Source of the DNA: Acaryochloris thomasi RCC1774
GTDB lineage: Bacteria; Cyanobacteriota; Cyanobacteriia; Thermosynechococcales; Thermosynechococcaceae
DNA: 32,000 nt
Assembly: GCF_003231495.1 (NCBI RefSeq)
Contig: NZ_PQWO01000004.1
Span: 30,001 to 62,000 of the forward strand
Reading direction: 5' to 3'
Made by a program: the position numbers and the translations under genes. Positions 1 through 32,000 of the stretch are shown piece after piece (position 1 is the stretch's first letter; each line of letters begins with the position of its first letter). Below the pieces are notes generated by a model. That model was not told the DNA's origin. It saw nothing but the letters and a program-made list of their open reading frames with translations, and made no database searches.

Positions 1-92
1 ATTCGAAGCGCTCCTGACAAAGAAACCAGCGAATGAGGTCCAGAGGTTCCAAACAATCACTAGGATGAGTTCATACCTTTATCGCGAGCATT

Positions 93-2306
93 ATGAAGTT
101 TCCCTTCAAGCGCCGGTCTCAACCGCAAGAAGCGACGGTCCCTGCTCAAGCGTCAGGCTTAGGAACGTTTGGTGGCGTCTATACGCCATCAACCTTAACC
201 ATCCTGGGCGTGATTATGTATTTGCGGTTTGGCTGGGTGGTGGGCAATGTGGGCCTGCTGGGTACGCTGATTATTGTCACGCTGGCGACGGCTATTACGC
301 TACTGACGGCGCTTTCTGCCTGTGCGATCGCAACTGATCGAGAGGTGCGCGTGGGCGGAGCCTACTACATGATTAGCCGCTCTTTGGGGATTGAAACCGG
401 CGGAGCTGTCGGGATTCCGCTCTATTTTGCCCAAGCTTTTTCAGTGGCTCTATACACCATTGGCTTTGCCGAAAGCGTGGTCCGCAACTTTAGTCAGTTC
501 AATCAGCTTTACGTGGCTCTGATTACCACGATTGCCGTTGCCGTACTCGCTATTACCTCGGCCCAGTTTGCGATCAAGGCCCAGTACGTGATTATGGTTG
601 CGATCGCACTGTCCCTGGTCTCCTTAATTTTTGGTAAACCCCTAGAGCCGACCGATATTGAGATGTGGGGGGCTGCTGACGGAGAAGCCTTTTGGCAAGT
701 CTTTGCCGTTTTCTTTCCTGCCGTTACCGGCATCATGGCTGGGGTTAATATGTCTGGCGATCTACGTGACCCCATCAAATCAATCCCCACCGGTACCCTG
801 GCCGCCGTGGGGACCGGCTACGTCATCTATATGGGCCTGCCGTTTATCCTCGCCACCCGAGCCGATGCCAGTACGCTGATTGAAAACCCGCTGGTGATGC
901 AGCAGATGGCCCTCTGGGGACCGGCTATTTTGATGGGCATTTGGGGGGCCACACTCTCCAGCGCCATCGGCAGTATTCTAGGCGCACCTCGGGTACTGCA
1001 GGCCCTGGCAAGGGATGGAGTCCTGCCCCGCTGGATGTCTTTTTTGGGTAAGGGGAGCGGTCCTGACGACGAACCCCGGATCGGCACCGCCGTCACGCTA
1101 GGCGTCGTTGTGGCTGCCGTCAGCATTGGTGACCTCAACTTGATTGCGCCAATCTTGACCATGTTTTTCTTGACCACCTATTTGGTCCTCAACGTCTCGG
1201 CGGGGGTGGAGAGCTTTTTGCAGAGTCCCTCCTTTCGGCCGTTGTTTAGGGTCCACTGGTCGCTCTCGCTGCTGGGTGCTGCTGGGTGCATTGGGGTGAT
1301 GTTTTTAATTAATCCCCAGGCGACCATTGCCGCAGCCGTGATCGTCGCTGTTATTTACCTATGGCTACAGCGCCGGGGCCTTAAAACCACCTGGGGCGAT
1401 GTTCGCAGCGGAGTTTGGATGATGCTGGTCCGCATTGGACTCTTTCAGGTGGGGCACCAGCAAGATGCTAAAAACTGGCGGCCCCATATCCTGGTTCTGT
1501 CCGGATCGCCCACACGACGATGGCCTCTGATTGAACTTGCGAATAACTTCACCCAAAATCGAGGATTAATTACCGTGTCGAGTGTGCTCCCGAGTGGTTC
1601 ACGGGACGTGGCCCAGCAGGAAGAACTAGAGGAGACCCTCACCGACTACTTGGCAGAGCGTGGCGTGCAGGCGTTGGTGCGCACCTTGACGGCCCCTGAT
1701 CCCTTTGAAGGCGCGCAGCGACTGGTGGAAATCTATGGATTAGGTCCGCTGGTGCCCAACACAATTCTGATGGGAGACAGTGAAGAGCCTAAAAATCGCG
1801 ATCGCTACTGCAATCTAATCGCCCATCTTCACCAGGCTAAACGCAACATTCTAATTTTGCGCAATAGTCAAGAGGAAAGCTTTGGCGTCTATCGCCGCAT
1901 TGATGTGTGGTGGGGCGGAATGAATGCGAATGTTGGCCTGCTGCTGCTACTGGCCTATCTGCTGAGCTCCAGCATTGACTGGAATAACGTCCGCATTACG
2001 CTCAAGCTTGCTGTGCCGGATGAAGCGGCGGCGCAGGATGCTCGCAATAATCTTAAAGGACTGATGCGATCGCTGCGGCTAGACGCAACCTCACAGGTTC
2101 TAACCCTAGACGGACGACCCTTCAAACAGGTTTTGCACCAGTCTTCCAAGGGCGCTGACCTCGTTTTTCTCGGGATGGCAACCCCCCACGATGATTTCTC
2201 TAGCTACTACGCAGGTCTGCAAGCGCTCACTTCTGGACTCCCTGCGACTTTGCTGGCGCTGGCCTCTCCCGATTTTCAGGTGGATGATGTCTTAACCAGC
2301 ACGTGA
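93..2306 (+). CDS. APC-superfamily transporter of the SLC12 / cation-chloride cotransporter (CCC) type: polytopic permease core plus large soluble C-terminal domain
   Basis: 737-aa ORF with an ATG start. The first ~470 aa are a series of hydrophobic helices. LGVIMYLRFGWVVGNVGLL matches the conserved TM1 signature of CCC proteins (GV..LR..W.VG.AG). A ~260-aa soluble C-terminal half follows, as in CCC family members. Confidence 0.8.
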   Translation: MKFPFKRRSQPQEATVPAQASGLGTFGGVYTPSTLTILGVIMYLRFGWVVGNVGLLGTLIIVTLATAITLLTALSACAIATDREVRVGGAYYMISRSLGIETGGAVGIPLYFAQAFSVALYTIGFAESVVRNFSQFNQLYVALITTIAVAVLAITSAQFAIKAQYVIMVAIALSLVSLIFGKPLEPTDIEMWGAADGEAFWQVFAVFFPAVTGIMAGVNMSGDLRDPIKSIPTGTLAAVGTGYVIYMGLPFILATRADASTLIENPLVMQQMALWGPAILMGIWGATLSSAIGSILGAPRVLQALARDGVLPRWMSFLGKGSGPDDEPRIGTAVTLGVVVAAVSIGDLNLIAPILTMFFLTTYLVLNVSAGVESFLQSPSFRPLFRVHWSLSLLGAAGCIGVMFLINPQATIAAAVIVAVIYLWLQRRGLKTTWGDVRSGVWMMLVRIGLFQVGHQQDAKNWRPHILVLSGSPTRRWPLIELANNFTQNRGLITVSSVLPSGSRDVAQQEELEETLTDYLAERGVQALVRTLTAPDPFEGAQRLVEIYGLGPLVPNTILMGDSEEPKNRDRYCNLIAHLHQAKRNILILRNSQEESFGVYRRIDVWWGGMNANVGLLLLLAYLLSSSIDWNNVRITLKLAVPDEAAAQDARNNLKGLMRSLRLDATSQVLTLDGRPFKQVLHQSSKGADLVFLGMATPHDDFSSYYAGLQALTSGLPATLLALASPDFQVDDVLTST

Positions 2307-2325
2307 TGTCTTGGCGAAGGGGGCG

Positions 2326-4434
2326 TTAGTGAAAATCTGCGTCCCACACTCCAATATAAATCCACCCCCCTTTCTCGGGTTGCCAGTGAATATTGCCTTC
2401 GAGGCCCCTTACTGTAAAAGTGTGCTGGTCAGCCTTCCGCTCATAAATTTGCTGTAGGCGCTCTTGAACGGATGCGGGAACAGGGCCTTGCAAAAGCTGG
2501 CCTAGCGTTCTTTGTATCGTCTCTATGGGGACAGAATGAGAAAAGGTCGTTTCAGTCTGGCGGAGCTTGCCCGTGTTCTTGCTGACCAAATAACCGAGAT
2601 CTAGTTGGTTGGGCACAACGCCTTCGTAGAGCAACGCTCGGCTGTTACTGTAATACCCTCGACGATTCCAGGTGGGCGGACCCAGAGTATCAACAACCTG
2701 ATCTAAAGTGCTCCCGAGCGTCAAAATCGGAACCTTGATGGTGGGGTTGGAGGCACTCACGACGGTCGGGCTGCTGGAGGATGGGTCAGTCTCGGACGGA
2801 TCTGTGGCTGAAGAACGGCTGTCTGTGGCTGCTGAAGATGGGCGGTCTTCCTGGGAGAAAGGGCGACTGTCCTGACTTTGGGCTAAACCGACCTGGCGCT
2901 GCGGTAAGGCAGACAAGTTGCTTGAGTCTTGCTGCAGTGAGGGAGATGTTATTGCATCGCGCTGAGTCTGCTGTTTCCAGATCTGACCGCCAAGCACAGA
3001 TAAGAGCCCAGCTGCTGCAAGGGCCAACCCAGTAAGGGTTCGTCGTGGCTTTGCAGACGTTGATGGAGAGGAGAGTCTGGTTTCAAAAACTGCCGTTTTC
3101 CCATTTTTGTGGCTGTCTTGAGAATAGGCGTTTACCGTTCGAAACGGTCGAGCTTGCTGGTCTGCTGCCGATAGGCTCGCAACCACTTTTGTGGCTGATA
3201 ATTCCTGATCTGAGATGGGAGCGATGGGAGGAGAAAACACTCTTTCCAGCGCTGCTTTCGGCTGCCGCGAATCGACTTTGTTCGCAGGCAGATCGTGATC
3301 GGTGGCTTGAGGGGTTGCCGTCAGCGTCTGGGTGACCCATTCAGGGCTGAAGACCTGCTGATAAATTCGGTTGGCAACCCTAAGAATGCCGTTGCTCTCT
3401 ATAATCAAGCCCAGCGTCAGTAGTTCCTGCTCTTCTGGACTCGCTTCGGCTAAGATGCCCCGCTGTTCTAAGATCCGCTGATATAGCTTGAGTCGCGGGG
3501 GGGAAGAGATGCGATCGCAAAGTCCCTGCAGGTGTTCAGCCGCTATGCCTGATTCCCAGTGGTGAATCACATGAGTCTGCACTAACGCTGCAACCTGCGC
3601 TTCTTCTTCGCCAGCGGCAATAAACACATTCGTTTCTCGAATCAGCCAGCCCAGCTTGTGGGTCAAGTCAATCTGATCCCCAGTCCAGGCAAGCATGGCC
3701 GCGAGCGTTCGATAGGGATAATCAGAATGTTCCGCTAGCTTGAAGAGCTGCAGTCGGATTCGGTGATAGGGCCGTAGCTGCTGGAGCTGATCCGTGACCC
3801 ACTGCTGATCGAGCAAGGCAGGATCAGGTCCAGCGGACAGTTTGAGATGGTTCTGCTCTACAGTAGCCAAGCCCATCTCCAGCAACTCTGCCTGTTCAGG
3901 CCGATCGTTTGCCCTGACGGATTCCTGCCGCAAAATCCGCTGATACAGCAGCAATAACGAGAACGGATTGACGGATTCATTCTCCAGTAGTTGCTCTTTC
4001 AGCATCTCTGACTCTGGTATCATCGCTTGCGAGTTCAGACCTGCTGAGCCTAGGTGCTTTAAAAAGAAATTGACGGTGCGCCGCCGTACCCATCCATTTG
4101 CAATAGCCAGGGTGCCAAACTTGCGTTGAGTCTGCTGCTGCGAGTCTAGAATCGCCTTGATTTGAGAGGTGTCGAGGAGGGCGGCTTGCTCTAAATACTG
4201 TCCAAGGTGCTGTACCGTCTGATGCTGTAGCTGGGGCCACTCTGCTGCGAAAAAATCAGCCGACTTCTGTTGAATCCATCCGTGAGCCGCTAGGATTTCG
4301 CCAATTCGGAGATCAGAGCGACGTTGTTCTGCTAAAGCAACCTTGAGCTGCCGTGCTGAAATCAGTCCGGCCCACTGCAGCACAGTCCCTAAGGGTTGGT
4401 TAAAGGCAGTAGAGGTGGGCATTTGTAGACTCAC
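2326..4434 (-). CDS. Paralog A: single-pass membrane protein. N-terminal doubled MshEN/T2SSE_N-like motifs, two winged-helix-like repeats, one TM helix, a Ser/Pro-rich linker and a conserved C-terminal (predicted periplasmic) domain
   Basis: 702-aa ORF. N-terminus reads PLGTVLQWAGLISARQLKVALAEQ-RRSDL-RIGEILAAHGWIQQKSADFF, and a second copy reads HLGQYLEQAALLDTSQIKAILDSQ-QQTQR-KFGTLAIANGWV. TM segment LTGLALAAAGLLSVLGGQIW is preceded by KPRR. The protein ends in GWIYIGVWDADFH. The same architecture and much sequence are shared with 5122-7239. Confidence 0.75.
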   Translation of the reverse strand: MSLQMPTSTAFNQPLGTVLQWAGLISARQLKVALAEQRRSDLRIGEILAAHGWIQQKSADFFAAEWPQLQHQTVQHLGQYLEQAALLDTSQIKAILDSQQQTQRKFGTLAIANGWVRRRTVNFFLKHLGSAGLNSQAMIPESEMLKEQLLENESVNPFSLLLLYQRILRQESVRANDRPEQAELLEMGLATVEQNHLKLSAGPDPALLDQQWVTDQLQQLRPYHRIRLQLFKLAEHSDYPYRTLAAMLAWTGDQIDLTHKLGWLIRETNVFIAAGEEEAQVAALVQTHVIHHWESGIAAEHLQGLCDRISSPPRLKLYQRILEQRGILAEASPEEQELLTLGLIIESNGILRVANRIYQQVFSPEWVTQTLTATPQATDHDLPANKVDSRQPKAALERVFSPPIAPISDQELSATKVVASLSAADQQARPFRTVNAYSQDSHKNGKTAVFETRLSSPSTSAKPRRTLTGLALAAAGLLSVLGGQIWKQQTQRDAITSPSLQQDSSNLSALPQRQVGLAQSQDSRPFSQEDRPSSAATDSRSSATDPSETDPSSSSPTVVSASNPTIKVPILTLGSTLDQVVDTLGPPTWNRRGYYSNSRALLYEGVVPNQLDLGYLVSKNTGKLRQTETTFSHSVPIETIQRTLGQLLQGPVPASVQERLQQIYERKADQHTFTVRGLEGNIHWQPEKGGWIYIGVWDADFH

Positions 4435-4583
4435 TGAACAGCATGAGAAATAGTTGGTGACTCACTCAGACATCTAATATTCTTTCGAGAAAAATTAAAG
4501 TGGTTAAATAAACCCTACCTCGGATCTATCTGTCAAGCATAGGGTTTTGCTGATAGAAAAGCTGCAGCAACCCTATCTCGCAA

Positions 4584-5165
4584 TTACGAGGTCCGTTGGG
4601 CTTTTTTGAGCTTGCGGCGCACCGATCGTCGAATTTTCTTGACTTTCCGGGTCCATTTGGGACTGGTGGCGTAACCGGCTTGACGGATTTTCTCAAGATC
4701 TGTGAAGTCACCACCGGAGAGGTCCGTAATCGTCTTGGCGAACATATCAAAGCAGGGAGCAGGGTCCGCACAGTTCTCCCATTGGCTAGAGCGTGCCGAA
4801 ACACAGTCGTTACTTCTGCATTTGAGACCGAAATGGTTGTCTTGTCCGAGGACAAAATCCCCGTGCCCGGTTTCGTGAATTGCGATCGCAAGTGTCAGCT
4901 CTAGGGGAACGTCGTACTCTTTACGGAGCCGTTTCGCATTTGGCAGCAGACGATTGATATAGGGATCGGACGTCTGCATGATTTCCTGATCTTCCTCCGC
5001 ACTGGCTGCGGTAGACGATCCCTGATCCTGGCAGCTACAAAGAAGCATTATTAGAACAGCCGCGTTGCCCCAGCCTAGGAAGCCTCGCCATGCAGTGCGT
5101 CGCTTCGAGGTCTGTGAACGCTTAGTGAAAATCTGCATCCCAAATTCCGATATAGATCCAGCCAT
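4584..5165 (-). CDS. Lipoprotein with glucosaminidase (mannosyl-glycoprotein endo-beta-N-acetylglucosaminidase, FlgJ-type) domain; peptidoglycan hydrolase
   Basis: 193-aa ORF. A signal/lipobox-like segment AAVLIMLLCSCQ is present. LTLAIAIHETGHG and DNHFGLKC match the glucosaminidase-domain motifs (AQA.LESGWG and NNLFGIK). GYATSPKWTRKVKKI matches the C-terminal GYATDP.Y motif. The ATG at 5165 overlaps the stop of the upstream paralog by 44 nt; an alternative ATG lies at 5138. Confidence 0.7.
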   Translation of the reverse strand: MAGSISEFGMQIFTKRSQTSKRRTAWRGFLGWGNAAVLIMLLCSCQDQGSSTAASAEEDQEIMQTSDPYINRLLPNAKRLRKEYDVPLELTLAIAIHETGHGDFVLGQDNHFGLKCRSNDCVSARSSQWENCADPAPCFDMFAKTITDLSGGDFTDLEKIRQAGYATSPKWTRKVKKIRRSVRRKLKKAQRTS

Positions 5166-7239
5166 TTTTATCCCGATGAATTTCGCCTTCTTGGGTTCCC
5201 AATAGGAAAAAGTATTGGTCAGCCTGTCGCCGATAAACCTCCTTCAGTTGGTTCTGCACTGAGTCCGGGAGTTCCCCTCCTAGAAGTCGACGCAGCGTTC
5301 TTTGAATCGTCTCTAACTCAATAGACTGGGCAAAGGCGATCTCCGTTTGACGGAGTTCTCCCGTTTTTTTGCTGACTAAATAACCCAGATCAACGCGGTC
5401 AGGGACAATTCCCTTATAAATCAGCGCTTTGCTGTTGGGATAGTATCCTCTCCAGTTCTTGGTAGGTGGGCCGAGGGTTTCTAGCAGCTCCCTCTGAGTG
5501 CTACCGGTGACAAAGATAGGAACTTCAACGCTTGGATCAGACGTGCTGACGACGGAGACTGGAGATGCTTTAGGAGCCTCTGTTGCGGTAGCTTGGACCT
5601 CTTGATCGAATCGTTCGGCCCGATCCGCTGTACCCTCGTTCGCGGAAGGCTCAGGAGTCGTTGGGGTTGGAGGCTCCTCGATAGCTGGCGCTGGATCAAC
5701 CCTCTCTCTCTGGGATTGAGGTGCATTAGGAGAAGCTAACGTTTCCGGTGATTCAGAAGATGAAGACGCGACCGGGCTGGGTTGAAGGGTCGGACGCCAG
5801 AGTTGCGTCCCAATTGCGACTGCGGTACCGCCGATCGCGCACAGCACCAGCCAAGGTGCAACTGAACGCGTCTTTGCCACTGTGGGTGATGACGCGACCG
5901 CTTCTGCCGCAACAGGCTGAGGGGCCCGCTCAGGCATTACTTCTGCGGGAACGTCAATGGTCAGGGGCAGCGGGTCTAACTCTACGTCCAGAAGATAGGA
6001 GACAACTTCCTCCGCCGAGGGCACCTGACTCGCTTGAGTCGTCTGACTTCTTTGGGTTCGTGGCTCTGGATTAGCCGGTAAGACCTGATCGTCCATCGTT
6101 GTTCGGCGTGAGATTTCTTCGGTTACCCAGTGGTGACTAAAGATCAGCCGGTAGATTCGATTAGCAACGGTGAGCGTCTCTTCTTTTTTCGCAATCAGGC
6201 CCAGAAATAGCAGCTCTTGTTCTTCTGCACTGCCTGTTGCCGGAATTTCATGCCGCTTTACGATCCGCTCGTATAGCTGTAGGTGCTTGAGAGAATAGGT
6301 TCGGATGCGATCGCAAATCCCTTTCAGATGCTGAGCGGCAATGCTGGACTCCCAGTCATTAACAACGTGAGTCTGCACCAGCGCCGCCACTTGGGCCGCC
6401 TCCTCTCCAGACTGAATGAACAGATCCGACGCTTGAATCTTCTGGCATAGCTTTTGCGTTAGCTCGGGCTGATTCCCGGTCCAGTCTAAAACGGCAGCCA
6501 GTAGCTGGTAGGGATGCTCGGCATGTTCTCTCAAATTAAAGAGCTTAAGTCGAATGGCATCGTAGGGGTGGAGTTGTTCTAGAGATTGAGCGATCCACTC
6601 CTGATCTGCAAGCGACGGAGCAAGTCCTTCTGTTACCTTCAGTCTGTTTTGCTCTGCGACCACCAAACCAAGGCGAAGAAGTTCGGCCTGCTCGGGGCTA
6701 CGATCTACCTTGACAGAGCCCTGTTGCATAATCCGCTGATACAGCAGCAGCAGTGAGAAGGGATTGTCGGCTTCATTCTCTAAGATCTGTGCCTTGAGTG
6801 CTTCTGAGACTTGCGTTGTCCCGCGCATCGTTTCTGGCGTAGGGCTGGAGCGATTTTGCTTTAAGTACTTCAAGAAGAACTGGAGCGTTCGGTGTTGAAC
6901 CCATCCATTGGCAACGATCAAGGTGCCAAACTTTAGCTGCGTTTGCCTTTGTGCGTCTAGGGCTGATCTAATTTGAGCTTCGTCCAACAGGCCCGCTTGC
7001 TTCAGATACTGTCCGATGGGCTGCTGCGGAGGCTGCTGCTGGATGCGAGGCCATTCCTCTGCGAAAAAGTCGGCGGATTCCTGCCTAAGCCAGCCACGGA
7101 GAGCCAATAGTTCCCCGATTCGGAGCTTGAAGTGCTGCTGTTCTTTCAGCGCAATCTCAACCTGCCTTGCCGAAACGAGACCCGCCTGCTGTAGTACCGC
7201 ACCCAAGCGCTGGTCAGAAACAGTTGCAGTTTTAGACAT
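5122..7239 (-). CDS. Paralog B of 2326-4434, with the same domain architecture
   Basis: 705-aa ORF. N-terminus reads RLGAVLQQAGLVSARQVEIALKEQ-QHFKL-RIGELLALRGWLRQESADFF, and a second copy reads PIGQYLKQAGLLDEAQIRSALDAQ-RQTQL-KFGTLIVANGWV. TM segment WLVLCAIGGTAVAIGTQLW is followed by a Pro/Ser/Glu-rich linker. The protein ends in GWIYIGIWDADFH. Confidence 0.75.
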   Translation of the reverse strand: MSKTATVSDQRLGAVLQQAGLVSARQVEIALKEQQHFKLRIGELLALRGWLRQESADFFAEEWPRIQQQPPQQPIGQYLKQAGLLDEAQIRSALDAQRQTQLKFGTLIVANGWVQHRTLQFFLKYLKQNRSSPTPETMRGTTQVSEALKAQILENEADNPFSLLLLYQRIMQQGSVKVDRSPEQAELLRLGLVVAEQNRLKVTEGLAPSLADQEWIAQSLEQLHPYDAIRLKLFNLREHAEHPYQLLAAVLDWTGNQPELTQKLCQKIQASDLFIQSGEEAAQVAALVQTHVVNDWESSIAAQHLKGICDRIRTYSLKHLQLYERIVKRHEIPATGSAEEQELLFLGLIAKKEETLTVANRIYRLIFSHHWVTEEISRRTTMDDQVLPANPEPRTQRSQTTQASQVPSAEEVVSYLLDVELDPLPLTIDVPAEVMPERAPQPVAAEAVASSPTVAKTRSVAPWLVLCAIGGTAVAIGTQLWRPTLQPSPVASSSSESPETLASPNAPQSQRERVDPAPAIEEPPTPTTPEPSANEGTADRAERFDQEVQATATEAPKASPVSVVSTSDPSVEVPIFVTGSTQRELLETLGPPTKNWRGYYPNSKALIYKGIVPDRVDLGYLVSKKTGELRQTEIAFAQSIELETIQRTLRRLLGGELPDSVQNQLKEVYRRQADQYFFLLGTQEGEIHRDKNGWIYIGIWDADFH

Positions 7240-7360
7240 TCACGGCTACCCCGATATCGATCTGCAGCACCCAAGGCCGTAATAAATGACCCTGCATACT
7301 GCACTCAGATATTACGAAATATCCCATCAGTCTCGATACTAGATAGCGATAGAAAACCCG

Positions 7361-7378
7361 ATCTATCGTTCGATAGAT
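7361..7378. promoter_or_regulatory. Perfect palindrome ATCTATCG-TT-CGATAGAT in the divergent intergenic region between paralog B and the flavoprotein gene; candidate operator
   Basis: 8-bp arms read directly from the sequence. Related CGATAG / CTATCG copies lie at about 7341-7352 and 7399-7412. No binding protein is identified. Confidence 0.3.
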
Positions 7379-7568
7379 TTTGCTCTGAGGCGGCAACTAT
7401 CGAAATCGACAGAGGAATTTGCAATGCAGCTTGGCTAAAGAGCCTAGGGTGGGTCGTGGCTGTCTTAAACGCCAGACCTGACCTTTTTGTCTGATCGAAT
7501 ACAAAGCAGCAAATTTTTGGATTCTATGGTTCTGAATAGAAGGCGTTGTTTAGCAAAGGTGGCGACAG

Positions 7569-8846
7569 ATGCGATCGCATTATCCGGTCATTATTATTGG
7601 CGGGGGTCAAGCCGGACTCTCCATGAGCTACTGTCTCCGAGAACGGGGCATCGATCACATCATCTTTGAAAAACACCGCATTGCCCATTCCTGGCGCTCG
7701 AAGCGGTGGGATTCCTTTTGTTTGGTGACACCCAACTGGCAGTGTACGCTTCCTGGCTTTCCCTATCCGGGCGACGATACGCACGGCTTCATGCAAAAAG
7801 ATGAAATCGTGCAGTACGTCGAAGAGTACGCCCGTTCGTTTAATGCGCCGGTCCAGGAAGGGGTAGCAGTCTCGAAGGTCAGCCAGCATGACGATCGGTA
7901 TGCCGTAATTACCTCAATGGGAGACTTCACCGCTGATCAGGTGGTGATCGCCACGGGCGGCTACCATCAGCCTAAAATCCCGCGCATCAGTGAGCGCCTG
8001 CCTGAAGAGGTGCTACAGATCCATTCTTCTGAATACAAGAACCCGCAATCGTTACCGGATCGGGCGGTGTTGGTGGTGGGGACCGGACAGTCCGGCTGTC
8101 AAATTGCAGAAGATTTGCACCTCGCGGGCAAGCAGGTTCATTTGTGCGTGGGCGGTGCGCCGCGCTCTCCGCGAACCTATCGTGGCAGAGATGTGGTGGA
8201 TTGGCTTGATCAAATGGGGTATTACGATCTGCCCATTGATGAACATCCGCAAGGGGAAACGGTGCGCTCTAAAACCAATCACTACGTGACGGGGCGTGGC
8301 GGTGGTCGAGAGATTGATCTGCGGCAGTTTGCCCTAGAAGGGATGCAGCTCCACGGCAAGCTAAAGCAGATTCAGGAGGGACTGCTGACGTTTCAAGATG
8401 ACCTCAAGCACAATCTTGATCAGGCTGATGGCGTTGCGGAAAGTATTAAGTGCACCATTGACGATTTTATTGCCAAAGAAAAGATTTCAGCGCCTCTAGA
8501 GCCTGACTATGAACCCGCTTGGCAACCGGAAGAGGCGTGTCTAGATCTCGACTATGTGCAGGCGAATATTGGTACCGTGATTTGGTGTACGGGCTATCAC
8601 AGTGATTTTCGCTGGGTAGACATCCCGGTTTTCGACGGCAAGGGCTATCCGGGGCATGAGCGGGGGGTGACGCCTATCAATGGACTGTACTTTTTAGGCT
8701 TGCCGTGGCTCTATACCTGGGGGTCAGGTCGTTTTTCGGGTATCGCCCGAGATGCTGTACACATTGCTGACTATGTTGCATCTAAGCAGCCGTTACTGGC
8801 GTTGCGATCGCAACGCAAAATCAACGAAGTTGCGATCGGCTCTTAG
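7569..8846 (+). CDS. FAD/NAD(P)-binding flavin-dependent oxidoreductase (flavin monooxygenase-like; resembles what I recall of the MSMEG_0569 family)
   Basis: 425-aa ORF. Two dinucleotide-binding motifs are present: VIIIGGGQAGLS at the N-terminus and VLVVGTGQSGCQIAEDL mid-protein. The RWDSFCLVTPNWQC segment is typical of this subfamily. ATG is at 7569. Confidence 0.8.
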   Translation: MRSHYPVIIIGGGQAGLSMSYCLRERGIDHIIFEKHRIAHSWRSKRWDSFCLVTPNWQCTLPGFPYPGDDTHGFMQKDEIVQYVEEYARSFNAPVQEGVAVSKVSQHDDRYAVITSMGDFTADQVVIATGGYHQPKIPRISERLPEEVLQIHSSEYKNPQSLPDRAVLVVGTGQSGCQIAEDLHLAGKQVHLCVGGAPRSPRTYRGRDVVDWLDQMGYYDLPIDEHPQGETVRSKTNHYVTGRGGGREIDLRQFALEGMQLHGKLKQIQEGLLTFQDDLKHNLDQADGVAESIKCTIDDFIAKEKISAPLEPDYEPAWQPEEACLDLDYVQANIGTVIWCTGYHSDFRWVDIPVFDGKGYPGHERGVTPINGLYFLGLPWLYTWGSGRFSGIARDAVHIADYVASKQPLLALRSQRKINEVAIGS

Positions 8847-9006
8847 GACCGTAGCGTACTTGTCCCCTACGTTGCTATTGATTTACTGTCTTGCATCCAT
8901 GCCCTGGGGGCAGGTGAAGAATTGGCCGTTGAACGTGGGGTTCGGGGGAGTGCGATCGCTAGCGTCCTTTGGGATGCAGACAATCTTGGCATAGGTCTGC
9001 TGCTCT

Positions 9007-9216
9007 TCATTGAAGGTCACCGCTGACACAGCATCGCAGAATCCGCTCATAAATCGCCGTCCCTACTGCGCTGCTGGCTGGATCGCCACAGGCACAGCTC
9101 GGTTTTTGAGTGCTGAGAACCGCAACAATCGAGATGCTAGCGACTACGATGCCTCCTCCGACAAGGGAGCAGGCGATGGCGACGGGCTTTTTAAGTTTTG
9201 ACTTATACCCATTCAT
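9007..9216 (-). CDS. Small membrane-anchored or secreted hypothetical protein; possibly the 5' part of a frameshifted gene (see finding 8883-9216)
   Basis: 69-aa ORF with an N-terminal basic stretch and a hydrophobic helix (KKPVAIACSLVGGGIVVASISIVAVL). No recognisable family. Confidence 0.3.
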   Translation of the reverse strand: MNGYKSKLKKPVAIACSLVGGGIVVASISIVAVLSTQKPSCACGDPASSAVGTAIYERILRCCVSGDLQ

Positions 9217-9555
9217 TTATTAGATGACCTGGATAACGAGTGTATCCAAGAGGTTTTGTTGCAAGAAATCATGGAGAGAGAGGGGCCGATTTGGGCTGCG
9301 AATATCATCCTCAAAATGCCCAGAACTGAACCTTGCCCAAAATTGCATCTTTAACTTAGCCACAAGTTAGCCCTTCTCAGCCCTGAAGGTAGCCATCTGC
9401 AGAGTCTAATCAAATTAGTCGAGGGCAGTTGATATTGACGAGCCTGGATTTTTCATCCGGTGCCAAGTCTTGGACCCGAACGGCAAATTAACCCCAGAAG
9501 CAATGCCGATGGGGTTTGAATTATCCACAAATTGATTCTAGAGAAGGAATTTATC

Positions 9556-10875
9556 ATGGTGACATTTCAAGATGTAGCTAACTTCGATGTGGGAAATGCC
9601 CCAGAGAACATCGCCATCGGGGATGTTAATGGAGATGGCAACTTCGATCTGGTGACTAACTTACGAAACGATGAACAACCCTTGCAAGGTGCAATGCTGC
9701 TGGCCCGTGCGATCGAAGAGGCGCGTGACATCATGTTTAGTGCACCATGGCTCCTCTATAGCCCGACCCCGCTATACGAAAAGGCGGCCGCCGAGCGACA
9801 GCTTAAGCATCAAATTTCAGCCGCCCTCGACCAGGGGTTCATCGTCCACGACCCTCTCCACCCTGAGTTTCGTAGTCTGAACCAACACAACCAGTACGGT
9901 CTGTTCAATCCCGACAACCGATATCATATCGCGACCATCTCAACGCCAGGCACCTACGTCATCCGCGGTAAGCGAGGAACCAGTGCTGACTTTCAAATCC
10001 AGGTAGGCACCGGACGCCCTGGCTTCAATGAAAACCTGACGAGCCCAATAACGTTGAGTCAGCTTTCCCTCGAAGATCTGATCGTCGATGACGATGGGAA
10101 CTTCGAGATCGTGATCAGTGACACGAAAACAGGTGACAACTGGCTTAGCAACACCAAAGATGGGCTTCAAGCAACAAACATCTTGATTCGAGAGAGCTTT
10201 ATGGACTGGGAGAAGGAGATGAGCGGCACCTGGTACATCGAACGCAGCGACACACGAGGCAAACCCAAGCCGTTGCCCAACCCCGAACTCGTGAACGACC
10301 AATACACGCGAGCATCCGAGTACCTTGTCGGCTCAGTCAGAGGCTGGGTCAAATTCGTCGACGGCCTTAGAGCCAACCTTGCCGTCAACAGACTGAGTCC
10401 ACCAAGAGGGACTGACGCTGGTTTACCGGGACAACGGAACTCGGCGGGCCACTTTCCCATCCAGCGAGGCAAAGCAATCATCATCACCGTGCCCGACTCG
10501 AAGGCAAGGTACCAGTCAATCCAAATTGGTGACCTATGGTTCAATGGCCTGGACTATTGTCACCGCCAGACGAGTCTTACGAGGTCGCAAGCACGACAGA
10601 GCTGCGATGGTAACTACAGATTTGTAATCAGTACCGAAGACCCTGGCATTGCCAACTGGTTAGACCCAGCAGGCGCGTCGACCGCGTTTGCGTTTCTTCG
10701 ATGGCAAGGGCTCCCAGAGGATTATAAGTTTCCTAAGAACCCCTCTGTAGAAGTGGTCGATTTTGACCAACTTCGCGACTGTCTCCCAAACGAGTCTTAC
10801 TTCAGCCCGGAGGCTCGAGTAGAGCAGCTAGCCGCTAGGCAAGCGTCTTCGTTGACGAGCCCGCGCGGCTTCTAG
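9556..10875 (+). CDS. DUF1214-like protein with an N-terminal FG-GAP-repeat-like fragment
   Basis: The ORF opens with TTG at 9532. The ATG at 9556 follows GAGAAGGA (9541-9548), a Shine-Dalgarno-like sequence. Two modules, DDDGNFEIVISDTKTGDNWLSNT and CDGNYRFVISTEDPGIANWLDPAG...FLRW, resemble the recurrent DGS..I.IS...PG..NWL motif of DUF1214 proteins. N-terminal FDVGNAPENIAIGDVNGDGNFDLVT resembles one FG-GAP/VCBS repeat. Confidence 0.55.
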   Translation: MVTFQDVANFDVGNAPENIAIGDVNGDGNFDLVTNLRNDEQPLQGAMLLARAIEEARDIMFSAPWLLYSPTPLYEKAAAERQLKHQISAALDQGFIVHDPLHPEFRSLNQHNQYGLFNPDNRYHIATISTPGTYVIRGKRGTSADFQIQVGTGRPGFNENLTSPITLSQLSLEDLIVDDDGNFEIVISDTKTGDNWLSNTKDGLQATNILIRESFMDWEKEMSGTWYIERSDTRGKPKPLPNPELVNDQYTRASEYLVGSVRGWVKFVDGLRANLAVNRLSPPRGTDAGLPGQRNSAGHFPIQRGKAIIITVPDSKARYQSIQIGDLWFNGLDYCHRQTSLTRSQARQSCDGNYRFVISTEDPGIANWLDPAGASTAFAFLRWQGLPEDYKFPKNPSVEVVDFDQLRDCLPNESYFSPEARVEQLAARQASSLTSPRGF

Positions 10876-11236
10876 CAGACGATTCGCACTATGCCTGTTC
10901 CGGTAGTTTTATCGGTCAACTGGTTGCGGGTTTCCAATACTGATACCAATTACCTAGGGAAATGACCTATATTTAATCCCAGAATTTTTGTGAAATGGTC
11001 ATTCTCAAAAATGATCTAGTTCATTTTCTGTGGTAGTTGGTATTAAGCACGGCTGTTTTAGAGTCGGATGGACCTTTGTCGGGTTCCCCGTACCTCTTGA
11101 AATTCTGCTAGTCCTTTGGCAAGCGTCAGTATTAACGATTGATCCTGTTGCTGGCCAATACATGAGTACAGATGGTCAGTTCTTCCAACACTCTGGATAG
11201 AAAGTGATCAAGGCTATGGGGTACCCCTGTTCGCTG

Positions 11237-11707
11237 TTAGTTATAGGGGTTGACTAACTTGAGGTCATTCACACTCATTTTATTGTTTGAGATTGCTTCT
11301 GAGAGCTGTTCAGAACTACAGCCTCCAACGATTCCACCGCCAAAAAGAATGTCATCGCCATCTGTACCGTAGATCCCTTTGCTATCGGTCGGCAGCTTAA
11401 TCAAGTAGTGTTTGCTTGAGAATAAAAGTAAGGCACCGGCATTGGGATATTCATATTTTCCTGGTGCTAACTGCATGATTGCTGTTGCTGCCCTTTTGCC
11501 ATCAAACTGAAAGCCGGGCTTCGGCTTATTCGTGCTTTTGGCACAAAAATCATCAACATCAAGCTTTCCAACGCTTCTCTGCTTGCTACTATCAGCCTCA
11601 TTTGAACGAGGTCTAGGTTCTGCCTGAACCCTCAATGTCATCCCAAAAAGGGGACTCAATACTGATACTCCGAACAAAGTCATGTATAAGATATTACAAA
11701 TTTTCAT
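11237..11707 (-). CDS. Secreted hypothetical protein
   Basis: 156-aa ORF in an AT-richer stretch. It has an N-terminal signal-peptide-like segment (LFGVSVLSPLFGMTLRVQA-EP) and one GTDGDDILFGGG motif reminiscent of a calcium-binding repeat. No family assignment. Confidence 0.5.
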   Translation of the reverse strand: MKICNILYMTLFGVSVLSPLFGMTLRVQAEPRPRSNEADSSKQRSVGKLDVDDFCAKSTNKPKPGFQFDGKRAATAIMQLAPGKYEYPNAGALLLFSSKHYLIKLPTDSKGIYGTDGDDILFGGGIVGGCSSEQLSEAISNNKMSVNDLKLVNPYN

Positions 11708-11806
11708 GGGTCACCCTTTATCTAAGATTGCGGTTGAATTGCGTAAATCTTAAGACCGGATCAAGACCAAACGTTGGCCATTCCCAAAAGTGAAACCACA
11801 TCTTGT

Positions 11807-11848
11807 CCAGCGCTCTAAGGCAGTAGAGGCGCTGCCTTAGAGCGCTGG
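11807..11848. repeat. Perfect 17-bp inverted repeat (stem-loop) between the M48 gene and the next gene
   Basis: CCAGCGCTCTAAGGCAG (11807-11823), loop TAGAGGCG, CTGCCTTAGAGCGCTGG (11832-11848). It lies ~130 nt downstream of the M48 stop. No U-tract follows on either strand, so it is not a canonical intrinsic terminator. Confidence 0.6.
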
Positions 11849-11977
11849 GCGATCAATAGGGACTTAAATCAAGACTCTTGTGAACACTTCAGAGAGGCTC
11901 AACTGCGAGCGATAGGGCTTGGCTTGGCCGTCATAGGGGCGTTGAACGGTGGCATCAGGAACACTCTCGAAGGCGCG

Positions 11978-13876
11978 TTAGTGATGGTAGACCAATGCAC
12001 CTGAGACTTGTTTCAGGCGTTTCCATGGCTCTCCCTGATCGAGAAAACGCAGCGTGTAGCTGCGTGAAAACGCGATCTCAGACTGGATCAGCATGCTCAG
12101 CTTGTGATCGGTTCGGTACTCTTTACCCATGCCCTGATAAGAACGTCTTGCGATCGCAAAAACGTAGTATGGATGCTCAGGAAAGCGTTCAACTACTTTG
12201 CGAACGATATACACTGACTTCACTTCTCGAAAGTCCGACAGACTCTCGACTAGCTGTCGGACTTCTGATATGGGTAGGTCGTGGGGCACAAACTGCGTTT
12301 TAGCATCAAATTCAGCCCGCTCTGTCCGCGCGGGTCGCCAGACGTTCTCATGCGCTTGCCACCGCTGCTTACAATCTTCAGCCTCAGGCCCCCGATCTTG
12401 TTTCAGATAGAAGGGATACAGTTGCTGACAGGCAGAAATCAACAGAGATGGGTCGCGATCAGCCACAAACTCTAAGTGGGGTATGCCTGCTTCATTGCCC
12501 TGTTCAGATAATAGAAATCCAACCCAGTAGCGCACAACCGTATCTTCTGGTTCCTGTTCCAAAATCGCTTGAAACAGCGGCAGTGCAGCCTGTGGATCCT
12601 GTAAAGTCCAGATCAATGAAGCCTGCTTTATCTTTTCTTCAATCGTGAGCAGGTGTTCAGATTTGTTGCTTAAGCGATTGAGACAGTCAAGCTGGCGTTG
12701 ATGACAGTCGTACTTGTCCTGCCAGTTCTTAGTTTCTTCTGTCTGCCAGAGCTGATCAAGTTGCTTTGCAAAGTCGTTTGTCCGATCTCCCAGTAGAGCT
12801 GTCGCTCTTTCTGTGGGGGGATAGAGCGGCGTTTCAACGGTGTAACCCAGCGCTTCAATCCGCTCCGTAAGACAGGGGTGAGTGGATGCATTGGTGGTTT
12901 GACGCGCCAGACTCAGAGCCAGCCAGTCATGACTTTGCTCTAATGTCATTCCCCTCCGTAATTTTGCAAGGAGCTGGGAAACAAAATTGTCGGGTGGGTC
13001 GATCAGTGTCAACGTTCGTCTTTGAAAGTCAGGCCAAAATTCTTTAGTCACAAACAGACCATTAACATAGAGCCAGATCAGAGCCTCCGCTTTGTGTTGA
13101 ACGCCCGTAAGGTTAGCAGCCAGTCGATCGGCTTCATATTCTTGCGATCGCGCATGAACAAAGGAATAGGCTTTGAAGTAAGGGCCGTACCAGCTAAAAA
13201 ATTGATGAAATAAGAAGCCACCACTGCTATTTTTTCCAAAGCGTTCTGCCAACTCATACCAAGTGTGGCGAATCCGATAGATCCAGGCAGAGACCCGACC
13301 ATCTCCCCCCCGCAAATGAGCCAGCTCGTGGGCAATCACAGCTTTGCACTGCTCTGGCGACAATGCCTGCATCAGCGGTAAGCCAATCAACAGATAGTTG
13401 GTATGCCACCCGATCAGGCCAAGCCAAGGGCGCTGCATAACGGCAGCATTGAGATCATCATCAAGAATGATTTTGTTGATACGCGGGGCTTTGAGCGCTG
13501 ATGTTAGCTCATCAATCACTGCAAACAAGGCAGGTGCCAGCTTTCGGGTTAGGGTAATTCCCGGAGGAGGCTTCGCCTTGACCACAAACAGATTCACCAA
13601 ACCCGCAAAAATCAGGAGGGCGACCCACTTAATCTGACCGACAAATTCATAGCTCTGGCTCTCGATTAAGAGTTGTCTCAGTCCCCATAAAGCAGCGAAG
13701 AGTAGGGAAAAAACGGTCAGGATATAACCGTAACCAAGGCAAGCGAGAAGCTTTAAGCGGCTGCGATAATAAACTGGATTGCGGCGAGCAACAACCTCTA
13801 TCTTCTGCACGAGTGCATCAAAATCTTCGGGGGTTGAAATCTTTTGTTTGTGGAGCCGAGTCAACCAGCGATTCAT
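11978..13876 (-). CDS. M48-family zinc metallopeptidase: membrane-embedded N-terminal half, TPR-like C-terminal half
   Basis: 632-aa ORF. The HEXXH motif sits in AVIAHELAHLRGGD. Hydrophobic helices flank the catalytic region. The C-terminal segment is helical-repeat-like. Confidence 0.8.
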   Translation of the reverse strand: MNRWLTRLHKQKISTPEDFDALVQKIEVVARRNPVYYRSRLKLLACLGYGYILTVFSLLFAALWGLRQLLIESQSYEFVGQIKWVALLIFAGLVNLFVVKAKPPPGITLTRKLAPALFAVIDELTSALKAPRINKIILDDDLNAAVMQRPWLGLIGWHTNYLLIGLPLMQALSPEQCKAVIAHELAHLRGGDGRVSAWIYRIRHTWYELAERFGKNSSGGFLFHQFFSWYGPYFKAYSFVHARSQEYEADRLAANLTGVQHKAEALIWLYVNGLFVTKEFWPDFQRRTLTLIDPPDNFVSQLLAKLRRGMTLEQSHDWLALSLARQTTNASTHPCLTERIEALGYTVETPLYPPTERATALLGDRTNDFAKQLDQLWQTEETKNWQDKYDCHQRQLDCLNRLSNKSEHLLTIEEKIKQASLIWTLQDPQAALPLFQAILEQEPEDTVVRYWVGFLLSEQGNEAGIPHLEFVADRDPSLLISACQQLYPFYLKQDRGPEAEDCKQRWQAHENVWRPARTERAEFDAKTQFVPHDLPISEVRQLVESLSDFREVKSVYIVRKVVERFPEHPYYVFAIARRSYQGMGKEYRTDHKLSMLIQSEIAFSRSYTLRFLDQGEPWKRLKQVSGALVYHH

Positions 13877-14039
13877 TGTATTTTGTAAGGAGTCTTCCTA
13901 ATCATGAGGGTGCCCCAACCCGTTGGACGTGGTGCAATAAGGACAAGCGATTTCATTAGTCCTAACCCTACACCATCGCAACTAGAAGGACTATTTTGGA
14001 GTATATTGCCTGCAGATCCGCAGGATAGTGAGGTGACCC

Positions 14040-15251
14040 ATGCAACACCTAAAGCTATTTAGTCGAAGCGACCGTAAACCGACACGCGCTCGGCAGCTTC
14101 GTCTAACGGATCAGTACTGGCAGCGTCTGGGAGAACTGGCTGAGGCAAGGCAGCTCGATCGAGCGGCTTATCTGGAACATTATGTCGATGACTTGGAACA
14201 GGCAAAAGAGGAGCTAAGATACCTCGTTGCTGGGATGCAGGATATGGCAGTCCAGGATCAGGAATATATCAAAGAGCTGACAGGCGAACTCGAACAGCTC
14301 GAGTATGACAACACGAGGCTCCAGCAGCAGACTCAGCAGTTTGATACCGAGAAACCTGCCCTGCAGCAGCAGATTCAGCAGCTCAATGCAGAGAAAGCTG
14401 TATTACAGCAGCAGATTCAGCAGCTCAATGCAGAGACAACTACACTGCAGCAAAAGATTCAGCAGCTAGATGCAGAGAAAGCAGCGCAGCTCGTTCAGCA
14501 GCTTGATGTCGAGGAGGCTACGCTGCAACTGCCTGATCCTGTGGAGACGGAGCCACAAGCGGGAGCTTCACGCACAGCTTTGCTCAAGAAGTCCCTCGGC
14601 TTGTTATTGAGCCTAGCCATCCTGTTCCTCATTGGTGGGTTTACTCTGCCCAGCACTGTACATGTCGAGCGCAGTATTTACATTGATTCAACTCCGGTAG
14701 ATGTTTTTCCCCTTGTGGGTGATTTAGCGGAGTGGCCGAAGTGGTCCCCTTGGGCTGAGATGGATCCTGATATGGAGATGACGGTTACCGGCTCAGGGAA
14801 GGGGCAACGATTGAAGTGGCACAGCGATGATCCGAGAGTGGGTAATGGCACTCAGGAGCTAACGATCTTTGCACCCCCTACCTATGTGAAATCCCACCTA
14901 GACTTTGGTGATCAGGGGGGCGCCGATGCGACGTTTCTGTTAGAAGCTGAGGAAGAAGGCTCTCGGGTCTCTTGGGCGCTTGATACTGATATGAGAGAGG
15001 GTGTCCCGCTCCTTAAACAACCCATCAGTACCTATTTTCAGTTTTTTATGGATGACATGATCGGGAAGGACTACGAAATCGGTCTGAGCCACCTCAAAGT
15101 CCTTGCAGAACAAGAGATCCCCCAATATAAAAACTTTTTCGAATGGGCGCCTTTACCATTGCGCCGTAATGCAGATCAAGAGCAGTCTACACCCTCTTTA
15201 GAGTCTTACATTCAAAGAGTATTGGATTGGAGCGGTGTCGCGGCGGATTAG
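14040..15251 (+). CDS. Multidomain protein: RHH-like N-terminus, Gln-rich coiled coil with 14-aa repeats, one TM helix, C-terminal SRPBCC (polyketide cyclase/START-like) domain
   Basis: 403-aa ORF with ATG at 14040 preceded by GAGG. N-terminal RQLRLTDQYWQRLGELAEARQLDRAAYLEHYV resembles a ribbon-helix-helix strand-helix-helix unit. Repeats read LQQQIQQLNAEKAV. TM segment is LGLLLSLAILFLIGGFTL. VERSIYIDSTPVDVFPLVGDLAEWPKWSPW is typical of SRPBCC proteins. Confidence 0.75.
   Translation: MQHLKLFSRSDRKPTRARQLRLTDQYWQRLGELAEARQLDRAAYLEHYVDDLEQAKEELRYLVAGMQDMAVQDQEYIKELTGELEQLEYDNTRLQQQTQQFDTEKPALQQQIQQLNAEKAVLQQQIQQLNAETTTLQQKIQQLDAEKAAQLVQQLDVEEATLQLPDPVETEPQAGASRTALLKKSLGLLLSLAILFLIGGFTLPSTVHVERSIYIDSTPVDVFPLVGDLAEWPKWSPWAEMDPDMEMTVTGSGKGQRLKWHSDDPRVGNGTQELTIFAPPTYVKSHLDFGDQGGADATFLLEAEEEGSRVSWALDTDMREGVPLLKQPISTYFQFFMDDMIGKDYEIGLSHLKVLAEQEIPQYKNFFEWAPLPLRRNADQEQSTPSLESYIQRVLDWSGVAAD
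14319..14528 (+). repeat. In-frame tandem repeat, about five units of 42 nt (14 aa), encoding the coiled coil
   Basis: Units start at 14319, 14361, 14403, 14445 and 14487 (the last is degenerate). The core is CAGCAGCAGATTCAGCAGCTCAATGCAGAGAAAGC. Translated units are LQQQTQQFDTEKPA, LQQQIQQLNAEKAV, LQQQIQQLNAETTT and LQQKIQQLDAEKAA. Confidence 0.85.
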
Positions 15252-15253
15252 GT

Positions 15254-16036
15254 CTATGACAACGATTCGCGGGCTTGCTCTGCAGGGCAGCCCGGTTTCC
15301 GTTTAGCGTCTAAATATTCTCCAATAATCTGATCATATTTGGCTTTGCCGAAGGTGCGATAGTGTCCTGGATAGACGGTCTCAACTGACAGCTTTTGCAA
15401 TCGCTCATAGCTGGCAATGTAGGTCGAAATATCGCTGCAGTGCAGTCCATCTAGCAGTTCGCCGTCATAAATGACATCCCCTGAAAAGATCTCTCTGGAC
15501 CGTGGATCGTACAGAGCAATACAGCCGTGGGAGTGACCAGGTAGGTGCATCACCTCAAAGGCACGGTTGCCCAAATCTAGAACATCGCCTTCATTCAAAA
15601 TCTGGGTTGGCTCTGCTGCCCGCAGGGTGTACTGCGAGACGGTAAATCCTGGATAGGGGGCTTGTTCAAAGTGTTCGGGTAAAACCCAGCCCTGCCTCGG
15701 AGTGCAGAGCGCTTCATAATTATCACCATGGCATAGGGCGCTGGCTTCTGCTTGATGAATTGCCCGCCGGTTAAATTCCACCATGCCGCCTGCGTGGTCA
15801 AAATGGATGTGAGACGCTATTGCCAGCAGTGGTTTATCTATAAGAGTGGTTAGATAATGACGCAGACTGGCGACGCCTAGCCCTGTATCAATCAATAGAT
15901 CTTGAGTTTGCCCTTTAATGAGCCAGAGATTGGCGCGATTCCACCAGAAGTAGTGTGGTTCTGTAATCAGATAGAGATCATCACTGATGCGCTCTGTTGT
16001 AAACCAACGGTCATTAATAGCGATGGGCGTTGACAT
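15254..16036 (-). CDS. MBL-fold metallo-hydrolase
   Basis: 260-aa ORF. The metallo-beta-lactamase motif HxHxDH occurs in ASHIHFDHAGG, and a downstream HLPGHSHG is present. The gene begins 12 nt after the binding-protein gene, so the two are probably co-transcribed. Confidence 0.85.
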   Translation of the reverse strand: MSTPIAINDRWFTTERISDDLYLITEPHYFWWNRANLWLIKGQTQDLLIDTGLGVASLRHYLTTLIDKPLLAIASHIHFDHAGGMVEFNRRAIHQAEASALCHGDNYEALCTPRQGWVLPEHFEQAPYPGFTVSQYTLRAAEPTQILNEGDVLDLGNRAFEVMHLPGHSHGCIALYDPRSREIFSGDVIYDGELLDGLHCSDISTYIASYERLQKLSVETVYPGHYRTFGKAKYDQIIGEYLDAKRKPGCPAEQARESLS

Positions 16037-16048
16037 AGGCCGCTGTGC

Positions 16049-17662
16049 TTAGATCCCGTACTTCTCTCTCTGATCTTCAATATAGGCGGTTGCATTGCTG
16101 GGGTCTAAGGTATCAAACTTCAGCTTCTCGATGCGGGTTGCTTCAGTCGGTGCTTCTGCCCCTAGCTCTTCTGCCAGTTCACGGGCTAAATCAGTGAGAA
16201 AAACTTCTTCGCCAATTTCGTCATATTTGGCTTGCTCTGGGGGCATGTAGTTCCAGCGGACTAGCTGGGTTGAGATCCAAGTGGCGAAGCTTTTCCAAGG
16301 ATAAGGGTCAAAGTTGATTCGATCGGGGATATCTAAGGTGTTGCCCTGGCCGTCTTCAAACTTGCCGGTCATCACAGCCTCTAAAACATCGACGGGCTGA
16401 TTCAGGTATTCGCGGGGTGCGATCGCATTTGCAACCTCTTTCCGGTTTTCGGCTTTATTGGCGTAGGTGGCTCCATCAATAATGGCTTTATTCAAAGCTC
16501 TAAACGAGTTGGGATGCTCATCAATCCAGGCTTGGGAGGCCGTGAAGGCGCAGCAGGGATGACCTGCCCACAGGTCTTTGGTCAATATGTGTATAAAACC
16601 GATGTCATCCTTGACGACCCGCTGGGTAAAGTTATCCGGCAGGATGAAGGCGTCGATTTGATCTGATTTCATTTTTGCGATCGCATCTGGCGGCGGCAGC
16701 ACGATCAGCTTGACATCCTTATCTGGATTGACGCCTCCGGTGGCGAGGTAGTAGCGCAAAATCAGATTGTGATTGGAGTAGTCGTAGGGAATGCCAATGG
16801 TCATCCCCTTGAAGTCAGAAGGACCGTTGATTTTGCCCAGATACTTTTTGGCAACGGCTATCCCCTGACCGTTGTTGTTTTCGATGCTGGCGAGCTTAGT
16901 GGCAAAGGCAGTGGAACCCAGCCCCAGAGACATGGCGATCGGCATGGGGGCCAACATGTGGGATGCATCCAGTTCCCCCGCGATCACGGCATCGCGGACC
17001 ACGGACCATCCGGCATATTTTCTCAAGGTCACGTTGAGGCCATATTTTTCATAGAAGCCCAAGGGCTTGGACATAATGATCGGGCTGGCACAGGTGATCG
17101 GCAAGAAGGCAATGCTCAGGTCTGTTTTTTCGAGTGCGCCCGTGATGGGTTTGTCTGCTTCTGTCTCGGCGGAATCGGGCTGATTGCTGCAGTTGGCGAG
17201 GGAGACGAGGGCGGCACCGACGGCGATATTGCGTAAGAACTTGCGCCGCGTGAACCCGCCAGAGCGTTGGGCATCGGTGAAAAACTCTCCAGATTTGGGA
17301 CCAAAGGCGGCTGCAAAAGCTTCATCGAGTCCACCTGCGAGTTGAATGAGTTCGTTGACAAGCCGCTCTCGTTTGGGGCTGCCTTGGGAGGCCATTTTCA
17401 CGAACAGTGCCGTTCGCATTTCGGCTTGGGTAATGGTGTTTGCGACTTCAAGGGCCTCGGGCCTGTAGTAGCGCATCTTGATCAGGTCATCGATCAATTC
17501 AGACGGCTGCTGGGGCATATCGGCCATGTACTTCCAATGATCTTGCGAGGGATGGAAGCCACCACAGAATTGGCACTGAATGTCTAGCTCTGCCAACTCT
17601 CCTCGCTGCACTGAGAGCTGCTCCCAAGAGGACTTGGATGAGATCGATGAGACTTGGAGCAT
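16049..17662 (-). CDS. NrtA/CmpA-like (NMT1/SsuA-fold) ABC-transporter substrate-binding lipoprotein with a Tat-type signal and a long N-terminal extension
   Basis: 537-aa ORF. LSIAFLPITCASPIIMSKPLGFYEKYGLNVTLRKYAGWSVVRDAVIAGELDASHMLAPMPIAMSLGLGS closely follows the NrtA/CmpA core. A twin-arginine motif plus lipobox (FTRRKFLRNIAVGAALVSLANCS) starts only at residue ~137. The true start is uncertain (17662, or internal ATGs such as 17395). Confidence 0.8.
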   Translation of the reverse strand: MLQVSSISSKSSWEQLSVQRGELAELDIQCQFCGGFHPSQDHWKYMADMPQQPSELIDDLIKMRYYRPEALEVANTITQAEMRTALFVKMASQGSPKRERLVNELIQLAGGLDEAFAAAFGPKSGEFFTDAQRSGGFTRRKFLRNIAVGAALVSLANCSNQPDSAETEADKPITGALEKTDLSIAFLPITCASPIIMSKPLGFYEKYGLNVTLRKYAGWSVVRDAVIAGELDASHMLAPMPIAMSLGLGSTAFATKLASIENNNGQGIAVAKKYLGKINGPSDFKGMTIGIPYDYSNHNLILRYYLATGGVNPDKDVKLIVLPPPDAIAKMKSDQIDAFILPDNFTQRVVKDDIGFIHILTKDLWAGHPCCAFTASQAWIDEHPNSFRALNKAIIDGATYANKAENRKEVANAIAPREYLNQPVDVLEAVMTGKFEDGQGNTLDIPDRINFDPYPWKSFATWISTQLVRWNYMPPEQAKYDEIGEEVFLTDLARELAEELGAEAPTEATRIEKLKFDTLDPSNATAYIEDQREKYGI

Positions 17663-17703
17663 GACGGTTTGGCCCTGCTAAGAGATAGATTTTCTTCTCT
17701 CAA

Positions 17704-17721
17704 TTAGAACGCTCATTCTAA
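17704..17721. promoter_or_regulatory. Palindromic candidate operator TTAGAA-CGCTCA-TTCTAA upstream of the binding-protein / MBL operon
   Basis: The 6-bp arms are perfect. The site lies 42-59 nt upstream of ATG 17662. It matches the site at 27775-27792 at 15 of 18 positions, next to the TetR gene. The gene-strand half-site TAGAAT resembles a -10 hexamer. Confidence 0.5.
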
Positions 17722-17792
17722 TCAGATTTTGTACTCACGGATACGATTCACCCGATGTACCTCATAGGGCAATTCTTGAGAGAGCAAGCTTT

Positions 17793-19598
17793 TTATTGTG
17801 ATTTAACATTCCCTAAGCACGGTGGCGGCTCTAGGCCAAGAGCTTGTTCCAGAGTCCAACCTAAGAACTTACGCTTTGAGAAAGTGCCTTTTTTTACCCC
17901 AAAGTGTGTGGCTGCTGCTGCATGGCTAGGAAAGTCGATACCATTAATCCGACAAGGTTTTAGAGAACTTTTCTTATCTAGAGGTACTTTTCTTGTCAAG
18001 CGATCTTTGGCTTGATGATAGGTCAGATTATATTTTGGGGCTAAGGCGACTGCCGCAGCATGTCTGCTTTTGTATCTAATTCCTTGATACTCAAAAGATT
18101 TTCCGCTACTTGGTCCTTTCGGCTTGGTTACGGCCTCTTCTGGTGTCATACCTTGATTATTAATACGGTATTTGAGAGTGCTTGTACCTAGCCCAAAGGC
18201 TTCTGCAAGTGCCTTTATAGACGGATATTCTTTACCAAATGCGGTTTGAACTTTTCCGTGAACACGCTCAACCTTTGATTGGACGCTTACCCATTCAACG
18301 TTATCTACTTGCCATGGCAACCTGTCATCAATTCGAATGATATGGTGTGCTGACTTTTCGTATTGGCCGATATCTTCAAACCATTGATCATAATCTTTCC
18401 ACTCATCACAGATTTCTCCAGGACTTGTGTACCTATTTCACATTGATTTCCAACGTCGCCAAATACCTGTTCCTGCCATCTGGTGATCGGAATGAGTTCT
18501 TGCGGGTTCAGTCAACTCCTTATAACTGCGGATCCCTTTTCCATAGCGTTTGATAATTACATGTTGAGCGACTCCAGACTCTTCATAGAGTTCTTCGGCT
18601 AATCCTGCAATACCAATAAATTTTCGTTCCCCTATATAAATGATTTTTCCCCTGCGTCGAGCTGTCTCAGCACCTGCCACCGAGTTATATCCCTTCGGTG
18701 TCAAAGTATCCGAATTCTTAATCCAGTATGATTCTCTAGAACCCAATAGTGTTTCATGAATATTGTTCTCTAAGACCTCTAGACGAAATGATTCACTACC
18801 ATATTTCCGAATTGCCTTGTGAAAAATTGTATTACTTCCCTCCTTAGCACTTTGTTGATGACCATTCCATCTCTTTTGGGCAGAGAAATATGTCCGACCA
18901 ACATAAGACAATCCTGTTTTTGTACAGTTTATTTTATAAATTAGACCTTTTGAGGAGGGAGGGGCAAAATATTCCGGCCATATGTCAATCTTTTGGCTTA
19001 TATAGCTATCACCTTTACTCCGGTTCTTGAAAGTTCCATATTCTTCTTCCAGACCAACTAATTTTAAAAATAGCTTCAAAGACGGGAATGTCGAGCCTGT
19101 ATGTTCAGAGAACTGCTGCCCTGTGTAAGTAAATGGCTTCGAGTTCCCTGCCGGGTATTTTTCTCTGTATTCTTGAATATCAAGATTCAATGCATCGATT
19201 ATCTGAATATCCTTTAAAGGAATACTAAATCTTTTTTCAAGCTTCCTCAGCCGTTGTTGGAAACGCTTATAGCTGCCACTATTTTCGTCTCTACAGGCAT
19301 TGTACAGTTCTTGACGCTGCCACTTCCTGCCTTTGAATTGTATGTATGAACGTCTAGTTCCGTACTTTAATCGGTAATCACTCACACTCATGAAGAGAGC
19401 ATCATGTAAGCGTTCATGTGGTATCTCAGTCGCAACTTTATGATATTTTCTGCAATATCCAAAAATCCTGCTTCCGACCTGTGAATTTGATGCTGTAGCA
19501 CTGACTTCCCGACACAAATCCTTAATGGTTTGATATGTTTTTCCTAAGTAGATAACAGTTGTTCCTTGTCTTTGCGCTGTCTTTTTTAGCTCTTCCAT
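17793..19598 (-). pseudogene. Free-standing GIY-YIG homing-endonuclease-like gene interrupted by a single in-frame TGA (18438-18440)
   Basis: ORFs 18438-19598 and 17793-18320 are in the same frame. The GIY-YIG domain reads GLIYKINCTKTGLSYVGRT...KRWNGH...FHKAIRKYG..FRLEVLE...RESYWI...GYN. My translation across the stop gives ...IWRRWKSM*NRYTSPGEICDEWKDYDQWFEDIGQYEKSAHHIIRIDDRLPWQVDNVEWVS with no other stop. The downstream part has three NUMOD-like helix-turn-helix repeats (for example PSIKALAEAFGLGTSTLKYRI and FPSHAAAATHFGVKKGTFSKR). The region is AT-rich. Confidence 0.7.
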
Positions 19599-19818
19599 CT
19601 AGTTATAATAAATAAGGAATAACTCACATAAATATCTAATAAGTATTCCCACTCTTAGACTGGAATTAGCTTTTCTATTACTTGAACGTCTGTAAATATT
19701 GAAGATCTGAAATGATTAGAGATACAAGTCCAGCCGATTCTTACAATTTCTATCTCGAGTATCAAAACCGTTGGAGTCTAAAGGACAAGTGCCTAATTGG
19801 GTGTAAATGGGTGTATAA

Positions 19819-20863
19819 ATGGGTATGTTCCCCACCGCCTCATTGCAAATCACCCAGGAAATACTCCTCCTGATCGCCGAGATCGATGAATTCAAAGGAG
19901 CTTGGCGTGCCCTAGGTTCCCTTGCACCAGAACGACTATCAGCCCTCCGGCGAGTTGCCACCATCGAAAGCATTGGCTCCTCAACTCGTATCGAAGGCAG
20001 CAAGCTCTCAGACAGAGACGTTGAGCAGCTTCTATTCAGCCTAGAAGTCAACCCGCGATCAGCAGGAAGTCGCAGGCTATGCCGAGGTCATGGAAACAGT
20101 CTTCACGTCAGGGTCAGCCATTGCGATCACAGAGAATCACATCAAACAGCTTCATCGTGACCTCCTGCGCCACAGCAATAAAGACGATTGGCATCGAGGC
20201 AATTACAAGACCTCATCGAATAGCGTCGCCGCCTTTGACGCAGACGGAAACCCAGTCGGCATTGTATTCGAGACCGCCACCCCATTTGACACGCCCCGTC
20301 TCATGGCTGAACTCGTGGCCTGGTTCAACGAAACGACCCAAGAAAAGACACTTCATCCTCTGCTTACCATCGGCATTTTTGCAGTCGTATTTTTAGAAAT
20401 TCATCCCTTTCAAGATGGTAACGGTCGCCTGAGCCGGGTCTTAACCACTCTGCTACTGCTTCAGGCAGGCTATACCTATGTCCCATACAGCTCTCTTGAA
20501 AGCGTCATTGAACAAAACAAAGAAGGTTATTCTCTTGCGCTACGCCAAACGCAAGGGACAATCCGCACCAATATCCCTGACTGGACACCTTGGCTGTTAT
20601 TTTTCCTAAAGGCTCTGCAGCACCAAATGCTGCGGCTCCGCACAAAAGTCGAACGGGAGAAATTACTGCTGGCAAAGCTCCCCAAGCTATCAGTACAAAT
20701 TCTGGACCATGCCCGCAATCATGGCCGCATCACAATTGGCGATGCTGTGACCTTAACGGGAGCAAACCGAAATACTCTAAAGCAACACTTTCAGAACCTA
20801 CAGAAGCGCGGCCTACTTGTACTGCATGGTAGTGGACGCGGTGCATGGTACAGCCTTGCATAG
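19819..20863 (+). pseudogene. Fic-family (AMPylase-type) protein gene carrying a frameshift near 20045-20056
   Basis: The Fic motif HPFQDGNGRLSR lies in ORF 20090-20863. ORF 19819-20160 encodes the family's N-terminal part (IDEFKGAW...VATIESIGSSTRIEGSKLSDRDVEQLL). The expected continuation SRDQQEVAGYAEVMETVF is read in the next frame, which opens after a TAG at 20042-20044. Confidence 0.7.
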
Positions 20864-20885
20864 CTCAGGGATCAGTACTCAACCG

Positions 20886-21050
20886 CTACGCAAACTCCTG
20901 ATGAGCTTGCTTAACTTTGCTCATAGTGACTGGGAGAGGAAGGTTCTCCTCCATCGCCGCCAGCAGAAACTCACGAGCGAATTCAGGATCCTTCAAATCC
21001 TCAGCTAAACCGATATTCCAATCTCGACTACGTTCTTGTTGAAACATCAT
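20886..21050 (-). CDS. 54-aa ORF below the ORF-track cut-off; looks like the N-terminal fragment of an HTH-type addiction-module antidote protein
   Basis: My translation is MMFQQERSRDWNIGLAEDLKDPEFAREFLLAAMEENLPLPVTMSKVKQAHQEFA. The motif DW..GL.EDLKDPEFA.EFL.AA.EE is what I recall from the N-termini of cyanobacterial HigA-like antidotes. The HTH part itself is missing. The ORF lies 19 nt downstream of hepT. Confidence 0.35.
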   Translation of the reverse strand: MMFQQERSRDWNIGLAEDLKDPEFAREFLLAAMEENLPLPVTMSKVKQAHQEFA

Positions 21051-21068
21051 TTCCGTTGCCAACAAAAA

Positions 21069-21437
21069 TCATTCTGATGCATTATCTGGCTCTTCACTCG
21101 GTGGCAACAAAATCTCTAATTTTTCCAAGATCTCGGGCAGATCCGCAGCCAACACCGACCAAATCCGCTCAGCCCGAATTTGGTCATAGCGATGAGCAAT
21201 TACATTGCGTAACCCAATTATTCCAGCCCAATCCACCCCAGGATGAGCTTGCTGAGATTCAGATGATAGACGGCGAGCGGCCTCACCTAATATTTCTAGC
21301 TGTCGCTCTACAGCACTCTGAATCAGTTCACTATCGAGATACGCTTCAGAGGAGACTCCAGTTGTAAATGCTTGAATGCGCTGTATTGCTTGCACCATAT
21401 CCCAAATAGAGGCGGCATCACGGTCATCGAGAGGCAT
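21069..21437 (-). CDS. hepT: HepT (DUF86) RNase toxin of a type VII MNT-HepT toxin-antitoxin pair
   Basis: 122-aa ORF. The Rx4HxY motif is present as RNVIAHRY. LEILGEAARRL is typical of DUF86. The ORF overlaps the MNT gene by 14 nt. Confidence 0.85.
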   Translation of the reverse strand: MPLDDRDAASIWDMVQAIQRIQAFTTGVSSEAYLDSELIQSAVERQLEILGEAARRLSSESQQAHPGVDWAGIIGLRNVIAHRYDQIRAERIWSVLAADLPEILEKLEILLPPSEEPDNASE

Positions 21438-21768
21438 AAATCACCTTATGAGTCCGCATGATTTCAGCTCGACGGTAGGGATTTGTAAGCTGTTCCTTCT
21501 CGGCTACATCTACCTGACGCCCAAAGAGTCTCTCTAGCTCATCCTTCATACGGACCCAATCTAAAAGGCTCCAGGAGTCTCCAGAGGCGAAGCACACTAA
21601 AATATCCACGTCACTATCGGCCCGGAAATCGTTCCGCAGCACTGAACCGAACAGAGATAGTTCTGAAATCATCCAGCGATCGCAAAATCCTGCCAGCACC
21701 GACTCAGAAATCTGCAAGCGCTCCCAAATCAACTGATTTAGATCCGCAGAACTTGCCTGAATTGCCAT
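21424..21768 (-). CDS. mntA: MNT minimal nucleotidyltransferase antitoxin
   Basis: 114-aa ORF. The nucleotidyltransferase motif LSLFGSVLRNDFRADSDVDILV (GS...SDxD) is present, and the gene lies immediately upstream of hepT. Confidence 0.85.
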   Translation of the reverse strand: MAIQASSADLNQLIWERLQISESVLAGFCDRWMISELSLFGSVLRNDFRADSDVDILVCFASGDSWSLLDWVRMKDELERLFGRQVDVAEKEQLTNPYRRAEIMRTHKVIYASR

Positions 21769-22002
21769 CTCACATCCTCAAGGCTCCACTCAGATCATGA
21801 CACGGTAAATGCGAGACAGCCAGAAAACGTTTTCTCACACTCTGCTCAAACTCCAAAGCCTAATTCTCTTGGGTGACAGTCGCGATAGAGCTGCGAAAAT
21901 CGTGGAAGCTGAAGGTAGGGGGATGCGATCGCACAAACATACAACGTATGGGGAGAACTGCCTGCCAGTGACGATATGAGACCTAACGCCCAAGCAACGA
22001 TA

Positions 22003-23220
22003 CTACTGATGGGCAACTGTTACAGTCACACCACCATCATTCGGGAGTAGCAACGCGACCCGTGCTGCAGGAACCAGAGGGACCAGTGAAATTGGTTGGC
22101 CCTTTCCAAAATCTAGCTCTCCTAACGGAATCCGCGACAGATTGGTCACCAGCAGTCCTGCGGTTGGATCAGAGACGTGTAGATGCGACATTTTCTCCAT
22201 TCCATAGGTTTCGCGATAGGCTTCCAGGGAGGCTAGTGCTTGCTCAATATCAGTTGTCCTTTGTCCTAAAATCATTGCGTTCAATCGCTGAGCAATTTCT
22301 GCTAGGGATAGACTATACATCTCTGCCAGCGTCAACTGACAGGTCGCACCTCTAATAGCATTGCCGAAATAGTTCAGCGGAATAACCTTGCGATAGATTC
22401 TGCGGAAATCAACGGCACAGTTGAGCGTCAGTACTGTCGCAGGATCAGCCTCAGGGTGCCACCGCTGACTATATTGTTTCCATAGATAGGCACACAGAAC
22501 TGCGTTATCGGAGAATTTTCCAGGCAGACAGCTCTCTTTCAAAGCAGTGAGTGACGAGTGAGAAATAGGAAAAGATTCCCACGCAATTGCATCTATGTCA
22601 GGAAACTGGCGTTCTCCTTTGATGAATAACCCTGTGTTCTGACTAAACGCGGTATCGAAATCACGATCATCAAGCCCTGCGTCCTTGTTGTTGGATACTG
22701 AAAGCAGCCTATCGCGCTCATGATTAGGAATTCGATAGGTTTCTCCTCGACATGCTTTTGCCCAGGATGATAAAAAGTAAAAGAAGCTATAGCCGTCTAC
22801 CAGGCAGTGAGCCATATTGACTACCAGTGCGGATCCGTTGTGATACTGGTGCAGGCAAAATCGAGCCAGAGGTTTATCGGCTTCGGCCTTAACTTCTAAA
22901 GAGTATGCCGCCAATTCAGAGGGCAAAGTTGCGATCGCAATTCTCTCATCGCTAGAATGCTCCACAACTTCTAGCTTGGTAGGCTCTGAACAGGGTTGAA
23001 TATAGGCTCTATTGTGCTTAAAGACCAATTGACCGCTTACAGGATAGAAATGAGTGAGAGTCTTCTGCAGTGACTCGCTCAATGACTTCGCAGACAAGAT
23101 ATGGTCATAAAAAATGACGAACTGAATGGAATAGGGATTGCGACCCGTGAACGGATAGTCAGGGGGAGCCAATGGGATGGAAAATGTCGGTTGTTGACTC
23201 ATGAAGCTCCGTGTGGACAA
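22003..23220 (-). CDS. BAHD / HXXXD-type acyltransferase (plant-type Transferase family or condensation-like fold)
   Basis: 405-aa ORF. HXXXD occurs in NMAHCLVDGYSFFYF, and a DFGWG-like motif (LDFGKGQP) lies near the C-terminus at the family-typical spacing. Confidence 0.65.
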   Translation of the reverse strand: MSTRSFMSQQPTFSIPLAPPDYPFTGRNPYSIQFVIFYDHILSAKSLSESLQKTLTHFYPVSGQLVFKHNRAYIQPCSEPTKLEVVEHSSDERIAIATLPSELAAYSLEVKAEADKPLARFCLHQYHNGSALVVNMAHCLVDGYSFFYFLSSWAKACRGETYRIPNHERDRLLSVSNNKDAGLDDRDFDTAFSQNTGLFIKGERQFPDIDAIAWESFPISHSSLTALKESCLPGKFSDNAVLCAYLWKQYSQRWHPEADPATVLTLNCAVDFRRIYRKVIPLNYFGNAIRGATCQLTLAEMYSLSLAEIAQRLNAMILGQRTTDIEQALASLEAYRETYGMEKMSHLHVSDPTAGLLVTNLSRIPLGELDFGKGQPISLVPLVPAARVALLLPNDGGVTVTVAHQ

Positions 23221-23338
23221 AGGACATGCACTCTACTATTCACCATGATTGTGTAGGAGGGTTTGTGTCAATCAGCTTCAGCAGACGCTCCCGATGAGAT
23301 CAAACAGGTTTTGTTGCCCTTCACGAGACTCAATCGAC

Positions 23339-24577
23339 ATGAATCAGCACAGCCCCAAAAATACGGAATCTTCCGCTGCTGAGAAAGGCCCGTGCTCAAA
23401 CTTACATCCTCGGTATTTATCGCACCAGTCAAGATGTGCACACCTAGCATCTGATGGACCGGCAGGGTCTCTCCGTCATCATTCCTTCGGTCTTTTACGT
23501 GATCCCGAAGCCGTTAAGTCAGAGATCCTGATGGCGGCTGATTCTATTCGAGACGCAGGACATTTCCATATTCTGAAGGCAACCCCTCAAAGTTGCTTCT
23601 GGGGGTTCTTCGACCGCGACTTGCCCTCTGTTCTAACCATCGATTCAGGAGATATTGTCTATGTAGAAGCCCTGACCCATCGGGCTGGAGATGCGCCCGA
23701 TGTGATGATGGATGAGGGAATCGCAGCAGTTTACAGTCAAATTACCGATCGGGGGCCGGGTGGTCACCTGATGACAGGTCCGATCAAAGTCAACGGAGCG
23801 CAGTCAGGCGATACCTTAATGGTCCGGGTTTTGAAGACAGAGCCTCGCCTTCCCTATGGCAGTAATCTTGCGGCTCGTTGGGGCTATCTCTACGATGCCT
23901 TTAAAAAAGAGCGAATTACCATTTATAAGCTTGATCTCAATGCAGGATTAGCGTATCCAGAATTTGGTTTTGATCTGCAGGGCGATGCGCTGTGCAACAA
24001 GCCCGGGCTGATTTACCCCCCTGATTCCGCTCGTCAACCGTTCCAGGCCAAGGTTGCTGTCCCCATGCGCCCTCACTTTGGCGTCATGGGTGTTGCACCG
24101 GCTGCAAGGGGTCGAGTGAGTAGTGTTCCACCCGGGGCTTTCGGAGGAAATATTGATAACTGGCGTTTAGGTGCAGGTGCCACTATGTACTATCCCATTT
24201 GCAATGAAGGAGCCAACTTTTTCGTTGGCGATCCTCACATGGCCCAAGGCGATGCAGAGCTTTCTGGAACCGCTATTGAGGCTTCTATGAATGCTTATTT
24301 GCAGATTTTTGTGATTCATGACTTCCCCATTTCCAATCCAATTCTAGAAACAGATGCTTATTGGATTACCCACGGTTTCGATGAGGATTTGAATCACGCC
24401 ATGCGGCAGTCAGCAGAAGAAATGCTGGATTTTTTGGTCAATAAGCGCGGGATTAGTGCTGATGAAGCTTATTCACTCATGTCAGTGGCGGTAGATTTTG
24501 GGATTACGCAGGTTGTCGATACCAAGCGAGGCTGTCATGCAGCGTTGCCAAAAGACCTATTTACAATGGACCTGTAA
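23339..24577 (+). CDS. Acetamidase/formamidase (FmdA/AmdA) family amidohydrolase
   Basis: GGNIDNWRLGAGATMYYPICNEGANFFVGDPHMAQGDAELSGTAIEASM is typical of the family. The ORF opens with TTG at 23249. Candidate ATGs lie at 23294, 23339 and 23531. The conserved region begins near MAADSIRDAGHFH (23531), so the real start may be 23531. Confidence 0.75.
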   Translation: MNQHSPKNTESSAAEKGPCSNLHPRYLSHQSRCAHLASDGPAGSLRHHSFGLLRDPEAVKSEILMAADSIRDAGHFHILKATPQSCFWGFFDRDLPSVLTIDSGDIVYVEALTHRAGDAPDVMMDEGIAAVYSQITDRGPGGHLMTGPIKVNGAQSGDTLMVRVLKTEPRLPYGSNLAARWGYLYDAFKKERITIYKLDLNAGLAYPEFGFDLQGDALCNKPGLIYPPDSARQPFQAKVAVPMRPHFGVMGVAPAARGRVSSVPPGAFGGNIDNWRLGAGATMYYPICNEGANFFVGDPHMAQGDAELSGTAIEASMNAYLQIFVIHDFPISNPILETDAYWITHGFDEDLNHAMRQSAEEMLDFLVNKRGISADEAYSLMSVAVDFGITQVVDTKRGCHAALPKDLFTMDL

Positions 24578-24755
24578 AGTTAGTTTTCAGTCATGCTCCC
24601 AAGTATTCTAAAGATGGTGGCCTGCTGTGTCTGCCCATCTTGCACCGAAGGTTCTGGGGCTGAAAATATCAAAAAAGTTTTCTGGCAGATAGTTTTTTCT
24701 TTAAAAAGCTTTTACACTCTTGGTAGTTTGGGATTTCTCGCTTGGGTCAGGACCT

Positions 24756-25640
24756 ATGGAAGAGACCGGCTTGCCCTTATTGGGACAACTGATTTACACC
24801 AGCTTTGAGCAAGAGGGATTTAAACTTCTTGCGAGTGAACAAGTTCCCACACAAATTCAACAATTTTTTCACTGTCATATCGTTGACCGGCATTGGGACT
24901 CATTAGAGCCTCCTCCTCCCGAACATCGGGCCGTTTACTTATATCAGACAACATTGGCTGATTGTTTGTTTGGCTGGTTCTATAACGATGCGATGGACGA
25001 ATTCGGGCGTAACGTTCCGTATTTCATCTGCTATTACTACTCAGGGCAGCAGCACTCTGTCCCGTTGGACAAAATCTTTTCATGTTTGCACAAAGGACCA
25101 GTGGCTTGGTTGGATAGAAAGTATGTTCCAGCTTCTTTGGACCCGATCATCGTTCCCAGTCCACTGAGTTATCAACCGGTTCGAAAGGGAGTTGAAATTC
25201 CTGTTAACGTACGTCTACAGTGTGACCTTTCACTGCAGCAAAAGCATTTGCTCAACATCAGTACTTCGGCCTTCGCTCATCAGGGTTCTACGCCGCTTCA
25301 GGTGAATACAAACTCTACTCGTTCTCACACTCCTATTCTGAGGGAGACTAAACCTACCACTTACAATTCGCATATCGTGATTGTTGAAGTCCAAGGCTGG
25401 ATTGAGGCGATTCAAGCAATACAAGCGTTGAAGCAATGCAAAACTGTAATACTCAAGCTGCATCGGCTGGAGCCTATGTTTGTGCAACGGATAACAGATT
25501 TTGTTCGGGGTGGAATCTTTAGCATTGATGGTCGCGCTGAGTGGCTCAATGACCAAACGTTATTATTGCTGCCAAAGGCAGTAGCAAACAATCTCAGTAC
25601 ACATAATAACTCAGGGTATATGCATCGCTCGGCAAGTTAA
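24756..25640 (+). CDS. Protein with an unrecognised ~200-aa N-terminal domain fused to a C-terminal SepF (DUF552) domain
   Basis: C-terminal SHIVIVEVQGWIEAIQAIQALKQCKTVILKLHRLEPMFVQRITDFVRGGIFSIDGRAEWLNDQTLLLLPKAV aligns without gaps to B. subtilis SepF [72 protein letters not shown]. I do not recognise the N-terminal part (LIYTSFEQEGFKLLAS...LFGWFYNDAMDEFGRNVPYFICYYY). ATG is at 24756; the ORF opens with TTG at 24720. Confidence 0.6.
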   Translation: MEETGLPLLGQLIYTSFEQEGFKLLASEQVPTQIQQFFHCHIVDRHWDSLEPPPPEHRAVYLYQTTLADCLFGWFYNDAMDEFGRNVPYFICYYYSGQQHSVPLDKIFSCLHKGPVAWLDRKYVPASLDPIIVPSPLSYQPVRKGVEIPVNVRLQCDLSLQQKHLLNISTSAFAHQGSTPLQVNTNSTRSHTPILRETKPTTYNSHIVIVEVQGWIEAIQAIQALKQCKTVILKLHRLEPMFVQRITDFVRGGIFSIDGRAEWLNDQTLLLLPKAVANNLSTHNNSGYMHRSAS

Positions 25641-25825
25641 CAGGCTATGCTAAATTGCACGGCAAAGCTCTGCAAAGGTGCACTATTTCTACCGCCTGAT
25701 TATTCTTGAGAGGTAAGCGGATGCTCATGCTGCAGACAGGCGAGAATGCCGCGAACGGGGGCACGGCTCGAAGGTAGCGTTCTCGTCAGGAAACGATTTC
25801 TCCTACTCTTTAAAAAAGATAGCGC

Positions 25826-27067
25826 TCAACCTTCTTTAGTTAAGGCATAAAGCATTTTCTTCAACTGTTTAATTGCAGGCGTCACGATCGCAACAAAGTA
25901 AGCTTCTCGCAACCGACGCTCTTCAGGACTGCCATGTACATAGGCTCGCGCACCCGCATGGAGCATTGCTGCATTGGCTGCCTTCACCGACATCTCACCC
26001 GCCGTCAGTCTGGCTTGCACTACGTCCCGCATTAATGATTTTGAGATTGGACCATCTAGCTGATCTAGCTCTTCGCCTAACCCATAGGCGTGCTGCCGCG
26101 CTGCCGTTAATTCCGCCTCTAGATCGCTGGGCTGATCATCTAGAAAGCAGTTGACATGACCTAGCCGCCGTTGATATCGCTGCATGAGCTGGATGCAGCC
26201 CGCTACTAGGCCCAGGCCCATCCCTACCTGAGTCAAAATAAAGCCTGGACGGATCTGCTCAATGTAATTTTCGCAAGGGTCTGCTAACAGATAGTTTTCA
26301 GGCACAAAGGCATCACGAAAGACGCAGGCAAACGTTCCTGTCCCTTCCAAGGCGATGAACTGCCCACATCTCCGCAGCGAAACGCCTTCCATCTCATCGG
26401 AGACAATTGCCATTAGAGAACTGTCATCCGTGGCGTGTTGAGCGACGACTCCGAAATAATGCCCTGGCCCTAAATTAGAGACCCAGGGAAGCTGGCCGTT
26501 GAGGATGTATCCGCCCTCGACTTTGGTTGCCTTGATCGCGATCTTTTCGATGCCCGCGAAAAACTTCATTGGATTGGAGAGGCCCGTCCCAGATAGAACT
26601 TCGCCGCTGGCGACCTTGGGCAGTAGCTCTGCTTTTAGGGCTTGGTTGTGCGTGTTTTGCAGGTACCAAGTGCAGGCGACCTGACACCAAGCGATGAATC
26701 CTGTAGATAGGCAAGCCTTTGAGACTTCTTCAATAGATTGAATTGCACCCTTGAGGCTAATGCCTTCGCCACCGAATTCAGGTGCAACCGCTTGTTGAAA
26801 AGCACCAGAAGCACCGAGCTTATGCATAATCTGGTCGGGATATTCGCCCTCTAGGTCAATAGCCTGGACCTTTGGGTTTAGGTCACGCTCTACTACGCTT
26901 TGGATAGTTGCGATGGTCTCCGACCGGCCTGCCTCCGAAAGAGGAGCTTCGCTAACGGCCATTGCATCTACTGGCGCTAAGAGATCTGCGGGATATGTAG
27001 AAGTGCTAGACTCAACCGGCTTGGAATCCACCGATGAGTCAGGATTAACAGCGATATCTTGCAGCAC
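25826..27067 (-). CDS. Acyl-CoA dehydrogenase-fold flavoprotein
   Basis: 413-aa ORF with the ACAD-like N-terminal helical, middle beta and C-terminal helical layout (for example GLSNPMKFFAG and ...HAGARAYVHGSPEERRLREAYFVAIVTPAIKQL). The start is ambiguous: GTG at 27067 or ATG at 26962. The N-terminal ~35 aa are low complexity. Confidence 0.75.
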   Translation of the reverse strand: MLQDIAVNPDSSVDSKPVESSTSTYPADLLAPVDAMAVSEAPLSEAGRSETIATIQSVVERDLNPKVQAIDLEGEYPDQIMHKLGASGAFQQAVAPEFGGEGISLKGAIQSIEEVSKACLSTGFIAWCQVACTWYLQNTHNQALKAELLPKVASGEVLSGTGLSNPMKFFAGIEKIAIKATKVEGGYILNGQLPWVSNLGPGHYFGVVAQHATDDSSLMAIVSDEMEGVSLRRCGQFIALEGTGTFACVFRDAFVPENYLLADPCENYIEQIRPGFILTQVGMGLGLVAGCIQLMQRYQRRLGHVNCFLDDQPSDLEAELTAARQHAYGLGEELDQLDGPISKSLMRDVVQARLTAGEMSVKAANAAMLHAGARAYVHGSPEERRLREAYFVAIVTPAIKQLKKMLYALTKEG

Positions 27068-27240
27068 CAGAGCACTCCTGTCTTAAACAAACAATCAATG
27101 ACAATCAAAGTTGAAGCAATAACCCCAGCGGGACATATTCAAAGATCAGAGAGGAAGCTGAGGACTTAGATTCTCCCTTTCTCAAGGAAAACTTTATTCT
27201 CGTTTCCCCACTGATCAAGAGGAGCTAGGAAGATCTCTGT

Positions 27241-27762
27241 TTAGGCCATAGCAACAGAGATGGGCATCGGGCGGCTCAGCGTATTAGACACTGGAGACCA
27301 TTCGTTCGCATGCTGAACTAGCGCATCTAATTCTTCGCGGCTAGCGTCGCCATCGATATCTACTTTGACTTCCACTGAACTGAAGCCAACCTGGGGTTTT
27401 TCTAATTCTCCCGTACCCCAAGTGCTGCTGATGTTGATTTTGCCGACCAACTCGACTTCCAGCTTTGTGAGCGAAATTCCTTTGGCGGCGGCGTTGGCTT
27501 GAATACCGACGACAAGACAGGAGCCAAACGCGCCTAAAACAATTTCAGAAGGGTTGTGGGCAGTGTTGTCACCCAGCAATCCGGGGGGTTCGTCAATCAC
27601 AAACGGTTCGAGGTCTCGGGCATGGTTGAGGCTGCGCATCTTGCGATCGCAAACCGTCCTCACCGTCAGCGTCTTCTGCTCCTCTAGGTCCTCGCTATTC
27701 TTGGCAATCAGATTATCTAAATCTTGTTTATCAATCGATGCAATGGCCGTGGCTTCAGACAT
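27241..27762 (-). CDS. OsmC/Ohr-family protein
   Basis: 173-aa ORF. HNPSEIVLGAFGSCLVVGIQANAAAKGISL matches the OsmC-family core (NP.E.L.A...C). It lies downstream of and on the same strand as the TetR gene. Confidence 0.8.
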   Translation of the reverse strand: MSEATAIASIDKQDLDNLIAKNSEDLEEQKTLTVRTVCDRKMRSLNHARDLEPFVIDEPPGLLGDNTAHNPSEIVLGAFGSCLVVGIQANAAAKGISLTKLEVELVGKINISSTWGTGELEKPQVGFSSVEVKVDIDGDASREELDALVQHANEWSPVSNTLSRPMPISVAMA

Positions 27763-27774
27763 GAGTCATATCAA

Positions 27775-27792
27775 ATAGAACACTCATTCTAT
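27775..27792. promoter_or_regulatory. Palindromic candidate TetR operator ATAGAA-CACTCA-TTCTAT between tetR and osmC
   Basis: The 6-bp arms are perfect. The site lies 13-30 nt upstream of the osmC ATG (27762) in the 74-nt tetR-osmC spacer. A near-identical site lies at 17704-17721. The outermost base pair differs, but both arms change together, so the palindrome is kept. Confidence 0.55.
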
Positions 27793-27836
27793 TTGAACAC
27801 AATAGCAACCTGGTGTAGGTATAAACCGGTACAAAG

Positions 27837-28427
27837 TCAGTTATAGAGCGCCTGCTTCAACAGTTGCCGAACGCCAGCGAAGTTACGGTGAATGCGGTCT
27901 GCATCTTGATGGAGTCGTCCCATTAACATTGCACCTTCTGTGGCAGAGAGGATTTGTTCGGCTAGATGTTGAGGGTTTATATCAAGCTGTAGCTGATCTT
28001 GAGCCTGGGTGAGCGCTTGGGCGATCGTCTGTTCCCACTGCTCAAAAATTCGGGTCAGATGCTCTCGGAAAGCGGGATCTTGCTCTACAAGATCTACGAC
28101 TAAGTTCCCGAGTAGGCATCCGCCGCAGTTGGGCTGCTGGATTTGCTTCATTTCCAGCCGATGGAGCATGTCTAATAATTGCTCGATGGGGTTTGGAGAA
28201 CTTGCTAAGGCAGGCTCTAAAACTTCAGATGAGAGCAGTTCCCATTCAAAATCAATCAGCGCATGGCCGAGATGATTCTTAGACCGAAAGTAGTTGTAAA
28301 AGCTGCCTGCTGAAGCTCCACTCACTTCGAATAGTTCGCTTAAGCTTGTTGCCACCAATCCCTGACGGTGAACGGTACTAATGACAGATTGAAGGATGTC
28401 TTCGCGGGTCCGCTTGAGATGTGCCAT
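27837..28427 (-). CDS. TetR/AcrR-family transcriptional regulator
   Basis: 196-aa ORF. An N-terminal HTH (TREDILQSVISTVHRQGLVATSLSELFEVSGASAGSFYNYFRSKNHL) is typical of TetR_N. Confidence 0.85.
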   Translation of the reverse strand: MAHLKRTREDILQSVISTVHRQGLVATSLSELFEVSGASAGSFYNYFRSKNHLGHALIDFEWELLSSEVLEPALASSPNPIEQLLDMLHRLEMKQIQQPNCGGCLLGNLVVDLVEQDPAFREHLTRIFEQWEQTIAQALTQAQDQLQLDINPQHLAEQILSATEGAMLMGRLHQDADRIHRNFAGVRQLLKQALYN

Positions 28428-28537
28428 TGCTTTACCAGCATGAAAGCTCAGTATCTATGCTCCATCCTACTCGCTGTCCAACTTTCCACACCCTACATTG
28501 GGGATAAAAGCATCCTGTTGATCTGAGCTAGAATAGT

Positions 28538-28553
28538 GTACGAAATTCCGTAC
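28538..28553. promoter_or_regulatory. Palindrome GTACG-AAATTC-CGTAC upstream of yefM; candidate autoregulatory operator
   Basis: Read directly from the sequence. It lies 28-43 nt upstream of ATG 28581, and a TAGAAT -10-like hexamer sits at 28529-28534. Confidence 0.4.
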
Positions 28554-28580
28554 GCATTCAAGGTGCTGAAGAAAGCCAGT

Positions 28581-28832
28581 ATGTCAGACTCTCCGATTGT
28601 ATCGATTACGGAAGCTCGCCAAACCCTTTTTGGCTTGGTGGATCAAGTGAATGAATCCCATGAACCCATTACGATTACTGGTAAGCGAGGGAATGCCATT
28701 TTGGTCAGTGAAGAAGATTGGAGAGCCTTGCAAGAAACCCTCTACCTAAAGTCAATCCCAGGCGTTTGGGATTCTATTGAAGCGGGACTGCAGGAACCCG
28801 TTGAAGAATGTTCCGATGATTTGCCTTGGTAG
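28581..28832 (+). CDS. yefM: Phd/YefM-family type II antitoxin
   Basis: MSDSPIVSITEARQTLFGLVDQV...PITITGKRGNAILVSEEDWRALQETLYL matches the Phd/YefM pattern. ATG 28581 is preferred over the GTG at 28536. Confidence 0.85.
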   Translation: MSDSPIVSITEARQTLFGLVDQVNESHEPITITGKRGNAILVSEEDWRALQETLYLKSIPGVWDSIEAGLQEPVEECSDDLPW

Positions 28833-28838
28833 TACTTC

Positions 28839-29105
28839 ATGAGTTGGAAGCTTAAATATGCAAGGCAGGCCCAGAAGGACTCTTCAAAGCTTGCATCAGC
28901 GAACTTGAAAGGGAAAGCTGAAAAACTGCTCAACATTCTGACTGAGAATCCTTATCAATCTCCTCCTCCATTTGAAAAACTTAAGGGAACATCAGAGCCA
29001 GTCTATTCTCGACGGATTAATATTCAGCATCGACTGGTCTACCAAGTTTTAGAGAATGAGCAGGTCGTCAAAGTTTTACGGATGTGGACCCACTATGGCG
29101 AATAG
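28839..29105 (+). CDS. yoeB: Txe/YoeB-family (RelE superfamily) type II toxin
   Basis: 88-aa ORF starting 6 nt after the antitoxin gene. PPFEKLKG...YSRRINIQHRLVYQV...VKVLRMWTHY follows the YoeB pattern (PF...L.G...SRRI...HRLVY......HY). Confidence 0.8.
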   Translation: MSWKLKYARQAQKDSSKLASANLKGKAEKLLNILTENPYQSPPPFEKLKGTSEPVYSRRINIQHRLVYQVLENEQVVKVLRMWTHYGE

Positions 29106-29136
29106 TGTTGGCTTACTTACAACGCGACCTACTTGA

Positions 29137-29604
29137 CTATTCAGGAGAGTCAATTAGCCCTGGATGATCCTCTGGTCGTGGACCGAGCGGCCAGTGAAAC
29201 CGTCGCTCTTCTGTCTTAATGGGGCGGTCGTTAATACTCGCTTCCCGCCGCCGCATTAGACCGGCTTCATCAAACTCCCAGTTTTCGTTGCCGTAGGCGC
29301 GATACCACTGTCCCGCATCATCGTGCCATTCATACTGAAAACGCACCGCAATCCGGCTATCGCCAAAGGCCCATAGTTCCTTTACGAGGCGATAGTCTAA
29401 TTCCTTTTCCCACTTGCGCTGCAAGAAGGCCCGAATCGCCTCTCGTCCCTGGAAAATCTCGGCTCGATTGCGCCAGAAACTATCTTTGCTGTAAGCCATC
29501 GAGACTTTTTCAGGATCACGATTATTCCAGGCATTTTCGGCAGCGCGAACCTTCACTTTTGCCGTTTCTAGAGTGAAGGGTGGTAAAGGAGGCTTGGTTT
29601 CCAT
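29137..29604 (-). CDS. DUF1348-family (NTF2/SnoaL-like fold) protein
   Basis: [73 protein letters not shown]...[30 protein letters not shown] is a near-consensus DUF1348 sequence. ATG 29604 is preferred over the TTG at 29634. Confidence 0.8.
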
Positions 29605-29654
29605 TTTTAAGCAATCAGGTACAACGTGGGTCAAGAGAAAAAAGGACTACTGCA

Positions 29655-30017
29655 TCATGGGGCTGGGGAGCTATCTTTGCAGTTCAAAAGCTGGGCCATC
29701 TGTGCTTCGAGTTCACCAGCTTCGAGCACGCCAGACTTGACGGCGACCTTTTCTAGGGCTGTGACCCAGCATTGATAGTAGTCCCATTCGGGGTCGTCGA
29801 GATCGTGGGTAGCTTCCCATTCGCCGATGGTTTCAATGAGGGTCTGGCGGAATTCTTCCCATTCGTAATGGCCTTGCTTAGACAGTGCGATCGCAACTCC
29901 AAACGCCATCTTCTCCCAATCGCGATCAAAATGTAGATGCCCGTCCTGTCTGGGTGGAGCCTCTTCGGGAGACCCCATCAAACTGGTGGCCGCAAAATGC
30001 TCAAACTTAGTAAACAT
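29655..30017 (-). CDS. Nitrile hydratase accessory (activator) protein of the small beta-homologue type
   Basis: 120-aa ORF. Its ATG lies 1 nt after the alpha-subunit stop (TAG-G-ATG). HFDRDWEKMAFGVAIALSKQGHYEWEEFRQTLIETI resembles the NHase accessory-protein family. Confidence 0.75.
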   Translation of the reverse strand: MFTKFEHFAATSLMGSPEEAPPRQDGHLHFDRDWEKMAFGVAIALSKQGHYEWEEFRQTLIETIGEWEATHDLDDPEWDYYQCWVTALEKVAVKSGVLEAGELEAQMAQLLNCKDSSPAP

Positions 30018-30018
30018 C

Positions 30019-30645
30019 CTAAGCCGCCTTCACTGTGGCAACACCCATCATCGCCTCTGGCGTTAGCAAGCCTGTCAACTGCTCTTCACTCATGCCTTCG
30101 GTCCCGGCTGGACGCATGGGGAGAACCCACCAACGAATCTGAGCGCTGCTGTCCCAGACCTTGACCTGAACTGAATCATCAAGCTGGACGCCAAATTCAG
30201 ATAAGACCACGCGGGGTTCTCGCACCACCCGCGCTCGAAACGTCGGATCTTTAAACCAGTAGGGCGGCAGTCCCAGCGTTGGCCAGGGATAGCAGGAGCA
30301 GAGGGTGCAGACAATCACGTTGTGGACTTCGGGGGTATTTTCGACAATCCGCATGTGTTCGCCTTCCGCACCTGACATCCCCTCGGGGAAGTCCATTCTT
30401 TCACAGGCGGCATTGCAGTCCTGGAGCAAGAGTTCTTTGAACTCTGGATCGACCCAGGCTTTAGCGACGATTTTGGCTCCGTTGAATGGTCCCATCTCGG
30501 TTTCAAAGTAGCCGAGAATATTATTGACGGTTTCGCCGGTAATGATGCCTTTTTCAATCAGCAGAGATTCGAGGGCTTTCACTTTGGCGGCGCTAACAGT
30601 TTCACGGTCAGCCCCATGCTTGAATTCTGGATAGTTGCTGGGCAT
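30019..30645 (-). CDS. nthA: Nitrile hydratase alpha subunit, cobalt type
   Basis: 208-aa ORF. The metal-binding claw VCTLCSCYPWP carries the Co-type signature CTLCSCY (Fe-type is CSLCSCT). AGGAGA lies 5 nt upstream of the ATG. Confidence 0.9.
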   Translation of the reverse strand: MPSNYPEFKHGADRETVSAAKVKALESLLIEKGIITGETVNNILGYFETEMGPFNGAKIVAKAWVDPEFKELLLQDCNAACERMDFPEGMSGAEGEHMRIVENTPEVHNVIVCTLCSCYPWPTLGLPPYWFKDPTFRARVVREPRVVLSEFGVQLDDSVQVKVWDSSAQIRWWVLPMRPAGTEGMSEEQLTGLLTPEAMMGVATVKAA

Positions 30646-30656
30646 GTGATTCTCCT

Positions 30657-31403
30657 TTAAGCGGCTTCGACGTAGGCTTCAAAGATGTCGTTGTAGTAAA
30701 CGACATTGGGTTCAGTCACGGACTCGTCCCACAAGTCTTCGGCATGGAAGACCAGACTATAGACCGGCATGGGAGTACCAATCCCGTCTGCGGTTGGGAA
30801 AAAGTAGGTAAAGGCACCTTCGTAAACTTTGACCACTTCGGCAGTGTGACCTTTGAGATTCCCTGGCAGGCGACTGTGTTCACCGGGAGCAACGTTTTTG
30901 ATCCGCACTTTGTCGCCGACGCTGAATTTTGGGGGAGCGGGTTGCGATCGCATCGGTGAATCGCCTTCGCGCAGGTACTTCTCAACTTGGGTATCAATCG
31001 CGGCATCGCCGCCGCTGGGTAAAGGGGCTTCTGCTTTAGCACTGTCTGCTAGAATTTCAGCCGTGCGGGCATCGAGTTCTTCTTGAGTGATGTAGCCCTC
31101 TTCCACAAAAAAGCCAGAAATGCCGCCCAGCCACTTTTCGTAGTAGCGCAGCCGAAAATATTCAAAGGGATGTATTCCCTCAGCTCCCATACGCAGATGG
31201 CCCCAGGTCCAAAAACTCTTGAACTGGGTCGGGACTTGATCAATTTTGTAGTCGGGGCGTGAGGAGTTTAGATGGTTACTGAGGGCCATCATGGCGGTGT
31301 GAATGCCAAAGATGCGCTTCTCCCAGGGTTCAACGAAGACCTCTAGTTCGGGGGTGATCGGGTCTAGCCCTTCTAGTCCGCCGAGATTGTGCTGTAGTTT
31401 CAT
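30657..31403 (-). CDS. nthB: Nitrile hydratase beta subunit
   Basis: 248-aa ORF immediately upstream of nthA. It has an N-terminal HNLGGLEGLDPI...EPWEKRIFG and a C-terminal SH3-like part (FSVGDKVRIKN...HSRLPGNLKGHTAEVVKV), as in NHase beta subunits. Confidence 0.85.
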   Translation of the reverse strand: MKLQHNLGGLEGLDPITPELEVFVEPWEKRIFGIHTAMMALSNHLNSSRPDYKIDQVPTQFKSFWTWGHLRMGAEGIHPFEYFRLRYYEKWLGGISGFFVEEGYITQEELDARTAEILADSAKAEAPLPSGGDAAIDTQVEKYLREGDSPMRSQPAPPKFSVGDKVRIKNVAPGEHSRLPGNLKGHTAEVVKVYEGAFTYFFPTADGIGTPMPVYSLVFHAEDLWDESVTEPNVVYYNDIFEAYVEAA

Positions 31404-31469
31404 GGTTCTGCCTTGTTCTCAGTCAAAGAGTGTATGGATTCATGTGGAAATGGCGAGATGTTTTGCACT

Positions 31470-31706
31470 GGCCCCCCTAGCCCCCCAACCCTGGGGGGAA
31501 TGAATATTGAATTTGGATCTGCGTTTTACAGGGCTAGCCTTTGTGGACTTCGGGGGTGTTTGTATCTGTCGTGATCTCTCAGCCTTCATTGCGTTTGAGG
31601 AGATGAAGTTTCTACTGATTGTGAGCAAAGAGCTTAGAGACAGGATTTTATGGATGACCCTAAACGTGCGCTGCTCTCCCCCCAGAATTGGGGGGCCGGG
31701 GGGGCC
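31470..31706. mobile_element. MITE-like element, or long inverted-repeat structure, in the cobW-like / nthB intergenic region
   Basis: GGCCCCCCTAGCCCCCCAACCCTGGGGGGAA (31470-31500) matches the reverse complement of 31676-31706 (GGCCCCCCCGGCCCCCCAATTCTGGGGGGAG) at 26 of 31 positions. Each arm contains its own CCCCCCA-N4-TGGGGGG hairpin. About 175 nt lie between the arms. Confidence 0.4.
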
Positions 31707-31785
31707 AATGCAGGGTTGCACAAATTCCATCAATAGCTGCATGTACACGGTAGGAAAAAGAATCAGTTGTGTGTCTCTTCAATGC

Positions 31786-32000
31786 TCAGACGTGGGCATA
31801 AGTCTGAGCAAAGCAGTCTTGAAAACTTGCCCGGAGTTCTGCTTCATCTAAATTCCTGCCAATAAAAACCAGCTCGTTTTTACGAGTTTCTCCCGATCTC
31901 CAGGGCTGACCGGGCCTGCCATCTAAGGTCATGTGGACGCCCTGAAAGACAAATCGCCGCTCGGCATTATCGATGTCGAGAATGCCTTTCATTCGGAAAA
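31786..32000 (-). CDS. C-terminal part of a COG0523 / CobW-family G3E GTPase (putative metallochaperone); the gene continues beyond the window edge
   Basis: KGILDIDNAERRFVFQGVHMTLDGRPGQPW......LVFIGRNLDEAELRASFQDC matches the CobW C-terminal domain. The reading frame stays open to position 32000. Confidence 0.7.
   Translation of the reverse strand, partial: FRMKGILDIDNAERRFVFQGVHMTLDGRPGQPWRSGETRKNELVFIGRNLDEAELRASFQDCFAQTYAHV

Follow-up and report, generated by a model that had tools for sequence, protein, structure and literature searches.

Results

Structure of the fusion gene and its surroundings

The window, that is, the whole 32-kb stretch of DNA analyzed here, contains an uninterrupted open reading frame on the plus strand, which runs from an ATG at 24756 to a stop codon at 25638-25640 and encodes a protein of 294 amino acids. 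The protein consists of an N-terminal globular domain (N-domain), a linker, a SepF core, and a short C-terminal tail (Table 1). A TTG downstream of the ATG is possibly the true start. Translation from this codon yields MPLLGQLIYTSF, which agrees with the N-terminal consensus MxLLLGQLVYTSF of the protein family described below, and GGAAGAG sits 6 nt upstream of it.

Table 1 Features of the fusion gene (positions are those of the window)
Feature	Positions	Strand	Residues and remarks	Basis
N-domain/SepF fusion CDS, complete	24756..25640	+	294 aa plus stop	ORF list and sequence
Possible true start, TTG	24771..24773	+	5 codons 3' of the ATG	Family N-terminal consensus
N-domain, cyanobacteria-specific longin-like module (fold assigned from a model)	24756..25280	+	aa 1-175, structured 8-172	AF2
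Flexible Ser/Thr/Pro/Asn-rich linker	25281..25370	+	aa 176-205	pLDDT < 50 at residues 186-203
SepF core, b-a-b-a-b-b, short-paralog type	25374..25583	+	aa 207-276	PF04472, Foldseek
Disordered C-terminal tail	25584..25637	+	aa 277-294	pLDDT < 50 at residues 276-290

The neighbors of the gene in the window are a formamidase gene upstream and a convergent ACAD-fold gene downstream, together with genes for a BAHD-type transferase, OsmC, and TetR; no division gene was found among them. The preliminary description of this locus had likewise placed the gene between a formamidase and an ACAD-fold gene and outside a division cluster. It had also pointed to a stretch free of HIP1 sites, which is real (22938-27643) but unremarkable; 20 HIP1 sites occur across the 32 kb, and a gap of similar size lies at 16684-21676. 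We rejected this stretch as evidence of foreign DNA because the gap lies within the normal spread and the GC content is only mildly lower (45-47% versus approximately 49%). Scans for promoters and terminators around the gene gave counts no higher than those in shuffled sequence.

An ortholog, P0001, was found in a different assembly (GCA_039814705.1). The two proteins are 93% identical and have the same order of N-domain, linker, and SepF core. Comparison of the two genes gave a dN/dS of 0.21 for the whole gene (22 synonymous and 17 non-synonymous differences), 0.14 for the N-domain, and 0.34, the highest value in the gene, for the linker. Purifying selection acts on the conserved N-domain. 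Furthermore, N-domain/SepF fusions were found in other lineages (P0040, P0043/P0046/P0047, and P0167). Because independent assemblies and lineages share this arrangement, we rejected a sequencing error or a chimera as the origin of the fusion; the preliminary description had allowed for the case that the N-terminal part is a separate gene joined by such an error, and this case is excluded.

The C-terminal SepF core

The Pfam SepF model (PF04472) matched the C-terminal part with an E-value of 1.4e-12 and 48.1 bits (gathering cutoff, 27 bits) over model positions 1-70 of 72. When the SepF domain alone was used as the query, phmmer recovered the SepF structures of Bacillus subtilis and Corynebacterium glutamicum (E = 1e-4 to 8e-3). 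The AF2 model of this part had a pLDDT of 87-94 (aa 207-273), and Foldseek aligned it with 6sat, 6scs, and 3zih with a TM of 0.76-0.89 and an rmsd of 1.8-2.7 Å. By sequence and AF2 model, aa 207-276 are a true SepF core. The preliminary description was accordingly right that a SepF core stands at the C-terminus, joined to an N-terminal domain that no Pfam or NCBIfam model matches.

It had also stated that the canonical N-terminal amphipathic membrane-targeting helix is missing. Indeed, the N-terminus of the fusion protein is strand b1 of the globular domain, and no amphipathic helix occurs in the linker. The N-terminal region, which had been taken as a single part of approximately 200 aa, is instead a globular domain of approximately 175 aa followed by a disordered linker of approximately 30 aa. 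This linker is polar and varies across the other family members, and conservation of the C-terminal tail is limited to the close ortholog.

The Gly equivalent to G109 of B. subtilis SepF is kept in the SepF domain of the window protein, as is the QR..DF..GG motif. In C. glutamicum SepF, K125 and F131 are required for binding to the FtsZ tail (PMC7118173). The equivalent residues are W and L in the window protein, R and L in P0001, and W/R and F in short cyanobacterial SepF-like paralogs; the other SepF fusions have L or K at the K125 position. Trp at this position is typical of the short paralogs. The closest sequences to the SepF domain are stand-alone cyanobacterial SepF-like proteins of 80-143 aa (45-52% identity), and the HMM of this short type (type A) scored 86 bits, versus 66 bits for that of the canonical type (type B). 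These comparisons suggest that the SepF domain of the window protein derives from the short cyanobacterial paralogs and not from canonical SepF.

The N-domain defines a cyanobacterial family with a longin-like fold

The N-domain of the window protein matched nothing in Pfam-A and NCBIfam at E ≤ 10, in line with the earlier statement that it could not be assigned to a known family. None of ten further N-domains of the family had a match in Pfam, and a sequence-profile search of the PDB with the N-domain gave nothing meaningful. Among 1.84 billion proteins, the family comprises 189 representatives (50% identity clusters), 183 of which were found at E ≤ 1e-10. It is sharply bounded and confined to cyanobacteria, from Gloeobacterales to Nostocales. 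In the literature, we found no description of the N-domain, of the SepF fusions, or of the short cyanobacterial SepF paralogs. The N-domain is an undescribed, widespread cyanobacterial module in its own right, a point that the preliminary description had overlooked.

The AF2 model of the N-domain had a pLDDT of 91.3 and a pTM of 0.87, with the topology b-b-a-b-b-b-a...a-b. DSSP assigned strands to residues 9-17, 21-27, 57-64, 69-80, and 86-96, and helices to residues 32-46, 104-113, and 150-161; the b2-a-b3-a2 topology of longin domains is present in this assignment. Foldseek, which had been suggested as a check on this region, gave longin domains as all of its best non-GFP matches, namely TagF (probability 0.99), FNIP2 (0.93), and Npr3/Nprl3 (0.6-0.77), although these matches were weak (E ≥ 1e-2, TM ~0.35) and none was found in the PDB at E ≤ 1e-3. 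GFP-like matches were discarded since their rmsd was above 10 Å and their probability below 0.2. From the topology and these weak scores, the fold of the N-domain appears to be longin-like; common descent with longin domains is not established.

Within the family proteins, the N-domain is almost always N-terminal. The modules joined to its C-terminal side include TM plus WD40, caspase (at least 13 of 64 representatives), Roadblock, GAF, and periplasmic binding domains, and rarely SepF. Several paralogs occur per genome, and their architectures turn over rapidly. Highly variable C-terminal modules of this kind are what one expects of a docking domain that stays constant while its outputs are exchanged.

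These data bear on the idea that the fusion protein is simply the canonical SepF of this organism with an odd N-terminal extension, or a decaying chimera without function. In favor of it, no other N-domain diverges more from the rest of the family than that of the window lineage, with at most 53% pairwise identity to any non-ortholog. The best match among the GTDB species representatives was 52% identical. However, the SepF domain belongs with the short paralogs, and the membrane-targeting sequence (MTS), the canonical linker, and the (N)VIGMPG motif are absent. Both assemblies have an intact ORF, the dN/dS given above is low, all 11 residues that never vary in the family (Q11, W47, Q64, F72, G73, W74, D81, P88, L111, G114, and G145) are kept, and both domains were modeled with high confidence by AF2. 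We therefore consider this idea very improbable.

Recurrence of SepF fusions

The N-domains of the four fusion lineages are not each other's nearest relatives by pairwise identity. The fusions thus seem to have had at least three or four separate origins, a count that is based on nearest-neighbor identities and not on a phylogeny. Two SepF subtypes occur in the fusions: the window protein has the short-paralog type, and P0167 has the canonical type with an NLIGMPG motif and an internal NKLKDFV motif resembling a membrane-targeting sequence.

The SepF-like core might only dimerize or polymerize and thereby oligomerize the N-domain, without touching FtsZ or the divisome. SepF cores obligately dimerize and are able to polymerize (PMC7118173), the FtsZ-contact residues K125/F131 are not conserved in the window protein, and the short paralogs from which its domain would come lie outside division clusters. 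Such a role can hardly explain P0167, an independent fusion that uses a canonical-type SepF with its motif and MTS-like helix. Moreover, simpler dimerization modules abound, yet a SepF-type module was recruited repeatedly, and the window protein still has a hydrophobic residue in place of F131 and keeps the DF..GG motif. On balance, we regard a purely oligomerizing role as unlikely.

A GTPase gene adjoins the family gene at most of 82 loci

At 53 of 82 family loci, the N-domain gene adjoins a gene for a membrane-anchored P-loop GTPase. The GTPase gene lies directly upstream on the same strand in 36 of these 53 loci, with gaps of -59 to +220 bp; in the P0043/P0046 lineage, it is 46-71 bp from the SepF fusion gene. 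The other 29 loci have no adjacent GTPase gene, and many of them are Roadblock fusions or lie on short contigs. The motifs GQRGVGKT, WxDxPGE, and TKCD occur in the GTPases; a TM helix comes after them, in some cases together with TPR repeats. DO-GTPase2 (PF19993) was the best Pfam match in all nine GTPases tested (E = 1e-6 to 2e-2). The match covered nearly the whole model in seven of the nine, and one sequence scored above the gathering cutoff. A faint similarity to RagA/C/D was also seen. No DO-GTPase2-like gene was found in the window (hmmsearch, E ≤ 10) or in the 6-kb orthologous contig of P0001; consequently, the partner in this lineage, if any, would be encoded elsewhere or has been lost.

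Discussion

SepF is the essential anchor of FtsZ in cyanobacteria, which have no FtsA. To our knowledge, the coupling of cyanobacterial division to developmental, stress, or infection signals is poorly understood. The N-domain family and its link to a GTPase shift the likeliest mechanism of the fusion protein from an odd SepF to a SepF module on a GTPase-associated adaptor. We propose that the gene encodes a soluble two-module adaptor, in which a GTPase-docking part delivers a SepF-type module for FtsZ binding or dimerization, and we give this proposal a probability of about 0.5. While the domain identities, the folds, the family distribution, the gene neighborhoods, and the recurrent fusion are the observations described above, we infer each binding event and the physiological outcome.

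The N-domain would dock onto, or regulate, a membrane-anchored GTPase of the DO-GTPase2 type, in parallel with the role of GAP1 in the DO-GTPase/GAP1 systems and with that of the longin domains of eukaryotic GTPase regulators. The SepF core would homodimerize or heterodimerize with SepF and bind to the C-terminal tail of FtsZ, and the GTPase would control this SepF-type FtsZ-binding module. As one outcome, the protein could be a membrane tether dependent on the GTP state, where the TM helix of the GTPase stands in for the missing amphipathic helix. As another, it could compete in a regulated way, titrating FtsZ or SepF and so slowing division. Division is reported to be blocked when SepF is in imbalance or excess, with competition for FtsZ as the cause (PMC5717166). 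A specialized FtsZ-associated or SepF-antagonizing factor, as suggested in the preliminary description, is plausible. A broader and more tentative possibility is that cyanobacteria own an undescribed DO-GTPase/GAP1-like branch, made up of a membrane-anchored DO-GTPase2-like GTPase and a longin-like partner domain, that captured SepF as an output in several lineages. The result would be a GTPase-gated FtsZ tether or division brake, through which a switch of the small-GTPase type would act directly on the cytokinetic ring of prokaryotes; we hold this to be rather unlikely.

The DO-GTPase/GAP1 systems were described by Kaur, Burroughs, Iyer, and Aravind in 2020 in eLife as "GTPase-centric" systems and were read as conflict systems in which GAP1 is joined to effectors that vary (PMC7159879). 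By analogy, the fusion protein could be a conflict effector for anti-phage defense or programmed growth arrest, whose activated SepF module would poison Z-ring assembly and stop an infected or stressed cell from dividing. The effect of excess SepF, the joining of the N-domain to caspases and to death- or signaling-type modules, and the several paralogs with rapid turnover of architecture are consistent with such an effector. Against this, PADLOC gave no defense-system match for the fusion protein, a GTPase neighbor of the family, or a Roadblock-fused member, and the sole match for a WD40-fused member (P0102) was the repeat-type model HEAT-ARM_XIII. Furthermore, no hallmark of a mobile element or a defense island was found immediately around the gene in the window, and the domains of many family members (WD40, periplasmic binding proteins, GAF, and Roadblock) look like sensors and not like toxins. 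An effector of this kind thus appears quite unlikely.

If the proposed adaptor is correct, its SepF module would be a concrete device for coupling cyanobacterial division to signals of development, stress, or infection. The combination of a longin-like domain, Roadblock, and a GTPase echoes the architecture of eukaryotic Rag and Rab regulators. The short SepF-like paralogs of cyanobacteria would represent a second, apparently unstudied class of SepF. In addition, a DO-GTPase2-like GTPase accompanies an unannotated family of approximately 190 clusters, although PMC7159879 describes these systems as "nearly completely absent in cyanobacteria".

Comparison with known systems

The family as a whole resembles the DO-GTPase/GAP1 systems in several ways. 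DO-GTPase2 is the best Pfam match of the family GTPase, whose Walker B DxxG is followed by the diagnostic Glu (DxxGE), the partner gene is usually directly downstream of the GTPase gene, the partner bears variable C-terminal TM, extracellular, or effector modules, and several paralogous systems occur per genome. Where those systems have N-terminal zinc ribbons, the family GTPase instead carries a TM at its C-terminus, in some cases along with TPR repeats; the window itself has no GTPase gene. Neither the window protein nor ten other N-domains matched GAP1-N1 or GAP1-N2 in Pfam at E ≤ 10; homology between the N-domain and GAP1 is unproven because no sequence link to GAP1-N1/N2 was found. GAP1-M, GAP1-C, GASH, and FNIII were not among the Pfam matches listed for the family members' own proteins, and SepF is not mentioned among the fused domains described for DO-GTPase/GAP1 (PMC7159879).

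The longin domains of GTPase regulators (FLCN/FNIP, Nprl2/3 of GATOR1, Npr2/3 of SEAC, and bacterial TagF) share the b2-a-b3-a2 order and the association with GTPases with the N-domain family. They differ from the N-domain in sequence (identity 7-13%, in addition to the weak structural scores above), and aa 114-172 of the N-domain add an extended segment, a helix, and a sixth strand. SepT (All2460) was rejected as a relative since its architecture is unrelated.

As in B. subtilis YlmF/SepF, C. glutamicum SepF, Synechocystis Slr2073, and Anabaena Alr0487, the 70 C-terminal residues have the core fold and signature of SepF. Canonical sepF is marked by the signature VVLNL...HQERIGESIFLF, an MTS, and a pipY/proC neighborhood. 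In contrast, the window protein lacks the N-terminal amphipathic membrane-targeting helix, the canonical linker, and the (N)VIGMPG motif, a 175-aa globular domain precedes its core, and its gene lies in neither a division neighborhood nor one of the pipY-proC type. The short type-A paralogs differ in having a single domain and in being encoded at unrelated loci, where neither an N-domain gene nor a GTPase gene is close by. Nevertheless, they share with the SepF domain of the window protein the VILKL and EW(I/L)..QT(F/L)L signatures and a core-only form without an MTS.

Architecture and conservation of the fusion protein

The Pfam SepF model (PF04472) matched residues 207-276 of the window protein over 70 of its 72 positions (E = 1.4e-12, 48.1 bits, cutoff 27), and phmmer matched the same residues to the B. 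subtilis and C. glutamicum SepF chains of solved structure. The full-length AlphaFold2 model consisted of four parts, and its SepF core superposed on 6sat, 6scs, 3zih, and 8hzt with TM 0.76-0.89 and an rmsd of about 2 Å (Foldseek). The Pfam score and the superposition thus bear out the C-terminal SepF domain of the preliminary description. Residues 1-200 gave no match in Pfam or NCBIfam even at E <= 10, as had been supposed; the size of about 200 residues was revised to an N-domain of about 175 residues plus a linker. The HIP1-free stretch noted there exists but is unremarkable, since the 32 kb hold 20 sites and a similar gap.

An in-frame TTG was found downstream of a well-spaced GGAAGAG Shine-Dalgarno-like motif. 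The N-terminus starting from it, MPLLGQLIYTSF, showed a layout identical to the family consensus and a better match than that from the ATG at 24756; judging from these features, the TTG may be the real start.

The orthologue P0001, from the assembly of Cyanobacteria bacterium P01_A01_bin.17, showed 93 % identity and the same architecture, and its contig shared the downstream order ACAD, OsmC, TetR, DUF1348, nitrile hydratase. A sequencing error, which had been raised as a source of the fusion, was not borne out, because this separate assembly keeps the architecture. Compared by the Nei-Gojobori method, the two differ by a small number of substitutions (22 synonymous, 17 non-synonymous), and dN/dS came to 0.21 for the whole protein (N-domain 0.14, SepF core 0.29). 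The fusion is genuine and under selection, against the alternative that the protein is decaying; that it is the organism's only SepF is a further, unlikely alternative.

Upstream of the fusion region, one gene encodes a protein with a GIY-YIG domain and another a member of the Fic/DOC family. The nitrile hydratase and DUF1348/SnoaL genes, with the formamidase gene a few kb away, could together serve the catabolism of nitriles or amides; on the orthologous contig, this series is interrupted by PIN-domain genes.

Coordinates of the features described (L numbers, genomic loci retrieved for comparison)
Feature	Location	Strand	Remark
N-domain/SepF fusion ORF	window 24756-25640	+	294 aa, single, uninterrupted
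In-frame TTG	window 24771-24773
Codon of aa 257	window 25524-25526		TGG (Trp)
N-domain	aa 8-172		confident, pLDDT about 90
Linker	aa 186-203		disordered, pLDDT < 50
SepF core	aa 207-273		β-α-β-α-β-β, confident, pLDDT 87-94
Tail	after SepF core		disordered
Similar HIP1 gap	window 16684-21676
GIY-YIG domain protein	window 18438-19598	-
Fic/DOC family protein	window 20090-20863	+
Formamidase/acetamidase	window 23339-24574	+
Nitrile hydratase alpha and beta, DUF1348/SnoaL	window 29137-31403	-
Membrane-anchored GTPase examples	L003:8962-9946, L039:12516-13980 (among L003-L082), L001:8869-10237, L086:5926-7017		with WxDIPGE
Cys-rich motif member	L018:7366-8128
Roadblock/LC7 fusion	L066:9970-11137
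Short SepF-like paralogues (P0209-P0223, P0227, P0234)	L083:1369-1710, L084:4276-4542, L085:6001-6291
P0167	L087:641-1819		392 aa

The N-domain family and its predicted fold

A profile of the first N-domain homologues retrieved 74 clusters from a collection of 5.8 billion proteins. HMMER, run exhaustively against 1.84 billion representatives, gave 189 proteins at E <= 1e-3, in almost all of which the domain begins at or near residue 1; because 183 of them reached E <= 1e-10, the family does not fade into a twilight zone of remote members. The GTDB species genomes gave 83 loci, which did not include the window's own species; nearly all were cyanobacterial, often with two or three paralogues per genome, from Gloeobacterales, Leptolyngbyaceae, Chroococcidiopsidales, Pleurocapsales, Microcystaceae/Snowella, and Nostocales.

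The N-domain model (pLDDT 91.3, pTM 0.87) showed the order β-β-α-β-β-β-α, after which come an extended segment, one helix, and one strand; the first seven elements form the longin (SNARE-like) topology. Foldseek against PDB structures returned nothing at E <= 1e-3. Apart from GFP barrels, which were spurious (rmsd > 10 Å), the top matches were all longin domains of GTPase regulators, namely TagF (probability 0.99, TM 0.38), FNIP2 in the FLCN-FNIP2-Rag-Ragulator complex, and Npr3/Nprl3 of SEAC/GATOR1. The model suggests that a longin-like fold is likely but not established. The invariant residues (Q11, W47, Q64, F72-G73-W74, D81, P88, L111, G114, and G145), all kept by the window protein, are unlike a catalytic set, which favours, we infer, a binding domain.

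The C-terminal regions of the family were extremely varied: a WD40 propeller behind one TM helix (23 of 128 representatives), a Peptidase_C14 caspase (at least 13 of 64), Roadblock/LC7 (in some cases joined by V4R), GAF, pentapeptide repeats, PF26309, periplasmic binding proteins (Peripla_BP_6, PstS-like), a lone TM helix, or no module. SepF is a rare partner, found only in the window/P0001 lineage, P0040, P0043/46/47, and P0167. A Cys-rich C-terminal motif, NQSIIIC(A/S)CW(L)S, is conserved in a subset (P0020, P0023, P0026, P0027, P0031, P0038, P0041, P0042, P0050) and may be a lipidation or metal site. The Roadblock/LC7 fusions of Microcystaceae, Snowella, and others (L005, L033, L056, L058, L060, L066, L070-L080) end in a conserved (L)YRGRR motif and mostly lack an adjoining GTPase gene; their pairing of longin-like and Roadblock domains recalls eukaryotic GTPase-regulator platforms.

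A membrane-anchored GTPase beside N-domain genes

When every ORF within 5 kb of N-domain genes was clustered, one neighbour dominated, a P-loop GTPase present at 53 of 82 loci and, in 36 cases, directly upstream on the same strand (gaps -59 to +220 bp). This protein of 260-490 aa carries GQRGVGKT (G1), WxDxPGE (Walker B/G3, in which a Glu is conserved), and the G4 motif TKCD, then a TM helix and, in a subset, C-terminal TPR repeats. DO-GTPase2 (PF19993) was the best Pfam family for all nine GTPases tested (E 1e-6 to 2e-2) and was aligned over nearly the whole model in seven, and the gathering score was exceeded by one (28.8 vs 27 bits), the others being sub-threshold. Faint similarities to Gtr1/RagA and RagC/D were also seen. 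In the P0043/P0046 lineage, the fusion gene is followed, after 46-71 bp, by a convergent GTPase-TM-TPR gene. No GTPase gene was present in the window or in L002, and the gene upstream of P0167 encodes a thymidylate kinase, not the GTPase.

Recurrent fusion to SepF

Searching with a profile built from the SepF domains of the fusions brought up two groups. Type A proteins, 80-143 aa long, consist of the core alone, carry VILKL and HTEW(I/L)GEQTFLF as signatures, show 45-52 % identity to the window SepF domain, and are encoded by stand-alone genes at unrelated loci; type B, canonical cyanobacterial SepF (NVIGMPG, VVLNL, HQERIGESIFLF), showed 34-40 %. The short type A paralogues of cyanobacteria, whose signatures can also be written VILKL and HTEWIGEQTFLF, are distinct from canonical SepF. 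By HMM bits (A/B), the window protein (86/66) and P0040 (150/121) were assigned to type A and P0167 (99/141) to type B, while the P0043 group was ambiguous (about 100/about 105). P0167, an independent fusion to canonical-type SepF, keeps the NLIGMPG motif and an internal segment, NKLKDFV, similar to the membrane-targeting sequence of SepF.

By pairwise identity, the N-domains of the four SepF-fusion lineages are each nearer to non-SepF members than to one another: P0040 72 % to a TM-type member vs 62 % to P0043, P0167 77 % to a Roadblock-type member vs <= 43 % to other fusions, and the window protein 53 % to its nearest non-SepF members vs 47 % to the other fusions. These identities, with the two SepF subtypes, suggest that fusion happened independently three or four times at the least. 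Such recurrence is Rosetta-stone-type evidence for a functional link of the N-domain system to SepF or FtsZ.

The window protein keeps the Gly that is altered in B. subtilis G109K (DFVRGG). Where C. glutamicum has K125 (B. subtilis R120), the window protein has W (aa 257) and P0001 has R, so that one base separates the two at a site critical for function; type A has W or R there. The position of C. glutamicum F131 (B. subtilis F126) is L. Since these positions differ and, in C. glutamicum, the FtsZ tail is no longer bound by K125E/F131A (PMC7118173), FtsZ binding may or may not be retained, and the same residues lend weight to the less favoured alternative that the core serves purely for oligomerisation.

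Proposed role and comparison with known systems

In the most economical model, the N-domain would dock on the TM-anchored GTPase, whose nucleotide state would bring the SepF module to the membrane or release it. The outcome would be a tether for FtsZ or a competitor of SepF, under regulation in either case. An excess of SepF is known to block division by competing for FtsZ (PMC5717166). The main weakness of GTPase docking for the window protein is the absence of a GTPase gene from the window. A less likely alternative is that the protein acts as the effector of a conflict system.

DO-GTPases were defined as TRAFAC GTPases with Glu in Walker B; their partner GAP1 is encoded downstream, often with C-terminal TM, extracellular, or effector domains, and the system type was reported nearly absent from cyanobacteria (Kaur et al. 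2020, PMC7159879). The cyanobacterial GTPase and N-domain pair reproduces this layout, but the N-domain has no GAP1-N1 or GAP1-N2 match. Because the gene-pair layout matches nonetheless, we regard the N-domain as the functional counterpart of GAP1-N, to which it may be either analogous or homologous with strong divergence.

In the searched literature, no description of the N-domain, of SepF fusions, or of the short cyanobacterial SepF paralogues was found. The SepF part is of a known kind; what is new is the fusion architecture and the N-domain family with its associated GTPase. Canonical SepF is built from a membrane-targeting helix, a linker, and a dimeric core that binds FtsZ; in place of the helix, the window protein has a domain that is genetically coupled, in most relatives, to a TM-anchored GTPase.
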